A stretch of 64,000 nt of DNA, from the NCBI GenBank assembly GCA_044352985.1, contig JBILCU010000012.1, positions 45,428 through 109,427 on the forward strand. Reading direction: 5' to 3'. This DNA comes from Bacteroidia bacterium. GTDB lineage: Bacteria > Bacteroidota > Bacteroidia > B-17B0 > Aurantibacillaceae. The notes under the pieces were generated by a model, which saw only the letters and a list, made by a program, of their open reading frames with translations, was not told where the DNA came from and did no database searches. The position numbers and the translations under genes are program-made. Of this stretch, positions 1 to 64,000 are shown one piece after another (the first letter of the stretch is position 1; every line of letters begins with the position of its first letter).

Positions 1-1510
1 CAATAGAATTACTTTCTGAAACCTGAATTAATTTTCTATAGAAAGAAGCATTTTTTTCTATTCTTAAAAATTTTGGATTTAAACCCTTTCGCTCTCGGTT
101 TCTTCTTAATGTTTCAATCCTTAAATTTAAATCTACACCACTTTCTCTTGGAAACGGATCTCGCTCTTCTAAAATTGCAGCAATGTCTGTTGCGAGTTGT
201 TTAGAACTTTCATCAGTTGAAGAAAGCAGCATGTTAGCTATTCGAGGATGACAAGCTAATGCGTGAATTTTTTTTCCGTGTTCTGTAATTTTATCATTTT
301 CAATTGCACCAATTTGCTCAAGTAATTCTTTTGATTGTTGAATGTTAGCTTTTGGTGGTGGACTTATCCAGTTTAAACTATATGCATTGTTAACTCCCCA
401 TTTATATAATTCAAGTTGCAAGGCAGATAAATCACTTTGTTCAATTTCTGGTATACGATGAGGAGATATTCGTTGTTGCGAAGCAAACGACCACATTCGG
501 TAACAAACCCCCTCGCTTAATCTTCCTGCTCTGCCTGCTCGTTGATCAGCAGCATCATTGGTGATTTTAACCGTTTCAAGTTTACTTAATCCTGATTTTA
601 TATCAAATACATTTTGTTTGGTAAAACCACAATCAATAACAATTTTAATTCCTTCAATGGTTAAACTTGTTTCTGCAATTGATGTTGCGATAACGATTTT
701 TCTTTTGCCTTTTTTATTGGGTAATATGGCTAAAAACTGTTCGCGCGGAGGTAGCATTCCATATAAAGGATGAATTGAAAATTCATGCACTTGATTTTCG
801 AGTAACTCTGCGCATTTTTTTATTTCTGCTTCACCAGGTAAAAACACTAGCGCGTCTCCTTCGTGCTTAGATACTGCTTCAACTACCAAACGAGCTGTTA
901 ACTCCGGTAATAATTTCACATCAGCATCACCGGCGTAAATGAGATCAACTGGGAATAGTTTTCCTTTACTTTCTATTACTTCTGCATTTAATGTTTCTTT
1001 TAGTTTAGGGATGTTTAAAGTTGCCGACATCACCAATAGTTTTAAATCCGGGCGAAGAATTTCCTGAGCCTCTCGGCAAAGTGCAAGAGCTAAATCAGCG
1101 TGTAAACTGCGCTCGTGAAATTCATCAAAAATAACTAATCCAACATTTTCCAAAGCGTTATCGCTTTGCAGCATACGAGTTAAAATTCCTTCTGTTACAA
1201 CTTCCAGTTTTGTATTTGTGCCAATTTTTGATTCGAAACGAATTCTATAGCCAATGGTTTCTCCAACATTTTCATTTAACAATTCGGCCATTCTTAACGC
1301 AATTGTTTTTGCAGCCAAGCGTCTTGGTTCAAGTAATATGATTTTTTTATTTGTTAACCAATTTTCATAAATAAGAGCTACTGGTAATAATGTACTTTTT
1401 CCTGCACCGGGTGGGGCACTTATAATTAGTCTGTTTTCCTTAGCTAAAGTTTTTTTTATTGCCGGAATTACTTCTGTAATTGGTAAATGTATGTCAGAAA
1501 GTTGATTCAT
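1..1510 (-). CDS. hrpB: ATP-dependent RNA helicase HrpB-like (DEAH/DExH box), N-terminal ~503 codons; C-terminus lies outside the window
   Basis: Manual minus-strand translation from the ATG at 1510-1508 gives MNQLSDIHLPITEVIPAIKKTLAKENRLIISAPPGAGKSTLLP (Walker A). It continues through VIFDEFHERS (motif II), MSATL and QRAGRAGR. It is absent from the ORF track because its stop is off-window. Confidence 0.85.
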   Translation of the reverse strand, partial: MNQLSDIHLPITEVIPAIKKTLAKENRLIISAPPGAGKSTLLPVALIYENWLTNKKIILLEPRRLAAKTIALRMAELLNENVGETIGYRIRFESKIGTNTKLEVVTEGILTRMLQSDNALENVGLVIFDEFHERSLHADLALALCREAQEILRPDLKLLVMSATLNIPKLKETLNAEVIESKGKLFPVDLIYAGDADVKLLPELTARLVVEAVSKHEGDALVFLPGEAEIKKCAELLENQVHEFSIHPLYGMLPPREQFLAILPNKKGKRKIVIATSIAETSLTIEGIKIVIDCGFTKQNVFDIKSGLSKLETVKITNDAADQRAGRAGRLSEGVCYRMWSFASQQRISPHRIPEIEQSDLSALQLELYKWGVNNAYSLNWISPPPKANIQQSKELLEQIGAIENDKITEHGKKIHALACHPRIANMLLSSTDESSKQLATDIAAILEERDPFPRESGVDLNLRIETLRRNRERKGLNPKFLRIEKNASFYRKLIQVSESNSI

Positions 1511-1684
1511 TAAAAAGTATTATCAAATATACGGCATGCATTATGTTTTTTACAATTAAAAAAATTAAAGAGATTGAATGTAAACCTGAATTTTTAGTTT
1601 TAATGTAGTTGAATTGTAAAATAGATGATTAAATGCATCAAATAAACCTAAAATAATCTCAGTTAGAGTTTCAAAAAAATCTAA

Positions 1685-2596
1685 CTATTTCATTGAATTA
1701 CCTACCTCTTGTATGTGATTTATTATGCTTTGAATTTTTTGTTGTAACCCGTTTAACTCCAGTTGTTGTGACGCCACTTTACGTTCGGTATCTGTAACAA
1801 TTGTCCAATCAGAAGAGCAGGAGTAAATTTTTTGTTTACCGGTTGTTTTTTGTTTGAACTCATTAATGGTGTTTTGAACCGATAATTTAATGTTTTGAAA
1901 TTCAGTTTTCCCAGAATTTAATTTGTTTAAATCGGTTTTTATTTCATTGCATTTATCAGGAAATACATTATTAAATTGATCGGTTAAATTTATTACTTGT
2001 GACTCATAATTTTTTAAATTATCGGATAAATCATTTTCGTTTTTATTAAGTGAAGTTATGATTTCATTAAATTTAGTGTTGTACATGGAGACGTCACAAA
2101 ATTGAACAATAGGCACAATTGATTCATTCACATGTTTGTTAAAAGAAGTAGCGTTTTTAACAGCTTTATTTCCTACCGATTGTAATTCATTGACATCCGA
2201 TTTCATTTTTTTCTTAGTGACTTTAAATTTTTTCCATTCAGGTGTTCCCGATTCAATTTTGTCTTTTCCTTTTGAGTAGCTAATGAAATTTGAATATTCA
2301 CTGTTTAAATTTTGTTGCAAAACAAGCATTTCATTTACTAATTTTTCTGTTTTTTCTAATTGTTCTTTTGCAGTTTGAAATGGTTTTGTGTCTGTTTTAC
2401 AATTTAAAGAAAGATACTGTTTGTGCATTTCATTTATTTTATCGGTCACAGAAATACAATTATTATTTACCTTATCGATGTTTGTTTTTAATTTACCATT
2501 TAAAGAATCCGTTGAGTAATAAATAGTGCAACCAATTTGACTAAGTGTAGTTAAAATTGAAAACAGAATGGTTTTTAGTACTAATTTATAAGACAT
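1685..2596 (-). CDS. hypothetical secreted/membrane-anchored coiled-coil protein
   Basis: 303-aa ORF with a hydrophobic N-terminus ending in Cys (LSQIGC). The remainder is K/E/N/Q-rich and helical. No recognisable catalytic motif. Confidence 0.5.
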   Translation of the reverse strand: MSYKLVLKTILFSILTTLSQIGCTIYYSTDSLNGKLKTNIDKVNNNCISVTDKINEMHKQYLSLNCKTDTKPFQTAKEQLEKTEKLVNEMLVLQQNLNSEYSNFISYSKGKDKIESGTPEWKKFKVTKKKMKSDVNELQSVGNKAVKNATSFNKHVNESIVPIVQFCDVSMYNTKFNEIITSLNKNENDLSDNLKNYESQVINLTDQFNNVFPDKCNEIKTDLNKLNSGKTEFQNIKLSVQNTINEFKQKTTGKQKIYSCSSDWTIVTDTERKVASQQLELNGLQQKIQSIINHIQEVGNSMK

Positions 2597-2779
2597 ATTT
2601 ATTGTTAAGTTTTTTTGAAGATATAAAAATAAATTTCAGTATTTCTTGAAATATAAATTTTATAAGTTTTTTTTTAAATACTGAGATATACAGTTCAATT
2701 TAATTGATTTGATGAATGAGGTTTATGTTTTTGTATTTTTTTATTTACTTTTCTAAGGATATTCAATTAAATTCGTTTC

Positions 2780-4021
2780 ATGATAAAATACGATCAATTC
2801 ATACTTAAGAATAAATTAAAAGTTATTGTTCATCAAGATAATTCCACGCCAATGGCATGCGTTAATATTTTGTACGATGTTGGTGCACGTGATGAAGATG
2901 AATCAAGAACAGGTTTTGCTCATTTATTTGAACATTTAATGTTCGGTGGAAGCATAAATATTCCTAATTACGATGAACCGCTTCAATTGGTTGGTGGTGA
3001 AAACAATGCATTTACCACGAATGATATTACTAACTATTATTGCTCTTTGCCTGCTAATAATTTAGAAACTGCTTTCTGGCTGGAAAGTGACAGAATGCTG
3101 AGTCTTGCTTTTTCCGAAAAAAGTTTAGAAGTGCAACGTAATGTAGTTATAGAAGAATTTAAACAACGTTATTTAAATCAACCATACGGTGATGTGTGGT
3201 TATTGCTTCGTCCCTTGGCTTATCAACAGCATCCTTATCAATGGGCAACCATTGGAAAGGAAATTTTGCACATTGAGCAAGCAACTATGGAGGATGTGAA
3301 ATCGTTTTTCAAAAAACATTACAATCCGGCAAATGCTATTTTAGTTGTTACCGGAAATGTAGAAACCGAACAGGTAAAACAGTTAGCTGAAAAATGGTTT
3401 GAGCCAATTCCATCAGGTGATAAACCTGAACGTAAATTGCCCGCTGAACCTAAACAAAAACAAGCAAGAACTTTAACTGTTGAGCGCGATGTGCCTATCG
3501 ATAGTATTTATAAAGTGTATCACATGTGCTCAAGACACGATGAGGAATACCATACTACTGATTTAATTTCTGATATATTATCAAGAGGCAATTCTTCCCG
3601 TTTCTATAAATCTCTGATAAAAGAGAAAAAATTATTTTCGGATGTGAATGCTTATGTAATGGGCGATTTTGATAAAGGTTTATTTGTTGTTTCCGGAAAA
3701 TTAAATCCGGGAGTGAGCATGCAGGACGCAGAAAATGGAATTGAAACTGAATTGAAATTAATTAAAGAAAAATTAGTTAGTGAAATCGAACTTCAGAAAT
3801 GCAAGAATAAAACCGAATCAACGATTACGTTTTCCGAAGCGGACATCATGACAAAAGCAACCAATCTTGCAATATCTGAATTGCTAGGAAGTGCCAATTT
3901 AATCAATGAAGAAATTGCTCGTTATGCAAAAGTTACTGCTGAAGATATGAAGCGTGTAGCAAATGAATTGTTTCGAAATGAAAATTCTTCGACTTTGTAT
4001 TATTTATCAAAGAAAAAATAA
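2780..4021 (+). CDS. M16 family zinc peptidase (pitrilysin-like, active-site subunit)
   Basis: Inverted zinc motif HxxEH present (FAHLFEHLMFGGS). The length and layout fit an M16 peptidase. Confidence 0.85.
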   Translation: MIKYDQFILKNKLKVIVHQDNSTPMACVNILYDVGARDEDESRTGFAHLFEHLMFGGSINIPNYDEPLQLVGGENNAFTTNDITNYYCSLPANNLETAFWLESDRMLSLAFSEKSLEVQRNVVIEEFKQRYLNQPYGDVWLLLRPLAYQQHPYQWATIGKEILHIEQATMEDVKSFFKKHYNPANAILVVTGNVETEQVKQLAEKWFEPIPSGDKPERKLPAEPKQKQARTLTVERDVPIDSIYKVYHMCSRHDEEYHTTDLISDILSRGNSSRFYKSLIKEKKLFSDVNAYVMGDFDKGLFVVSGKLNPGVSMQDAENGIETELKLIKEKLVSEIELQKCKNKTESTITFSEADIMTKATNLAISELLGSANLINEEIARYAKVTAEDMKRVANELFRNENSSTLYYLSKKK

Positions 4022-4023
4022 AC

Positions 4024-4977
4024 ATGTCTCTCGAAGAAATAAAACAACGATTACTTCAACTTCATTTTAATGAAGAAGTTCTTGTAAGATATTATGAACA
4101 CCATCGATATTATCATAACTTTAATCATTTACAAGAGGTACTAATTGAGCTAAGAAACAAACAAGTCGTTGATGATGATGAATTGTTTTTAGCAGCTGTT
4201 TTTCATGATGCGGTTTATGATTCTCGAAAACAAGATAATGAAGAACAATCCGCTTTGCTATTTAAAGAAGAGGCAAAAAAGGCAAATTATCCGCAAGATA
4301 AAACAGAAGTTATTGCTCAACTTATTTTAGACACTAAATATCATCAGCCTACAACTGAAAAATCAAAATTATTGATTGATGCTGATTTGAATATTTTTAA
4401 TGCATCCACAGCTCGATTAATTGAATACGAAAAACAAATCTTAAAAGAATACCAACACGTTGATTTTTTAGTGTATCGCGAAAAACGAATTGAAGTGCTA
4501 CAAAAATTCAACACCAATCATCGCCTTGATTTTTTAATTGATTATGTAAAATCAGTTCATCCTGTAATTGCTGTTTTTCCAGGTAGTTTCAACCCTTTTC
4601 ACAAAGGACATTTTAATGTGTTGCAAAAAGCGGAACAGATTTTTGATAAAGTAATTATTGCATTCGGTAAAAATCCGGAAAAGCAAAATAGATCTTGGGA
4701 AATTCCTAAAACCATACAAAACCGACAAATTGCTAGTTATGAAGGATTAGTTACGGATTTTGTTGATTCATTAGGATACGAAGTAATTATTATTCGTGGT
4801 TTACGTAACTCAACCGATTTTCAGTACGAACAAAATCAGTATCGTTACATACAAGAACTAAAACCAAAGGTTAAAATTGTTAGCGTTTTCTGCGACAAGG
4901 AATACGAACACATCAGCTCATCGGGGATTCGTACACTCGAAAAATACAATAAACACAAACATTATTTACTCGATTAA
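4024..4977 (+). CDS. fusion protein: N-terminal HD-superfamily phosphohydrolase-like domain plus C-terminal CoaD-like (pantetheine-phosphate adenylyltransferase family) nucleotidyltransferase domain
   Basis: The N-terminal half has HHRYYHNFNHLQEVL and AAVFHDAVYD (HD-type metal ligands). The C-terminal half has FPGSFNPFHKGH (HxGH), IRGLRNSTDFQYEQ and ISSSGIR, as in CoaD/cytidylyltransferases. Confidence 0.7.
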   Translation: MSLEEIKQRLLQLHFNEEVLVRYYEHHRYYHNFNHLQEVLIELRNKQVVDDDELFLAAVFHDAVYDSRKQDNEEQSALLFKEEAKKANYPQDKTEVIAQLILDTKYHQPTTEKSKLLIDADLNIFNASTARLIEYEKQILKEYQHVDFLVYREKRIEVLQKFNTNHRLDFLIDYVKSVHPVIAVFPGSFNPFHKGHFNVLQKAEQIFDKVIIAFGKNPEKQNRSWEIPKTIQNRQIASYEGLVTDFVDSLGYEVIIIRGLRNSTDFQYEQNQYRYIQELKPKVKIVSVFCDKEYEHISSSGIRTLEKYNKHKHYLLD

Positions 4978-4979
4978 TT

Positions 4980-6260
4980 ATGCTAAATAGAACAGCAGCT
5001 CCGGCTTTTAATACCATTGATAAAATTGACATCATTCAGGCAAACAAACAAGTGTTGGATAACGGCATTGAAGTGTATACTGTAAGTGCAGGCAGTCAAG
5101 AGTTAAGCCGCATTGAATTTATATTTAAAGCAGGAATGTATTACCAAAATTCCCCATTGATTGCATCTTGTGCTAACAATATGGCTGAAACCGGAACAAT
5201 AAAAAGAACTGCCGATGAAATTTCGGATGGAATAGATTTTTTCGGTTCTTTTTTTGAGTGTGGCGCAGATCAAGATTATGCTAATTTCACTGTGTTTAGT
5301 TTAAATAAATACTTAGATGAAACACTAGATTTTGCTGAGGACATCATGAAAAATCCTGTTTTTCCAAAGCATGAATTTGATATCATGCTTAGCAACAGAA
5401 AACAGAAGCACATTGTGAATTCAAAAAAAGTGAATATGCTTGTTCGCCGAGAATTCAATAAATTAATTTTTGGAGCTCAGCATCCTTACGGTGTTGAAGT
5501 ATACGATAATCATTTTGATGAGTTGCAACTGCAACGTGTAATCGATTTTTATCAATCGCATTACCACTCCGAAAACTGTACCATTATTGCATCAGGTAAA
5601 TTGCCGGATAATTTAATTGCTATTTTAAATAAACGATTTGGAAAAACAACTTGGGGCAATTTGCAGGAAGTTAAAAAGGATTTCATTCCTTTTCAAACAA
5701 CTACGCAGCAAAAAAATTTAATTGTAAAAGATGATGCCATTCAATCAGCTATTCGTATTGGCAGACCATTATTCAACAGAACGCATGCAGATTATTTTAA
5801 ATTTCAAGTATTAAATACTGCCTTAGGTGGCTACTTTGGATCAAGGTTAATGGCTAATATCAGAGAAGATAAAGGTTATACCTATGGTATTGGGTCAGGA
5901 CTTGGTAATTTGATTAGAGGAGGTTTCTTTTTCATTTCAACAGAAGTAGGTGTTGATGTAACTCAAAAAACATTGGATGAAATTTACAAGGAACTTGCTT
6001 TGTTAAGAGAAGAACTCATTAGCGAAGACGAATTAGAACTGATAAGAAATTATATGCTTGGTCAGTTTTTAAGAACGGTGGAAGGACCTTTTTCACTTGC
6101 AGATAAATTTAAATTGATTTGGGAGTTTGGCCTTTCTTACGATTATTTCGACAACTATTTCAATCAAGTTAAAACTGTTCAGCCTACTGAATTAAATCAA
6201 TTAGCAAAATCTTATTTTCAAGAGAAAGATATGATTGAGTGCGTGGTGGGTAAGAAGTAG
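4980..6260 (+). CDS. M16 family peptidase, non-catalytic type subunit (no HxxEH)
   Basis: 426 aa with M16 C-terminal-domain features (NIREDKGYTYGIGS). It lacks the HxxEH zinc motif. It pairs with 2780-4021. Confidence 0.8.
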   Translation: MLNRTAAPAFNTIDKIDIIQANKQVLDNGIEVYTVSAGSQELSRIEFIFKAGMYYQNSPLIASCANNMAETGTIKRTADEISDGIDFFGSFFECGADQDYANFTVFSLNKYLDETLDFAEDIMKNPVFPKHEFDIMLSNRKQKHIVNSKKVNMLVRREFNKLIFGAQHPYGVEVYDNHFDELQLQRVIDFYQSHYHSENCTIIASGKLPDNLIAILNKRFGKTTWGNLQEVKKDFIPFQTTTQQKNLIVKDDAIQSAIRIGRPLFNRTHADYFKFQVLNTALGGYFGSRLMANIREDKGYTYGIGSGLGNLIRGGFFFISTEVGVDVTQKTLDEIYKELALLREELISEDELELIRNYMLGQFLRTVEGPFSLADKFKLIWEFGLSYDYFDNYFNQVKTVQPTELNQLAKSYFQEKDMIECVVGKK

Positions 6261-6297
6261 AATACAGTTTTAATAATTAAACTGAGATAGAAGCTAT

Positions 6298-6612
6298 TTA
6301 CAATAGAATCATACTTGGTTCTATATAAATTTTCTTGATATGCAACAGACTCAGTTGCATTACATATTCAGGAAATTTACTAAACACACCATGATTAATA
6401 TCGTATTCTCGCCAAAATTGTTTTTTATATTCAATAGGTAAAAAACAATATTTCTCAGATGGATAAAGGTATTGTATATCTCCCTTCATAACTTTGAATT
6501 GAACAAATTGACCTTTTAAAATTTTATCATTATCAGTTAAAATTTCAGCATTTGAAAAATGCGGGTTGGCCAAATTATAGGGTTGAAATATTTTTTCAGT
6601 TACTAAATTCAT
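6298..6612 (-). CDS. hypothetical protein
   Basis: 104-aa ORF with no recognisable motif. It is the only ORF of this size in its interval. Confidence 0.4.
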   Translation of the reverse strand: MNLVTEKIFQPYNLANPHFSNAEILTDNDKILKGQFVQFKVMKGDIQYLYPSEKYCFLPIEYKKQFWREYDINHGVFSKFPEYVMQLSLLHIKKIYIEPSMILL

Positions 6613-6765
6613 ACTAGAATTAAAATTATATTATTTAAAATTGATATGATGTTTTTAATGTTTTGTATAATAAACATAAATTGAAATTACCATGTTACAA
6701 ATAAGTATAAAAACGATTGATTATATAAGTTAAAACTATGTGTCAATTAATGCAAACAATTAAGA

Positions 6766-6773
6766 TATATTTG
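6766..6773 (+). promoter_or_regulatory. Bacteroidota-type -7 promoter box TATATTTG (TAnnTTTG) upstream of structured element copy A
   Basis: Exact TAnnTTTG match 13 nt upstream of the conserved 5' block of the element at 6787. Confidence 0.35.
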
Positions 6774-6786
6774 ATTATCTATTAAT

Positions 6787-6945
6787 ATTGAAATTGACGT
6801 AGCAAAGACCAACAAAAGTGTCAAGAAATGTAGAAGCCTTGGAGATATTTTAGCATTTGTTTGAAGTTCGCAATTTATTGCGATTGCCTTGGCAATTTCT
6901 TGAGTTTTCTTTGATACTTTCTTTTGTTCAAGCAAAAGAAAGTAT
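6787..6945 (+). ncRNA. candidate structured RNA / structured repeat, copy A
   Basis: Shares identical blocks with 36118-36273: ATTGAAATTGACGTAGCAAA, GAAGCCTTGGAG, TTTTAGC and GATTGCCTTGGCAATTTCT. The blocks are separated by hairpins whose sequences differ but stay paired. It ends in a 13-bp hairpin at 6914-6945. G.U pairs are valid only on the + strand. Confidence 0.45.
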
Positions 6946-7091
6946 ATAAACTTTAAATTTGTATAATTAAACACTAAATAAATTGAAAAAATTACGGCAT
7001 TATTTTACAAGTTAAACAATTATAATTCAATATAAATTACAATGTTTATAGGGGAAAGATTTATGTGTTTTAGTTTTTAAAATAAGATAAA

Positions 7092-7724
7092 TTAAAATGG
7101 TTCCAATTCCTGTTCTTTTAACAATTCAATTACTTTCTCATTACTTACCTGAGTAAAATCATCATAAAACTGCCCAACACTATGAAAATTAGATGGAATT
7201 TGTAGGCAAATAAATTCATCAACTAGTTCTTCTAATTGTATCGCGGTATTTTTAGGTGATACAGGAATAGCTACTACAATTTTTTTAGGTTTTCTTTTTT
7301 TAATGGTATGTATACTTGCTATTAATGTATTTCCAGTTGCAACACCGTCATCTACCAGAATTATATTTTTCCCTTTAATATCTGTAAGTTGTTTTTCACC
7401 CATAAAAAGACTTAGTTTTTTAGTTAATTCTTCTTTAATTTTTTTTGATTGTTCCTGAACATATTCTTCAGATACACCTTTTAATCGTGGATTAATGGTT
7501 ACTCCATGTAACGTTACAGAACCTATTGCAAATTCAGGATTTATAGGATGACCAATTTTTTTAGACAATTCAATTTCAAGTGGAAGTTGCAAGCGTTTTG
7601 CAATTATAGAAGCCACTGGAACTCCACCTCGTGGAATGGCAATTACAATAGTGTTTGTGCCTTTATAAGAAATTAATTTTTTAGCTAATAATTTACCTGC
7701 TTCATCTCTGTTTTTAAAATTCAT
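7092..7724 (-). CDS. phosphoribosyltransferase family protein
   Basis: PRPP-binding motif IILVDDGVATGNT. Size and layout fit type I PRTase-like proteins. Confidence 0.8.
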   Translation of the reverse strand: MNFKNRDEAGKLLAKKLISYKGTNTIVIAIPRGGVPVASIIAKRLQLPLEIELSKKIGHPINPEFAIGSVTLHGVTINPRLKGVSEEYVQEQSKKIKEELTKKLSLFMGEKQLTDIKGKNIILVDDGVATGNTLIASIHTIKKRKPKKIVVAIPVSPKNTAIQLEELVDEFICLQIPSNFHSVGQFYDDFTQVSNEKVIELLKEQELEPF

Positions 7725-7743
7725 TTTTTTGTTTTTTTAAATT

Positions 7744-8403
7744 TTATATTAAATACTTATTAAACCAATTCGTCGCTAAAAAAGAAACTTCTTCCAATGC
7801 ACCTTTTTCTTCAAATAAGTGACTCGCTTCCGGAATAATTTCTAAACGTCTTTTACAATTCATTTGTTCAAATACTCTTTTGTTCATAAACAACACATCA
7901 TGATCTAATTCACCAATTATAAATAAGGTAGGTATTGTTATTTTTTTTGCTGAATCAATTGCTAAATCTGTTCTCCCACCTCTTGAAACAATTGCTTTTA
8001 TATCATTAGGGAATTTTTCAGCGGCACGAAGTGCAGAAGCTGCACCTGTACTTGCACCAAATAAACCTATTTTTAAATTTTTAGTTTCATCTGCTTTTTT
8101 TAAGTGTTCGATAACATCTACCAATCTTTCAGTTAATAAATTTATGTTGAAACGATTTGCTATAAATGCATCTTCATGTACCGATAATAAATCAAATAGA
8201 TAAGTAGCAATATTGTTTTTTTGTAATTGTTCTGCCACATACAAATTACGTTTACTTAATCTACTACTTCCGCTTCCATGTGAGAATATAACTAATTGAG
8301 TTGCTGTTTCGGGTACTACTAATTCACCTTCTAGTTTTTTTCCATCTACATAAATTGGATATGATGATGAAGTAATTTGTAATTGTGTTTCTAATTCAAA
8401 CAT
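7744..8403 (-). CDS. alpha/beta hydrolase (dienelactone hydrolase-like)
   Basis: Oxyanion-type FSHGSGSS and nucleophile elbow GLFGASTGAA. A C-terminal His lies in EASHLF. Confidence 0.75.
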   Translation of the reverse strand: MFELETQLQITSSSYPIYVDGKKLEGELVVPETATQLVIFSHGSGSSRLSKRNLYVAEQLQKNNIATYLFDLLSVHEDAFIANRFNINLLTERLVDVIEHLKKADETKNLKIGLFGASTGAASALRAAEKFPNDIKAIVSRGGRTDLAIDSAKKITIPTLFIIGELDHDVLFMNKRVFEQMNCKRRLEIIPEASHLFEEKGALEEVSFLATNWFNKYLI

Positions 8404-8527
8404 GCTCTTAAATTATTATCAAAAGTAGTTGTGTGAAAGAGCTTTAACAATGCTTGATTCAATAGTTGATTGTGATTAAATCTATAGAATTGGATTTATA
8501 TGTGGATTAATTTTTTCATTAAAAAAT

Positions 8528-9865
8528 ATGAGAACAATTACTAAACACTTTTCATCATTTGATGTAGAAGAAATTAAAGAAATAGTTAGAAATAATGAGC
8601 AAAAATTAGAAACGGAAAATGATTTGGATTCATTTATTGAGTTAGTAGGTAATTCACGATTTGTTCTTTTAGGAGAGGCCAGTCATGGAACACATGAATA
8701 TTATCTATGGAGAATGAAAATTACTCAACGATTAATTCTTGAAAAAGGATTTACGATAATTGCTGTTGAAGGTGACTGGCCGGATTGTTATCGAATAAAC
8801 AGATATATTAAAAATTTTGCGGATGCAAAAAAGAATGCATTGGATGTGCTGAGTACTTTTAATCGTTGGCCGACATGGATGTGGGCAAATTGGGAAACGG
8901 CTGCTTTTATGGAGTGGTCAAAGAAACATAATCACACATTAGCTCAAAATAGAAAAGTTGGTTTTTACGGTTTAGATGTTTACAGCTTTCGGGAATCTTT
9001 GGTTGATATCATGAATTATTTAAGAAAATATGATAAAAACACCTATGAAATAGCAGACAGAGCTTTAATGTGTTTTGATGCGCTTGAAAAAGAGGAAGGG
9101 CAATCTTATTCTAAAACAGCAAGTTATTTTACCAATTTATGCGAGAAAGAAGTGAATGATTTATTGCATGAAATAAGAGAAAATTTATACAAGTATAATT
9201 CTGATCCTGAAAATGTTTTGAGTACTGAACAGAATGCATACATAACAGTTAATGCTGAATTGTATTATAGAAATATGTATAAAGGTGGACCTGATGCTTG
9301 GAATATACGCGATCAGCACATGATGCAAACTATTGAACGATTATTGGGATTTCATGGTGAACGTTCAAAAATTATTGTATGGGCTCATAATACTCACATT
9401 GGCGATGCACGAGCTACTGATATGGCTGATGAAAATATGATTAATGTAGGACAATTATTACATGAAAAATACGATAATGAAGGTGTTATTTCACTTGGTT
9501 TCGGTTCTAATGAGGGAGCTGTTTTAGCAGGCACACATTGGGGTTCAAAAGTATATAATGTGAATATGCCAATGGCGAAAAAAAATAGTTGGGAGTTTCT
9601 TTTAAATGAATCTATAAGAAATGAAAAGGTTTATTTACCACTTCATAAACTAAAAGAAAAAAAGGTGTTGAATCAAGCTTTTGGGCATAGAGCAGTTGGA
9701 GTGGTGTACAACCCCGAAAATGAAAAATATGGTAACTATGTTCCAAGCATAATGCCAATGCGCTATGATGCTTTTTTGTTTTTTAAAAACACAAAAGCAC
9801 TTCATACTATAGATGTTAAAACGGATATACATCAAATTCCGGAAACTTATCCTTTCGGTTTTTAA
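8528..9865 (+). CDS. erythromycin esterase family protein
   Basis: Family-typical motifs LLGEASHGTHEYY and VWAHNTHIGD. Confidence 0.75.
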   Translation: MRTITKHFSSFDVEEIKEIVRNNEQKLETENDLDSFIELVGNSRFVLLGEASHGTHEYYLWRMKITQRLILEKGFTIIAVEGDWPDCYRINRYIKNFADAKKNALDVLSTFNRWPTWMWANWETAAFMEWSKKHNHTLAQNRKVGFYGLDVYSFRESLVDIMNYLRKYDKNTYEIADRALMCFDALEKEEGQSYSKTASYFTNLCEKEVNDLLHEIRENLYKYNSDPENVLSTEQNAYITVNAELYYRNMYKGGPDAWNIRDQHMMQTIERLLGFHGERSKIIVWAHNTHIGDARATDMADENMINVGQLLHEKYDNEGVISLGFGSNEGAVLAGTHWGSKVYNVNMPMAKKNSWEFLLNESIRNEKVYLPLHKLKEKKVLNQAFGHRAVGVVYNPENEKYGNYVPSIMPMRYDAFLFFKNTKALHTIDVKTDIHQIPETYPFGF

Positions 9866-9866
9866 G

Positions 9867-11627
9867 ATGCTATTATCAAATATTCGTTTGGCGGACATTT
9901 TTCATGAAATGTCTTTATTCTACAAATACCAAGGTAATAAAGATCGTTTCAGGTCATTATCTTATGAACGTGCTGCAAAGGTTATTGAAAATAATGAGGA
10001 AGATATTTATTTACTGATTTCTAAAAACAAAAAAATTAAAGGAATAGGTAAAAGCATAGCTGAAAAAATAATTGAATTTAATAATACTGGAAGTATTAAA
10101 AAACTTGAGGAACTTAAATCAATATGCCCCTTAGAATTAATTGATTTATTAAATGTGAGAGGTTTTGGTCCAGTCGCATTAAAAATTTTGCATGAGCAAT
10201 TAGGTATAAATACGAAAGAACAATTAAAATCTTTGCTTGAATCTGATAAACTAAAATCGATAAAGGGGTTAGGTATAAAAAAAATTGAAACAATAAAGGA
10301 AGGTTTTAAACTGTATCAATTATTTGAAAACAGAATGCTGCTTTGGGACGCTTTAAAAATTGCAGAATCTGTAATAAATTGGGTAAAAAAATGTAAATGG
10401 GTGAAGCAAGTTGAATATGCTGGAAGTTTAAGAAGACAAAAAGAAACCATCGGAGATATTGATTTAGTAGTTAGTTGTAATCCAAAAAATGTTTTAGAGG
10501 TTGCTAATCATTTAACAGATTTACAATTTGTCAGTTCAGTGATATCAAAAGGTAGTGAGCGGATATCAATTATAAACAAAGAATGGAACAAACAAATTGA
10601 TTTTTTGTTAGTTCCTGAAGAGGAATGGGGCTCTGCTTTGCAGCATTTTACGGGTTCAAAGGAACACAATGTTCTTTTAAGGACAAAAGCACAAAAGAAT
10701 AATTTAAAATTATCTGAGCACGGAATTTTAAATTTAAAAAGCAATCAGTTAGTTAAATTCAAAACAGAAAAAGAATTTTATAATTATTTAGGATACAATT
10801 GGATTCCTCCTGAAATCCGTGAAGATAAGGGTGAATTGGAACTTTCAGAAAATCATAAATTGCCAAATTTAATTACACTTTCAGATTTGAAAGGGGACTT
10901 ACATGTGCACACCTTGTGGAGTGATGGTCAAAATTCAATAAGTGAAATGGTTGTGTTTGTTCGTAAGCATTTTAATTATAAATATATTGCAATCACCGAT
11001 CATAGTAAATCTTCTAAAATTGCTCGAGGTATAACAGAAAAACAATTGGAGCAGCAGATAAAAGAAATTAAGTTGATAAATGAAAATTTAGGAATTCAAT
11101 TTGTGAAAACAGGTATAGAAGTAGATATTTTAAGTAATGGAAAATTAGATTTTTCTGATGAATTGCTCTCACAATTAGATTGGGTAACAGCATCTATTCA
11201 TAGTGGTTTTAAAAATAATAACACAGAAAGAATATTTGCTGCTTGTCAGAATAAATATGTTGATTGTATAGGGCATCCAACAGGTAGATTAATCGGAAAA
11301 AGAGATTCATATAAAATCAACTTTGAGGAAATTATAAAAGTTGCAAAACTAACAGGTACAGCTTTTGAAATTAATGCCCAGCCAAACAGAATGGATTTAA
11401 ATGAAGGTTTTGCTCGCATTGCAAAAGACAATCATATTCCACTTGTAATTAGTGCTGACGCTCATCATGTAAATGAATTTGATTATAAGAAATTAGGAAT
11501 TGCCATTGCTCGTAGAGCTTGGTGTGAAAAAAAAGATGTTTTAAATACATTTTCCTGGGCACAAATTGTTGAATGGAAATCGAAGCGAGTAGGGGAGAAG
11601 AAAAGAATAATGGAAACTATTAATTAA
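9867..11627 (+). CDS. polX: DNA polymerase X family with C-terminal PHP phosphoesterase domain
   Basis: Helix-hairpin-helix N-terminus. Pol-beta nucleotidyltransferase motif GSLRRQKETIGDIDLVV. PHP motif DLHVHTLWSDG. Start moved to the ATG at 9867, Met19 of the tracked ORF, 1 nt after the upstream stop. Confidence 0.85.
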   Translation: MLLSNIRLADIFHEMSLFYKYQGNKDRFRSLSYERAAKVIENNEEDIYLLISKNKKIKGIGKSIAEKIIEFNNTGSIKKLEELKSICPLELIDLLNVRGFGPVALKILHEQLGINTKEQLKSLLESDKLKSIKGLGIKKIETIKEGFKLYQLFENRMLLWDALKIAESVINWVKKCKWVKQVEYAGSLRRQKETIGDIDLVVSCNPKNVLEVANHLTDLQFVSSVISKGSERISIINKEWNKQIDFLLVPEEEWGSALQHFTGSKEHNVLLRTKAQKNNLKLSEHGILNLKSNQLVKFKTEKEFYNYLGYNWIPPEIREDKGELELSENHKLPNLITLSDLKGDLHVHTLWSDGQNSISEMVVFVRKHFNYKYIAITDHSKSSKIARGITEKQLEQQIKEIKLINENLGIQFVKTGIEVDILSNGKLDFSDELLSQLDWVTASIHSGFKNNNTERIFAACQNKYVDCIGHPTGRLIGKRDSYKINFEEIIKVAKLTGTAFEINAQPNRMDLNEGFARIAKDNHIPLVISADAHHVNEFDYKKLGIAIARRAWCEKKDVLNTFSWAQIVEWKSKRVGEKKRIMETIN

Positions 11628-11631
11628 AAAT

Positions 11632-12126
11632 TCAACGTGCTTTCCAAAGCATAACGAAATCATTCATAAAGTAGCCATTGCCAATATCAAAATCAGCAAC
11701 TTTTTCAATTTTAAAACCAAGTTTAAAATAAAAATTAATAGATTTAAAATTTTGTCGGTTAACAGTTAATCGGATTGTTTTTGGATGATTCATTTGTTTT
11801 AAAACTTCATTAAAAACGATGCTCCCTATACCTTTGTTTTGATTGTTTTGTAATACATAAAATTTATGTATCCAATAATCAGTCTTGTTTTCTGCACTAA
11901 TAGAAACAAAACCAATGATATTATCTACTTCCTTAATCAAATAAAACACATGTTTTTTAGCTTGTGTTTGTTCGGTCAAACTATTTTTTGAGTAAATAGT
12001 ACTTAACATGTAATTCACTTGTTCTTCGCCAATAATTGGCACATAATGTTTTTGCCAAATACTTTTTGCCAATTCTGCAATAAGTTTAAAATCGGATTCT
12101 TGTGCCTTAATTATTGATGCCTGCAT
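11632..12126 (-). CDS. GNAT family N-acetyltransferase
   Basis: Acetyl-CoA binding motif QNNQNKGIGS. 164 aa. Confidence 0.8.
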   Translation of the reverse strand: MQASIIKAQESDFKLIAELAKSIWQKHYVPIIGEEQVNYMLSTIYSKNSLTEQTQAKKHVFYLIKEVDNIIGFVSISAENKTDYWIHKFYVLQNNQNKGIGSIVFNEVLKQMNHPKTIRLTVNRQNFKSINFYFKLGFKIEKVADFDIGNGYFMNDFVMLWKAR

Positions 12127-12137
12127 GGTTTATTACT

Positions 12138-12145
12138 TATATTTG
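12138..12145 (+). promoter_or_regulatory. TAnnTTTG -7 box (TATATTTG) upstream of smpB
   Basis: Exact motif 33 nt upstream of the smpB ATG. Confidence 0.4.
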
Positions 12146-12177
12146 CGAAATAAATTAAAAATAGTCAATTAGTCTTA

Positions 12178-12633
12178 ATGGCCGACTTAAAAAACAAAAT
12201 AAACATATTAAACAAAAGAGCATCTTTTGAGTATGCTTTTTTAGAAAAATATGTTGCAGGCATGCAACTTACAGGTACAGAAATTAAATCCATTAGAGAT
12301 GGAAAATGCAATATTACCGATGGATATTGTTTTTTTAAGGATAATGAACTTTGGGTTAAAAATATTTTAATTTCTGAGTACGAAAAAGGAACTCACTATA
12401 ATCATGAACCAAAACGTGATCGAAAATTATTACTTAACAAAACTGAAATAAATAAATTACTCAAAAAGTTAAAAGATCAAGGGCTTACAATTATTCCGTT
12501 AAAGTTATTCATTTCTGAAAGTGGTTACGCAAAATTGGAGATAGCTTTAGCAAAAGGAAAGAAAATGTTTGACAAGCGTGACGATATCAAAAAACGCGAT
12601 ATTCAAAGAGAAACTGCTAGGAAATTGAAATAA
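12178..12633 (+). CDS. smpB: SsrA-binding protein SmpB
   Basis: 151 aa. It has the typical NKRASFEY...GTEIKSIR core and a basic C-terminal tail. Confidence 0.92.
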   Translation: MADLKNKINILNKRASFEYAFLEKYVAGMQLTGTEIKSIRDGKCNITDGYCFFKDNELWVKNILISEYEKGTHYNHEPKRDRKLLLNKTEINKLLKKLKDQGLTIIPLKLFISESGYAKLEIALAKGKKMFDKRDDIKKRDIQRETARKLK

Positions 12634-12712
12634 ATGTTGTTATCAATTTGTAAATGATTTTTCAGCTTCAGGTTAAAACTTCTTCTATATTTACGCTCTA
12701 ATTTTAATTCTA

Positions 12713-14575
12713 ATGCAAAAGCATTTTTTGTGTCTTTTTTTTGTTTTTGTTTCATTTTTTTCAATAGCTCAGCCCGACTCATTATTTTACAATTATTCTA
12801 TTGATTTAAATAATACAAAAAACGATTTACTGGATGTAAAGTTGGTTTTGCCAAAAATCAAAGAAAATAAAATTGTATTTCAGTTTCCTGCTATAGTGCC
12901 TGGAACTTATGCTATTTACAATTTCGGAAGGTTTATTAATGATTTTAAAGTTTACGCAAAAAACGGTACCCAAATTCTAGTTGAAAAATCTGATGTGAAT
13001 ACGTATACATTTACAAATTCAGATAATATTGACTATATCACCTATACTGTTGAAGATACTTGGGATACACAACAGAAAAAAGATTTTGTATTTGAACCTG
13101 CGGGTACTAACATACAACAAAAGAACAACTTTGTGCTAAATAATCAGGGCTTTTTTGGTTACATAAAAAACTACCAACAACTACCAATTCAGTTAACTGT
13201 TAAAAAACCACAGGGTTTTTATGCATCTACCGGTCTCTCAGATATTCAATCTGGTACCGAAATGGATATTATAAAAGCAAAAGATTATTTTGAATTGGTA
13301 GATTCACCAATCATGTATTGTTTACCTGATACTACAACAATAAATATAGCTGAAACACAAGTTTTAGTATCTGTTTATTCTCCTAGTAAAAAAGTGAGTT
13401 CACAATTTATAGCAGCACATATTGATACAATTTTAAATGCACAAAAAATGTATTTAGGAGGGAAATTACCTGTATCTAAATATGCATTTATAATTTATTT
13501 AACTGATTCAATAACAGGTTCAGGAGCCACAGGAGCACTTGAACATTCTAATTCGTCGTTTTATGTTCTAATGTCAATGGAAGCACAGTATCTTGCTCAA
13601 ATGATGAAGGATGTAGCTGCGCATGAATTTTTTCATATTGTAACGCCATTAAATATTCATTCTGAAGAAATTGGAAATTTTGATTTTAACCATCCTAAAA
13701 TGAGCAAGCATCTTTGGTTATATGAAGGTATGACAGAATACTCAGCTCACCATGTACAGGTTAAATATGGCTTAATCCCTATTGATCAGTTTCTTTATGT
13801 TTTTCAGAATAAAATGGAGGAAGCTCAGCGATTTTATAATGATACCTTATCGTTTACTTTTATGAGTGAACATGTATTAGATTCAATGTATCATGATCAA
13901 TATGCTAATGTTTATGCTAAAGGAGCATTAATAGGAATGTGTTTAGATATTTTATTGCGATATTACAGTAATGGTAAATATGGGACACAGGATCTGATGG
14001 CTGATCTTTCAAAAAAGTATGGCAAGAATAATTCATTTAAAGATGAGCTCTTATTTAATGAAATAGAGAAGTTAACTTTCCCTGAAATCAGGTTATTTTT
14101 AGAGAAATTTGTTGCTGGAACTATCTCACTTCCATTTGAAGAAGTTTTTGATAAGGTTGGACTCACTTATAAGGCAAAATTTCAAAGAACAATTTATTCA
14201 ATTGGTGGAATAAGTATTGGAATTAATCCTAAAAATGATAGAATTATTATTTATGATATTTCTGAAATGAATGAATTTGGAGATGCAATGAAGTACAAAG
14301 AAGGAGATGAAATCATTGAATTTAATGGACAGATAATCACATCATCAACTGCGCAAAATATTTTAACTACATATCCTGAAACTGTGAAAGATGGAGATAA
14401 ATTAATAGTTAAAGTGATTCGAAGAAGTAAAAAAGGAAAAGAAAAGATAAAAATATTAAAGGCAAAACAACGTAAGATAACATTCGATGTTTTTAATCAT
14501 TTGGAAGTAAATAAAAATGCCTCTACAAAACAGATTATTGCTAGAAATGCCTGGCTAGGTATAACTGGAGATTGA
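12713..14575 (+). CDS. secreted metalloprotease, M61-like (COG3975-type) with C-terminal PDZ-like domain
   Basis: Signal peptide, HExxH (AAHEFFHIV) and a C-terminal PDZ-like segment (GDEIIEFNGQ). Confidence 0.6.
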   Translation: MQKHFLCLFFVFVSFFSIAQPDSLFYNYSIDLNNTKNDLLDVKLVLPKIKENKIVFQFPAIVPGTYAIYNFGRFINDFKVYAKNGTQILVEKSDVNTYTFTNSDNIDYITYTVEDTWDTQQKKDFVFEPAGTNIQQKNNFVLNNQGFFGYIKNYQQLPIQLTVKKPQGFYASTGLSDIQSGTEMDIIKAKDYFELVDSPIMYCLPDTTTINIAETQVLVSVYSPSKKVSSQFIAAHIDTILNAQKMYLGGKLPVSKYAFIIYLTDSITGSGATGALEHSNSSFYVLMSMEAQYLAQMMKDVAAHEFFHIVTPLNIHSEEIGNFDFNHPKMSKHLWLYEGMTEYSAHHVQVKYGLIPIDQFLYVFQNKMEEAQRFYNDTLSFTFMSEHVLDSMYHDQYANVYAKGALIGMCLDILLRYYSNGKYGTQDLMADLSKKYGKNNSFKDELLFNEIEKLTFPEIRLFLEKFVAGTISLPFEEVFDKVGLTYKAKFQRTIYSIGGISIGINPKNDRIIIYDISEMNEFGDAMKYKEGDEIIEFNGQIITSSTAQNILTTYPETVKDGDKLIVKVIRRSKKGKEKIKILKAKQRKITFDVFNHLEVNKNASTKQIIARNAWLGITGD

Positions 14576-14587
14576 TTCAATTAATTA

Positions 14588-15736
14588 TTAATTGAACATT
14601 TTTTTGTAATCAAAAATAAGTTGATTTGAATGAAATTTTTCAGCAGCATAGTTTAAACTATTTTTTTGCTGCATTTTAAAAATACCATTTTCACAAGAAA
14701 CAGCATTAGTAATTGTTTTTAAAATATTTTCGTTATCATTTATTTTTACATTCCAGCCTGCATTATTTTTCTCTAACTCTTGCCAAGGTGTATTTTCTCC
14801 TATGATAACTGGAGTCCCGCACGATAGAGCTTCTACAATTGCGTGACCAAAATTTTCGCTATAACTCAACATAATTAAGTAATGATGTTGAATTAATTGC
14901 TGTTGCACTTCTTCTTCATTTAAAATGCCTTTGTATTCGGCTTTTATTTTTTTAGAAAAATCAGCGATTAAATTTTTACATTCATTCCAATACAATTCAT
15001 CTTCAATAAAACCATAAATTGATAAATCAATTTGAGCATTTTTAATTAAAGAAAGTATTTCCAATACTTTTTTCAGGTTTTTATTTTTTGCAATTCTTCC
15101 TAAATAAATCAATCTCAATTCACCAGGTTTTTTGGTGAGTTCTGATATTTCTTTTTTTAATTGAATGTTTGAAATGTTTTTTATTTCAGTTACTCGGGCA
15201 TTCTTAAAATTTTTTTTTATATCTTCAGTTTCATCAATTTTTGTTGAATGCCAAATAACATGTTTATGCAATTGCACTAATTTTGAAATTGTTAAAAAAA
15301 TTCTTTTTTTGAATGGTTTAATTTTTAAAGCACCTTCGGCTAACATACCTCGTGGGGCAAGAATGATTTTACCTTTGAACGAAAGTTTATTCAAAACCAA
15401 TAACGGTAAAATAGAAAATGTATATGAAAAGAAACTGTTCAAATAAATAACATCAGGTTGTATGCGATTGATTTGATTTTTTATTTCTGCTTTATTTAAT
15501 TTTTCCTTTGCATAATAAATAACTTTTATACTTGGTTTAATGTCGAGCCAAGCATTACTTTCTAAATTTTTGTAAGCTTGTTTGTCTCCAAAATCTGTAT
15601 TGCTTGTAATGATATAAAAATCAAATTCATTATTTAATTGATTAACTAATGCAGAAACTGATTTTATTGGTCCACCCGCTTTTATTCCGGGTAAAAACCA
15701 ATCAATAAAAATCAGAATCTTTTTTTTGTTTGTCAT
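14588..15736 (-). CDS. glycosyltransferase family 4 (GT-B, GT1/GT4 type)
   Basis: C-terminal EX7E-type region SENFGHAIVEALSCGTPVI. Confidence 0.8.
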   Translation of the reverse strand: MTNKKKILIFIDWFLPGIKAGGPIKSVSALVNQLNNEFDFYIITSNTDFGDKQAYKNLESNAWLDIKPSIKVIYYAKEKLNKAEIKNQINRIQPDVIYLNSFFSYTFSILPLLVLNKLSFKGKIILAPRGMLAEGALKIKPFKKRIFLTISKLVQLHKHVIWHSTKIDETEDIKKNFKNARVTEIKNISNIQLKKEISELTKKPGELRLIYLGRIAKNKNLKKVLEILSLIKNAQIDLSIYGFIEDELYWNECKNLIADFSKKIKAEYKGILNEEEVQQQLIQHHYLIMLSYSENFGHAIVEALSCGTPVIIGENTPWQELEKNNAGWNVKINDNENILKTITNAVSCENGIFKMQQKNSLNYAAEKFHSNQLIFDYKKMFN

Positions 15737-17620
15737 TTATTTTTCAATTTTCATTTTCTTTAGCCAGTGCCCAAGCACTACTAAATGCCAGATTCGAGAC
15801 CAAGTGATTAGTGCATCATCTTGCAAAAATCGTTGCCAGCTAGTATCTAAATAGTTAGCATTTAATGATGAACGATTTTTTAATTCGTTCAGATTTTCTT
15901 CGCAAAATGATTTTAATTCATTCTTCATCCAAACTTGCCACGGTAATACAAAACCCATTTTTTTACGTTCGATGATTTCTGTAGGAAGTAGATCTTTTAA
16001 TGAATCGGTCAATAATTTTTTTGGTGAAATTAAACTCTTGTGTTTATCAGGTAAACCAAGCGTGTACTCTACCAATTTGTAATCCAAAAACGGAACACGA
16101 ACTTCCAAAGCTACAGCCATACTCATCTGATCAGTATCCCGTAATAATACATTTTGCATGTAGGTGGAAATTTCTGCTTGCGAACATTTACTTAAGAGAT
16201 GATTTCTTTCATTGGTAGGAAGTGAACGTACAGTTTTATAAACCGGATTAAACGGTAATTCGTTGATCCCTGTCAATCCTCTTGTCTGACTATCGTTAAA
16301 TACAGCTCGTGAAAGTGGATAGAAATAATCAAAGTTTAAAATTGGTTTACTTAAAAACTGCGCTTTTTTATCTGCTGCAATTGTTTTTTTATTCATCAAT
16401 GCTGAAGCAGTTTTTCTAAATAGGCCCGGAACAAGATTCAGCCATGCTTTTTGTTTTAGTTCAATTGCGCGCTTAAACACATCGTAACCTCCAAACAACT
16501 CATCACTTCCCAAACCTGAAAGCGCCATGCTAATACCTTGTTGTTTGGTTGATTTTGAAACAATGTAAGTGTTAGGTCCGTCACCGCTTGGGTGATCCAT
16601 TGCATTCAAAGCATTAGGCAACTCATTTAAAAAATCAGTTACGTTTAATTTAATTTCGTGATGATGTGTGTTGAAGCGTTTAGCAATAATATTTGAAAAA
16701 TTTTCTTCTGAAAATTCATCCTCGTTGAATGTAACTGAAAATGTTTCGATAGGTTTATTACTTACTCCTGCCATTAAACCAACGATGCAACTCGAGTCGA
16801 TGCCTCCGGATAGAAATGCACCAAAAGGCACATCAGCAATCATTCTTTTCTCTACCGACTGATGCAAAAGAGTGGAAATAGTTTTTGTTGCAGTTGCATA
16901 ATCTACATCAATGCTATTGTTTGCCTTATTTTTAATATCCCACCAGCAAACTTTTTCCAATTCATTATTTTTAACTTTTGCATAATGCCCAGGCATCAAC
17001 ATGAAAATTTCTTTAATGATGGTGTTAGGCGCATGAACCGTTTGGTATTGAACATATTCAGTAAGCGATTGTTGGCTTACTTCTTTTTTTACCAAATCAC
17101 TTTTCAAGATTGCCCTAATCTCTGATGAAAAAACAATTCCTTTTTCGTTTTGAGAATAATATAATGGTTTGATTCCTAAACGATCGCGTACTAAAAAAAG
17201 TTCACTAGTTTGATTATCATAAATGGCAAAAGCAAACATGCCATTGAACTTATCGAGGCAATTAATTCCCCAACGGTTGAATGCAGCAAGAATTACTTCT
17301 GTATCAGAATTTGTCCTGAACACATAAGGAAATTCACCTTTATGGGCACGCTGCAATTCAAATTTTATTTCCTTGTAATTATAAAGTTCTCCGTTGTACA
17401 CAATCGCCCATCTACCATCGTTAGAAATCATGGGTTGATTAGATGTCGTCGAAACATCAATGATAGATAATCTTCTGTGTCCTAAATAAATATTGTTTTT
17501 ATTCCATGTTCCATCAGCATCTGGTCCACGATGCGCAATGGAATCATTCATTTTTTTTAGGATGTTTATTGCATCATCCTGATTGATTGAATTTGAAACA
17601 ATGCCGTTTATTCCACACAT
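15737..17620 (-). CDS. asnB: asparagine synthase (glutamine-hydrolysing) family amidotransferase
   Basis: N-terminal MCGI (Cys2 nucleophile) and PP-loop SGGIDSS. It overlaps the upstream epimerase gene by 13 nt. Confidence 0.9.
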   Translation of the reverse strand: MCGINGIVSNSINQDDAINILKKMNDSIAHRGPDADGTWNKNNIYLGHRRLSIIDVSTTSNQPMISNDGRWAIVYNGELYNYKEIKFELQRAHKGEFPYVFRTNSDTEVILAAFNRWGINCLDKFNGMFAFAIYDNQTSELFLVRDRLGIKPLYYSQNEKGIVFSSEIRAILKSDLVKKEVSQQSLTEYVQYQTVHAPNTIIKEIFMLMPGHYAKVKNNELEKVCWWDIKNKANNSIDVDYATATKTISTLLHQSVEKRMIADVPFGAFLSGGIDSSCIVGLMAGVSNKPIETFSVTFNEDEFSEENFSNIIAKRFNTHHHEIKLNVTDFLNELPNALNAMDHPSGDGPNTYIVSKSTKQQGISMALSGLGSDELFGGYDVFKRAIELKQKAWLNLVPGLFRKTASALMNKKTIAADKKAQFLSKPILNFDYFYPLSRAVFNDSQTRGLTGINELPFNPVYKTVRSLPTNERNHLLSKCSQAEISTYMQNVLLRDTDQMSMAVALEVRVPFLDYKLVEYTLGLPDKHKSLISPKKLLTDSLKDLLPTEIIERKKMGFVLPWQVWMKNELKSFCEENLNELKNRSSLNANYLDTSWQRFLQDDALITWSRIWHLVVLGHWLKKMKIEK

Positions 17621-18570
17621 GGAAGACCAATTGCTTTTAAAAATCTGTTGTCGTTTTTCATTTTAAGAATGCCTTCTTCAATTGGAAGAAGATTTCTCCC
17701 TAAAATTTCTTTCATCTTAGCATTGTCAGGTTGACGACGAGTCATATCGCCTTCTTTCAAAGGTGGAAGATGAATAATTTTAGAAGTTGAATTTGTTAAA
17801 TTAATAATTGTTGTTGCCAAATCAAGAATGGAATACAATTGATCATTTCCAATATTAATGACATCGTTAATTACTTTGTTATCATAAAAACAATTGATAC
17901 AGGTTGAAACAGTATCATCAACATAAGTAAATGTTCTGGTTTGGCTACCGTCGCCGTAAATGGTGATATCTTCGTTTTTTAAAGCGGCAGCTAAAAAACG
18001 TGCAACAACAAAATCAGTACTTTGATTTGGACCATAAGTATTGAAAAAACGGAAAATGGTATAGTCCAAACCATATTCTTGCTGAAAGCTTTTGCAAAAG
18101 CTTTCTCCTACATTTTTCACAATGGCATATGGAATTCTTGAATTTAAAGGCGTTGTGTGTTCGTGTTGCGGAAGCACAACCGGCTCGCCATATACTTCTG
18201 ATGAAGATGAAAAAAATACACGTTTTACGGAAGTGTTTTTACAAAGTGTAAGCACATTTTTAATTCCCTCAATGTCATTTAAAACTTTTACTGGATTTTC
18301 CTGTGTGCGTTGAACACCAACAACTGCTGCAAAATGAAAAACAAAATCAAATCTGTGAGATAACATCACCTGGCTAATGTCAACTAAGTTATTTACATCA
18401 CATTTTATAAAATGCCATCTGTTATTGAAAAGAGTAGGTAGTTTTTCAATATAACCTGTTGAGAGATCATCAACTATTACTACAAAGTTATTTTCATTCT
18501 CTATCAAGCGCTCAATCAGAGCGCTACCTACGTTTCCGGCACCTCCGGTGACTAAAATATTTGTCCTCAT
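17608..18570 (-). CDS. NAD-dependent sugar-nucleotide epimerase/dehydratase (UDP-glucuronate decarboxylase-like)
   Basis: Rossmann motif VTGGAGNVGS and YxxxK (YAIVK). Confidence 0.85.
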   Translation of the reverse strand: MRTNILVTGGAGNVGSALIERLIENENNFVVIVDDLSTGYIEKLPTLFNNRWHFIKCDVNNLVDISQVMLSHRFDFVFHFAAVVGVQRTQENPVKVLNDIEGIKNVLTLCKNTSVKRVFFSSSSEVYGEPVVLPQHEHTTPLNSRIPYAIVKNVGESFCKSFQQEYGLDYTIFRFFNTYGPNQSTDFVVARFLAAALKNEDITIYGDGSQTRTFTYVDDTVSTCINCFYDNKVINDVINIGNDQLYSILDLATTIINLTNSTSKIIHLPPLKEGDMTRRQPDNAKMKEILGRNLLPIEEGILKMKNDNRFLKAIGLPCVE

Positions 18571-19610
18571 TAATTTAAGAAATTAAGTGCTGTTATACAC
18601 CATTCATTAATAGTATTTTTGTTACCAAGTTCATGGCTTTTTTCTGACATCAAAGTTAAACTTTCATTCGGCAGATTAATGAATAATTTCATTTTTTCAA
18701 TCAAATCATTTTCATCTCCTGCATTAAAAAAATAACCATTTTCATTTTCAACCAGAAAAGCTTCAGAGGCCCCAATCTGACTACTCAAAATTAAAGGATA
18801 ACCGGCAGCGGCATACTCTTGCACAACAACTCCCCAGGGTTCAACTAAACTCGGCAAAATAAAAACTCCGGTTGATGAAATGATTTCATTTAAGTTTTCG
18901 GGTTGCACAAAACCAAGATGTTTGATTTTAGAATGAATAATAGGTTCTAAATCTCCGTTACCAAGGCACCATAATTCCCAATCATTTGGAGTTTCATTTT
19001 GTAATTTTATAAATGCATCCCATAATGTTTTTATACCTTTGAAATTATAATACCTTCCAACGTACAAAAATCGTTTCGGAAAATAGGTTTTCTTAAATAA
19101 AAAATGATTTTCGAAAAATTGGTTGAATAAATTTACATCTGCACAGTAATAACCCAATTTGATGTTACTGGTTTTGATTCCTAATTTTTCAGCGAATAAT
19201 TGTTGTTGATTTCCTGGAACCCAGGCGTGTGAAAATTTATTCTGAATCAAAAACTTTGAAAAAACAGATGCAAGTATCTGCCTAAAATTACCTTTCCATT
19301 TTGTGTCCATACACAAAACTGTTGGGATTTTTGCTTTAAATTTTTTGCAGATTTTTAAATACTCTTTATCAATCCATCCACTGCAAAAAATAATGTTAGG
19401 GTTAATTTTAAATACTAAATCATTTAATTCAGTTGAGTTGTAAGTAAATCGATCGTAATAAGTAATTTTTGGATTGTTATTGTTAAACTGAAAAGGAGCT
19501 TCTTTGTTTATAGGATAATTCAATATATATACCTCGCCATACTCTGATAATTTTTCAATACATGAAATAAAATATTTTGCTAGTTCAGTATAAAGAAAAC
19601 AAAACCTCAT
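18570..19610 (-). CDS. glycosyltransferase family 1
   Basis: C-terminal GT-B signature EPWGVVVQEYAAAGYPLILS. Confidence 0.75.
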   Translation of the reverse strand: MRFCFLYTELAKYFISCIEKLSEYGEVYILNYPINKEAPFQFNNNNPKITYYDRFTYNSTELNDLVFKINPNIIFCSGWIDKEYLKICKKFKAKIPTVLCMDTKWKGNFRQILASVFSKFLIQNKFSHAWVPGNQQQLFAEKLGIKTSNIKLGYYCADVNLFNQFFENHFLFKKTYFPKRFLYVGRYYNFKGIKTLWDAFIKLQNETPNDWELWCLGNGDLEPIIHSKIKHLGFVQPENLNEIISSTGVFILPSLVEPWGVVVQEYAAAGYPLILSSQIGASEAFLVENENGYFFNAGDENDLIEKMKLFINLPNESLTLMSEKSHELGNKNTINEWCITALNFLN

Positions 19611-19617
19611 GAAAATT

Positions 19618-20925
19618 TTAATTGCTAATAGTGTTAGTTTTTAAATTTGACTCAACAATGCTTACAACATAAATTAAACTTAAACACATCAAGAATATAA
19701 TTGTAAATGGATTAAGCGAAGCTGTTAACCATGACTCAAACTGATTGGAGAAAATTACTGCAAACAGCAAAGGAAAAACTGATTTACTCATTTTAGATAG
19801 TTTAATAATTATCCCAATTAAACCAAATAAAAATGCAGTCAATCCAATAAGACCAGTATCTAACCATAATGTAAGATAAGCATTATGCGCAGCACCCTGA
19901 TGACCTAATTTGCTTAGCATAGAAAAATTTAACTTGTAAAGATATTCAGTGTATGAAAAGCCTCTTCCTAAAAAGAAATTATATTCAATGTTTTTCCAAG
20001 CAAATTCCCATGCAACTAATCTACCTGAACCGTTTTTAAGAGTATCAATTCTGAAATATTTCTCTAAACCTAAATTAATAATAATTGATTCAAAGTTTAA
20101 ACTAACGTATTCATAAGATATAATAAATATTATTAGTAAAAGGAAACTCAAAAATGGGGATAATTTATTGAAATAACGGAAAATTAAAAATATACCAACA
20201 GCAATAATTGAACTTCTCGCACCACATAATATTAATGAAATAACTATAAAAAAATATATAAATAACTTCTGTCTTGAAGTAAATAATTCTTTAAAAAGCT
20301 CATTTGAAATGGTGAAAAAACAAAAGTAAAGAAAAGCGTAAATTCCTAATCCGTTTGGATTTCCTAAAATTCCTCTATATCGATTTGCTAATGTTACAAA
20401 ATTTGAATTAAAAAAACGTATTATGAAACCAATTACTAAAAGTGTTGTAATAAACCATATTGTTTTTTTTATAAGCTCAACTCCATAATTTTGATATAAA
20501 TAGGAAAAGTAATTTGGAACAATAAAGAAGAGAAGGAAGTAGGATAAGGTTTTCTGAGAACCTGTGATTATATCTGGACTTTTAAATAAACAAAATGCCG
20601 CTATTACAATAAATGGAACTATAAATAAGTGAAAGTTAATTTTATTATTAATTTGCTGATATTTTTTTAAAACTACCAATGAAAGTAATATGATCAGAAT
20701 GTTTTTAATTTGACCAGCCCAAATCAAACTGGAATCCCTACTGTCTGAAAGGGTAAGTATCAATATAAAACTTAAGAATATTTCTACTTCAAAGTTTTTT
20801 TTGTAAAAAATAAAAAAACTTATTGGAATTAAAAAAAGAGCAATTGGAGAAAATATGATACCTAATAATACCCAAACTAAGCAAGTTGTAATAAACTGAA
20901 AATTTTCTCTTAAATAGAGTAGCAA
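19618..20925 (-). CDS. O-antigen ligase/polymerase-like polytopic membrane protein (Wzy/WaaL family)
   Basis: At least 10 predicted hydrophobic spans, at the head of the glycan-synthesis gene string. TTG start is the first canonical start after the in-frame stop. Confidence 0.6.
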   Translation of the reverse strand: MLLYLRENFQFITTCLVWVLLGIIFSPIALFLIPISFFIFYKKNFEVEIFLSFILILTLSDSRDSSLIWAGQIKNILIILLSLVVLKKYQQINNKINFHLFIVPFIVIAAFCLFKSPDIITGSQKTLSYFLLFFIVPNYFSYLYQNYGVELIKKTIWFITTLLVIGFIIRFFNSNFVTLANRYRGILGNPNGLGIYAFLYFCFFTISNELFKELFTSRQKLFIYFFIVISLILCGARSSIIAVGIFLIFRYFNKLSPFLSFLLLIIFIISYEYVSLNFESIIINLGLEKYFRIDTLKNGSGRLVAWEFAWKNIEYNFFLGRGFSYTEYLYKLNFSMLSKLGHQGAAHNAYLTLWLDTGLIGLTAFLFGLIGIIIKLSKMSKSVFPLLFAVIFSNQFESWLTASLNPFTIIFLMCLSLIYVVSIVESNLKTNTISN

Positions 20926-20955
20926 ATTTTTTAGATTTAATATTTATATACAAGC

Positions 20956-20979
20956 AAAAACGCCCGATTGGGCGTTTTT
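20956..20979 (-). terminator. rho-independent terminator downstream of clpC
   Basis: AAAAACGCCC-GATT-GGGCGTTTTT hairpin with a U-run on the minus strand, 6 nt after the clpC stop. Confidence 0.7.
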
Positions 20980-20984
20980 AATTA

Positions 20985-23525
20985 TTATTCTTCCTTTTTC
21001 TTTCTTTTATCTTGTTTAGGTTTAATTACCTGTACAAAAACTTCATTTTTTTCTTTATCAAAAGCAACTTCGATGATGTCACCTTCAGCGGGAGAGGTTT
21101 TAATGATTTCCTCGGCTAATGGATCTTCTACGTATTTTTGAATGGCTCTTTTTAAAGGACGCGCACCATATTGAGCATCGTATCCTTTTTCTTCGATATA
21201 GTTTTTGGCATCTTCTGTAATTTGCACATTATAACCTAATCCATTCAACCTTCCATATAATTTAGCCAACTCTATATCAATGATTTTATGAATTTCTTCT
21301 TTACCAAGAGAGTTAAACATAATGACATCATCAATTCTATTTAAAAACTCAGGAGCAAATGCTTTTTTCAAAGCATTTTCAACAACACCTTTAGAATTAT
21401 CTTCTGTTGATTCTTTCTTTGCTTGGGTACCAAAACCTACACCTTGCCCAAAATCTTTTAATTGTCTGGCCCCAATGTTTGAAGTCATTATGATTATGGT
21501 ATTCTTGAAATCAATTTTTCTTCCTAAACTATCGGTTAACATACCGTCATCAAGAACTTGCAATAACATGTTAAATACATCCGGATGCGCTTTTTCTATT
21601 TCATCTAATAATACAACAGAATATGGTCTACGACGAACTTTTTCGGTTAATTGACCACCTTCTTCGTAACCAACATATCCCGGAGGAGCACCAATTAAAC
21701 GAGTTACAGCAAATTTTTCCATGTATTCACTCATGTCTATTCTTATCAATGCATCATCATTGTCGAATAAATATTTAGATAAGATTTTTGCCAATTGAGT
21801 CTTACCAACACCTGTAGGCCCTAGGAAAATAAACGAACCAATTGGTTTATTTGGGTCTTTTAAGCCTGCACGATTACGTTGTATTGCTTTAACAACTTTT
21901 GCAACTGCTTGATCTTGACCAATCACCTTACCTTTCATTTCTTCGCCCATCACCAATAATTTATTGGTTTCATTTTGGTTTACGCGTTGAACAGGAATTC
22001 CACTCATCATGGAAACAACCTCTGCAACATTATCTTCTGTTACGGTAACCTTATTGTTTTTGGTTTCTTCTTCCCATGCTTTTTTAGCAACTTCTAATTG
22101 CGTTTGTAAGTTTTTTTCAACATCACGCAATTTAGCAGCCTCTTCATATTTCTGACTTCTTACAACTCTGTTTTTTTCTTCTTTAATGTCTTCAATTTTT
22201 TTCTCTATATCTAATACATTTTGAGGTACATTTATATTAGTTATGTGAACTCGAGATCCTGCTTCATCTAACGCATCAATGGCTTTATCTGGTAAATGAC
22301 GGTCAGTTATATACCTTGCAGTTAATGATACACATGCTTTTAAAGCTTCATCAGTATAAATTACATTATGATGATCTTCGTATTTTTGCTTTATGTTGTT
22401 TAGAATTTGTAATGCTTCTTCGGGTGTAGCGGGCTCAACCAATACCTTTTGAAAACGTCTTTCTAAAGCACCATCTTTTTCAATGTACTGGCGATATTCA
22501 TCTAATGTAGTTGCTCCAATGCACTGAATTTCACCTCTTGCTAAAGCAGGTTTAAACATGTTACTAGCGTCTAAAGAGCCGCTAGCTCCACCTGCGCCAA
22601 TGATGGTATGAATTTCATCAATGAATAAAATCACATCAGGAGATTTTTCCAATTCATTCATTACCGCTTTCATTCTCTCTTCAAATTGACCACGGTATTT
22701 TGTTCCTGCAACTAATGATGCAAGATCTAATGTAACAACACGTTTGTTAAATAAAACACGAGAAACTTTTCGTTGAATGATTCTTAATGCTAAACCTTCA
22801 GCTATAGCTGATTTACCAACACCAGGTTCACCAATTAAAATCGGATTGTTCTTTTTACGACGAGATAAAATTTGAGATACTCGCTCAATCTCTTTTTCTC
22901 TTCCAACAATAGGATCTAATTTTCCGTCCTCAGCCATTTTGGTAAGATCTCTTCCAAAATTATCTAACACCGGAGTTTTAGATTTTGATTCGCCTGGTTT
23001 TTTAGGTTGAGAAGAAGAACCAAATGTTGAATCAGCATCGTCATCGTCATCAGAGGTTGGTCCTTCCATACGAATATCATCGCTTGGATTTTTTAATTGT
23101 TCTTCTAATTCAGCACGAACAGAGTCATAATTAATTCCAAATTTTGATAGTGATTTTGTTACTATATTATCATTGTCTTTTAAAATACAAAGCAATAAAT
23201 GCTCAGTTCCAATTTCATTAGATTTAAATGATTTTGCCTCTAAATAAGTTAATTTTAGGGCTTTTTCAGCTTGCTTAATTAACGGAATATTAGATAAATT
23301 ACTGATTCGTTTGGATGAAGTTCCTAAATTGCCTTCAATAATTTTTCTTAAATCCTGTAAATTCACCTGGGCATTTTTTAATAACTTAATTGCCATTCCA
23401 TCTCCATCTCTTATCATGCCAAGCATTAAATGTTCTAAACCAATATATTCATGGCCAAGACGTAAGGCTTCTTCCCTGCTGTAAGTGATTACATCTTTAA
23501 CTCTTGGAGAAAATTTTGCTTCCAT
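20985..23525 (-). CDS. clpC: ATP-dependent Clp protease ATP-binding subunit ClpC-type (class I AAA+)
   Basis: Double Clp_N repeat and two Walker A sites ([16 protein letters not shown]). A short UVR-type middle domain ([15 protein letters not shown]) is present rather than a long ClpB M-domain. VGFG ClpP-docking-type loop. Confidence 0.9.
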
Positions 23526-23580
23526 AATTATAATTTTATTGTGATGTTAATTATCAATTCGTAACATATTACTATATTTT

Positions 23581-23588
23581 CAAAAATA
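23581..23588 (-). promoter_or_regulatory. TAnnTTTG -7 box (TATTTTTG on the minus strand) upstream of clpC
   Basis: Exact motif 56 nt upstream of the clpC ATG. Confidence 0.3.
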
Positions 23589-23774
23589 CTATTTTGAATT
23601 GAGTACCCCTTTGTGATTTATCGTTTTTTTCAACAGAAAAAATGTTAATAAATATAATCAAAGGTTCAAATCAATATAAGTAAATTCGGTCTTTTGTAAA
23701 TATAAACACAAATACACAAAATCACAAAAGTGTGATTAGAAATTATAGAAATTTAATAATCTCAAAATAATAAT

Positions 23775-26327
23775 ATGGCTGAAAATGAAAAAATAATCCC
23801 TATCAATATTGAAGATGAAATGAAAACAGCCTACATCGATTATTCTATGTCGGTTATTGTTTCAAGAGCTTTACCTGACGTAAGAGATGGTTTAAAGCCT
23901 GTTCATCGCCGTGTATTGTATGGGATGTTGGAGTTGGGAGTTTTACACAATCGTCCTTATAAAAAATCTGCTCGTATTGTCGGTGAGGTATTAGGTAAAT
24001 ACCACCCTCACGGTGATTCATCTGTTTACGATACCATGGTGCGAATGGCACAGGATTGGAGTTTGCGCTATCCTTTAGTAGATGGGCAAGGAAATTACGG
24101 AAGTATTGACGGAGATCCTCCTGCGGCTATGCGTTATACGGAAGCACGCCTCAGAAAAATTGCTGAGGAAATGTTGAACGATATTGAAAAAGAAACAGTT
24201 GATTTTAGGCCAAATTTTGATGATTCTTTACAAGAACCTACTGTTCTACCTACAAAAATACCTAACCTACTAATTAATGGGGCATCTGGTATTGCTGTTG
24301 GTATGGCTACTAACATGGCTCCACATAATTTAAAGGAAATTTGTGAAGCTTGTATTGCTTATGTTGATAATAAAAACATCGACATTGAAGGGTTAATGCA
24401 ATTTGTAAAAGCGCCGGATTTTCCAACAGGAGGCACTATATATGGATACTCTGGTGTAAAAGAAGCTTTTCAAACGGGCAGAGGAAGAATTATTTTAAGA
24501 GCAAAGGCAAATATCGAAACTTACAAAGATCGTGAGCGCATTGTTGTAAATGAAATTCCTTATCAGCTTAATAAAGCTGAAATGATTAAGAAACAATGGG
24601 ATTTATGCAATGAGAAGAAAATTGAAGGAATCACTGAAATTAGAGATGAAAGTGATCGCGATGGTATGCGTATCGTTTATGAATTAAAACGTGACGCGGT
24701 TTCGGGGGTTGTTTTAAATAATCTTTATAAATATACTTCTCTACAAACATCTTTTTCTGTAAACAATATTGCTTTAGTTAATGGCCGACCATTAATGTTA
24801 AATCTTCGAGATCAAATTCAGTATTTTGTTGAGCATCGTTTAGATGTTATTGTAAGAAGAACAAAATATGAATTAGCGCAAGCTGAAAAGCGTGCTCATA
24901 TTTTAGAAGGTTTACTTATTGCAATTGATAATCTGGATGAAGTGATTCGAATCATTAGAGAATCTGTTTCTCCTGAAATTGCAAAAGATGAGTTGATGGG
25001 TAAATTCAATTTATCAGAAATTCAATCACGCGCTATTCTTGATATGCGTTTAAGAACTTTAACTGGTCTTGAAAGAGATAAGTTAAAAGAGGAATATGCT
25101 GAGTTAATGAAACACATCAATTATTTAAAAGATATTTTAAACAATGAGCCACTCAGAATGCAAATTGTAAAAGATGAATTAACAGAGGTAAAAGAAAAAT
25201 ATGGTGATGGGCGTAAAACAGATATCGTTTACGCAGGTGACGATATTCGAATGGAAGATATTATTGCTGATGAAGATGTGGTGATAACCATTTCTCATAT
25301 GGGTTATATCAAACGTACCAGTTTAACTGAATACAAATCGCAAAATCGTGGTGGAAGAGGTTCAAAAGGTTCTGCAACCCGAGACGAAGATTTTATCGAA
25401 CACATGTTCATTGCTTCAACTCACGCCTATTTATTATTGTTTACTGAAAAAGGACAAGTGTTTTGGTTAAGAGCTTATGAAGTTCCGGAAGGAAATAAAA
25501 CAAGTAAAGGAAGAGCAATTCAAAACTTATTAAATATTCCTGCTGAAGATAAGGTTAAAGCATTTATCAATGTGAAGAGTTTATCAGAAGAAGATTACAT
25601 TAATAATAATTACATCGTTCTTTGCACCAAAGAAGGTATCATTAAGAAAACAACCCTTGAGGCATATTCACGTCCAAGAGCAAATGGTATCAATGCTATT
25701 ACCATTCGTGAAGGAGATCAGTTGTTGGAAGCAGCGCTTACTAATGGCAAGAATGAAATCATGATTGCTACTAAATTTGGTAAAGTTTGTCGATTCAACG
25801 AAGAAAAAGTTCGTCCGATGGGCAGAAATGCATCAGGTGTTATTGCAGTTGATTTAAATGATGAAGATGGTGCAAAAAATGAAGTGATTGGAATGATCTG
25901 TATTGATGATTTACAATCTAACGTATTGGTTGTTTCTGAAAAAGGATATGGCAAACGTTCTGAAATTGATGAATACCGTATTACTAATCGTGGAGGAAAA
26001 GGAGTTAAAACCATAAATGTCACTGATAAAACGGGGCACTTGGTTGCTATAAAATCAGTAACCGACCAAAACGATTTAATGATTATAACTAAAAATGGAA
26101 TTACCATTCGTTTGAACATTGCATCTCTTAGAGTTATGGGACGTGCAACTCAAGGAGTTCGTTTAATCAATATTCAGGAAAGCGATGAAATTGCAGCAGT
26201 AACTAAAGTTGATCATGAGGACGAAGAAGATCTAAATATAAATTCAACGGAAACATTGGATTCAGAAAATGCCTCAGAAAACGATACAGCAGCATCTGAA
26301 AATACACCAACGGACGATAATGCTTAA
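23775..26327 (+). CDS. gyrA: DNA gyrase subunit A
   Basis: [14 protein letters not shown], catalytic-Tyr region AAMRYTE, C-terminal beta-pinwheel repeats and an acidic tail. Confidence 0.95.
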
Positions 26328-26384
26328 AAATGGCACCATTTATGGTAACAAAAATTTTAATTTTGAAAACAAACTAAATCTGTA

Positions 26385-29267
26385 ATGAAAAAGAAAAACT
26401 ATTTAGCACTTGCAGCCGGAATTCTAATGACAACCGGATTGTTTGCTCAACCAACCTTAATTGAAAAAGTAGAACCGAAACCTGATAAAGTGGTAATTCC
26501 ATACGAAAGATGGAAACTGCCAAATGGGTTAACCATTTTATTGCACGAAGATCACTCCGATCCAGTTGTTCATGTACAGGTTACTTATAAAGTAGGTTCA
26601 AACCGTGAAGATATTGGTAAATCAGGTTTTGCTCATTTTTTTGAGCATATGATGTTCCAAGGGTCAAAGCACGTGGCAGATGAAGAACATTTTAAGATGG
26701 TTTCAACTGCAGGTGGAACTATGAATGGGTTTACAGAACGTGACAAAACAGTTTATTTCGAAACCTTGCCTTCTAACTATTTAGAAATGGCTTTGTGGTT
26801 GGAGTCTGATCGTATGGGCTTTTTATTAGACTCACTAACATCAAAAAAATTCGAGAATCAACGTGATGCTGTTAAAAATGAAAAATCTCAAAATGTAGAA
26901 AACCAACCTTACGCATTAGCTTATGTTGAAGAAATCAATAAAGCTATTTATCCAATGGGGCATCCGTATAGCTGGCCGGTTATAGGATATGTTGATGATT
27001 TAAACAGAGCATCTTTAGATGATGTTAAAAATTTCTTTTTAAGATGGTATGGTCCAAACAATGCTATTTTAACCATTTCGGGTGATTTTGATCCAAAATC
27101 AGCTTTGGATATTGCTGACAAATATTTCGGAAACTTAAAACAATGTCCTGAGGTTAAAAAGTTTAATCCTAAGGAATTAACTACTCGTTTTCCGTATGAT
27201 TTAGCAACTGATAAATACACCAAATACAAAGACAGAACCTATTTTCCTCTTAACTTAAGGGCATATCCAACTGTTCCACAATATCATAGAGATGAAGCAG
27301 CTTTAGATTTGCTTTCTACAATGATGGGATCTGGAAATAATTCTATTTTCTATAAAAATTTTGTTAAAAGTAAATTGGCTATTGAAGCACAAGTTGAGCA
27401 TGAGTCAAGTGAGTTAGCTGGTGAGTTTAGATTTGGATTGTTCTGTTATCCACCTCCATTTGATGATTTTGATATCGAAAAACTATTTAAAGAAATTGAT
27501 GCAAAAGTAAAAAGCACAATAGATGAGTTTGAACAAACGGGCATTACTGATGAAGCATTGCTAAGAGCTAAAGCAAGTTATGAAACAGGACAATACAATG
27601 GTTTATCAAGCGTGATGGGTAAAGCAATGGTTGTTTCTGAATGGGAGAGATTATTAGGTAAATCATCAAGTATTTCTGAGGAAATTGATAGATACAATAA
27701 AGTTACAAAAGAAGACATTATCCGAGTTTTTAATAAATACATTAAAGGATCTGGAGCTGCAGTACTGAATACTTACCCAATATTTAATCCAAAGGATTCC
27801 GTTAAAAGCTTTAATCCTTATGCAGGTGGTACTTTTCCTTCAAATCCTGATTATAAAGGCTTGAGTTATAGTCCAACACCTGATAAATTTAATCGTGCTG
27901 ATCGTCCGGTGGCTGGCGCAGTAAAACCTGTAAAAACACCTGATTACTTTAACTATAAGTTAAGTAATGGATTAACAGTTATAGGTACAAAAAACACCGA
28001 AACTCCTGAAATTACTCTTTATATGACTATGGAAGGTGGTAGTTTAGTGTTAAATGGAGATCAAGTTAAAAAATTAGGTGTTGCAGAAATGACAGCTAAT
28101 TTAATGAATGAGAGCACAAAAAAATTCACAACCGAACAAATAAGTGCTGAGTTAGAAAAATTAGGTAGCAGCATCAGTTTCAGTGCAAGTAAAACACAAA
28201 CATTTATTAGTGTAGAATGTTTAAAAAAGAACTTAGATGCTACTATTAAGTTGTTAGAAGAAAAATTATTAAATCCGGCATTCAAAGAAGAAGATTTTAA
28301 TTTGGCAAAAAAACAATATAAAGAGGCTATTCGTAACGAAGGCACAAGTGCAAATACAATGGCAAGTAAAGCTTTTGATATCGCATTATATGGTAATACC
28401 GTAATGGGTTTACAGCCTTCAATTAAATCTATTGAAGCAATAACATTGCAGGACATTAAAGATTATTATAATAATTTTTATTCTCCTAGTGGTACTAACT
28501 TAGTTATTGTTGGTGATGTTGATGAGGCTGAAGTAAAACCAAAATTGGAATTCTTAACTAAATGGGCAGCAAAAGAAATTAAAATGCAACCGGTTACAGA
28601 AGTTGCCGCTACTCCTGAACCACAGTTCTTTATTTATAATAAAGACGCAGCACCTTCTTCAGTAATCATGATGGGTTACCCTTCTTTAAAATACGATGCT
28701 ACAGGAGATTTTTATAAAAACCGTATCGCTAATTTTATTTTCGGAGGTAACTTCAATAGTCGTTTAAATTTAAATTTAAGAGAAGAAAAAGGCTATACTT
28801 ACGGAATCCGTTCTAGCTTTAGTGGTGATAAATATAATGGACGTTTTATGATTAATTCATCTGTAAAACGTTCTGCTACTGCTGCCTCTTTAGCTGAAAT
28901 TATGAAAGAATTTAAAAAATACCAAGCGGATGGTATTACTGATAAGGAGTTAGAATTTACTAAAAATTCTTTATTGAATGAAGAAGCATTGAAGTATGAA
29001 GCTCCTTATCAAAAAGCATCTTTCTTGGCTAACATTGCTAGAAATAATTTAGATAAAGATTATACTGCTAAACAAAATCAATTATTAAAATCAATTACTA
29101 AAGATGAAGTTAATCAACAAATCAAAAAGTATTTTGATGCAAATAAATTAACTACTGTAATTGCAGGAGATAAATACTTAATTGAAAAACAATTAGACGA
29201 AGTAAAAGATAATCAAAACAAGGAAACTTTAAAGAAAGTGAAATTGAAAAAAATCACTATTGATTAA
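26385..29267 (+). CDS. secreted double-length M16 family zinc peptidase
   Basis: Signal peptide and HxxEH (FAHFFEHMMFQGS). The second M16-like half has NLREEKGYTYGIRS. Confidence 0.85.
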   Translation: MKKKNYLALAAGILMTTGLFAQPTLIEKVEPKPDKVVIPYERWKLPNGLTILLHEDHSDPVVHVQVTYKVGSNREDIGKSGFAHFFEHMMFQGSKHVADEEHFKMVSTAGGTMNGFTERDKTVYFETLPSNYLEMALWLESDRMGFLLDSLTSKKFENQRDAVKNEKSQNVENQPYALAYVEEINKAIYPMGHPYSWPVIGYVDDLNRASLDDVKNFFLRWYGPNNAILTISGDFDPKSALDIADKYFGNLKQCPEVKKFNPKELTTRFPYDLATDKYTKYKDRTYFPLNLRAYPTVPQYHRDEAALDLLSTMMGSGNNSIFYKNFVKSKLAIEAQVEHESSELAGEFRFGLFCYPPPFDDFDIEKLFKEIDAKVKSTIDEFEQTGITDEALLRAKASYETGQYNGLSSVMGKAMVVSEWERLLGKSSSISEEIDRYNKVTKEDIIRVFNKYIKGSGAAVLNTYPIFNPKDSVKSFNPYAGGTFPSNPDYKGLSYSPTPDKFNRADRPVAGAVKPVKTPDYFNYKLSNGLTVIGTKNTETPEITLYMTMEGGSLVLNGDQVKKLGVAEMTANLMNESTKKFTTEQISAELEKLGSSISFSASKTQTFISVECLKKNLDATIKLLEEKLLNPAFKEEDFNLAKKQYKEAIRNEGTSANTMASKAFDIALYGNTVMGLQPSIKSIEAITLQDIKDYYNNFYSPSGTNLVIVGDVDEAEVKPKLEFLTKWAAKEIKMQPVTEVAATPEPQFFIYNKDAAPSSVIMMGYPSLKYDATGDFYKNRIANFIFGGNFNSRLNLNLREEKGYTYGIRSSFSGDKYNGRFMINSSVKRSATAASLAEIMKEFKKYQADGITDKELEFTKNSLLNEEALKYEAPYQKASFLANIARNNLDKDYTAKQNQLLKSITKDEVNQQIKKYFDANKLTTVIAGDKYLIEKQLDEVKDNQNKETLKKVKLKKITID

Positions 29268-29289
29268 TTCAAACTTAAGTATACAATAA

Positions 29290-30627
29290 ATGAAAGGGAT
29301 TTTAACCGTACTATTAACTTCTGGTATAGTAGCTGTATATGCACAGAGCAATCAATTACAAAATACCATTAATTATTTAAAAAATAAGGAATACGATAAG
29401 GCAAAAGTAGCTGCAGATTTAGCAGCTGCTCACCCTGACACCGAAAAAAAAGCTAAGCTTTGGATGTATAGAGGTAAAGTTTATCAAGCCATTTATCAGG
29501 ATAAAGATGAAAACGTGAAAAAACTGGATTTAGAAGCGGAAGAAAAAGCAACAGAAAGTTATTTAACGTGTTTAAAATTAGATAAAGAAGACATTTACAA
29601 AGAAGAAGTTAAAGGTCTTTTTGCTGCAGCATGTGGATCACTTAGTAATAAAGCGTTGTTTTATAGTGATAATAGAGAGTTTGATAAAGCTATTAAAGCC
29701 TATGATTTATTAGAAACCGCTTTACCTTTTGATAGCGATCAATCTTTAAAAAGAAATAACATCACTAAAGAAAAAATTCTTTTTAATAGATACAAAACCT
29801 ATGTAAAAGCAGCAAATAAAGAAAAAATTGCGGAAAGTGCAAACAAGTTAATTGAGACAAAATACAAGGATCCGAGTATTTACACAGACATGATTAAAAT
29901 TTCCCTGATAGATAAAGACACTGCAAAAGCATTATCATATATCGAAAAAGGTAAATTAATGTTTGAAGAAAATTTGGATATTATTAATCAGGAAATTAAT
30001 ATTTATTTAGCGCAGAAAAAATTAGATCAGTTAAAAGATAAGTTGAATAAAGCAATTGAAGTGGCTCCGGATAACGAGGTTTTATATACCATTCTTGCTA
30101 CAATCTATCAAAAAAACAATGAGCTGGATAAAGCAGAAAGTTCTTATTTAAAAGCTTTGGAATTAAAGCCAGATTATGAAATTGCTAATTACAATTTAGG
30201 TGTTATGTATTTCAACGCAGGAAATACCTGGAATGAAAAATTAAACAACCTTCCTCCAAAAGAGACTACTAAAGCAAAAGAATACGAAACCAAAGCAAAC
30301 GAACAATTTAAAAAAGCAGTTGTATACTTAGAGAAATCTTACGAAGCATCTCCTGATAAAAACACAAAAAAACAATTACGTCAATTGTTTTTACGCTTAG
30401 GAGAAACAGAAAAAGCAGATAAATATGCCGATAAAAAACAAATTGTTGATTTAACAAAAATAAAAATGGGTATGTCAAGAAGTGAAGTTATAAGTTTGAT
30501 TGGATCTCCTGAAAATTCGTCGAGAACTCAAACAAAAGAAGGAACAACAGAATTACTAATATACTCAAAAGGATCTATAAATATAGATGCAAATGGCAAA
30601 GTAGATTATATTAACGAGACAAAATAA
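29290..30627 (+). CDS. TPR-repeat protein, secreted
   Basis: Signal peptide. TPR-like A/Y/L periodicity (ILATIYQKNNELDKAESSYLKALELKPDY). Confidence 0.6.
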   Translation: MKGILTVLLTSGIVAVYAQSNQLQNTINYLKNKEYDKAKVAADLAAAHPDTEKKAKLWMYRGKVYQAIYQDKDENVKKLDLEAEEKATESYLTCLKLDKEDIYKEEVKGLFAAACGSLSNKALFYSDNREFDKAIKAYDLLETALPFDSDQSLKRNNITKEKILFNRYKTYVKAANKEKIAESANKLIETKYKDPSIYTDMIKISLIDKDTAKALSYIEKGKLMFEENLDIINQEINIYLAQKKLDQLKDKLNKAIEVAPDNEVLYTILATIYQKNNELDKAESSYLKALELKPDYEIANYNLGVMYFNAGNTWNEKLNNLPPKETTKAKEYETKANEQFKKAVVYLEKSYEASPDKNTKKQLRQLFLRLGETEKADKYADKKQIVDLTKIKMGMSRSEVISLIGSPENSSRTQTKEGTTELLIYSKGSINIDANGKVDYINETK

Positions 30628-30650
30628 AACTAAACAAAACATCCATAAAG

Positions 30651-30680
30651 CAGTGAGTTCAGCTCACTGTTTTTGTTTTT
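30651..30680 (+). terminator. rho-independent terminator
   Basis: CAGTGAG-TTCAG-CTCACTG followed by TTTTTGTTTTT, 24 nt after the stop at 30627. Confidence 0.7.
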
Positions 30681-30782
30681 AATAACTTCAATACAATGAA
30701 ATAGCTATGTGCCAAATGCGAAATAAAATGAAAGCACATTGCTTTTTAAAATTGACAATTAAAAAAAAATAAATATCTACAA

Positions 30783-32024
30783 ATGAAAAAAACAATTTTA
30801 GTTACCGTGCTATTTTTCATTATGATTATAGCTAAAGCCCAACCCGGAAAAGTGCAAGCAGCTTGGCGAAATTTGTCCGATTATGAAAGTAGTTTTGATA
30901 CAACATCCTTAGCAAAAGCAAATGAAGCAATTCAGTTGGCTTTAGCTAATGAAAAAACAAAAGACGATGCCAAAACATGGATGTATAAATCAAAAATTGA
31001 ATTGTATTTATTTAAAGAAGATTACAAAAAAAATGAATTAAAAAATAAATCTAATTCGGATGCTAAAGAATTAAGTTATCACAACAGTAACTCTAAATTT
31101 ATTGATGATGCTACACAATCAATTTTAAAAACAAAAGAGCTGGATAAAGATAAATCCTATGAAAATGAAATTAAAATTTTTTACTCTCAATTGATACAAG
31201 AACTAAATAATGTAGCCTATTCAAAATACAAAGCACGAAAATTTGAAGACGCCTCTATGTTATTTTCTGATCAATATATCATTACCAAACAATTAGGGAT
31301 TGTTGATACCAATGTCTTATACAACGCTGTATTATGCGCAACAAAAACCGGTAAACATCAGTTAACTAAACAATATGCCGAAATGATGATTAATGAAAAA
31401 GTGGCTAACTCATTTGCGTATACCAGTTTGTTTGATGCAAAGCTAGCTCTTAAAGATAGCACCGGAGCTTTAGAAGCTATAAAAGCCGGTCGAGTTGCTT
31501 TTCCAAACGATACGTATTTAATGAATAAAGAAACCGAATTTTTTATACAACAAGGCAATGGTACGAAAGCATTGGAGAATTTAAATAAAGCCATTACTGC
31601 AACACCAAATAGCTCTACCTTGTATTTAGTGCGCGGAAATGTGTATGATAACATGGCTAATCCTGTGAAAGGGGATAAACCTTTAAATTTTGAAGAACTC
31701 ATGTTAAAAGCAGAACAAGATTATAAAAAAGCTACTGAATTTGATCCTGCTAGTTTTGATGCTTGGTACAATTGTGGAGCAGTGTACAATAATTTAGGTA
31801 GTTTTTATCAATACAAAGCTGATGCTATTCCGAAAATGAATGCCGAACAAAAAGCATTAAGTGAAAAAGCACAAGACTTATTTAAAAAAGCCGTGTTTAA
31901 TTTAGAGAAAGCAATGAACATTAATGCTGACGATGTTTCAACATTAACTGCTTTGCGTAAGCTTTATTTAATTATAGGTGATAAAGCTAAATCTGAGCAA
32001 ATCTCAGAAAAATTAAAAAAATAA
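30783..32024 (+). CDS. TPR-repeat protein, secreted (paralogue-like of 29290-30627)
   Basis: Signal peptide. Shares the AK(T/L)WMY(K/R) motif and TPR-like repeats with the upstream gene. Confidence 0.6.
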   Translation: MKKTILVTVLFFIMIIAKAQPGKVQAAWRNLSDYESSFDTTSLAKANEAIQLALANEKTKDDAKTWMYKSKIELYLFKEDYKKNELKNKSNSDAKELSYHNSNSKFIDDATQSILKTKELDKDKSYENEIKIFYSQLIQELNNVAYSKYKARKFEDASMLFSDQYIITKQLGIVDTNVLYNAVLCATKTGKHQLTKQYAEMMINEKVANSFAYTSLFDAKLALKDSTGALEAIKAGRVAFPNDTYLMNKETEFFIQQGNGTKALENLNKAITATPNSSTLYLVRGNVYDNMANPVKGDKPLNFEELMLKAEQDYKKATEFDPASFDAWYNCGAVYNNLGSFYQYKADAIPKMNAEQKALSEKAQDLFKKAVFNLEKAMNINADDVSTLTALRKLYLIIGDKAKSEQISEKLKK

Positions 32025-32043
32025 TAACGCAACAACTTAATTT

Positions 32044-34218
32044 ATGATAAAACAGTTTTTATTAATTGGTATCATTGCCTTTTCGTCTCAACTTTTCTCC
32101 CAAAAATCTAAAATCACTTTAGAAAATATCTGGAAAGAATACAAATTTATACCTGAACGTTTCGGTGGGTTTAACTCTATGAAAGATGGTATATCTTATA
32201 CTCAGTTGGAAGAAAACGGTGATATCAATAAATACGAATTAAAAACAGGTAAGCTTATTGCGAATATTGTTAAAGCAAACGAGTTGATAGTTTCTGGAGC
32301 AACTGATACAATTAAAGCCACATCTTACTACTTTAATGATGATGAAACCAAAATTATTTTTCCTCAAAATTACAAAGCCATTTACAGAAGATCTGGTACT
32401 GCAGAAAATTATGTGTTTGATATTAAAACCCGAAAATTAGTAAAGCTTTCCGATAAAGGTCCTCAGCTTTTTGCTCGTATGTCTTCAAAAGGAAGTAAGG
32501 TTGCTTTTGTTAGAGATAATAATCTTTTTATTAAAGATTTGGATGCGAAAACCGAAACACAAATTACACAAGACGGCGAATACAACAAGATTAAAAATGG
32601 CTGGTGCGATTGGGTGTATGAAGAAGAGTTTAGCAAAGCAGAAGCTTTTGAATGGAATGCAGATGGCAATAAAATTGCATGGATAAAATTTGATGAAAGT
32701 AAAGTGAAAGAATTTGAAATGCCGATGTATGATGGACTTTATCCTAGTCAGTACAAATTTAAATACCCAAAAGCTGGTGAGTCCAATTCCATTGTAAGTG
32801 TTTATATGTATGATTTGGCAACACAAAAAATCACCAATGTTGACATTGGAACAGAAACAGACATTTACATTCCTAGAATTAATTGGACAAAAGATCCAAA
32901 TGTACTTTCAATTCAACGAATGAATCGTTTGCAAAATAAATTAGAGTTGCTTTTTGCAGATGCACAAAGTGGTAAAACAAAAGTAATTTTAGCTGAGGAG
33001 TGTGATACTTATATTGATATCAATGATAATCTTCGTTTTTTATCCAATAATAAAGGCTTCATTTGGAGCAGTGAGCAAGATGGATTTAATCATTTGTATC
33101 ATTACGATATCAACGGAAAATTAATTAATCAAATTACAAAAGGAAACTGGGATGTAATTGATTTTAAAGGAATAGATGAAAAAACTAAAACCTTATTTTA
33201 TATTTCCACAGAATTATCTCCAAACGAAAGAGATCTTTACAGTGTTTTATTAGACGGAAAAAATAAAGTGAAACTTTCCGACAAAAGAGGAACTACCGAC
33301 GCAGATTTCAGCAGTAACTTTCAATACTATGTAAGTACCTGGAGTGATGCAAATACACCATACAAAGTAGAATTACGAGATAATAAAGGGAAATTAATTA
33401 AATCCTTGGTTGATAATAAAGATTACATAAACAAAATTGCGCAATACGAATTAACAAGTAAAACATTTTTTAAGTTTAAAACGCCTGAACAAGTAGAATT
33501 AAATGGCTGGATGATGAAGCCAGTTAATTTTGACTCAACAAAAAAATATCCTGTCTATCAATTTGCTTATGGTGGTCCGGGAAGCAATGAGTGCAACAAC
33601 CAGTGGGAAATTTATGATTACTTCTGGCATCAGTTGTTGTGTCAGCAAGGTTATATAGTTGTGTGTGTTGATGGAAGAGGAACTTTAGGCAGAGGAAAAG
33701 CATTTAAACATAGTACTTACAAGCAATTAGGTAAATTAGAAACGATTGACCAAATTGAAACAGCAAAATATTTAGGCACGCTGAAGTTTATTGATAAAAC
33801 ACGAATTGGCTTTCAGGGATGGAGTTTCGGAGGTTACCTTGCCTCATTACTCATTACAAAAGGAGCTGATTATTTTAAATCAACAATTGCGGTTGCGCCA
33901 GTTACAAATTGGAGGTATTACGACAACATTTATACCGAACGTTTTTTAAGAACACCACAGGAAAACCCAACGGGTTACGATGAAAATTCCCCAGTTTTTT
34001 TTACCAAAAAAATTAAAGGCAATTACCTATTAATTCATGGCAGTGCTGATGATAATGTACATTTGCAAAACAGCATGGAAATGACCAAAGAATTAGTTAA
34101 AAACAATATTCCGTTTGATCAATTTATTTACCCTAATAAAAATCATGGAATTTACGGGGGTAATACACGTCTACATTTGTATACAAAAATGCTGAAATTT
34201 GTGAAAGATAATTTTTAG
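32044..34218 (+). CDS. dipeptidyl-peptidase IV (S9B prolyl oligopeptidase family)
   Basis: N-terminal beta-propeller region. Catalytic Ser in GWSFGGY, Asp in GSADDNVH and His in NHGI. Confidence 0.88.
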   Translation: MIKQFLLIGIIAFSSQLFSQKSKITLENIWKEYKFIPERFGGFNSMKDGISYTQLEENGDINKYELKTGKLIANIVKANELIVSGATDTIKATSYYFNDDETKIIFPQNYKAIYRRSGTAENYVFDIKTRKLVKLSDKGPQLFARMSSKGSKVAFVRDNNLFIKDLDAKTETQITQDGEYNKIKNGWCDWVYEEEFSKAEAFEWNADGNKIAWIKFDESKVKEFEMPMYDGLYPSQYKFKYPKAGESNSIVSVYMYDLATQKITNVDIGTETDIYIPRINWTKDPNVLSIQRMNRLQNKLELLFADAQSGKTKVILAEECDTYIDINDNLRFLSNNKGFIWSSEQDGFNHLYHYDINGKLINQITKGNWDVIDFKGIDEKTKTLFYISTELSPNERDLYSVLLDGKNKVKLSDKRGTTDADFSSNFQYYVSTWSDANTPYKVELRDNKGKLIKSLVDNKDYINKIAQYELTSKTFFKFKTPEQVELNGWMMKPVNFDSTKKYPVYQFAYGGPGSNECNNQWEIYDYFWHQLLCQQGYIVVCVDGRGTLGRGKAFKHSTYKQLGKLETIDQIETAKYLGTLKFIDKTRIGFQGWSFGGYLASLLITKGADYFKSTIAVAPVTNWRYYDNIYTERFLRTPQENPTGYDENSPVFFTKKIKGNYLLIHGSADDNVHLQNSMEMTKELVKNNIPFDQFIYPNKNHGIYGGNTRLHLYTKMLKFVKDNF
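34076..34214 (+). repeat. left copy of a 139-bp direct repeat (the in-gene 3' end of the DPP-IV gene)
   Basis: 138/139 identical to 34989-35127, at an offset of 913 bp. The single mismatch, 34185 A versus 35098 C, is synonymous. Confidence 0.9.
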
Positions 34219-34271
34219 TTTTTGGTAATGGTGCCAAAAATAATTGGTAATTTTTAGAAAAAAATCAAATA

Positions 34272-34628
34272 CTAATATGCTTGAATCAATACCTCTGTAG
34301 GTATTTTCAAACTGTTGTGTAAAAGTCTAACCATTTCCAATGTTAATTTTCTTTTCTTACTCAAAATTTCGCTTGCGCGGCTTTTAAGTCCTATAACTTT
34401 GGCGAGGTCGCTTTGATTGTAGCCTAATTGCTCCATTCTAAATTTAATGGCTTCTATAGGATCGGGAAAATCAATAGGAAAGTGCTCGTCTTCATATTTT
34501 TCAATGAGAATACTCAATATTTCGAGTTCGTCACCTTCTTTTGTGTTTTTCTTCGCATCAAATAGTAACTCAAGCCTGTCGAGCGCATGCTGGTAGTCTT
34601 TTTTTGTCTTTATTGGTTTTAAAGTCAT
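34272..34628 (-). CDS. higA: HigA-type antitoxin (XRE-family HTH)
   Basis: Start set at Met28 of the tracked ORF (MTLKPIKTKKDY...), 4 nt after the higB stop. C-terminal HTH segment YNQSDLAKVIGLKSRASEILSKKRKLT. Confidence 0.8.
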   Translation of the reverse strand: MTLKPIKTKKDYQHALDRLELLFDAKKNTKEGDELEILSILIEKYEDEHFPIDFPDPIEAIKFRMEQLGYNQSDLAKVIGLKSRASEILSKKRKLTLEMVRLLHNSLKIPTEVLIQAY

Positions 34629-34632
34629 AGTC

Positions 34633-34926
34633 TTAAATTTTTGTTGCGTCAATTTTATCATATTCCGCGTGAGTTCCAATAAACCTAACCCATACGATGC
34701 GGTATTCATAATTAATTTTTACAATAAGTCGGTATGTGTTGCCTTTTATATTAAACACAACCCTATTATCGGCTAAAAAACTTGCACTTGGGTATTCTTT
34801 TTTTATCCGCTTTGGATTTTTCCAATCTGCAGTATTTACCTCTTGATACCAGGCTTTAAGTTGCTGTTCACTATCAGTATGTTTTACCCAGAATTCCCGT
34901 AATGTCTTTTTTGAAATGATCCTCAC
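34633..34926 (-). CDS. higB: HigB-type toxin (mRNA interferase family)
   Basis: 97 aa, MRIISKKTLREFW...VFNIKGNTYRLIVKINY...VWVRFIGTHAEYDKI, typical of the HigB toxin family. GTG start. Toxin-first gene order as in higBA. Confidence 0.8.
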   Translation of the reverse strand: MRIISKKTLREFWVKHTDSEQQLKAWYQEVNTADWKNPKRIKKEYPSASFLADNRVVFNIKGNTYRLIVKINYEYRIVWVRFIGTHAEYDKIDATKI

Positions 34927-34942
34927 ATCAAAATAATTTTTT

Positions 34943-34950
34943 CAAATATA
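34943..34950 (-). promoter_or_regulatory. TAnnTTTG -7 box (TATATTTG on the minus strand) upstream of higB
   Basis: Exact motif 17 nt upstream of the higB GTG. Confidence 0.4.
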
Positions 34951-34988
34951 ATCAAAAGTTCCCGAAATGGGATTTTTTTTGATAAAAT

Positions 34989-35131
34989 TGGAAATGACCA
35001 AAGAATTAGTTAAAAACAATATTCCGTTTGATCAATTTATTTACCCTAATAAAAATCATGGAATTTACGGGGGTAATACACGTCTACATTTGTATACCAA
35101 AATGCTGAAATTTGTGAAAGATAATTTATAA
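34989..35131 (+). pseudogene. detached duplicate of the last ~46 codons of the DPP-IV gene (right copy of the 139-bp direct repeat)
   Basis: Same reading frame and stop position as the intact gene (TAA at 35129-35131). The last codon is Leu instead of Phe. No upstream coding context. Confidence 0.85.
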
Positions 35132-35135
35132 AAAC

Positions 35136-35501
35136 TTAAATCGCATTTTTTGTTTTTTCAGTAAACCATTTTTTAATGTCAGTTTTTAGTTCGGACATCT
35201 GATGTTTCATGCTTTTAAATTCTTCTTCTATTTTATCTTTGGCTTCTGCTTTACCTAATGCAAATTGCACTTCCATTTCGTCCATTTTCTGTTTTAAAGG
35301 AGTTAATTTACTATTGATGTTTTTTTGCATAGGAGTTTCACCTCTTTTAAATTGATTTACTTTTTTAGTAAAATCTTTTTTAAATGTTTGATAATTATCT
35401 TTTAGTTCCTCTTTTCCTAATTCTGCCTGCACTTGAAGTTCTTCAAGCTGAGTGACACTTTTTTTTAAGAAAGTGATCATTTCATCACCAATATGTTTCA
35501 T
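35136..35501 (-). CDS. hypothetical helical/coiled-coil protein
   Basis: 121-aa K/E-rich ORF with an ATG start. No motif recognised. Confidence 0.45.
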   Translation of the reverse strand: MKHIGDEMITFLKKSVTQLEELQVQAELGKEELKDNYQTFKKDFTKKVNQFKRGETPMQKNINSKLTPLKQKMDEMEVQFALGKAEAKDKIEEEFKSMKHQMSELKTDIKKWFTEKTKNAI

Positions 35502-35603
35502 TTTTTTTGCACAAATTTATATTGATGTTTCTTGTTTGTAAATGAGTTTCACTTGATTTAAGAATTAATTGAAATGATTTTTTTCTTTTCTAGTACTTAT
35601 TAA

Positions 35604-35611
35604 TATATTTG
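35604..35611 (+). promoter_or_regulatory. TAnnTTTG -7 box (TATATTTG) upstream of the bTHX gene
   Basis: Exact motif 19 nt upstream of the ATG at 35630. Confidence 0.45.
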
Positions 35612-35629
35612 TGTATTAAACTAATTTTT

Positions 35630-35743
35630 ATGGGAAAAGGTGATCAACGTTCTAAAAAAGGAAAAATTGCAGTAGGCTCTTATGGTAAATCCAGACCTAA
35701 AAAAAAATCTGGTAAACCTGCAGTAGCAAAAGCAAAAAAATAA
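35630..35743 (+). CDS. 30S ribosomal protein bTHX (37 aa)
   Basis: Manual translation gives MGKGDQRSKKGKIAVGSYGKSRPKKKSGKPAVAKAKK. The MGKGD..(K/R)GK...G(S/T)YGK.RP(R/K)K pattern matches Thermus/Bacteroidota THX. It is below the ORF-track size cut-off and is flanked by a promoter box and a strong terminator. Confidence 0.8.
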   Translation: MGKGDQRSKKGKIAVGSYGKSRPKKKSGKPAVAKAKK

Positions 35744-35773
35744 TTGATGCCTTAAGGCGAATAATTATTAAAC

Positions 35774-35801
35774 AAAAAGCCGAAATTAATTTCGGCTTTT
35801 T
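35774..35801 (+). terminator. rho-independent terminator after the bTHX gene
   Basis: AAAAAGCCGAAAT-TA-ATTTCGGCTTTTT perfect palindrome with a trailing T-run. Confidence 0.75.
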
Positions 35802-35889
35802 GCATTTAAACAGGTATTTAGAATTTGCTTAGATTCTCTATTAAAATCCACTTAAAAACTCTCTTTTCTAAATTTTGAACTTTCTTTTG

Positions 35890-36117
35890 CTTGATTAGGG
35901 CAAATGTGCAATGCACATTTGAGCCAGGCTGAGCGAAGCAAGAATGAAAAAGAAATCAAGACGCTGCGATACCTTCGTTCCTCACACAATTTTTACGCTC
36001 GCACCTCCCACAAATTCGCTCAATTACCCACTGGATAATTGCCGTACTTCGTGCTGCGCTAAAATTGGCTCACCGCTACTCAGCATCGAGCAGCGTCAAG
36101 GCTTACACGCTATTAAA
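35890..36117 (+). other. GC-rich (~50% by eye) noncoding island directly 5' of structured element copy B
   Basis: Composition contrasts sharply with the flanks. Contains hairpin CAAATGTG-CAATG-CACATTTG (35901-35921). Potential long-range pairs are GACGCTGC (35960-35967) with GCAGCGTC (36091-36098), and GAGCGAA with TTCGCTC. The 71-aa ORF here is not protein-like. Confidence 0.3.
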
Positions 36118-36273
36118 ATTGAAATTGACGTAGCAAAAGCAATTAAAAGCGTTAATTAACGCCGAAGCCTTGGAGGCGTTTTAGCTTTTGATTGCTGGTC
36201 TCGAGCATTGCTCGAGATTGCCTTGGCAATTTCTAGACTTTTTGCACACTTTTTTGGCAATGAAAAAAGTGTG
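36118..36273 (+). ncRNA. candidate structured RNA / structured repeat, copy B
   Basis: Same conserved blocks and hairpin architecture as 6787-6945. It ends in an 11-bp hairpin, CACACTTTTTT-GGCAATG-AAAAAAGTGTG (36245-36273). Confidence 0.45.
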
Positions 36274-36488
36274 AAGAAATTTAAAATTGACTTTTTTAGG
36301 CTCTATATAGTTTCCCCTCAAAAGCTTGAAAGCAAAAAATTCAATTAAACCTATTGATTTATGAGGTCATTAAAACACCAAGAATTTTTCCAATTATTCA
36401 AGTTTATCGCAGATTTTTCTTTTTTGATGGTTAAAAAAAAGAAAAATAAAGTGGGTTATATAACAAAGGTTGTTATAAAAATTTGAAA

Positions 36489-38252
36489 TTATCTTTCAAG
36501 AAGCTTCAGTGCTTCTTTAATTTCAATTCGTGTATTGTTTTTAAAAGCAACAACAAAAGCATCTTTAAAACCTGCAGTTTTAAGTTTTGCCTGATGAACT
36601 ATTGCTTCATCAAGTTTTATGAAATTACCTGAAGTATATTTAAAAATAGTACCCATTTTATAATACCAAACTTGTTCTACATTTTTAAAATAATCAGCTT
36701 TAATAGCTAATTCTTTTTCAAATGAAGCAAATTGAACTTTAAAACAAACTTCCTGATTATTGTTTTTTGGTGATTGAACAATGGAATCTTTTTTATTCTT
36801 ATTGTAATTTTTAATTAGATCGTTTGCAGTTACTTTTTTAGTAGTATCAGTAACACTGCTTTTTTCAAGATCATTTATTTCTGATAATTTTAATTTTGGG
36901 TACTTTTCACCAGGTTTGGTAATTAATGCTTCTTGATATTTTTTCCTTGCTGCATCATATTCGTTCTTGTTCAAAAATAAATCAGCCTCCTTAATTTGTT
37001 GACTGTATAAGGTGTTTTGTTGATCTAAAGCTTTTTGTTTTTCTTTTTCTGCTTTAATTATATCTTTTTCTAATTGGTCAATTTCAGAAAGTTTATTTTT
37101 ACAATACATGTCATTAGATTTTATAATTAGCGCAGCATTATAATCTAATTTTGCTTCACTTAACTTCCGTTCTTTTAATTTAGTGTCAGCAGATTTTATA
37201 AGTGTATTATACTTTTCATCGTTCAAATTTGTGGTACTACTATCTGACTTTTCTTCTTCCTGATTTTCTTTATTTTTTAATTCAGGATGTTCTCTTTCAA
37301 AAACTAAATTCTCATTTTCTAACGGTTCTAATTTGTCTATTTCATCGGTATAATTATCAGATTTGTTTTCAATTTCATTTTTATAATTACGTAAAGCTCT
37401 GAAAATAGAGCTTGCAAGGTAAGTTTGACCTTTATCTGAACCTAAAAATTTTTCTTCAATTGGGTTCGTTAAAAATCCTACTTCCGTTAAAATACTTGGC
37501 ATTGCTGTTCGCCATAATACCCAGATACTTTGTCGCTGAACTCCTTTATCAATTCGGCCGGCTTTATCTTTGTATTCTTTTTGAATGAAGGAGGCAAATT
37601 TTGCACTTTGTTCTACATAAGCACTTGTTGTTAAACTCATGATGATGTATGCTTCATCGCTATTAGGGTCAAATCCATTATAGGTTTTTTCGTAGTTGTC
37701 CTCGAGTAACATGGAAGCATTTTCTCGTTTAGCTACTTCCATTTTACCTTTTTCATTTTTTAAACCCATTACATAGGTTTCCGATCCGTAAGGAATGGGG
37801 TTTACGGTTTCTTTTTTATGAATTTTTCCTTTTTTGTCCTTCCATGTTTTGTAGTGTGTTTTCCCATTTTTATCTTTATAAGTAACGTATTTTGCAGCGG
37901 CATTACAGTGAATGGAAATGAATAAATCGGCATTATTTCTGTTTGCAATTTGAGCACGTTCTTCTAACTCAACAAATACATCAGAAGTGCGTGTATAAAT
38001 AACTTTAACATCTTTTAGTTTTTCTTCAATCAATTTGCCTAATTTTAGCGCAATGGCTAAGGTTACTTCTTTTTCATTATGCACTGCACCGTTACAACCA
38101 GGGTCTTTGCCGCCGTGGCCGGCATCAATAACAACTATTTTAATTCCCTTTCCAATTTTTGGAACATGAAAAGAACTAAAAAGTAAACTTAAACACACTA
38201 TTAACACTACATTAACCGTATTAAGCAAATATTTGTGTGCGTTAGTTTTCAT
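36489..38252 (-). CDS. N-acetylmuramoyl-L-alanine amidase (Amidase_3/AmiC-like) with coiled-coil/TPR-like linker and C-terminal SPOR-like domain
   Basis: VVIDAGHGGKDPG and SIHCNA zinc-amidase motifs. C-terminal FKVQFASFEKE...AFVVAF resembles SPOR. Start moved to the ATG at 38252, because the tracked start is a TTG 3 codons upstream. Confidence 0.85.
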   Translation of the reverse strand: MKTNAHKYLLNTVNVVLIVCLSLLFSSFHVPKIGKGIKIVVIDAGHGGKDPGCNGAVHNEKEVTLAIALKLGKLIEEKLKDVKVIYTRTSDVFVELEERAQIANRNNADLFISIHCNAAAKYVTYKDKNGKTHYKTWKDKKGKIHKKETVNPIPYGSETYVMGLKNEKGKMEVAKRENASMLLEDNYEKTYNGFDPNSDEAYIIMSLTTSAYVEQSAKFASFIQKEYKDKAGRIDKGVQRQSIWVLWRTAMPSILTEVGFLTNPIEEKFLGSDKGQTYLASSIFRALRNYKNEIENKSDNYTDEIDKLEPLENENLVFEREHPELKNKENQEEEKSDSSTTNLNDEKYNTLIKSADTKLKERKLSEAKLDYNAALIIKSNDMYCKNKLSEIDQLEKDIIKAEKEKQKALDQQNTLYSQQIKEADLFLNKNEYDAARKKYQEALITKPGEKYPKLKLSEINDLEKSSVTDTTKKVTANDLIKNYNKNKKDSIVQSPKNNNQEVCFKVQFASFEKELAIKADYFKNVEQVWYYKMGTIFKYTSGNFIKLDEAIVHQAKLKTAGFKDAFVVAFKNNTRIEIKEALKLLER

Positions 38253-38272
38253 GAAAATCAATGATTTTTAAG

Positions 38273-38280
38273 TAGTTTTG
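38273..38280 (+). promoter_or_regulatory. TAnnTTTG -7 box (TAGTTTTG) upstream of the LptD-like gene
   Basis: Exact motif 35 nt upstream of the TTG start at 38315. Confidence 0.35.
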
Positions 38281-38295
38281 CCACTTTTAATAAAA

Positions 38296-38303
38296 CAAAA
38301 ATA
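38296..38303 (-). promoter_or_regulatory. TAnnTTTG -7 box (TATTTTTG on the minus strand) upstream of the amidase gene
   Basis: Exact motif 44 nt upstream of the ATG at 38252. It forms a divergent promoter pair with 38273-38280. Confidence 0.35.
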
Positions 38304-38314
38304 AACCTAAGGCA

Positions 38315-40795
38315 TTGTTTCGCTTATTGAAGTATATATTAATTTTAAGTCGTAATGTGTTAATAACTGTTTTATGGTTGGGTTTATTGCCATTAGCTGC
38401 ACAGATCAATGATACTTTAAAAACGGATACACTAGCTGAAGATATTATTGATTCTGAAATCAATTACAATGCCAGGGATTCTATTCGTTATGAAATTAAA
38501 GAGAAGAAAATAATTTTATTCGGGAATGCTTTTGTTGATTTTACCGGTAAAACATTAAGTGCAGAGCATATTGAAATTGATAATGGTTCGAATTTGGTTA
38601 CAGCTTTTGGTATTAAAGATAGTTCAGGTAAATGGATTGGTCAACCTTTATTTAAGGATGGAAACAATGAAATGCGCTGCGAAAAAATTATTTACAATAC
38701 CAAAACACAAAAAGGAAAAATTTTTGGTGTATTAACCGAGCAGGCCGATATGTTTATTTATGGTGAGTCTATTAAAAAAGATTCCAATAATGTGATGTAC
38801 ATACAAAATGCAAAATGCATACCGTGCGAGTTTGAAGATGCTGCATTTTATTTCAGAGCTACAAAAGCAAAAGTAATTCCCGATGATAAAATTATTACCG
38901 GACCTTTATTTGTTGAGGTAGCCGGGTTAAAAACACCAATTGGCTTACCTTTTGGTTTTTTTCCGAATGTAAAAAATAAATCCAAAAGCGGTATTTTAAT
39001 TCCGAGTTTTGGTCAATCACCCAATCAGGGGTTTTATCTTGAAAATGCAGGTTTTTATTTACCTATAAACGATAAAACCGATATGGAAATTAGGGGTGAT
39101 ATTTATTCATCAGGCTCATGGGCAATTAAAACATTTAATCGTTATCAATTAAGGTATCGTTTTTCGGGAAATTTTAATGTTGTTTTCAAGCAAATTGTTT
39201 TGGGTAATAAAGAAATTCCTTTTGAGAAAAATTCCTTATTAGGTTACCAGAAATTAAACAATTTTTCATTTAACTGGCTACATGTTCAAGATCCAAAAAG
39301 TAACCCAAAACAACGTTTTAGTGCAAATGTAAATATGCAAAGTGCATTCAATAATAAATACAATCCTCAAAGCTCACAGCAATACTTAACCAATACTTTT
39401 TTCTCAAATATTAATTACGCATATACCTTTAAAAATGTTGTAATATCTCTTAACGCACGACATAACCAAAATACGGTTACACGTGATATGGAAATTAGTT
39501 TCCCTGAACTAACATTAAATACCCCCAGGTTTTTTCCTTTTAAAAATGAAAATAGAACCAAACAAAATATTCTTGATAAAATAGGAATTAGTTATACAGC
39601 CGAAGCTAAGAGTTTTTTAAGGGAAAAAGATTCTGTTTTCTTTAAAAAACAAAATTTATCCAACATTCAATATGGAGTAAGGCATATAATTCCAATCAGT
39701 ACTAACGTAAATGTGCTTAAATATTTTACCTTAACTCCAGCCATAAATTTTTCTGCAGTAAATTATTTAAACTATATCAATTATAGGTTTGATCAAGAAA
39801 AAAACAATATATTAAAAGATACGTTGAATGGCTTTAAATCAGGATTTGATGTTAATTTTAGCTCTAATCTAACAACAAAAGTTTTTGGAGATTATTACTT
39901 TAAATCAACGCGATTAAAACAAATCAGGCATTTTATTATTCCTACTGTTGGTTTAACTTACCATCCCAATCTTAAATCAGATAAGTTAGGTTTTTATAAA
40001 ATGGTACAATATGATACCTTAGGTAATAAAAGAAGTTATTCAGTTTTCGAAAACGGAATTTTTGGTGGGCCACTCGGTGATGAAGGTGGAGCACTTACTT
40101 ATTCATTAAATAATAATTTAGAAGCAAAGGTTCGTCAAAAAACAGATACAGGATTTGTTGACAAAAAAATCTCATTGATTCAAAATTTAGGAATTAGTGG
40201 ATTTTATAGCTTATCGTCCACTGAATTAAAATGGAGTTTAATTAACTTAAATGCTCGAACAAAAATCTGGAAAAACATAGATTTACTAGGTGCTAGTGTT
40301 TTTGATTTATACGATACAGATAGTATGGGAGCTCGAATCAATCAATTTTATTTAAAAAACAAAACCGTATTATTAAGGTATGTTAGCTCACAATTAGCTG
40401 TTAATGCAACTTTTAATAATCAATTATTCCCAGATTTGATTTCAAAAAGTGGTAATTGGAACATAAATGTTTATTATACCATTTTAGTAAATAAAAATTA
40501 TAACCTAACCATTTTACAACAAAATGTAAAACCTACTCAGCAATTGAATATCAGTGGGAATGTAGAAATCACAAAAAAATGGCGTTTAGGTTTTACCAGC
40601 GGTTATGATTTTACAAGTAAAAATTTAAGTTATACTTCATTCAATATTTACAGAGATTTACGTTGCTGGGAAGCAAAAATTGATTGGGTGCCATTTGGCT
40701 TTAATAAACGATATTCGTTAGGTATTAATTTAAAAACAGCTTCTTTAAGAGATTTACGTATTCCAAGACAAAGAAGTTGGTTTGACAATATTTGA
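38315..40795 (+). CDS. large outer-membrane protein, LptD-like (OstA-type N-terminal domain plus beta-barrel)
   Basis: Signal peptide. OstA-like segment (KKIILFGNAFVDFTGKTLSAEHIEID). Long beta-strand-rich C-terminus ending in an aromatic-rich motif. The start is uncertain: TTG at 38315 or GTG at 38357. Confidence 0.6.
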   Translation: MFRLLKYILILSRNVLITVLWLGLLPLAAQINDTLKTDTLAEDIIDSEINYNARDSIRYEIKEKKIILFGNAFVDFTGKTLSAEHIEIDNGSNLVTAFGIKDSSGKWIGQPLFKDGNNEMRCEKIIYNTKTQKGKIFGVLTEQADMFIYGESIKKDSNNVMYIQNAKCIPCEFEDAAFYFRATKAKVIPDDKIITGPLFVEVAGLKTPIGLPFGFFPNVKNKSKSGILIPSFGQSPNQGFYLENAGFYLPINDKTDMEIRGDIYSSGSWAIKTFNRYQLRYRFSGNFNVVFKQIVLGNKEIPFEKNSLLGYQKLNNFSFNWLHVQDPKSNPKQRFSANVNMQSAFNNKYNPQSSQQYLTNTFFSNINYAYTFKNVVISLNARHNQNTVTRDMEISFPELTLNTPRFFPFKNENRTKQNILDKIGISYTAEAKSFLREKDSVFFKKQNLSNIQYGVRHIIPISTNVNVLKYFTLTPAINFSAVNYLNYINYRFDQEKNNILKDTLNGFKSGFDVNFSSNLTTKVFGDYYFKSTRLKQIRHFIIPTVGLTYHPNLKSDKLGFYKMVQYDTLGNKRSYSVFENGIFGGPLGDEGGALTYSLNNNLEAKVRQKTDTGFVDKKISLIQNLGISGFYSLSSTELKWSLINLNARTKIWKNIDLLGASVFDLYDTDSMGARINQFYLKNKTVLLRYVSSQLAVNATFNNQLFPDLISKSGNWNINVYYTILVNKNYNLTILQQNVKPTQQLNISGNVEITKKWRLGFTSGYDFTSKNLSYTSFNIYRDLRCWEAKIDWVPFGFNKRYSLGINLKTASLRDLRIPRQRSWFDNI

Positions 40796-40883
40796 TTTCA
40801 TTCACATTTAATCGTTAATAATTAAGTCAAAACGAACAATATTCTATCAATTGACTGTCTAATTTTAAATCAAATTAATTAAA

Positions 40884-41774
40884 ATGAAAAAACTACTTTC
40901 TATTGTTATTATTGTTGTTGCCTGCACAAGTGTTTTACCCGCTCAAACTAAACTTCAAAAATTATTTTGGTCGAAAAGATATAAGCGCGCTTTATTAGAA
41001 ATTGATCGATTAACAAACGAGAACATAAAGTTAAAAAAAGACACTACAAAACTTTGTTTTTTAAATAAAACAAAAGACACAACTATAGCTTCCATGCAGC
41101 GCGCATTGAATGATTTAAATGCATCTTACAAATTACTTTACAATAGCAGTGATAAAAAATTAGCTGAATTAACAACATCTTTACAGCAACAAACAAGTGA
41201 ACTTGATTTAAAAAATAAAAAAATACAGGAAAAAGATAAACGATTAAAAGAATTGGAAGCTTTACTAAGTCGTCAGGATTCGATTTTAAACGCATTAAAT
41301 TCAAAAGTTAAAAATGCATTGCTAGGTTTTAAATCGGATGAATTGGGTGTGGAAATGAAAAACGGTAAGGTGTATGTTTCCATGTCTGATAAATTATTAT
41401 TTAAATCAGGCCAGGCTTCAGTGGAAGATAAAGGGAAAGATGCTATTAAAAAGTTAGCAGAAGTTTTAATTAAAAACAATGATATAGATGTTGCAATTGA
41501 AGGGCATACTGATTCTATTCCAATTAAAACATCTGTTTATAAAGATAATTGGGATTTAAGTGTTGCCCGTTCTACTAACATAGTAAGAATGTTAACCGAG
41601 GAATTTAAAGTAGAGGCAAAGCGCGTAACGGCATCTGGTAAAGGTGAATTTTTACCGGTTGCAAGTAATGCAACTCCTGAAGGAAGAGCAAGAAACAGAA
41701 GAACAGAGATTGTACTTTCGCCAAAATTAGAGGAGTTGTTTAAATTGATGAGTTTAAGTGGAAGTAAAAAGTAA
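40884..41774 (+). CDS. OmpA/MotB-family peptidoglycan-binding protein with N-terminal coiled coil
   Basis: IEGHTDSIPI...NWDLSVARS...NRRTEIVL OmpA-like C-terminal domain. Signal peptide. Confidence 0.8.
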   Translation: MKKLLSIVIIVVACTSVLPAQTKLQKLFWSKRYKRALLEIDRLTNENIKLKKDTTKLCFLNKTKDTTIASMQRALNDLNASYKLLYNSSDKKLAELTTSLQQQTSELDLKNKKIQEKDKRLKELEALLSRQDSILNALNSKVKNALLGFKSDELGVEMKNGKVYVSMSDKLLFKSGQASVEDKGKDAIKKLAEVLIKNNDIDVAIEGHTDSIPIKTSVYKDNWDLSVARSTNIVRMLTEEFKVEAKRVTASGKGEFLPVASNATPEGRARNRRTEIVLSPKLEELFKLMSLSGSKK

Positions 41775-41783
41775 TTTGATGAA

Positions 41784-43253
41784 TTAAAGCGGTGCCATGA
41801 AATGTACAAACACTCCGCTTTCTTTTATTCTGTTTATTGAGTAATCTAGCCTAAGCACAAAATCATAATACGTAACTAAAGAAATTCCTGCACCAAAACC
41901 ATAAATAGTTTTGTTACTTAAGTTATTCTGGGCATAAAAAATTTTGTCCTGTACAAATCCTGCATCTGCATGTGCAGATACATAAACACTGTAGGGGATT
42001 TTATTAAATTTCTCAACGCTCTTTAAAGGTATGTGTACAATTTTCGGTTTGATTAATTGGTAGTTGATATTTGTTTTAACTATTGAAAATGTTTGCCCAT
42101 CAATTACATAATATTCATATCCTCTAACAAATTCAGTATAACCAAGTGCCTGATTAAAAAAATAACTTTTATTATTCAGTTGCTTGTATCTTAATCTTAA
42201 AGAGCTGCCTACAGAAAATCGTTTACTGGTTTGCCAATAGTTTTTAAAAACAGCCTCTGCGCTAAAGTTATCTATGCTTTCACTTTTTAAAACATTTAAG
42301 CCATCTTTTGATATATAAAGTTCAAAATAATTTCCTTTTAAAGGGAAAATTCTCGAATCGCGAAGGTCTAATTTATAGCGGTACTGAATGCTAAAATATT
42401 CAGCGTTTTTAATTTCATTTCCAAAATAACTTGGGTTTAATTTTAATATAGTGTCTGTAATTTGTTTTTTTGTGTAAAGTAAATCTAAAACATGCCTAGC
42501 ATATATTCCTTTTCTGTAAGTAAATCCTAATTTACATTCCAAATCATTTTTTAAATAATTGGTGTAATTTCTGGTGAAAAGTAATTTGTTATTTTCTGTA
42601 TTAAAAGCTACTTCATTATTACGTGAATAGTTTACAGATACATTTGCTCCTAAATTTTGTTTTTTATCCAAATAAGGAATTTTATATGAAAATCCATAAA
42701 GTTCGGTATACCCTTTTCTGAATTTTAAAACAGCAGTTTCATTTCTACCTCTTACATTGTACATCGATAAAAACAAACCGTAATTAATTCTAAAAAGGTC
42801 TTTTGTTTCCCACCAAGTATTAAAGTTTCTGTCTTGAATTTCAAATACCGGACTCGGCCATAAATACCATCTTTCACTTACTGCTATATTAATCGAAACA
42901 GATAAATTTTCTTCGTTTAATTCGCTAGTAATTGTTGCAAAGTTAAATAATGAAGTGTTTAGTAAATTTTGTTCGCTTCTTTTTAATAGTTGCTCAATAC
43001 TTTTAAAATCAATGGTGTCATTACTTCTAAATGTAAGTTCTCTTAAAATAATTGGAGACTTGGTTTTTTTGTTTCCTGAAATACTTATGGATCCAATTGT
43101 AACATATTTATTTATGTAATTTATGGAGTCTTGATTTGAAATTGACAAAAAAGTAGAATAACTATTTTTTGTAAAAAAAAGTAATGATAACAGTAAAATA
43201 AATTTACTGAAGTTGTGCGTAACGTTATATATTAAGGAAACGAATGAATTCAT
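41784..43253 (-). CDS. Omp85/BamA-family outer-membrane protein (POTRA plus surface-antigen barrel)
   Basis: POTRA-like ISISGNKKTKSPIILRELTF. Beta-barrel-type alternating pattern ending in ...GVFVHFMAPL. Start at the ATG, second codon of the tracked ORF. It overlaps the upstream CBS gene by 29 nt. Confidence 0.6.
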   Translation of the reverse strand: MNSFVSLIYNVTHNFSKFILLLSLLFFTKNSYSTFLSISNQDSINYINKYVTIGSISISGNKKTKSPIILRELTFRSNDTIDFKSIEQLLKRSEQNLLNTSLFNFATITSELNEENLSVSINIAVSERWYLWPSPVFEIQDRNFNTWWETKDLFRINYGLFLSMYNVRGRNETAVLKFRKGYTELYGFSYKIPYLDKKQNLGANVSVNYSRNNEVAFNTENNKLLFTRNYTNYLKNDLECKLGFTYRKGIYARHVLDLLYTKKQITDTILKLNPSYFGNEIKNAEYFSIQYRYKLDLRDSRIFPLKGNYFELYISKDGLNVLKSESIDNFSAEAVFKNYWQTSKRFSVGSSLRLRYKQLNNKSYFFNQALGYTEFVRGYEYYVIDGQTFSIVKTNINYQLIKPKIVHIPLKSVEKFNKIPYSVYVSAHADAGFVQDKIFYAQNNLSNKTIYGFGAGISLVTYYDFVLRLDYSINRIKESGVFVHFMAPL

Positions 43254-43890
43254 CAAACTTGCCTTTTAAATCATCATCGTAATCTGATTGATGATATGAA
43301 GCTTTAACAGAATAATTGTAACGATAGAATGTTTGTAAGATACGAGAAAGATCTTCTTTGTTTATTTTTAGGGTTATTTCAATTTTAGTAGAGTCAGTTA
43401 ATGAATTAACATAAACACTTAATATTTTGGCATCATTGCCTTCAACAATACTAGCAATTTGTGTAAGAGAGTAATCGTTTTTAAACATTTCCAACTCAAT
43501 AATTCCACCAGGTTCGTTTATTGCAGAAAAACCGGTAAATTTTTCGAGAGCACTTTTGTAAGTAATTGATCCTATAAACGTGTTTTTATCATCTACAACC
43601 GGAAGAACTGTAACATTAAGGTTGACCATTAACTTTAAAGCATCGTATGCATGTTGACCAACTTGTATAATGGGTTTGGTAAAATGGAGATTAAGTTTGC
43701 CTATTATTTCGTCCGGATTTTCGTTAGAATCAAGTAAATCGCTTTCGGCTACAATGCCAATTAACTGATCACCATTAATTACCGATAAGTGATTCACCTT
43801 AAACTCTTCCATCCACGTTAAAGCCTTTTCAATGGTATCTGAAAACTTTAGTGGAGGAACTTCTTCTGTTATTAAATCTTTTACTAACAT
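43225..43890 (-). CDS. CBS-domain pair protein
   Basis: MLVKDLITEEV... with two CBS-like units (VINGDQLIGIVAESDL and VVDDKNTFIGSITYKSAL). Start moved to Met15, an ATG, because the tracked start is TTG. Confidence 0.7.
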   Translation of the reverse strand: MLVKDLITEEVPPLKFSDTIEKALTWMEEFKVNHLSVINGDQLIGIVAESDLLDSNENPDEIIGKLNLHFTKPIIQVGQHAYDALKLMVNLNVTVLPVVDDKNTFIGSITYKSALEKFTGFSAINEPGGIIELEMFKNDYSLTQIASIVEGNDAKILSVYVNSLTDSTKIEITLKINKEDLSRILQTFYRYNYSVKASYHQSDYDDDLKGKFDEFIRFLNI

Positions 43891-43985
43891 ATAATTTACT
43901 ATTGCCAAAATAAGCAATAATTTAATACTCAATGACTAACTAATACCTAACTTTACAAAAATTTACTAAAATTATCAGTTAAGGT

Positions 43986-44720
43986 ATGACAAAGCTAAGT
44001 GTTAATGTAAATAAAATAGCAACACTCCGAAATTCAAGAGGGCACGATGTGCCAAATGTTTTAAAAGTTTCATTAGATATTCAACGTTTTGGGGCTGATG
44101 GAATAACTGTTCATCCACGTCCGGATGAAAGACATATACGGTATAATGATGTTAGGGATTTGAAAAAACACCTTGATGTTGAACTAAATGTAGAAGGAAA
44201 TCCAAAGGAAGAAAAATTTGTACAACTTGTATTAGAAACTTTACCTGCACAAGTAACACTTGTTCCGGATTCAAGCGGACAATTAACCTCCGATCATGGA
44301 TGGAATACCATAGCAGAGCAAGATTATTTAAAAAATATTATTTCGCTTTTTAAGTCAAAAGGCATCCGTACTTCCATTTTTGTAGATCCTGATCCTGAAA
44401 TGGTAATTGCATCCAAATCAACAGGGACAGATAGAATTGAGCTATATACCGAATCGTATGCAAAACATTTTTTAAGTAATAAAAATGCAGCTATTTTTTC
44501 TTTTGTTAAAGCAGCTGAAGTTGCAAATGAGTTGGGATTAGGAATAAATGCTGGGCATGATTTAAGTTTAGAGAATTTAAACTATTTCAGTTCATGTATT
44601 CCTCAATTACTTGAAGTTTCAATCGGACATGCATTAATAGCTGACGCATTATACTATGGTTTAGAAAATATAGTTCAGTTGTATAAACGTTGCCTAATTA
44701 AATCGGAAAATCACTCGTAA
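43986..44720 (+). CDS. pdxJ: pyridoxine 5'-phosphate synthase
   Basis: LSVNVNKIATLRNSRG, GITVHPRPDERHI and NAGHDL motifs. Confidence 0.92.
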   Translation: MTKLSVNVNKIATLRNSRGHDVPNVLKVSLDIQRFGADGITVHPRPDERHIRYNDVRDLKKHLDVELNVEGNPKEEKFVQLVLETLPAQVTLVPDSSGQLTSDHGWNTIAEQDYLKNIISLFKSKGIRTSIFVDPDPEMVIASKSTGTDRIELYTESYAKHFLSNKNAAIFSFVKAAEVANELGLGINAGHDLSLENLNYFSSCIPQLLEVSIGHALIADALYYGLENIVQLYKRCLIKSENHS

Positions 44721-44785
44721 AAAAATCAATTTTACTCTTTTTATAATCCGAAAAATTATTACCTTAGAATCTTAAAATTTTATCT

Positions 44786-46444
44786 ATGTTAAAATATTGC
44801 GTTTTTTCGTTTTCAGTTTTTTTAAGTAGCGAATTAATTAGTAATCCATCAATATCTACAATAAATGCGAATCTTTCATCATTTGATTTAGGAGCTAAGG
44901 ATATTGTGAAGTTAGAAAGAGGTAAACAATTTTTATTTGGCGGAAAATATAAACAAGCTCTAGGCATATTTAAAGAAATTGTTTCAACAAATCCGGAAGA
45001 TGGAGTTGCACTACATTATTTAGGAGAAACGCAGTATAAATTGCATGAAATTGATTCATCATTAGCAACTTTACAAAAAGCATTAGATGCTAAAAACGTA
45101 AAAAGTGAATCATTATATTTTTTAGGTTTAATTCATTTCGAAAAATTAAAGTATGATGAAGCAATTAACTATTTTAACGAGTACAAATCAAAGTTTAACG
45201 AGAAAAAATTACCTGAATACGATGTTGAGGTATTAATCAGTCATTGTAACAATGCTAAATTTTACAAAGCTCATCCGGTAGATGTTAAGGTTGCAAATGC
45301 AGGCACAACTATCAACTCAAAGTTTGATGATAAAGCGCCAAGTATAAGTGCTGACGGAAAAAAATTAGTTTTCAGCTCAAGAAGACCATTAACAACTGAT
45401 GCGCCTATGGATGTGGAAGGTGACGGAAAATATTTTGAAGATATCTATATTTCCGATTGGGATAGCGCATCTGCTGGTTGGAAAGATGCTCATCCTATAC
45501 CGGGCGAAGTAAACGTAACGGGCGCTCATGATGCTTGTACAAGCATTAGTGCTGATGGACATCAGGTTTTTATTTATAGAAATAACATGACAGATCCTGA
45601 AGCGGTTGGAGGAAATATATTTGTATCTAAAGCTTCTAATAATAAATGGAAAAAACCGGTATCACTTGGTAAGCCAATAAACTCAAGCTATTGGGAGGGA
45701 GGAGCTTGTATATCACCTGATGGTAGTACAATTTTTTTTACCAGCGAACGTAAAGGAGGAATAGGTCATTCTGATATTTGGAAAGTTACACACAAAACAA
45801 AAACAGAATGGAACAAGCCAGAAAATTTAGGTCCAGAAATTAATACCGAATTTGATGAAGGTGGAATGTTTTTGTCTCCAGATGGAAAAACACTTTTCTT
45901 TTGCTCTAATGGACATAACTCAATGGGTGGTCAAGATATTTTTAAAAGTGTTTTTGAAAACGGTAAATGGTCTAAACCGGTTAATTTAGGTTATCCAATT
46001 AATACAGAAAGAGACGATAAATCATTTACTATTTCTGCCGATGCACAAACCGGTTATTTTTCGAGTAACCGAGATGGTGGTAATGGAGAATATGATATTT
46101 ATAAAGTTGATTTAAGTAATTATGCAGTGTTAGAAAATAATTTTAAAGCGCCAGTTAATCCTGCAGGTTTAAGCATACTAAAAGGGGTTATTAGAGATGA
46201 TTATGAAGGTACGGGATTAGAAGCTGCAGAAGTTAGCGTGGTTAATGAAAAAGGAGAGTTGGTTTCTAAAACCTTAACGAATGAAAGAGGTGAATATTTC
46301 TTTACCATTCCTGGTGATCATGAATATACAATAAAAGCAGAGAAAAAAGGTTATAATGAAAAATCAGAGAAAGTAATGTTGCAATTAGGTAAAAGAGGCA
46401 GCACTTTCTCTATTGAAAAACAATTCTTGCTTAAAAAGAAATAA
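44786..46444 (+). CDS. TPR plus PD40 (TolB-like beta-propeller repeat) plus carboxypeptidase-regulatory-like domain protein
   Basis: TPR N-terminus. Repeated S(A/P)DG..(L/I)(V/F)F.S motifs (ISADGKKLVFSS, ISPDGSTIFFTS, LSPDGKTLFFCS). C-terminal Ig-like segment GVIRDDYEG...GEYFFTIP. Confidence 0.65.
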   Translation: MLKYCVFSFSVFLSSELISNPSISTINANLSSFDLGAKDIVKLERGKQFLFGGKYKQALGIFKEIVSTNPEDGVALHYLGETQYKLHEIDSSLATLQKALDAKNVKSESLYFLGLIHFEKLKYDEAINYFNEYKSKFNEKKLPEYDVEVLISHCNNAKFYKAHPVDVKVANAGTTINSKFDDKAPSISADGKKLVFSSRRPLTTDAPMDVEGDGKYFEDIYISDWDSASAGWKDAHPIPGEVNVTGAHDACTSISADGHQVFIYRNNMTDPEAVGGNIFVSKASNNKWKKPVSLGKPINSSYWEGGACISPDGSTIFFTSERKGGIGHSDIWKVTHKTKTEWNKPENLGPEINTEFDEGGMFLSPDGKTLFFCSNGHNSMGGQDIFKSVFENGKWSKPVNLGYPINTERDDKSFTISADAQTGYFSSNRDGGNGEYDIYKVDLSNYAVLENNFKAPVNPAGLSILKGVIRDDYEGTGLEAAEVSVVNEKGELVSKTLTNERGEYFFTIPGDHEYTIKAEKKGYNEKSEKVMLQLGKRGSTFSIEKQFLLKKK

Positions 46445-46457
46445 TAATTCACTGAAA

Positions 46458-46748
46458 TTATTTGATAATAATTTCAGTGATTAATTCTCCATCTGACCAT
46501 TCGTTTATTTTCTCAAGAAGATTTGTTTTTTGCATTATCAATTCGTTTCTTACTGCTGGCGAATCTATTTCTAAAAACAATCTAGTTCCCGAAAAATAAA
46601 GTTGTTTGGTGTGTTTCGCAAACAAAGGGCCTACTAGTTTTTCCCAACTACCAATTATATTAGCTTGATTGAGTTTGGCATCTAATTTATTTTCCTTAAA
46701 AAACTGTTGAAGTACTTCTCCGATTGTTTGCTGATTACTTTTTCTCAT
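46458..46748 (-). CDS. DUF721-family protein (recF-associated)
   Basis: 96 aa. It overlaps the recF stop by 4 nt, the usual position of DUF721 genes. Confidence 0.65.
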   Translation of the reverse strand: MRKSNQQTIGEVLQQFFKENKLDAKLNQANIIGSWEKLVGPLFAKHTKQLYFSGTRLFLEIDSPAVRNELIMQKTNLLEKINEWSDGELITEIIIK

Positions 46749-47851
46749 AGCTGCTCTGTAATTTTACCTTGTTCAACATGAAACAATTTTGCGATGAGGC
46801 TTTCTCCTGAAAACAATTGTTTTATTCGATCTTTGTGCGTGTCTGTTATAAAAACTTGACCAAAATCTTCTCCTGCAACCAACTGAATTAATTTTGAAAA
46901 CCTGCGCTCATCAAGTTTATCATACACATCATCTAAAAGCAATAGGGGAGAAGTGTTTTTTGTTTTTTTTATGAATTCGTATTGAGCAAGTTTTAAGGAA
47001 AGTAAATAAGATTTTTGCTGGCCTTGTGAAGCAAATTTTTTTAAACTGTTACCGTTTAATTTAAAGTCAATATCATCTCTGTGGATACCCACTGTGGTAT
47101 GCTCTAAAACTCTATCTTTTGCTAAAGATGTTATAAGCGCCGTTTTATAATCTTTTTCTTTCAGTGAAGATTCATAATGCAGTTCAACTTGTTCGTTGGA
47201 TTCGGCAATGAACTCGTAATTTTTTAAAAATAAAGGAGCAAAATCATGCAAAAATTCTAGACGTTTTTCTAATATGCCCGATCCGTGTATAACCAATTGC
47301 TCATCCCATAAATCAAGACTTGTAGCATCAAAAAACTGTGCTTGTTTAAATTGCTTTAATAAAGTGTTACGTTGTGCAAGAACATGATTGTAAGCAATTA
47401 GCTTTTCGAGATAAACTTTATCGTATTGCGAAATAATACTGTCAATAAATTTACGTCTCATTTCGCTACCGCCATTAATGAGTTCACTGTCGGAAGGAGA
47501 AATCATTACCAAGGGATACAAACCAATATGTTCGGATAAACGTTCGTATTCTTTTTTATTGCGTTTAAATTGTTTTTTCTGATTGCGTTTTACACCACAC
47601 ACCACTTCATCTGTTGCGCCATCTTTAAAAAACAAACCTTGAATCATAAAAAAGCCCTGCTCCTGGCGTATGTTTTGACTATCAATAGGGTTAAAAAAAC
47701 TTTTTGAAAACGACAGGTAATGAATAGCATCGAGTAAATTGGTTTTTCCCATGCCGTTATTGCCGGTAAAACAATTAACCTTAGACGAAAATGTTAGCTT
47801 GGCGTCTTCATAATTTTTAAAATTAATGAGGTGAATTTCTTTCAGGTGCAT
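46745..47851 (-). CDS. recF: DNA replication and repair protein RecF
   Basis: Walker A FTGNNGMGKTNLLDAI, signature SQGQQKS and Walker B LLLDDV. Confidence 0.92.
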   Translation of the reverse strand: MHLKEIHLINFKNYEDAKLTFSSKVNCFTGNNGMGKTNLLDAIHYLSFSKSFFNPIDSQNIRQEQGFFMIQGLFFKDGATDEVVCGVKRNQKKQFKRNKKEYERLSEHIGLYPLVMISPSDSELINGGSEMRRKFIDSIISQYDKVYLEKLIAYNHVLAQRNTLLKQFKQAQFFDATSLDLWDEQLVIHGSGILEKRLEFLHDFAPLFLKNYEFIAESNEQVELHYESSLKEKDYKTALITSLAKDRVLEHTTVGIHRDDIDFKLNGNSLKKFASQGQQKSYLLSLKLAQYEFIKKTKNTSPLLLLDDVYDKLDERRFSKLIQLVAGEDFGQVFITDTHKDRIKQLFSGESLIAKLFHVEQGKITEQL

Positions 47852-47856
47852 GATTG

Positions 47857-47864
47857 CAAATGTA
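47857..47864 (-). promoter_or_regulatory. TAnnTTTG -7 box (TACATTTG on the minus strand) only 5 nt upstream of the recF ATG
   Basis: Exact motif. The spacing implies a leaderless or near-leaderless recF mRNA if it is functional. Confidence 0.35.
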
Positions 47865-47949
47865 CGAGATAAATACGCTCTGCACCTTTTAAATTATGGA
47901 ATGTGAATAATTTTAATGAATGAAATAATAGGTTGAAAAATTATTTTAT

Positions 47950-47999
47950 CATTTTGGCCATAACTGTGTTTTTTATAGTACTTATGGCCAAATTGAAAT
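47950..47999. repeat. 50-nt palindromic unit, copy 1
   Basis: CATTTTGGCCATAA-N18-TTATGGCCAAATTGAAAT. Arms TTTGGCCATAA/TTATGGCCAAA are exact reverse complements. Confidence 0.85.
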
Positions 48000-48001
48000 T
48001 T

Positions 48002-48051
48002 CATTTTGGCCATAAGTATGTTTTTTTATATATTTGTGGCCAAATTGAAAT
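48002..48051. repeat. 50-nt palindromic unit, copy 2 (tandem to copy 1; right arm degenerate; contains a promoter box)
   Basis: CATTTTGGCCATAAGTATGTTTTTTTATATATTTGTGGCCAAATTGAAAT, at a 52-nt period from copy 1. Confidence 0.85.
48029..48036 (+). promoter_or_regulatory. TAnnTTTG -7 box (TATATTTG) inside repeat copy 2, upstream of the ATPase gene
   Basis: Exact motif 18 nt upstream of the ATG at 48055. Confidence 0.4.
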
Positions 48052-48054
48052 GCT

Positions 48055-49470
48055 ATGATAATTGGAAGAAAGCAAGAAATAGCTATACTTAATCAGAAGT
48101 ATTTATCCGGAAAATCAGAATTTGTAGCCCTATATGGGAGACGAAGAATAGGTAAAACCTATTTGGTAAGAAATTTATTTGATGGGAAATTTACTTTTAG
48201 GCTTACCGGACTTGCATCAGCAAATTTGAGTGAACAACTTGCTAATTACAATATGGCGATGTTTGATCAACACGCAAAAGAAAGATTTAAGGTTGTAGTA
48301 AGTTGGATGGAAGCATTTCAGCAATTGAGAAAACTTATTGAAAAATCAAAGCAACGTAAAAAAATCGTCTTCATTGACGAACTTCCGTGGTTTGATACAC
48401 CACATTCGGGATTCATTCATGCTTTAGAGCATTTTTGGAATAGCTGGGCATCTGCACGAAAAGATGTTTTACTTATTGTTTGTGGTTCGGCGGCATCGTG
48501 GATGATCAATACGCTTATTAACAATAAAAGAGGGCTGCATAATCGTGTTACTCAAAAAATTAAAATAGAGCCGTTTACCTTAAAAGAATGTGAAGAGTTT
48601 TTAAAACACAAAAAAATCACACTGAATCATTATCAAATTGTGCAGCTTTACATGGTATTGGGCGGCATACCGTTTTATTGGGAAGCTATTGAAAAAGGCT
48701 TAAGTGCCCCTCAAATTATCAGTAAATTGTGTTTTGAGCGAAACGGACTACTAACCAACGAGTTTAATAACCTTTTTAAATCACTTTTTGTAAAGGCAGA
48801 ACGCCATGAAGCCATTGTAAATGCTTTGGCCAAAAAAACAAAAGGATTAACCCGTTCTGAAATCAATAAAGAAAGTAAGTTGCCATCAGGCGGAAGTCTT
48901 ACTCGATTATTAGATGAATTAGAAGAAAGTGGGTTCATTAGAAAGTACGCACCTTTTGGAAGAATAGAAAAAAATAGTTTGTATCAGTTATCTGATTTTT
49001 TCTCACTCTTTCATTTGAGATTTATGAAAGATAAAAAGAGTGCTGATAAAAACAATTGGTTAAAGGCGATTGATAATCCAAAGCACAGAGCATGGAGTGG
49101 TTATGCATTTGAACAGGTTTGCCTTGCCCATGTTGATCAAATTAAAATGGCGCTTGGCATAAGCGGTATTGAAACAGAGGTTTCTTCATGGAAAAGTATT
49201 AAAGCAGAAAACGGTGCGCAAATAGATTTATTGATTAACAGAAGAGATGGTGTAATTAATTTGTGTGAAATGAAGTTTGCGATAAGTGCTTTTATTATTG
49301 ATAAGAAATACGATACGGAACTTCGAAATAAAGTGGGTGTTTTTAAAACCGAAACACGTACGAAAAAATCAGTTTTTATAACGATGCTGAGTACCTTTGG
49401 TTTACAAAAAAATGCTTATTCGGGTAATGTGCAAAACGATTTAACTATGAATATTTTGTTTGAAGCGTAA
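48055..49470 (+). CDS. AAA ATPase (archaeal-ATPase/COG1672-like) with a C-terminal DUF234-like, PD-(D/E)xK nuclease-like domain
   Basis: Walker A LYGRRRIGKTYL and Walker B IVFIDELPW. A winged-helix-like middle region. The C-terminus has GAQIDLLI ... INLCEMKF (D ... ExK pattern). Confidence 0.8.
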   Translation: MIIGRKQEIAILNQKYLSGKSEFVALYGRRRIGKTYLVRNLFDGKFTFRLTGLASANLSEQLANYNMAMFDQHAKERFKVVVSWMEAFQQLRKLIEKSKQRKKIVFIDELPWFDTPHSGFIHALEHFWNSWASARKDVLLIVCGSAASWMINTLINNKRGLHNRVTQKIKIEPFTLKECEEFLKHKKITLNHYQIVQLYMVLGGIPFYWEAIEKGLSAPQIISKLCFERNGLLTNEFNNLFKSLFVKAERHEAIVNALAKKTKGLTRSEINKESKLPSGGSLTRLLDELEESGFIRKYAPFGRIEKNSLYQLSDFFSLFHLRFMKDKKSADKNNWLKAIDNPKHRAWSGYAFEQVCLAHVDQIKMALGISGIETEVSSWKSIKAENGAQIDLLINRRDGVINLCEMKFAISAFIIDKKYDTELRNKVGVFKTETRTKKSVFITMLSTFGLQKNAYSGNVQNDLTMNILFEA

Positions 49471-49484
49471 TGATTGATTAAATT

Positions 49485-49535
49485 CATTTTGGCCATACCT
49501 CTATGTTTTTATGTACTTATGGCCAAAATGAAAAT
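49485..49535. repeat. 51-nt palindromic unit, copy 3 (perfect 13-bp arms), between convergent genes
   Basis: CATTTTGGCCATA-N20-TATGGCCAAAATG followed by AAAAT. It could also act as a bidirectional terminator. Confidence 0.85.
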
Positions 49536-49564
49536 ATTTGATTTTAAAAAAACAAATTAATTCT

Positions 49565-50158
49565 TTAGTTTAAACTAGTTTGCCAAAAAATAAAATCTAG
49601 TTTTTTTACTGCACTTACTATTGTTGCACCTTTAATTTTCTTGGTTTTATAATTAAAGATTTTTAATAATTCTTTACCTTCTTTTTGCTTGGCAAAGGCA
49701 TTAAAGAATTTATTAACGGCATTATAAATTTCTATGTCTCGTTTTTGACGCTTAGTTGTGTCTTTAATGTAATAGCGTGAAATTGATAATTGATGAAGAA
49801 TTCGACTATCAATAACACATTTCTTATTATCAATTGTGGCAACCAATTTACTACTAAAAGAAAGTTGCGATTTAGAATTAATTTTTGATAAACGTTGAAT
49901 AACATTTTCAAAATGAACAGTGTTCTTTTTTGAAGATTCTTTCAATAATGTAAAATACTTTTTCTTAAAAGCACTGTTGTTTTTACCTAAATTTAATTTG
50001 TAAAAAGAGGTAAATTTTTTTTCATATTCAATATCGTCAAACTTCTTTTTTTGCAAGTATAAATAATCTGGAATACTGCTAACTATTTTATTCCAATCTA
50101 CATTTGCTTTAATATCTGATAAAGAATAACGAAGATTGGCATTAATCATTTTGGGCAT
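49565..50158 (-). CDS. hypothetical protein (lysine-rich, no signal peptide), last gene of the T9SS-cargo operon
   Basis: 197-aa ORF with an ATG start, 11 nt downstream of the preceding gene. No recognised motif. Confidence 0.45.
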   Translation of the reverse strand: MPKMINANLRYSLSDIKANVDWNKIVSSIPDYLYLQKKKFDDIEYEKKFTSFYKLNLGKNNSAFKKKYFTLLKESSKKNTVHFENVIQRLSKINSKSQLSFSSKLVATIDNKKCVIDSRILHQLSISRYYIKDTTKRQKRDIEIYNAVNKFFNAFAKQKEGKELLKIFNYKTKKIKGATIVSAVKKLDFIFWQTSLN

Positions 50159-50169
50159 TTGAAAAACAA

Positions 50170-51174
50170 TTATTGTTTAATTATTTTCGTATGAGCATTT
50201 GTTCTATTGCCTGTTATTTTTAACATATAAATACCAGACGGTATGTCTGTAACATCTAAAAAAATTCTTTTAAAGCCAGCAATTTGATTCTCATTACCAA
50301 AAACTTTTATTGGTTTACCTTCAATATTTAATAATGAAATTGTGATATTTTCTTTTTCATTTAATGTATATTCTACATTTATAAAATCTTCTGCTATGTT
50401 AGGGTAAGTTTTTAAGTTTATTTCTTTATAATTTATGTGTTGATTTATATTATTAATATTACTTTTAATACATCTAACTGATTTACCTTGAAATCGATTT
50501 GTTTTAGTAATATTTGAAATACTTGTTTTTAACGCAAAATATTCAACACTATCATTTGTAATACTACTAGACCAATAGTTCGTAAATGAACCAAAACCTG
50601 AAAAGCATGCAGAAGGAGGGGGGACAATATTAGGACTAGGAGCAGGTGATCCATATGAACCCATTATACCACTAGGTAATGCTGAAAAACCACTTTCATT
50701 TGTAGACATATTCCAATTTTGACTAGATAATTTGCTAATTGAAGGAGTAAAGCCTCCGAGGAAATTAATTAACTCTAACCATTCATTAGTTGAGGGAACT
50801 TGAAAACCATTTGGGCAAATATTTCTATTATCATTAATCGCGTAAAAATTATAATATTTTCCATTATAATCACTTGTCGGTTGATTATTATAATTTGTAT
50901 AAAAACCGCTATTTATATCTAACCATGAATGATAAATATATGTTCCACTATTATAAAATCTTCCCTCCCTAAATTGAACTTGATCACCATTTCTATACTT
51001 ACTTGTTCGTAAATTTTCTGCCATCCAAACTTGTGTTCCAATTGCAATTGTGGCATAGGTATTACCATCAATATCTGTAACGCTACCGTAATTTAAATTA
51101 GGATTCAAATAGCTTGGTAATTGGCTCCAAAGCGAAGTACTTAATGTAATAAGTGCAATTAAAATTGGGTTCAT
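50170..51174 (-). CDS. FISUMP-domain (Fibrobacter succinogenes major paralogous domain) protein with T9SS C-terminal sorting domain
   Basis: DIDGNTYATIAIGTQVWMAENL is the hallmark FISUMP start. The C-terminal ~80 aa (YPNIAEDFINVEY...GIYMLKI) is a Por/T9SS type A sorting domain. Confidence 0.75.
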   Translation of the reverse strand: MNPILIALITLSTSLWSQLPSYLNPNLNYGSVTDIDGNTYATIAIGTQVWMAENLRTSKYRNGDQVQFREGRFYNSGTYIYHSWLDINSGFYTNYNNQPTSDYNGKYYNFYAINDNRNICPNGFQVPSTNEWLELINFLGGFTPSISKLSSQNWNMSTNESGFSALPSGIMGSYGSPAPSPNIVPPPSACFSGFGSFTNYWSSSITNDSVEYFALKTSISNITKTNRFQGKSVRCIKSNINNINQHINYKEINLKTYPNIAEDFINVEYTLNEKENITISLLNIEGKPIKVFGNENQIAGFKRIFLDVTDIPSGIYMLKITGNRTNAHTKIIKQ

Positions 51175-51204
51175 ATTGATATTTTTTTAATTGATTAATA
51201 AAAT

Positions 51205-53076
51205 TTACTGTAATATTATTTTTCTAATTGTTACGGTATTATTTTGCGCATTAATTAAATGGAGAAAATAAATTCCATTACTATTCCATGTACTTAAATC
51301 AATAATGAATTGTTGTTGATTTATTGTGTTTTGAAAAACTTGTTGGCCTAAACTATTTATTATTTTGATTGTGTATCCATTCATAGAGCCATAATTGCCA
51401 TTGTCGATAATAATGCAATCACTTGCTGGATTTGGATACACATTAATTGTATTTACATTATTGGGTGGATTTAAACCGGTAGTTGAAACATTAATTATCA
51501 GAGTGTCTGTGACAGAACAGAAATTACCAATTGTATCATAAACTATAAAATTACGTGTTGAATATCCAGAACAACCAGCAGTTGATGAATAATTATATGA
51601 AATAACGTTTGTTCCTAATTGAGCATTATTTGGATAAAATATATTATTAATAACTCCAAAGCCTGAGAAATTACCGCCACTTGGTGTACCCGATAATACA
51701 ATTTGGGAAGCTGATTTAGAAATCATGGCATTATTTGTTAAGGTATTAATAGATACGCTAGGAATTGGATTTACATTTACACTAATTATATTTGAAGTGG
51801 CTGAACAACCACCACTTGTTACACTCACAGAGTAACTTCCTGAGGTTGTTACGTTTATTGAGTTTGTTGTAGCCCCATTTGACCAATTATTGCCTGTTGT
51901 TGAAGAGGAAGTTAGTATAACTGAACCCCCAATGCAGAAGTTAGTTGGTCCGTTTGCAGTAATTGTTGGTGTATTAATTTGACAAGCATACTTTGCAACA
52001 TATTTATTTCCGCTTGAATTTGTAAAATCACCTGCTGCTAAAATATTGTTTAGAGTATCTACTGCCAATGTTAAAATGTTACCATTTGCAGCTAAAGAAT
52101 TATTACCTCCTAATTCTGCCCATAAATTACCACTAAATTTAGCGACATATCTTTTATTGCTTGTGTTTGTAAAGCAGCCTGCTGCATAAATATTGCCAAA
52201 TTTATCTATTGCCAATGTGCTTACAGAACAATTAGCAGATAAACCATTAAGTCCTCCTAATTCCGACCAACTAGTGCCATTAAATTTTGCAACATAATAT
52301 TTGTTACTAGAATTAGTAAATGTACCAGCTACATAAATGTTTCCTTGTAAATCTGATTTTATGTCATAGATAGTTCCGCTAAATGAACCAGTAATGAAAC
52401 TCCATGATGTACCATTATATTTAGCAATTCTATTTCCGCCTGTTGTACCATATAAACTACCTGCAGCATAAACATTTCCAGTTGGATCGGTACAAACTGT
52501 AAATATTTGTTGAGTACTAGCTCCTAAAATTGATGATAATGAATTAGTACCTCCTAATTCTACCCAAGATGAGCCATTCCACGTTGCAACGTATACTTTT
52601 CCGCTAACGTTTGTTGGGCCACCTACATACGCTGCTGTTCTTGTTAAGTTCGTGCAAATTTCGTTTACTGATCCTTGACCAAGAGTATTACCTAATTGCG
52701 TCCAATTTGTTCCATCAAACCTAGTAATATATGTTTCACCATTAGTATTCGTAAAACAACCTCCGGCAAGACTACCTATACTTGGTATGATTTCAAAATC
52801 ATAAATGTTACAATTAGCATTAAATGTTCCTGCACGTGACCAAGCATTGTCTGCATTTACATATCTTGATACTTCTCTTGTAAATGTTGTGCCAAAATCA
52901 CCACCAGCAAAAATATTATTTGTTGTTGGGCTAACTGATATATTACTTATTTGGCCAGAATTCCATGAGTTTGCGAAAGTATTTAAGCCTCCTAGTTCGG
53001 TCCATTGAGCATTTAAGTGATTGAATGATAATGTTATAAAAACGATTAAAAATGATTTTAAATAAATTTTTTTCAT
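51205..53076 (-). CDS. secreted beta-propeller-repeat protein with Ig-like domains and T9SS C-terminal sorting domain
   Basis: Signal peptide from the ATG at 53076. Repeated YVAK(F/Y)NG(T/N)SW.ELGG units. The C-terminus VYPNPASDCIIID...GIYFLHL is a T9SS CTD. Confidence 0.7.
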   Translation of the reverse strand: MKKIYLKSFLIVFITLSFNHLNAQWTELGGLNTFANSWNSGQISNISVSPTTNNIFAGGDFGTTFTREVSRYVNADNAWSRAGTFNANCNIYDFEIIPSIGSLAGGCFTNTNGETYITRFDGTNWTQLGNTLGQGSVNEICTNLTRTAAYVGGPTNVSGKVYVATWNGSSWVELGGTNSLSSILGASTQQIFTVCTDPTGNVYAAGSLYGTTGGNRIAKYNGTSWSFITGSFSGTIYDIKSDLQGNIYVAGTFTNSSNKYYVAKFNGTSWSELGGLNGLSANCSVSTLAIDKFGNIYAAGCFTNTSNKRYVAKFSGNLWAELGGNNSLAANGNILTLAVDTLNNILAAGDFTNSSGNKYVAKYACQINTPTITANGPTNFCIGGSVILTSSSTTGNNWSNGATTNSINVTTSGSYSVSVTSGGCSATSNIISVNVNPIPSVSINTLTNNAMISKSASQIVLSGTPSGGNFSGFGVINNIFYPNNAQLGTNVISYNYSSTAGCSGYSTRNFIVYDTIGNFCSVTDTLIINVSTTGLNPPNNVNTINVYPNPASDCIIIDNGNYGSMNGYTIKIINSLGQQVFQNTINQQQFIIDLSTWNSNGIYFLHLINAQNNTVTIRKIILQ

Positions 53077-53208
53077 GACTATATGTTTTTGATTTTTATT
53101 CAAAAATAAATTAATTTTTTAAATATTATCCAAAATAGATAAAAATTTGTCTTATATGGATACAAAGTTAGTCGTGATTTGTTACTTGTTTATAGATTTT
53201 TGTATCCT

Positions 53209-53526
53209 ATGTCGGTACACATTGGTAAAATCATTAAAGAAACATTGAAATCAAAAAATATAGATGTAGCTGATTTTGCCCATAAAATAAATTATACAAG
53301 GGGTAATGCCTACAAGATTTTTAATAAAAAAAGTATTGATACCGATTTGCTTTTTAAAATTAGTAAAGTGCTGGATGAAAATTTATTTTTTCATTTTATT
53401 ACAAGCGATGAAGTGATTAAGTATAAAAATGACAAAATAAATTCTTCGGATATTTTATCAGTACTGAATGAGATAAAAGAAATTTTAACTCCACCACAAC
53501 AAAAGAAGTTGAAAATAAAAAAATAA
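53209..53526 (+). CDS. small putative HTH DNA-binding protein
   Basis: MSVHIGKIIKETLKSKNIDVADFAHKINYTRGNAYKIFNKKSI resembles a short XRE-like HTH. The ATG is at Met11 of the tracked TTG-started ORF. Confidence 0.45.
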   Translation: MSVHIGKIIKETLKSKNIDVADFAHKINYTRGNAYKIFNKKSIDTDLLFKISKVLDENLFFHFITSDEVIKYKNDKINSSDILSVLNEIKEILTPPQQKKLKIKK

Positions 53527-53552
53527 TTTTCCAATTTGAAATAGGCTAAAGT

Positions 53553-53927
53553 TTATTTTTTCAACTTAGGTTTTGCCTTTTTTAATTCTTCCAGCTTATA
53601 GCTTACCATTTCTTTTATTAATTGATAAGGAATTTCTTTTTCATGCGGAAACTGAACGGATCCTTTTCCTTGTTTGTATGTTGCGAGTTCTTCTTTAAAT
53701 TTTTCGTGCGTTTGTGGCGTGGCATAAATTCCTATATGCTCTTTAAATGCTGCAAAGTAAACCAATGGTTTTTTGTTGAATTTATAGGCAGGCATCCCAT
53801 AAGAAAATTCCTCTGTAACTTCTGTAGCAAGTTTTAAAATTAATGCTCTAATTTTTAGTAGTCGTTCTTGTATTGGATCAGGAAAGGATTTAATGTACTT
53901 TTCTACGGATTGATTTTGAATACTCAT
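53553..53927 (-). CDS. DUF1801 (YdhG-like) domain protein
   Basis: 124 aa with an MPAYKFNKKPLVYFAAFKEHIGIY core typical of the family. Confidence 0.65.
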   Translation of the reverse strand: MSIQNQSVEKYIKSFPDPIQERLLKIRALILKLATEVTEEFSYGMPAYKFNKKPLVYFAAFKEHIGIYATPQTHEKFKEELATYKQGKGSVQFPHEKEIPYQLIKEMVSYKLEELKKAKPKLKK

Positions 53928-54025
53928 ATTCTTTTTGAAAGATAAATTAATTTCAGATTCGAAATTAGGTGATTTACTTTTCCTTCTGAAATATTTTTAA
54001 CTTCGTAATGCATTAAAATAGTTTT

Positions 54026-55006
54026 CTGAAAAAAATTTTAGTCATACAAACTGCATTTATTGGAGACGTAATATTAGCTACTTCTGTGCTCGAAAAATTG
54101 CATTCTTTTTTTCCTAGTTCACAGTTAGATGTATTGGTTCGTAACGGCAATGAATCCTTGTTTATAGATCATCCTTTTATTAACAAGTGTTTAGTTTGGA
54201 ATAAAAGTAAAGGCAAGTATAAAAGTTTATTTCAGTTAATCAGTAGGATTAGAAATGAGAACTATGATGCAGTAATTAATCTTCATCGTTTTGCAAGCTC
54301 CGGAATTTTAACTGCTTTTTCCAATTCAAACTTAAAGCTGGGTTTTGATAAAAATCCTTTTTCATTTTTGTTTACAAAAAAAATTAAACATCAGATTGGT
54401 AATGGCTTGCATGAGGTTCAAAGAAACCAACTTCTGATTAAAGAATTAACGGATGAAAATTATGTAAAACCTAAATTGTATCCATCTTCTCACAATAAGG
54501 AAAAGGTAAGACAGTACATTAACGATTTTTTTGTGTGCATGGCGCCTTCATCGGTATGGTTTACCAAACAATTACCTGTAAATAAATGGATTGAGTTATG
54601 TGATAAAATTCCAGCTTCAACATCTATTTATCTATTAGGCGCAAAAAGTGATAAAGAATTGTGTGATAAAATCATGAACTCTTCATTACATAAAAAAATC
54701 ATCAATCTTTGTGGACAATTGAATTTGCTTGATTCGTGTGCTTTGATGGAAAAGGCATCAATGAATTATGTAAATGATTCTGCACCTTTGCATCTATCTT
54801 CTGCTATGAATGCGCCTGTTACCGCCTTCTTTTGTTCTACAGTGCCTGAATATGGTTTTACACCACTTTCTGATGAATCTAAGATTGTTGAAGTAAAACA
54901 ACAATTGAATTGCAGACCTTGTGGTTTACATGGGTATAAAAAATGCCCTGAAGGTCATTTTAAATGTGGTAATGATATAGCAATTGATTTTGTAAAACAG
55001 GTTTAA
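54026..55006 (+). CDS. glycosyltransferase family 9 (LPS heptosyltransferase-like); probable non-canonical CTG start
   Basis: The family N-terminus (L)KKILVIQTAFIGDVILATSVLEKL lies in frame upstream of the tracked GTG at 54086. The in-frame stop is at 54014-54016. No ATG, GTG or TTG lies in between. Confidence 0.7.
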   Translation: MKKILVIQTAFIGDVILATSVLEKLHSFFPSSQLDVLVRNGNESLFIDHPFINKCLVWNKSKGKYKSLFQLISRIRNENYDAVINLHRFASSGILTAFSNSNLKLGFDKNPFSFLFTKKIKHQIGNGLHEVQRNQLLIKELTDENYVKPKLYPSSHNKEKVRQYINDFFVCMAPSSVWFTKQLPVNKWIELCDKIPASTSIYLLGAKSDKELCDKIMNSSLHKKIINLCGQLNLLDSCALMEKASMNYVNDSAPLHLSSAMNAPVTAFFCSTVPEYGFTPLSDESKIVEVKQQLNCRPCGLHGYKKCPEGHFKCGNDIAIDFVKQV

Positions 55007-55752
55007 AATAAACCTAAATGGTTAGTTTGTAACCATCCCTCATTGCCATTTTCTAATTGAATAGCAGTCCATTTAGTGTTGCATTCCAATACTGTTACTT
55101 TAGTGCCTTCATGCAATTTAAATTGTTCTTTAGCGCCTTCAGTGGGTTCGTTAACAACACTTACTTCAGTACTTAAAATAATTGCATTGTTTTTATTCGT
55201 GACTTCATTTAAAGCAATAAATCCAATTATTAACGAGCCAATAAAAATTAAAACATGTATTGCTCCTAACCAAAAGAATAATTTTTTAAAAGTGGTATCC
55301 ATCAAAAAAACAATAAAGAAAAAAAGAGCAAAGCTTAGTGAAATTATACTCGACCATGCCCAGCCGTTTAATGAGTATGTTGTTAAAATTCCTGATTCAA
55401 TATTTTTTACAAAATAGTTTTCTTTGTTTTCAATTTGGTCTTTTGTTTTTTGGGAAGCAATGGTGAGATTATGTTTAATGTCATTATCTGCTGGATCTAA
55501 TTTATGTGCTAAATGGTATTGATAAATGGCTTTACCTATATCATTATTTTTAAAATAGGCATTTGCTAAGTTATAATGTAGTAAAGAAGATGTTTCTCCG
55601 TTTGCAATTACTTTTTCGTAATTCTCTATTGCACTTTTATAATCTCCTTTATCATAAGCGTTTTTAGCTTTATCAATCCTCTCGTTTCCAAAAAACAAAT
55701 GCGAAACGAAGCAAAAAAGAACGATAAGATTAAGCTTTAGTTTCATCTTCAA
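55003..55752 (-). CDS. batE: BatE-like protein (TPR plus TM segments plus C-terminal SH3-like domain)
   Basis: TPR (YKSAIENYEKV..., LHYNLANAYFKNND), two TM spans and an SH3b-like end (WTAIQLENGNEGWL). It occupies the last position of the Bat operon. Confidence 0.7.
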   Translation of the reverse strand: MKMKLKLNLIVLFCFVSHLFFGNERIDKAKNAYDKGDYKSAIENYEKVIANGETSSLLHYNLANAYFKNNDIGKAIYQYHLAHKLDPADNDIKHNLTIASQKTKDQIENKENYFVKNIESGILTTYSLNGWAWSSIISLSFALFFFIVFLMDTTFKKLFFWLGAIHVLIFIGSLIIGFIALNEVTNKNNAIILSTEVSVVNEPTEGAKEQFKLHEGTKVTVLECNTKWTAIQLENGNEGWLQTNHLGLF

Positions 55753-57583
55753 TATTTTTAATTAATTCAATGGTATTGTTGTAAACAATTTGTATATCGT
55801 TGCTTACTGCAGCCGGTGCATACCGAGCAATGTCGCAATCGTTTAATGTATCGTTAAGTTTACTTATAGTAGTTTCGCTTATGTTTTGTTTTGTTAACTG
55901 TAACGATATATTATCCTTTGATAAATCAGCAATAGGAATATTTAATTTATTACTAATGTAATTATATAATGCAATAGATACTTCTTGATAAAAACCATCT
56001 TTATTGTTTTGTTTTAAAAACACTTCTGCTTTTTGTAATTGTTTTTTTGCCAGACGAGCAGCTTTACGTTGCTTTACTGCAACAACATCACTGTTGCGAA
56101 CATCGTACGATTTTTTACTCACAATAAATCCTGTAAAGCAAAGTAACGGCAATGCAAGAAGTGCATAATGTTTCCAGGAATTGAAAAAATGCTGATCAGC
56201 TTTTTCTAATTTTAAATCTCCGGTTTTGATGTAACGAATGTCGTTCCTTTTTTCTTCAATGGTTGTTTTAGGAACATAGGCCTGCACAGAATTTCCATTT
56301 GCAGAACCATTAGGATCGGGGGTAACTTCGATTTTAAATTCAGGTGCAGGTATATTTACATACGATTTTTTCTCGGGATCAAAATAACTGAACGAAAGAT
56401 TATTAATGGTAAACTCACCGCTTTTTCTTGGTATCAATAAGTAATCGTAGGTTTTGGTTCCGCTAAAATTGCCAGCTTCGCTGTAGGATTCAGAAATTTT
56501 CGGATCATAGGTTTCAAAGCCTTCCGGAAAATTAATTTTAGGGGCATCTGTAAGTTTGATGTTTCCTCTACCGGTTATACTTAATTTTAAATTGATGCTC
56601 TCATTTTCTTTCACTTTTTCTTTACTGATTTCTGCCTTTAAACTAAAATTTCCAACAGCACCATTAAAGTCTGCAGGTTTGTTGTTTTCTGGCAATGCTT
56701 TTACATCAATTACCATTGCTTTACTCTTTGCTTTTACTACAGCATCTTCATAACCGCCACCACCGAAAAACTGCTCAAAAATATTTTGTGGCTGGCGGCT
56801 TGTTTTTCTTCTTACCACACATTCCACTTCCATGGGTTCAATTGTTAATTGCCCCGATCGTTGAGGAAACAAATATGAGGTAGAAAAATCAGCAACATAA
56901 TACACTGATCCATCTACATTTTCTTGACTCAACTGAATTTGTTTGTTCTTGTTGTTTTCGTTTTGACTCCAAAATCCATTGTAGTTAGGCATTTTATAAT
57001 TTTGAAATCCTCGTAATGTTGGTTTGGAATATATTTTATGACTCACAACAACTTGCTCACCTAGAAAGCAAGATTTTTTACTTACTGTAGTTTTAATAAA
57101 AACATCATCACCGCTTGATGCCGAGGCAACTCCTGCATTATTTCCAACTGACTGATTACTGCCTGAACTTCTACTTCCGGCATTTTGTTGATTTGCATTT
57201 CCTTTAACATCAATAGCGATACTATTTGATTCAATTTTATTTCCGTTGACTACAATGCTTGCAGGTGCAATAGTAAAACGACCCTCTCTTTTCGGACTCA
57301 ACATATAGGAAAGTGAAATGGATTGAGACATGTTGCCATTAACAATTTGCATGCTTGTGGACTGGTTAGGACCTGAATACACATCAAAATCGCTTAAGTT
57401 AGGTGCTTTAAAATTACTACCGGAAGCATTTAAAGTAAAAGAGATTTGAAATAATTCGCCAACTGCTAACTGATTTCTAGAGGTTTGTGCGGTAAACTTT
57501 TGAGCAGTTAATTTAAAAGATAAAAGAAATAACAGAATTGAAAAACAAGTAAATAAAGAATAGCTATTTTTTTTAATCATCAT
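55730..57583 (-). CDS. batD: BatD-like protein
   Basis: 617 aa with a signal peptide and one late TM span. Its position between BatC and BatE matches Bacteroides Bat operons. Confidence 0.7.
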   Translation of the reverse strand: MMIKKNSYSLFTCFSILLFLLSFKLTAQKFTAQTSRNQLAVGELFQISFTLNASGSNFKAPNLSDFDVYSGPNQSTSMQIVNGNMSQSISLSYMLSPKREGRFTIAPASIVVNGNKIESNSIAIDVKGNANQQNAGSRSSGSNQSVGNNAGVASASSGDDVFIKTTVSKKSCFLGEQVVVSHKIYSKPTLRGFQNYKMPNYNGFWSQNENNKNKQIQLSQENVDGSVYYVADFSTSYLFPQRSGQLTIEPMEVECVVRRKTSRQPQNIFEQFFGGGGYEDAVVKAKSKAMVIDVKALPENNKPADFNGAVGNFSLKAEISKEKVKENESINLKLSITGRGNIKLTDAPKINFPEGFETYDPKISESYSEAGNFSGTKTYDYLLIPRKSGEFTINNLSFSYFDPEKKSYVNIPAPEFKIEVTPDPNGSANGNSVQAYVPKTTIEEKRNDIRYIKTGDLKLEKADQHFFNSWKHYALLALPLLCFTGFIVSKKSYDVRNSDVVAVKQRKAARLAKKQLQKAEVFLKQNNKDGFYQEVSIALYNYISNKLNIPIADLSKDNISLQLTKQNISETTISKLNDTLNDCDIARYAPAAVSNDIQIVYNNTIELIKNIEDETKA

Positions 57584-57653
57584 TTTTTATTGTTTCTTCA
57601 GCCGTTTAAAATTATAAATTTTACAGAGACAATGCGTGTTAAAAATTACCAAA

Positions 57654-58358
57654 TCACCAATCTTTTTCGGGCTTTACGTTCTCTCCTTTTTCACCTTTGT
57701 GTTTTCGGTTGATAGCTATTTTTTTCTCGTTATTTTTTAATGCATCAAGCATACGTTGCGCCTCTTCTTTACTCATGGCGCCTTGCTGTGGTTGTTGTTG
57801 CTGCTGATCGTTTTTATTGCTTAATTGTTTTTTTTGATCTTCCTTTTTTTGATCCTGCTGATTTTGATCTTTGTTTTGTTGATCTTTTCCTCCGCCTTGT
57901 TGCTGCTGTTGTTGTAATTTACGTTGTGCCCATGCAAGGTTATAACGTGTGCTATCATCATCTGCATTTATTTTCAATGAATTCTTGTATGCAGAAATTG
58001 CTTTTTCGTATTCCTTTTTCTTTAAATAAGCGTTTCCAAGGTTGTGGAATGTTTGTCGTAAAGTATCTTTATTATTTGTAGAACGAACCACAGATTCATA
58101 GTGACTTACTGCATCGGCAAATTTACCTTGCTTGTAATAGGCATTTCCTAAATTGTATTCGCCTTTTAAATAACCTTGTTTTTCATTAATGGATTGCAAA
58201 TATTTTTTTTCTGCATTCGCATATTTCCCCGATTTATAATCATCGTTTCCAGAACGCAATGTTTTCTTTTCTTTTTGAGAAAAGAGATGGAATGCTGTTA
58301 ATATAAAAAGTAAGGTTACAGCAAATGCTCTATTTATTTGATGTTTTGAATGTTTCAT
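57654..58358 (-). CDS. batC: BatC-like TPR protein with Q/K-rich low-complexity tail
   Basis: TPR repeats (GEYNLGNAYYKQGKFADAVSHYE, FHNLGNAYLKKKEYEKAISAYK). Confidence 0.7.
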   Translation of the reverse strand: MKHSKHQINRAFAVTLLFILTAFHLFSQKEKKTLRSGNDDYKSGKYANAEKKYLQSINEKQGYLKGEYNLGNAYYKQGKFADAVSHYESVVRSTNNKDTLRQTFHNLGNAYLKKKEYEKAISAYKNSLKINADDDSTRYNLAWAQRKLQQQQQQGGGKDQQNKDQNQQDQKKEDQKKQLSNKNDQQQQQPQQGAMSKEEAQRMLDALKNNEKKIAINRKHKGEKGENVKPEKDW

Positions 58359-59392
58359 TTTTTCTTTTCAAATAAATTTAATTTTCTCCACCAATTGCTT
58401 TTACGTTCATTGATGAAAAATTCAATTACCAATAAAATAGCAGCCAGGTAAACAAACCAAATGAACTGATCATCAAAATCAGTATACATTTTGGATTCAA
58501 TTTGTTTTCGCTCCATTTCTTTCAGTTTATCCATAATTGCATTCAAACCAACTTCTGCGTTGTTGGCTTTTGCGTAAGCACCATTACCTGCCGATGCAAT
58601 ATCCATCAATAAAGCTTCATTCAGTTTTGTTACCACTGTATTTCCTGTATTATCTTTACGGAAACCTAATTTAATCCCATCTTGAATTAATGGAATTGGA
58701 ACACCTGTGTTTGAACCAATACCAATTGTAGAAACAGAAATTCCTTTTGCATTTGCCTCTTCCGCTGCTTTAATAGCTCCTTCTTCGTGGTCTTCACCAT
58801 CAGTGATTATAATAATAGATTTGTTTTTTCCTAAATCTGTTCCGAATGCTTCAATGGATTTGCTGATGGCAGCAGAAACATTTGTCCCCTGAACAGGAAC
58901 GATTCCTGGTCCGATTGAATTCAGAAATAATTTAGCAGCACTGTAATCGGCTGTTATCGGTAATTGTACATAAGCCTCACCTGCAAACACAATTAATCCA
59001 ATTCTGTCGCCTTCCAGTTTTTCAATAAATTTTTCCAAGGCAAGTTTTGCGCGCTCAATACGATTGGGTGATAAATCCTCTGCCAGCATAGAATTGGAAA
59101 CATCCAAACAAATCATGATATCACCACCTTCGCGTTTTACCTCCTGCATTTTAGAGCCGGTTTGTAAGTTAGCTACAGCAATGATTAATGAAGTGAAAGC
59201 AATTAAAAACAAGATGAATTTCCAGATGCGTTTATCGCTAGAAACATCAGGTAATAATGCTTTTACCAATTCATAATCGCCTATTTTTTTTAATTGCTTT
59301 TTTCTATTTCTTACGATGAGTGCGTAAAAAACAATCAGTAAAGGAATTAATAAAAGTCCCCATAAATAATCACTATTTTCAAAACGATACAT
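58355..59392 (-). CDS. batB: BatB-like VWA-domain membrane protein
   Basis: N-terminal TM spans. VWA MIDAS DVSNSM and LIVFAGEA...IIIITDGEDH. C-terminal TM span. Confidence 0.8.
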   Translation of the reverse strand: MYRFENSDYLWGLLLIPLLIVFYALIVRNRKKQLKKIGDYELVKALLPDVSSDKRIWKFILFLIAFTSLIIAVANLQTGSKMQEVKREGGDIMICLDVSNSMLAEDLSPNRIERAKLALEKFIEKLEGDRIGLIVFAGEAYVQLPITADYSAAKLFLNSIGPGIVPVQGTNVSAAISKSIEAFGTDLGKNKSIIIITDGEDHEEGAIKAAEEANAKGISVSTIGIGSNTGVPIPLIQDGIKLGFRKDNTGNTVVTKLNEALLMDIASAGNGAYAKANNAEVGLNAIMDKLKEMERKQIESKMYTDFDDQFIWFVYLAAILLVIEFFINERKSNWWRKLNLFEKKK

Positions 59393-59393
59393 C

Positions 59394-60404
59394 TTATGGA
59401 ACTGATTTAAATAGTGTATTTTTTAAAATGAATTCAAGTAATAGTGAAATACTTGCAATTAATGCAAATACAAAAAAACGTTCTGCCTTGTTGCTGTAAT
59501 TCCGTTCACTGATCACTGATTTTTCCATACGGTCAATTTCTTCGTAAACCTTTTTCAAACTTTTATTGTCGGTAGCCCTGAAGTATTTTCCTCCGGTCAT
59601 TTCAGAAATTTTATTCATTACCACTTCATCAATTTCAACATCCACATAATCAAATTCAATGTGGCCGTTAGGATAAATATAAACCGGAGTGTATGCTTTT
59701 CCTTTTGAACCAACACCCACAGAATACACTTTCACTCCAAATGTCTTTGCAATTTCGCCAGCTGTTAATGGGGCAATTTCACCAATATTACTAACACCAT
59801 CAGATAATAAAATAACCACTTTGCTTTTAGCATTACTCTCCTTCACTCGAGAAACTGCATCTGCCAAACCTAAACCAATGGCAGTACCATCAGCCATTTG
59901 ACCGGTTTTTACTTCACTAATGATGTTTTTTAAAATCGCATGATCGGTGGTGAGCGGACATTGTGTAAAAGCTTCACCACTGAATACAACTAAACCAATT
60001 CTGTCGGTCGGGCGAGAATCAATAAACTGTATAGCTACTTCTTTTGCAGATTCCAAACGATTGGGATCAAAATCTTTTGCCAGCATGGAATGACTTACAT
60101 CCATGCAAAGCACTATATCAATTCCTTCTGTTTTAATGTCTTTCCAACTGCTTCGTGATTGTGGCCGAGCAATGATTAATATGATTGCAGAGAAGGTGAT
60201 TAATCGAAATACAAACAAAATATGACGAAACTTAGCTCTGCCTGATGATTTAATTTTTCCTAATAAAATCAATGAAGAGTAATTAAATTCTGCTTCGCGG
60301 TTTTTGTTTTTGTAAATGTACCAGGCAATAAAAACAGGTAAAGCAAAGAAGAGATAAAATGCTTCTTTGTTTGAAAAAGTTATATCGTTAAAAAACTGAA
60401 TCAC
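59394..60404 (-). CDS. batA: BatA-like VWA-domain membrane protein
   Basis: MIDAS DVSHSM, LVVFSGEA and VILLSDGVSN. Flanking TM spans. Confidence 0.8.
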   Translation of the reverse strand: MIQFFNDITFSNKEAFYLFFALPVFIAWYIYKNKNREAEFNYSSLILLGKIKSSGRAKFRHILFVFRLITFSAIILIIARPQSRSSWKDIKTEGIDIVLCMDVSHSMLAKDFDPNRLESAKEVAIQFIDSRPTDRIGLVVFSGEAFTQCPLTTDHAILKNIISEVKTGQMADGTAIGLGLADAVSRVKESNAKSKVVILLSDGVSNIGEIAPLTAGEIAKTFGVKVYSVGVGSKGKAYTPVYIYPNGHIEFDYVDVEIDEVVMNKISEMTGGKYFRATDNKSLKKVYEEIDRMEKSVISERNYSNKAERFFVFALIASISLLLEFILKNTLFKSVP

Positions 60405-61390
60405 TTTTGTTCTGTTTGATTAAATGCTGAGTTTTCTTCGTTTATTTCTTCACGTAAAGTGCCTTTTACAAAATCGAAGGCATTGTTTATTGTTATTTCA
60501 TTTTCTACGTCAATGGGTTGTGCTTTTGCAAACTTTACATAATCTGCCAATGCTAAAATTTGTTTTAATTTTTCTTTGCTTACGCCGTCAATTAATTGAG
60601 ATTTCATCACACTCATAATTTCATCAGAAGTTAGTTCCATCGCACTGATATTGTACCTGCCTTCCAAATAAACCCTTATAGTATCAGTAATAGCAGTGTA
60701 GTATTCTTTTGTTTTACCTTCCTGCCAAAGTTTTAGGTTTTTAATATTCTCTAAATCTCTGAATGCAACAATATGAGGAGCAATTTTTATTTTCGGTTTT
60801 TCATCAGGAATTACTTTTCTGTTTTTTAATCTTCTGTAAATGATGTAATAGAAAAGTGCTAGTATTGCTACAATTCCTGCGCCCCAATAGATATAAGGTA
60901 AAATTTCTTTCCAATGAAAAGGTTCATCGTAAATAGGTTTCACATCTTTAATACTTGTTTCTGCGGTATCAACAGGAATGGTCTCAACTTCAAGCAATAA
61001 TGCCTGGGTGCTAATAGGATTAACGGTATCGTTATCAATAGTGAAAATAAATGGCGGAATTGCCCAATAACCAGAATCAAAAGAGGTGATGTAAATTGTT
61101 TGATGTTGCTGTAAGTTGCCTGAGTTTGATTTGCTTGGCGGAATGGTGTCAATTTTCGAAACATTTACCACTTCAATTTGTTTGGTAATGGTATCGCCAA
61201 TTTGCGGCCACTGAATATTTATTTTTTTTGATGGTCCGGCATAATTAAGGTAAAGGTCAATTTTAGCTTGCTGACCAATTATAATTTTACCGGTATCTAT
61301 TAATGCAAACGCTTCTGTTTTTTGAGCAAACGAAAAATTGGAAATTATAATTCCCAAAACAATAAGCATTATGTTACTCAATTTTTTCAT
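60401..61390 (-). CDS. membrane protein of the Bat operon (possibly DUF4381-like)
   Basis: Signal peptide plus a central TM span. It occupies the slot between DUF58 and BatA seen in Bat operons. The family assignment is from memory only. Confidence 0.5.
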   Translation of the reverse strand: MKKLSNIMLIVLGIIISNFSFAQKTEAFALIDTGKIIIGQQAKIDLYLNYAGPSKKINIQWPQIGDTITKQIEVVNVSKIDTIPPSKSNSGNLQQHQTIYITSFDSGYWAIPPFIFTIDNDTVNPISTQALLLEVETIPVDTAETSIKDVKPIYDEPFHWKEILPYIYWGAGIVAILALFYYIIYRRLKNRKVIPDEKPKIKIAPHIVAFRDLENIKNLKLWQEGKTKEYYTAITDTIRVYLEGRYNISAMELTSDEIMSVMKSQLIDGVSKEKLKQILALADYVKFAKAQPIDVENEITINNAFDFVKGTLREEINEENSAFNQTEQK

Positions 61391-61393
61391 TGC

Positions 61394-62260
61394 TTATCTG
61401 CGCTTAAATAAATTCATGAGTGGTTGAATGTACGATTCATCTGTTCGTAAACGAACATAATCAACACCAGCACGATTAAATGTATCTTTTAATTGATGTT
61501 CAAATTTTATGCGTTGCAATTTTGATTCCTTTTGAAATTCTTTTGAAGAAGAATCAACCCATTTAATTTCGCCTGTTTCCAAATCTTTCAATTTGATTAA
61601 CCCAACAGGAGGGATTTCGCGTTCTGATTTATCATATACTTCAACAGCAACTAAATCGTGTTTTTTATTGGTGATTTTAATTGCGTCAGAAATAGGGTTG
61701 TTATCTACAAAATCAGAAACTAAAAAAACGATGCTTTTCTTTTTTATGACGTTAGTCAGATATTTTAGTGCGAGAGAAATATCCGTTTTGGTGCTTGTTG
61801 GCTGAATGTTTACCAATTCTCTGATTATGCGAAGAATATGAGTTTTACCTTTTTTAGGAGGAATGAATTTTTCAATTTTATCACTAAAAAAAATCACCCC
61901 AATTTTATCATTGTTGGTAGATGCTGAAAAAGAAATTACAGCACATAGTTCCGTAATTAAATCTTTTTTGGTTTGCTTTAATGTTCCAAATAATCCGGAA
62001 GCACTCACATCCACCATCAACACGACATTTAACTCTCGTTCTTCTTCAAATACTTTTACGTAGGGACTATTAAAACGTGCAGTTACATTCCAGTCAATTG
62101 TTCTTACATCATCGCCCGGTGTATATTCTCTTACTTCGCTGAAAGCCATACCTCTTCCTTTAAAGGCGCTGTGGTATTCGCCCGAAAAAACCTGTGACGA
62201 AAGGCCACGGGTTTTGATTTCGATTTTACGAACTTTTTTTAATAGCTCAGCTGTTTCCAA
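61394..62260 (-). CDS. DUF58 domain protein (MoxR-associated, VWA-like)
   Basis: REYTPGDDVRTIDWNVTAR hallmark motif. Confidence 0.8.
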   Translation of the reverse strand: METAELLKKVRKIEIKTRGLSSQVFSGEYHSAFKGRGMAFSEVREYTPGDDVRTIDWNVTARFNSPYVKVFEEERELNVVLMVDVSASGLFGTLKQTKKDLITELCAVISFSASTNNDKIGVIFFSDKIEKFIPPKKGKTHILRIIRELVNIQPTSTKTDISLALKYLTNVIKKKSIVFLVSDFVDNNPISDAIKITNKKHDLVAVEVYDKSEREIPPVGLIKLKDLETGEIKWVDSSSKEFQKESKLQRIKFEHQLKDTFNRAGVDYVRLRTDESYIQPLMNLFKRR

Positions 62261-62315
62261 AATTTAATGCGATGATGATTGTTAGAGTTAGAAATAAATG
62301 AAGAAGAAGTTTTAA

Positions 62316-63302
62316 TTATGGAACTTCAACGGTATTTAAAATTTCATTTACAATGTGTTCGGCAGTAATGTTCTCTGCTTCTGCTTCATACGTTAAACCA
62401 ATTCGGTGACGTAATACATCCATACAAACTGCACGAACGTCTTCAGGGATTACATACCCTCTACGTTTGATGAAAGCATAAGCTTTTGCAGCCAATGCCA
62501 AGTTAATACTTGCACGTGGAGAGCCACCAAAACTAATGAGAGGAGCAAACTTTTCTAATTTATGTTCTTTAGGGAAACGTGTTGCAAATACAATATCAAC
62601 AATGTAGCGTTCAATTTTTTCATCCATGTACACATCTCGAACAATTTTACGCGCTTCAACAATGGTTTCCGGACTTAAAATGGTATTTGGTGTTGCCATT
62701 CCTGTTGCAGAAATATTTGATGCGATGATCTTTCTTTCTTCTTCCTTGCTTGGATAACCAATTACTACTTTCAGCATAAAACGATCTACCTGTGCTTCAG
62801 GTAGAGGATAAGTACCTTCTTGTTCAACCGGATTTTGAGTTGCCAATACCAAAAACGGATTAGGAAGCTTAAATGTTTGTTCACCAATGGTTACTTGTTT
62901 CTCTTGCATGGCTTCAAGCAAAGCACTTTGTACTTTAGCAGGAGCACGATTGATCTCATCTGCCAAAACAAAGTTTGCAAAAACAGGACCTTTTTTAATC
63001 GTAAATTCTTCCTTCTTTTGGTTGTAAATCATGGTTCCAACCAAATCGGCAGGTAATAAATCGGGTGTAAACTGAATACGGCTAAACTGTCCGCCAATAC
63101 ATTTACTCAATGTATTAATGGCTAAAGTTTTTGCCAATCCGGGAACACCTTCCAACAAAACATGACCATTAGAAAGCATACCTATTAGCAATCGCTCAAC
63201 CATGTATTTTTGGCCAACGATTACTTTATCCATTTCAGTAAATAATAAATCTACAAATGCACTTTCGCGTTGAATTCTTTCGTTAATTTCTCTGATATCC
63301 AT
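62316..63302 (-). CDS. moxR: MoxR-family AAA+ ATPase
   Basis: Walker A LEGVPGLAKT, Walker B VLADEINRA and LATQNPVEQEGTYPLPEAQVDRF. Confidence 0.9.
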   Translation of the reverse strand: MDIREINERIQRESAFVDLLFTEMDKVIVGQKYMVERLLIGMLSNGHVLLEGVPGLAKTLAINTLSKCIGGQFSRIQFTPDLLPADLVGTMIYNQKKEEFTIKKGPVFANFVLADEINRAPAKVQSALLEAMQEKQVTIGEQTFKLPNPFLVLATQNPVEQEGTYPLPEAQVDRFMLKVVIGYPSKEEERKIIASNISATGMATPNTILSPETIVEARKIVRDVYMDEKIERYIVDIVFATRFPKEHKLEKFAPLISFGGSPRASINLALAAKAYAFIKRRGYVIPEDVRAVCMDVLRHRIGLTYEAEAENITAEHIVNEILNTVEVP

Positions 63303-63412
63303 AAAAGGAACTTAAATTTTAATAGGATACAAAAATAATATAGTCGATTTTTAGGGTATGTTAAAAGTTGTTAAGCAAAAACAATAATTGCCAAAAGTAA
63401 TTGTTCAGAATT

Positions 63413-64000
63413 TTAGTTAAAACGAATGGCTTTTATCGGTGATATTTTATTAATTACTAATGTTGGTAATAGTATAAATAACATGCATACGGTTAATGTT
63501 CCTCCATTTAAAAGTAGGATATGAAAAAGATCAAAATTAATTGGTACAAACTCCAGGTAATACGTTTCTTTTTCAAGAGTAAAAAATTTGAATTTTAATT
63601 GTATTAACGATAATGCTATTCCTATAATATTGCCTATAATTAATCCTTTTGTTATTAGTTTAAATGATAAGTTTAAAAATATTTTTCTCACATCTTGGTT
63701 AGCGGCACCAAGTGCTTTTAACAGACCAATACTACTAGTTTTTTCGAGCATTAAAATTAGTAATGCCGAAATCATATTAATTGAAGCTACAATTAGCATT
63801 AAACTTATTATAATAACGGCATTTGAGTCCATTAATTCTAACCAGCCAAATACACCAGGGTATGTTTGTTTAATGCTTTGGGCAGTTAGTTCATAGCCAA
63901 TTAAATCATTTATTTTTTCTGTTTCCAAATCAAGTGTATTGAAATCATATAATTGAATTTCAAAACCTCCAACTTCGTTATTCGACCAATAATTTATTTT
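63413..64000 (-). CDS. FtsX-family ABC transporter permease (LolC/E-like), C-terminal part; N-terminus outside the window
   Basis: The frame stays open to position 64000 upstream of the tracked TTG. It has three C-terminal TM spans with an LKALGA motif typical of FtsX/LolE permeases. Confidence 0.75.
   Translation of the reverse strand, partial: KINYWSNNEVGGFEIQLYDFNTLDLETEKINDLIGYELTAQSIKQTYPGVFGWLELMDSNAVIIISLMLIVASINMISALLILMLEKTSSIGLLKALGAANQDVRKIFLNLSFKLITKGLIIGNIIGIALSLIQLKFKFFTLEKETYYLEFVPINFDLFHILLLNGGTLTVCMLFILLPTLVINKISPIKAIRFN

Follow-up and report, generated by a model that had tools for sequence, protein, structure and literature searches.

A higBA toxin–antitoxin insertion flanked by two copies of a peptidase gene end in a freshwater Bacteroidota genome

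Organisation of the locus

In the window, a 64,000-nt stretch of Bacteroidia bacterium GCA_044352985.1 (contig JBILCU010000012.1, here C23, of a freshwater Bacteroidota genome, here G000), an intact dipeptidyl-peptidase IV gene is followed by a toxin–antitoxin pair and then by a second copy of its own 3′ end. The features of the locus, numbered from the first letter of the window, are:

32044–34218, + strand: intact dipeptidyl-peptidase IV (S9 family) gene, 724 aa (Pfam DPPIV_N, E 4e-104; Peptidase_S9, E 2.7e-53)
34076–34214, + strand: attached (left) 139-nt repeat copy, in G000 of sister-lineage ("insert") type throughout
34213–34223, + strand: donor-type last codon, stop and 5-nt flank (TTT TAG TTTTT), immediately before the IS end
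34224–34262, + strand: remnant of an IS256-family terminal inverted repeat, outer end toward the peptidase gene
34272–34628, − strand: higA antitoxin gene, 118 aa (Pfam HTH_3, E 9e-7)
34633–34926, − strand: higB toxin gene, 97 aa, RelE-like, GTG start (PF09907, E 1.9e-34)
34927–34988, − strand: promoter region and right end of the cargo, with the TATATTTG box at 34944–34951
34967–35131, + strand: 54-codon open frame from the ORF listing, running from its start in the cargo through the detached copy
34989–35127, + strand: detached (right) repeat copy, running into ancestral downstream DNA
35136–35501, − strand: convergent coiled-coil gene, 121 aa, no function assigned

A repeat search returned a 142-nt direct pair (34076–34217 and 34989–35130) at a spacing of 913 bp, by far the longest repeat in 31000–38000, where the runner-up measures 27–30 nt at 70–77% identity. 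Upon alignment, 34076–34214 and 34989–35127 are identical at 138 of 139 positions, which confirms the gene-end duplication around 774 bp described in an earlier, sequence-only reading of the window. The further details of that description also hold: the sole internal mismatch (ACA/ACC) is synonymous, both codons specifying Thr, and the last codon changes from Phe in the attached copy (TTT TAG) to Leu in the detached one (TTA TAA) without any shift of the stop. The repeat covers the last 46 codons of the peptidase gene, including an NHG motif that presumably carries the catalytic His of the S9 family. At the other boundary, the right end of the cargo (...GATAAAAT) is joined to the repeat start TGGAAATG; the same junction is found in L078, L079 and L081 and, slightly altered, in L080. 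The 54-codon frame that crosses it is probably incidental and not a gene, because gene callers left its equivalent uncalled in L078–L080.

The two cargo genes lie on one strand, toxin first, with a 4-nt gap between them. HigB toxins are RelE-like ribosome-dependent mRNA interferases and HigA proteins their antitoxins of the helix-turn-helix type, together forming type II systems. The predicted pair resembles such systems in its match to the full length of the PF09907 HigB_toxin profile (positions 2–74 of 74), its gene order, its HTH_3 antitoxin and its own predicted promoter, whose TATATTTG box we read against the Bacteroidota −7 consensus, TAnnTTTG; the toxin-first pair with a promoter box proposed by the sequence-only reading is borne out. 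It differs from them in that neither HigB nor HigA matches an NCBIfam model. Homologues of higA (59–76% amino acid identity) lie beside higB in six other genomes, in unrelated contexts and free of gene-end duplications, and similarity to the higBA module of G004 reaches position 34972. The G035 copy is flanked by 79-nt repeats, and these repeats resemble a dispersed intergenic element rather than a target duplication. An Rfam search of 33000–36500 returned nothing relevant.

Apart from higB and higA, the 774 bp contain one element that had been overlooked when the interval was said to hold this pair only, namely a 39-nt IS-end remnant; a mobility gene is absent. Positions 34224–34262 correspond to the transposase-distal terminal inverted repeat of an IS256-family element of ~1265 bp, of which a full copy is present in L041 and whose transposase scores 163 bits (cut-off 150) with NF048019, the model for a Zn-binding variant of the IS256 family. 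The cargo matches positions 1–39 of the element at 90% by BLAST, and 28 of 31 nt agree with the canonical end (3 mismatches). Eight other genomes of the family contain many copies of this 31-nt motif, mostly ~60–250 nt from contig ends, and the flanks of the copies diverge exactly at GGTAATGG. The stop codon of higA overlaps the end of the stretch that still looks IS-end-like by eye. Neither a transposase nor a second IS end nor a complete copy was found in the cargo or elsewhere in G000, which carries only two solo ends of this IS; the remnant is a solo end, not an element.

Empty sites and allele types of the two copies

The higBA structure is an insertion, since empty sites exist at the same position in relatives: in the same-species contigs L084 (98.8–99.4% identical to G000) and L093, and in the congener G001, the convergent gene comes directly after the peptidase gene. 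L082, L087 and L088, contigs of a sister lineage, are likewise empty, and according to the gene tables of all five contigs the convergent gene lies 4 nt from the peptidase stop. In 17 other genomes (L005–L021), the 1.5 kb downstream of the peptidase gene contain neither the convergent gene nor additional peptidase fragments. Filled sites are also found outside G000. The left junction recurs in the independent metagenome contigs L085 and L086, the right junction in L078–L080, and one contig of 3062 bp, from ERZ21966605, spans the convergent gene, the detached copy, higBA and the peptidase gene, as judged from its gene table; because independent contigs reproduce both junctions, the structure is not peculiar to the G000 assembly. 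A pattern scan of metagenomes for the detached or the empty configuration gave no match, but it also failed to return contigs in which the pattern is present, L079 among them.

Comparison with the empty alleles reveals that the left copy ends in foreign DNA. Its final codon and stop, with the 5 nt behind them (TTT TAG TTTTT), are exactly those with which the gene natively ends in the three sister contigs, whereas the native end of the species reads TTA TAA AAACTT; the proposal that incoming DNA brought a replacement 3′ end of the gene is thereby upheld. Over 34076–34223, G000 has 17 mismatches to L084 but only 4 to L087/L088, whereas over the 300 nt upstream of the repeat it has 2 mismatches to L084 and 19 to L088, so that its affinity switches from native to sister type between 34074 and 34086, no more than 12 bp from the start of the repeat at 34076. 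Relative to the same-species empty allele, the repeat carries 12 synonymous differences and 1 non-synonymous difference, a ratio indicating that both alleles evolved inside working genes instead of arising by decay after a local duplication.

The detached copy of G000 is itself a hybrid, of insert type at positions 1–101 and of native type from position 110 (ACC, TTA TAA). It departs from L088 at 3 positions and from L084 at 10, the latter all lying in its first 101 nt. Hence the view of the right copy as the ancestral gene end is correct for its 3′ tip and the DNA that follows, but not for its first ~100 nt. In other strains the exchange points lie elsewhere: the attached copies of L085/L086 are of native type up to the last codon and then continue with TTT TAG TTTTT and the IS end, while the detached copies of L078–L081 change type at differing points, those of L078/L079 being largely native. 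Taking the detached copies of L078–L080 for the plain native allele, with later homogenisation in G000, was abandoned in the light of L085/L086, L087/L088 and L093. The last of these is an empty site whose insert-type allele is confined to the repeat and unites ACA, specific to the left copy, with TTA TAA, specific to the right. Its pattern is the product expected of excision or allelic exchange, and it could also have come from ordinary exchange between strains, without excision.

The copies have thus exchanged sequence after the insertion, through gene conversion or repeated cycles of excision and re-insertion, giving rise to strain-specific mosaics and to near-identity in G000. The 138/139 identity is secondary, because the repeat differs from the empty allele at 12 + 1 positions and the copies of other strains are mosaic; it does not point to a duplication that is recent or local. 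Tandem duplication of repeat plus cargo was rejected, there being a single cargo copy and a second repeat that leads straight into native DNA. Not every allele pattern need relate to the insertion. L085/L086 carry sister-type patches also upstream of the repeat (33852–34041), indicating that the peptidase gene is mosaic in general; patches of native and sister type are indeed found along it in all strains, and some of the patterns may be unrelated to the cargo. Between the lineages, the downstream gene is 79% identical and the peptidase gene 88–93%, so that good homology is available on one side only.

Two other gene-end duplications in G000, of 270 and 292 bp, also flank cargo, and at both the detached copy retains the ancestral stop and downstream DNA. 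These loci lie at C28 188208–190077 and C7 105410–110328. One of them shows an 11-nt microhomology where its cargo joins the gene interior. No core shared by the boundaries of the 139-, 270- and 292-nt loci was seen when these were read by eye.

Routes of insertion

In Campbell-type insertion-duplication, a circle with one homologous segment integrates in the manner of a suicide plasmid, and a second crossover results in allelic exchange. We consider it reasonably probable that the gene end, the IS end and higBA entered the site as one piece by homologous recombination of this type, without a recombinase, and that the two copies recombined afterwards. A sister lineage would have held the IS256-family element, or a higBA-bearing derivative of it, 5 nt past the peptidase stop. 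A small DNA consisting of the last 139 nt of the sister gene, its stop, 5 nt, the IS end and higA–higB would then have reached a cell with an empty site, most simply as a circle of ~913 bp in which the far end of the cargo had been joined illegitimately to the gene interior. A single crossover between this putative circle and the resident gene end would leave the gene intact and followed by the cargo, with its end repeated in front of the old downstream DNA.

Several observations argue for this route. The allele affinity of G000 flips at the repeat edge; the contig lacks an integrase, and the genome lacks a transposase or second end of the IS; two other loci of G000 share the layout; and the attached copies of L085/L086 and the detached copy of G000 are the two reciprocal hybrids predicted by a single crossover near the 3′ end. 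No single readable contig carries both hybrids, the left one being found in L085/L086 and the right one in G000, nor was a donor encountered in which the cargo follows an unduplicated gene end. The pair in G000 is not reciprocal, as its attached copy is wholly of insert type and its detached copy is of insert type over 1–101. It is therefore not the primary product of a single crossover: either one conversion followed, or the MAG consensus is chimeric. Placing the crossover at the 5′ edge of the homology, as in e14, requires just as many subsequent conversions.

A crossover of this latter kind is the basis of a rather unlikely alternative, in which a tyrosine or serine recombinase integrated an element site-specifically at the 5′ edge of the homology, the element being subsequently deleted down to higBA or the enzyme having acted in trans. 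At icd of E. coli, e14 and phage 21 bring a replacement 3′ end of their target gene. The locus resembles them in that a synonymous-variant copy of the last 100–200 nt keeps the gene intact and the old end is left as a fragment; in line with such an event, the element-borne gene end is real, the attached copy of G000 is of insert type from the first informative site of the repeat, and the detached copies of L078/L079 are largely native. But e14 and phage 21 encode an integrase and use a fixed core. A PF00589 profile search of the whole genome placed no integrase in the insert or on C23, in agreement with the sequence-only reading; the nine integrase-like hits of G000 all lie on other contigs, the one nearest to any of the three duplicated sites ~145 kb away on C7, and the 774-bp cargo is too small to hold a serine recombinase. 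Moreover, exchange points differ among G000, L078–L081 and L085/L086, which leaves no fixed crossover core, and the mostly native attached copies of L085/L086 would need a later conversion if the crossover had been fixed at the 5′ edge. The analogy with islands that target tRNA genes by a site-specific integrase is accordingly not favoured: host homologous recombination better fits variable exchange points, repeats of differing length (139, 270 and 292 bp) with no evident core, and the lack of a recombinase. As for the idea that the insert is the scar of a larger island, it found a single weak hint, L081, in which higBA lies beside a vapBC cassette as if some strains held a larger island; no recombinase was seen in L081 either, and its far side matched none of the sequences compared.

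It is about as improbable that the duplication was made once, in another lineage and by an unspecified route, and then spread by double crossovers in its flanks, in which case the mosaics would say nothing about its origin. The sister-type DNA upstream of the repeat in L085/L086 and the mosaic state of the gene in all strains speak for such spread. However, a random crossover would rarely fall as close to the repeat edge as the switch in G000 does, the insert-type patch of L093 is confined to the repeat, and the downstream arm, at 79% identity, offers poor homology between the lineages; how the duplication arose would also stay unexplained.

A true long target duplication, with staggered nicks 139 nt apart being filled in to give copies that were native and identical at first, is very unlikely. 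Although the near-identity of the copies in G000 and the class described for restriction-modification units agree with it, the finding that the attached copy closes with the final codon, stop and 5 nt of another lineage is a strong counter-argument, reinforced by the 13 differences of the G000 repeat from the same-species empty allele and by the several positions at which the copies of other strains differ from each other. Least credible of all is an assembly artefact, a loop or strain mixture threaded once through a shared 139-nt node: G000 is apparently metagenome-assembled (its closest protein relatives are labelled MAGs) and its left/right pairing is not a primary crossover product, but both junctions stand in assemblies made independently, from different samples and with different pipelines (L078–L080, L085, L086), the 3062-bp contig covers the whole structure by its gene table, and L080 has junction-specific changes within ~25 nt of copy-specific variants.

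Homologous recombination, our preferred reading, would also provide a way out, as the 139-nt direct repeats could recombine and delete the insert. Judging from the known behaviour of addiction modules, HigB outlasting HigA would penalise cells that lose the pair, and this penalty may explain why such cargo survives between repeats. A bolder proposal, which we consider rather unlikely, is that the toxin–antitoxin cassettes of this population are working mobile units that dispense with a recombinase. They would travel as small circles with a captured gene end, enter any related chromosome at that gene end through host RecA and leave by the same homology, swapping the allele of the gene end in each round and persisting by virtue of the toxin; the circle would perhaps stem from aberrant IS256-type strand transfer at a single IS end. 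If this were true, the differing exchange points of the strains would represent independent insertions and not later conversions.

Relation to known insertions and significance

Compared with Campbell-type integration as defined above, the locus is alike in the homologous segment duplicated on either side and in an empty site, L093, where the incoming allele has stayed, as a second crossover would have it; each of the two reciprocal hybrids is seen, but in contigs of different strains (left in L085, right in G000). It is unlike in being natural, in its size of ~0.9 kb and in having neither replication nor transfer functions, and the circle is a postulate of the model.

The closest known class is the "insertion with long target duplication" of restriction-modification units, in which direct repeats of 30 to >400 bp each align with a single target copy, often at the 3′ end of a gene, and for which breakage by the cargo's own nuclease was suggested (Nobusato et al. 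2000, Gene 259:99; Furuta et al. 2010, PMC2853133). Here too, a small addiction-type unit without a mobility gene forms an insert of less than 20 kb that is absent from the site in a relative, and flanking repeats longer than 30 bp (139 nt) both align to the one gene end that empty sites possess. The locus departs from the class in that its cargo is HigB/HigA rather than a restriction-modification system, an IS-end remnant lies at one boundary, and one of the "duplicates" was imported from another lineage instead of being copied from the target, a feature that speaks for homologous recombination rather than breakage by a nuclease of the cargo.

In summary, the movement of chromosomal toxin–antitoxin modules is poorly understood because most have no adjoining mobility gene, and the long flanking duplications of restriction-modification units, described more than 20 years ago, have been left without a mechanism. 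At this locus, one natural population provides the empty site, several filled versions, the donor-type allele and an empty site with the incoming allele, and together these alleles identify the "duplicate" as imported homology, not a copied target. Homologous recombination combined with post-segregational killing would offer a testable explanation for the whole class of insertions, and such inserts could replace the terminal part of a housekeeping gene by an allele of foreign origin.

The duplicated gene end and its cargo

The window corresponds to G000:C23:45428-109427, G000 being the source genome. A 139-nt stretch at the end of a peptidase gene, 34076-34214, occurs again at 34989-35127 with a single internal difference (ACA versus ACC, both Thr), after which the first copy reads TTT TAG and the second TTA TAA. 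Repeat search and alignment of both copies confirm the duplicated gene end around higBA that had been described from the sequence alone; elsewhere in 31-38 kb the same repeat search returned nothing comparable, the other repeats being at most 30 nt long with 70-77% identity. The elements of the locus are as follows.

32044-34218, +, intact S9 dipeptidyl-peptidase IV gene (Pfam), whose end is the first, attached repeat copy
34272-34628, -, higA (HTH_3)
34633-34926, -, higB (PF09907, E 1.9e-34)
18 nt ahead of the higB start codon, -, TATATTTG box
35136-35501, -, convergent gene of 121 aa, adjoined by the second, detached repeat copy

In empty sites, the peptidase gene is followed by 4 nt and then by the convergent gene. 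This arrangement is found in a congener (G001, 84% identity), in two same-species contigs (L084, from JGI and 98.8-99.4% identical across 6.6 kb, and L093) and in three contigs of a sister lineage (L082, L087 and L088, 88-93%), so that comparison with relatives bears out an insertion. In the congener and all same-species empty sites, the gene ends in TTA TAA and continues into the sequence that in the window follows the detached copy.

The 774 bp between the copies had been read as holding only higB and higA, an incomplete inventory that omits the remnant of an IS256-family end. Directly past the peptidase stop, at 34224, starts GGTAATGGTGCCAAAAATAATTGGTAATTTT, a motif present in multiple copies in eight other genomes of the same bacterial family, mostly about 60-250 nt from contig ends. 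Across 30 aligned copies the DNA is unrelated before GGTAATGG and conserved after it, so that the motif must be where an insertion sequence (IS) has its outer terminus. A full copy (locus L041) measures about 1265 bp, has imperfect terminal repeats and encodes a 326-aa transposase matching NF048019, "IS256 family, variant Zn-binding type" (163 bits; cut-off 150). A whole-genome search of the source genome (G000) found neither this transposase nor a second end of the IS, only two solo ends. The one in the window is matched by BLAST over 39 nt and by eye reaches the higA stop; the higBA operon runs towards it, as the transposase gene does in the intact IS. The cargo thus consists of an IS-end remnant, higA, higB and a promoter.

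The other solo end (G000:C8:16467-16497; locus L024 1501-1531) lies just past the stop of a helicase-like gene (1049 aa), ahead of a convergent toxin-antitoxin operon made of a hipA-like gene (359-412 aa) and a 98-aa partner, with no duplication flanking it. In genome G003 the helicase and hipBA modules are on separate contigs, and the match ends at the IS end. Near the higBA insert, a Lys/Gly/Arg-rich ORF of 44 codons (35609-35743, +) is probably the gene for small ribosomal protein Thx, because its counterpart in the empty-site contigs carries PF17070.

Origin of the gene-end copies

The two alleles were told apart at sites where the native, same-species empty allele (L084) differs from the sister-lineage allele (L087, identical to L088), 154 of which fall in 32200-34226. 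The G000 peptidase gene is native nearly throughout, including all 18 sites in 33810-34074, and sister-type from 34086 to its end, placing the switch within 12 bp of the first repeat base, 34076. Over the 300 nt upstream of the repeat it has 2 mismatches to L084 and 19 to L088, versus 17 and 4, respectively, over the attached copy plus 9 nt (34076-34223). The coding differences of the G000 repeat from L084 comprise 12 synonymous and one non-synonymous change; both alleles therefore evolved within functional genes, which excludes a local duplication followed by decay.

Moreover, the 11 nt that bridge repeat and IS end (T TAG TTTTT, preceded by ...GATAATTT) are an exact match to the native end of the gene, with its flank, in L082, L087 and L088. 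The cargo therefore came joined to the gene end of another lineage, in line with the replacement gene end that the sequence-only reading had expected the insert to carry; in that donor lineage, the IS would have sat 5 nt past the peptidase stop. That reading also took the right copy to be ancestral, which holds for its 3′ tip (TTA TAA and the downstream DNA) and fails for positions 1-101, insert-type (that is, sister-type) in G000. Nor did its view of the near-identity of the copies stand: the G000 repeat is mostly of the sister type, and the copies of other strains are mosaic.

In two contigs from other strains (L085 and L086), the attached copy is native-type at repeat positions 38-101 and at ACC, and then continues with TTT TAG TTTTT and the IS end. 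The G000 detached copy is insert-type over positions 1-101 and then native (ACC, TTA TAA, downstream DNA). Judged by these allele types, the two appear to be the reciprocal hybrids predicted by one crossover within the last ~38 nt of the repeat, which are identical between both alleles. Detached copies in L078/L079, L080 and L081 change type at differing points. An alignment read by eye shows L078/L079 departing from the window at nine positions, each within the leading 100 nt of the detached copy; by BLAST, their full match of 901-928 bp contains 10 mismatches and one gap, which leaves the remainder essentially identical.

The pair in G000, with an attached copy that is wholly insert-type and a detached copy insert-type for 1-101, is not a primary product. 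If the detached copy had once converted the attached one as far as the homology reaches, both this pairing and a switch exactly at the repeat edge would follow; two haplotypes merged into a chimeric MAG consensus would also explain the pairing. Hereabouts in the gene, the empty L093 departs from L084 at 12 positions, all inside the repeat. It combines ACA, present otherwise only in the G000 attached copy, with the TTA TAA that is specific to detached copies; such a recombinant would be expected if the two copies had recombined to excise the insert, or after allelic exchange. The gene body (32200-34075) is itself a patchwork of native and sister types, for example at 33594-33777 in G000 and 33852-34041 in L085/L086, a pattern that shows frequent between-lineage exchange independent of the insert.

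Contigs from other samples and pipelines repeat both junctions, the left one in L085 and L086 and the right one in L078, L079 and L080; by its gene table, a 3062-bp contig carries the whole series of convergent gene, 205-nt gap, higB, higA and peptidase gene. The structure thus appears to be no assembly quirk.

Similar duplications and dispersed repeats

Comparing G000 with itself revealed two further gene-end duplications around cargo.

G000:C28, 188208-188477 and 189808-190077 (locus L060 2209-4078): 270-nt repeat, 97%, duplicating the 3′ end of an AcrB-like efflux-pump gene
G000:C7, 105410-105701 and 110037-110328 (locus L059): 292-nt repeat, 99.3%, duplicating the 3′ end of an aminotransferase gene

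The C28 cargo combines a ~540-nt dispersed repeat with a DUF6364/PIN (vapBC-like) pair, whose operon is convergent on the gene as at higBA. This site is empty in G001; both copies end in GGG TAA, and only the detached one, whose first ~40 nt have diverged while the other 230 nt are identical, runs on into G001-type downstream DNA. At C7, the cargo is 4.3 kb with six small ORFs lacking Pfam matches; the attached copy stops with TGA and the detached copy, adjoining a convergent LRR gene, with the genus-typical TAA. A search for an empty C7 site found none.

A contig from another strain (L081; ENA ERZ28593336 scaffold_36289, 1-2987) carries a 97.5% identical higBA whose promoter side adjoins the beginning of the detached copy. 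Directly past the higA stop it has no IS end and continues with the C28-type dispersed repeat and a vapBC cassette that shares 93% identity with the cargo at C28, followed at the far end by 0.9 kb without any match in G000. This means either a larger insert in that strain or a chimeric scaffold; barring chimerism, cassettes may be combined differently between strains.

The dispersed repeat family, up to ~540 nt long, is represented in G000 and G001 by numerous partial copies; in G000 a fragment lies at ~35847-35900 of the window, just downstream of the higBA insert, and the family recurs at G000:C28:189221-189760 and at about 44 further positions. In genome G035, a 79-nt element (L058, G035:C23, 3012-3090 and 4574-4652; copies 82% identical) lies 5-9 nt past the stops of two different genes, one a higA homologue, and seems to be an intergenic element dispersed behind stop codons in that genome.

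A proposed homology-driven route and its relatives

The simplest route fitting these sequences would be insertion by a single crossover between the resident gene end and a small DNA consisting of the 139-nt donor gene end, its stop, 5 nt, the IS end and higBA, most easily a circle closed via an illegitimate join. This route is favored because homology is good on one side only (between-lineage identity is 88-93% for the peptidase gene and only 79% for the downstream gene) and because a whole-genome search found no integrase on contig C23. The absence of an integrase had been remarked from the sequence alone; the site-specific integration considered there is less likely than homologous recombination. 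At the C28 locus, cargo and gene interior meet in an 11-nt microhomology (AAATTTATTTT), which suggests how such joins arise. The first circle may have come from an IS256-type transposase, an enzyme that ordinarily makes circles, through aberrant strand transfer starting at the single IS end. The toxin-antitoxin cargo may in turn persist between long direct repeats because its recombinational loss would be punished by the toxin, in parallel with the discussion of restriction-modification units by Furuta et al. 2010 (PMC2853133).

In its working, the insert resembles insertion-duplication and allelic exchange as practised in the laboratory. At icd, e14 and phage 21 likewise replace the gene end, using an integrase and a fixed core of their own; the higBA insert has neither.

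[quoted passage not shown] The locus thus represents a known kind of insertion whose mechanism is unexplained, here accompanied by unusually informative population data.

Follow-up and report, generated by a model that had tools for sequence, protein, structure and literature searches.

What are the two look-alike, hairpin-rich segments that occupy unusually long intergenic gaps in a 64,000-nt stretch of a Bacteroidota chromosome (hereafter the window), and do their hairpins belong to a functional RNA, to a mobile piece of DNA, or to a regulator of the neighbouring genes? The window is a chromosome segment with ordinary housekeeping genes and a GC content of approximately 31%. A first-pass annotation, made from the sequence alone, had described the two segments as a two-copy multi-hairpin element with compensatory stem changes, and had put the element forward as a candidate undescribed structured RNA.

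The two segments are members of a dispersed family

Both look-alike segments are real. Copy A spans positions 6789-6945 and copy B positions 36120-36273, and the four blocks that they share are exact in both, with no third site for these blocks in the 64-kb window. The 19-20-nt blocks ATTGAAATTGACGTAGCAAA and GATTGCCTTGGCAATTTCT occur in the 64 kb at the two sites only, even with up to three mismatches allowed (0.01 expected), and the 12-nt block GAAGCCTTGGAG has exact matches in the window at 6833 and 36164 only. When a covariance model was run over the window with its filters off it recovered the two copies alone, scoring copy B (114-nt core, 36120-36233) at 116.5 bits and copy A (111-nt core, 6789-6899, with the layout of copy B) at 107.9 bits on the + strand; scores on the - strand were 23.6 and 15.5 bits. 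The intergenic gaps that hold the copies are as long as had been claimed. That around copy B measures 748 nt, from the end of a + strand gene encoding ribosomal protein Thx (37 amino acids, 35630-35740, identified by tblastn and too short for the list of open reading frames (ORFs)) to the stop codon of a - strand amidase gene at 36489. That around copy A measures 480 nt, from 6612 to 7092, and separates two - strand genes, one encoding a 104-aa protein (6298-6612) and the other a phosphoribosyltransferase (7092-7724).

The description of a two-copy element did not survive a wider search, as 12 further distinct copies were found in Bacteroidota metagenome-assembled genomes (MAGs) and metagenome contigs, so that the segments are better described as members of a dispersed family. 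The 14 distinct copies comprise 13 that were aligned, including the two in the window, and one, L147, which was found in a relative of the window organism outside the pattern searches. Genomes were searched with a degenerate pattern on the conserved loops that proved too permissive, returning at least 116 matches; among the matches listed, L021 and L034 are real, and these homologues come from a Bacteroidetes MAG from Lake Erken and a Flavobacteriaceae MAG. The same degenerate pattern applied to metagenome contigs identified 13 homologues, 10 of which are distinct. No extra or diverged copies were detected by nhmmer or by the covariance model (filters off) in the window and all collected loci, while viral contigs, phage records and plasmid records contained no homologue and gave low-complexity matches to the A/U-rich hairpin only. 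Searching the literature by sequence string returned nothing other than primer coincidences. The carriers are uncultured low-GC Bacteroidota from lake and other metagenomes.

All of the copies are found at unrelated loci. When they were aligned together with their flanks, similarity rose abruptly from TGAAATTG and stopped just past the terminal hairpin, approximately 165 nt further on, and the sequence outside this unit was unrelated.

Invariant loops are carried on covarying stems

The family anatomy begins with an invariant 19-nt segment, followed by a long bipartite stem, P2, that is capped by the invariant 11-nt loop GAAGCCUUGGA. After P3, a short stem of free sequence and length, come the invariant segment UUGCCUUGGCAAUUUC, a linker rich in U and a terminal hairpin rich in A and U. 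Along with the loop at the tip of P2 and the 3' segment, a GUUAA internal loop and the motif UUUUAGC do not vary. On the + strand of copy B, the basal part of P2 pairs 36138-36150 with 36184-36196, the GUUAA internal loop lies at 36151-36155, the apical part of P2 pairs 36156-36163 with 36175-36182 around the invariant loop at 36164-36174, and P3 pairs 36199-36206 with 36210-36217; each of these three stems shows covariation. The linker UAGACUUUUU (36234-36243, U-rich) and the terminal hairpin region of copy B extend from 36234 to 36279 (+), and the hairpin itself has 11 bp (36245-36255 with 36263-36273), a GGCAAUG loop, and a sequence that is identical in L147. In copy A the U-rich linker CUUGAGUUUUCUUUG and the terminal hairpin occupy 6900-6945 (+), the latter with 13 bp (6914-6926 with 6933-6945).

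The stems quoted in the first-pass annotation are present in both copies as it described them, and its report of compensatory changes is confirmed statistically by the homologues for the basal and apical parts of P2 and for P3. Across the 14 distinct cores, 96.4% of the cells in these three stems are paired. Changes on both sides were found for 16 pairs, as compared with 8.5±1.7 in column shuffles (0 of 500 reached 16) and 1-5 in slid-partner controls, counts that overstate the number of independent events because the sequences are few, closely related and in many cases from one metagenome. P3 comprises three subtypes that are unlike in sequence and length, namely UCGCAA/UUGCGA, UCUCGAGC/GCUCGAGA and a 12-bp UAUUUCAAAAAA hairpin; in L120 and L122, P3 has been swapped wholesale for a 12-bp hairpin of other sequence. 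The most direct evidence of selection on folding is the comparison of copy B with L147, which lies at the same locus in a related genome: six of the 13 differences between their cores make up three compensatory pairs. The terminal hairpins of the orthologous copies L127 and L132 likewise differ by compensatory changes. Taken together, the covarying stems, the invariant loops and the compensatory changes at a single locus indicate that each copy is under selection for folding, and a functional molecule that folds would be expected to keep its loops invariant while its stems vary. Copy A looks like a degraded copy; its P2 contains several mismatches, its minimum free energy (MFE) structure is not the family fold, and its z-score of +0.55 is no better than that of shuffled sequence.

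The P2 and P3 cells contain 23 G·U and 2 A·C, and it is this excess that identifies the + strand as the folding strand. The wobble-pair argument made in the first-pass annotation thus stands as far as the strand is concerned; its further step, that the element is RNA rather than DNA, does not follow, because a strand-specific single-stranded DNA intermediate gives the same asymmetry as G·T.

The hairpin AUUGC-CUUG-GCAAU (H3), previously described as an invariant third hairpin, is indeed invariant, but it is one of two possible folds and is excluded by a long-range helix, P1. The invariant 3' segment can either fold on itself as this C(CUUG)G hairpin (36217-36230 in copy B) or pair with the 5' segment as P1 (GAAAUUG.CG..GCAA / UUGC..UG.CAAUUUC; 36121-36136 with 36218-36233 on the + strand of copy B), which closes a three-way junction with P2 and P3. 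H3 overlaps wholly with the 3' strand of P1, and the two are mutually exclusive. The RNAalifold consensus chooses P1 over H3, and for four of five representatives (z -2.5 to -4.7) the MFE and centroid structures are both the three-way junction; this junction is also the MFE fold of copy B when the terminal hairpin is included (z -5.98). As 13/13 pairs of P1 and all pairs of H3 are invariant in 14/14 sequences, covariation cannot decide between the two. Invariant complementary ends of this kind also resemble DNA ends that are recognised by proteins.

The terminal hairpin has been lost from L120, which retains the core, and is present in L117 as a variant with a GC-rich apical extension. A candidate pseudoknot, in which the terminal loop AUCAAG would pair with the linker CUUGAU, is preserved in most copies, but the loop is flipped to CUUGAU in L119, and we set this pairing aside as unproven; the type B terminal loop GGCAAU is complementary to AUUGCC instead. 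L119 (218-400) and L034 are orthologous copies from two assemblies whose terminal-hairpin loops read CTTGAT and ATCAAG, respectively, on an unchanged stem, which is the signature of hairpin-mediated loop inversion. The L034 copy (371-614), which comes from a MAG, is broken by a run of N, with the P3 hairpin sequence misplaced beside the 5' segment, a defect that points to the repeat family as a cause of errors in assembly or scaffolding.

No conserved ORF was found across the copies. The cores are 111, 114, 121 or 123 nt long, and since these lengths do not all differ by multiples of three and the substitutions are paired across stems, a small protein-coding ORF does not account for the conservation. 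A 71-aa ORF at 35944-36159 has no Pfam match.

The family matches no catalogued RNA, and classical mobile elements only in part

The first-pass annotation had recognised no known RNA family in the segments, and a search of the whole window against Rfam 15 at the gathering score agreed, returning zero matches. With the threshold relaxed to E≤10, both copies and three homologues gave scattered sub-threshold matches, none of them consistent. The lysine riboswitch (RF00168) was considered on the basis of a match to copy B (17.2 bits, E 0.038, gathering score 30) and rejected, as it is absent from copy A, L134, L021 and L122. A tRNA/tmRNA scan of the window identified none. The genes downstream of the copies, which are unrelated to one another and in the window lie on the opposite strand, do not fit a generic riboswitch or cis-acting leader.

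The properties of classical mobile elements are found in part. The dispersed copies and the filled and empty sites in relatives, described below, are those of a classical MITE, but the terminal inverted repeats are missing, as the 5' end (TGAAATTGGCG...) is not complementary to the 3' end (...CAAAAGAAAGTA); the sole long-range inverted repeat is the internal P1 (16 nt, 75% complementary). Among the 13 aligned copies no consistent repeat flanks the 165-nt unit as a target-site duplication would, and there is no constant 4-5-nt target at the 5' side of the kind that marks IS200/IS605 PATEs, the flanks ending in ...TAAT, ...TCAA, ...ACTA, ...AATT and others. REP and BIME sequences are GC-rich palindromes of 20-40 nt with a GTAG head, whereas the present unit is 165 nt long, AT-rich and multi-stem; the hexamer CGTAGC occurs in the window copies only, and the other copies have CGCAGC. 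By inspection, the copies also do not correspond to integron attC sites, as their closing arms read GAAATTG/CAATTTC and they are solitary, among housekeeping genes.

Copies lie in segments that are gained, lost and inverted between relatives

In three related lineages, whose transferases are 87%, 77% and 75% identical, only 0-10 nt separate the two genes found on either side of copy A. This spacing places copy A within an AT-rich insertion of approximately 470 nt (6613-7091), absent from these relatives, that splits an operon. Contigs of the same species contain the insert, with the genes 480 nt apart, and copy A is oriented against the split operon. The sequence TTTTAATT was found by inspection at both junctions of the insert, which in an AT-rich context is weak evidence.

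At the copy B locus, the Thx and amidase genes of the relative L146 (amidase 91% identical, 93% DNA identity) are separated by only about 80 nt, and the element is absent. The more distant L147 (87% protein and 85% DNA identity) contains both the element and an adjoining GC-rich module, in a block of approximately 425 nt (35880-36303 in the window) that, by blastn, is inverted with respect to its flanks in L147 and missing in L146. The inserted segments, of approximately 470 nt for copy A and 660-700 nt for copy B, are far longer than the conserved 165 nt. Their breakpoints are ambiguous at both loci, where the flanks are AT-rich and repetitive, and clean footprints could not be discerned.

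The GC-rich module lies on the - strand at 35848-36109, where it abuts the 5' end of copy B, and has a GC content of approximately 50% in a 31% GC genome. Its - strand ends with the family linker CUUGAUUUCUUUUU and a variant terminal hairpin (...AUCAAGCAAAAGAAAG), and L117 has the same variant hairpin and tail after the element. The module is 85% identical in L147, where its GC-rich apical hairpin (35901-35921) differs by a compensatory U-A to C-G change. Two + strand copies of the 10-nt direct repeat CTATTAAAAT, at 35838-35847 and at 36110-36119 directly before copy B, bracket the module; they account for two of the three exact matches to this repeat in the 64 kb (1.25 expected). Neither nhmmer nor the covariance model detected the module as a homologue, and its overall fold is no better than that of shuffles. 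It seems to be a distinct second module that shares this tail and was inserted head-to-head against copy B, and it may represent a second family of the same kind. The dispersal of the family, the empty sites, the inversion and this nested neighbour together indicate that copies move or exchange as small cassettes.

At both loci the ends of adjoining genes differ as well. DNA similarity between the amidase gene beside copy B (36489-38261, -) and its counterpart in L146 (4852-6618) ends at 36504, 15 nt into the gene, and the C-termini differ. As the break in similarity falls within the coding sequence, the gain or loss of the approximately 700-nt block also rewrote the last codons. The last 2-3 codons of the phosphoribosyltransferase gene next to copy A have also been rewritten. 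Inside the copy A insert, the flanks of the element contain short direct repeats (6676-6696, 6978-6988 and 7029-7046), with ATAAATTGAAA repeated exactly and AATTGAAATTACCATGTT at 83%; these resemble the 5' start of the element, TTGAAATTG, and may be chance matches in AT-rich DNA.

Transcription signals and gene context

There is no conserved promoter upstream of the aligned copies, in which conservation starts at TGAAATTG. The -7 box of Bacteroidota promoters is TAnnTTTG at -12 to -5 (PMC9723704), and TGAAATTG agrees with it by eye at six of eight positions; the -33 element is not conserved. A scan for sigma-70-type promoters was uninformative in this AT-rich phylum. The terminal hairpin is not followed by the U-tract of a canonical terminator in any copy, the tails being A-rich or mixed, and the U-rich stretch is instead the linker between H3 and the terminal hairpin. 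A terminator scan found none at copy A, and at copy B it flagged H3 with the linker rather than the terminal hairpin.

Based on simple ORF calls, the element is co-oriented with its upstream gene at eight of the 10 informative loci; L119 and the two copies in the window lie either antisense to their neighbours or a long way from a co-oriented gene. The flanking genes have no common function, and encode PorP, superoxide dismutase, glyoxalase, POT transporters, a TonB receptor, OsmC and EPSP synthase, among others. None of the neighbours scanned beside any copy is a transposase gene. Within the window, no sequence near a start codon is convincing as a target that could pair with the GCCUUGG loops or the 5' segment.

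Function and mode of spread

We put at about an even chance a reading in which these sequences form a previously undescribed family of approximately 165-nt structured non-coding elements, several copies of which are dispersed in Bacteroidota chromosomes, and which serve as multicopy structured RNA (sRNA or RNP) modules carried on small gain/loss cassettes. Judging from sequence, the element would work as RNA and be transcribed on the + strand, usually as a trailer of the co-oriented upstream gene, a mode of transcription that we infer from the 8/10 co-orientation and the lack of a conserved promoter. The invariant nucleotides that the folded body leaves unpaired, in both GCCUUGG motifs, the GUUAA internal loop and the junction, would then be offered to a partner in trans, either a protein or a second RNA. 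In Bacteroidota, the known global RNA binders are proteins of the RRM type. As the flanking genes share no function, the element would not act on its neighbours, and its behaviour would be that of a multicopy small RNA or RNP module, not that of a regulator of the adjacent gene. The FopS family provides a precedent for multicopy paralogous sRNAs in this phylum (PMC11697453). Its copies would be gained, lost and inverted within short AT-rich intergenic insertions, and so spread in the manner of cassettes.

The strongest competing explanation is a selfish piece of mobile DNA that is non-autonomous, either MITE-like or of the IS200/IS605 PATE type; its hairpins would be recognised as DNA, cutting and pasting would involve the + strand, and it would have no function as RNA. 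We regard this as a possible but doubtful explanation. It accommodates the dispersed copies with sharp boundaries and unrelated flanks, the filled and empty sites in close relatives (the operon-splitting insertion included), the inversion of the same block at one locus, and the nesting of a GC-rich module with an exact 10-nt direct repeat against copy B. On this account the 5' and 3' segments, an invariant imperfect inverted repeat (16 nt, 75%), would be comparable to transposase-bound ends, the absence of both a promoter and a canonical terminator would be natural, and the G·T asymmetry is equally expected of single-stranded DNA hairpins. The first-pass annotation had listed a mobile element only as grounds for abandoning its RNA proposal; presence, absence and inversion between relatives raise it to an alternative in its own right, but the terminal repeats of a classical MITE are not there. 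The 165-nt unit lacks inverted repeats at its true termini, the 5' end and the terminal-hairpin end, has neither a constant flanking tetranucleotide nor a target duplication that is consistent across the aligned copies, and sits in inserted segments much longer than itself. Selected folding, as seen in the covariation and in the compensation at a single locus, is moreover unusual for decaying transposon copies, no transposase was present beside the copies among the neighbours scanned, and phage contigs, phage records and plasmid records gave no match. A quite unlikely variant is a mobile structured RNA gene whose fold is part of its own movement or regulation, whether as a scaffold or guide RNA or a ribozyme for a distant recombinase or transposase, or as a portable regulatory cassette, a ligand- or protein-sensing three-way junction in which P1 competes with H3 and its U-tract terminator. 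Compatible with it are the invariant loops, the mutually exclusive and invariant P1 and H3 pairings, the way in which copies are gained, lost and inverted between close relatives, and the GC-rich sister module, which shares the linker and hairpin tail.

Two further explanations assign the element to the transcript of a neighbouring gene. It could be a cis-acting module in the manner of ERIC, BOX or REP sequences, placed in the 3' trailer of the upstream gene, where it would serve, without a dedicated partner, as a terminator, an exonuclease barrier or a site of RNase entry for that mRNA. Most copies do lie 26-125 nt downstream of a co-oriented gene, H3 with the U-rich linker resembles an intrinsic terminator and is followed by the stable terminal hairpin, and unrelated neighbours are what a generic module predicts. 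However, in a generic terminator or stabiliser an 11-nt loop and an internal loop that are both invariant, together with a three-way junction, would be superfluous, L120 has kept its core without the terminal hairpin, and both window copies and L119 are placed antisense to or far from a co-oriented gene, which makes this explanation unlikely. We consider it very improbable that the junction is the aptamer of a ligand-sensing riboswitch in which P1, in competition with H3 and its U-tract terminator, controls read-through downstream. The mutual exclusion of P1 and a terminator-like H3, the invariant junction and loop nucleotides, and the weak lysine-riboswitch match of copy B (17.2 bits, E 0.038) agree with such a switch, but this match is below the gathering score of 30 and absent from copy A and three homologues, and a strong extra hairpin stands between the putative switch and the downstream gene. 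The gene context largely refutes it: no shared function links the genes downstream, which in the window lie on the opposite strand.

Relationship to known systems

The family is undescribed, and the kind of element, a structured, dispersed, small non-coding one, is already known. ERIC (IRU) and the pneumococcal BOX sequences are structured intergenic repeats of 100-200 nt that are mostly transcribed, occur in either orientation and are polymorphic in presence and absence; their paired ends close a multi-stem fold, and their structure is kept by selection. Our elements share with them the dispersed intergenic location, the occurrence in either orientation, the presence/absence polymorphism, the multi-stem fold with pairing ends and the selection on structure. 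They differ in belonging to another phylum, in having no sequence relationship to ERIC or BOX, in combining strictly invariant loops with stems that are replaced wholesale, and in having a body that consists of a three-way junction followed by an A/U hairpin, in contrast to a long imperfect palindrome or an array of A-B-C modules.

Within the Bacteroidota, FopS and GibS of Bacteroides are multicopy paralogous sRNAs with 12-15 copies per genome at scattered loci, some members of which derive from 3' UTRs and for which spread by mobile elements has been suggested (PMC11697453). FopS molecules comprise just two parts, a single-stranded 5' R1 seed and a terminator hairpin after it; they have defined promoters, and the family has reportedly been deposited in Rfam (PMC11697453). 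The present family is likewise a multicopy non-coding one at scattered Bacteroidota loci, but has a body that is either a three-way junction or a series of hairpins, no recognisable promoter and no Rfam match. With MITEs and IS200/IS605 PATEs it shares being short, non-coding, hairpin-rich, dispersed and insertion-polymorphic, and strand-specific folding fits single-strand transposition; it differs from them in its covarying stems and in the lack of inverted repeats at its real ends, of a constant target motif, of a consistent target duplication across the aligned copies and of a known autonomous partner. The Flavo-1 RNA motif (RF01705) and other orphan Bacteroidota motifs of Rfam are structured RNAs of Flavobacteria with no consistent gene association. 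Flavo-1 gave a 13-bit partial match to the terminal hairpin of copy A only (gathering score 42), and differs in size and architecture.

The Bacteroidota are poorly covered by catalogues of RNA families, and the freshwater lineages that carry these elements are uncultured. Clear covariation, invariant loops and several copies per genome make the family a good candidate for a new Rfam entry, and a protein or RNA partner might be found through it. That relatives 85-93% identical in DNA differ in whether the element is present, absent or inverted amounts to a natural experiment on how small non-coding modules spread. Even if the elements were only selfish repeats, they would constitute what is, as far as we found, an undescribed small repeat family of these lineages, knowledge of which helps in strain typing and in avoiding mis-assemblies.

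Additional features of the copy B neighbourhood

A perfect palindrome of 15+15 nt (35773-35802) follows the Thx gene and is probably a terminator; L146 has an equivalent hairpin between its convergent Thx and amidase genes. Further upstream, a 142-nt direct repeat (34076-34217 and 34989-35130, 99% identical) duplicates the 3' end of a DPP-IV peptidase gene and brackets approximately 770 nt that contain an HTH_3 (XRE-type) gene (34272-34709, -). Both L146 and L147 have a single copy of the 142-nt sequence and no HTH gene at this site, and the HTH_3 segment looks like another insertion, approximately 1 kb from copy B.
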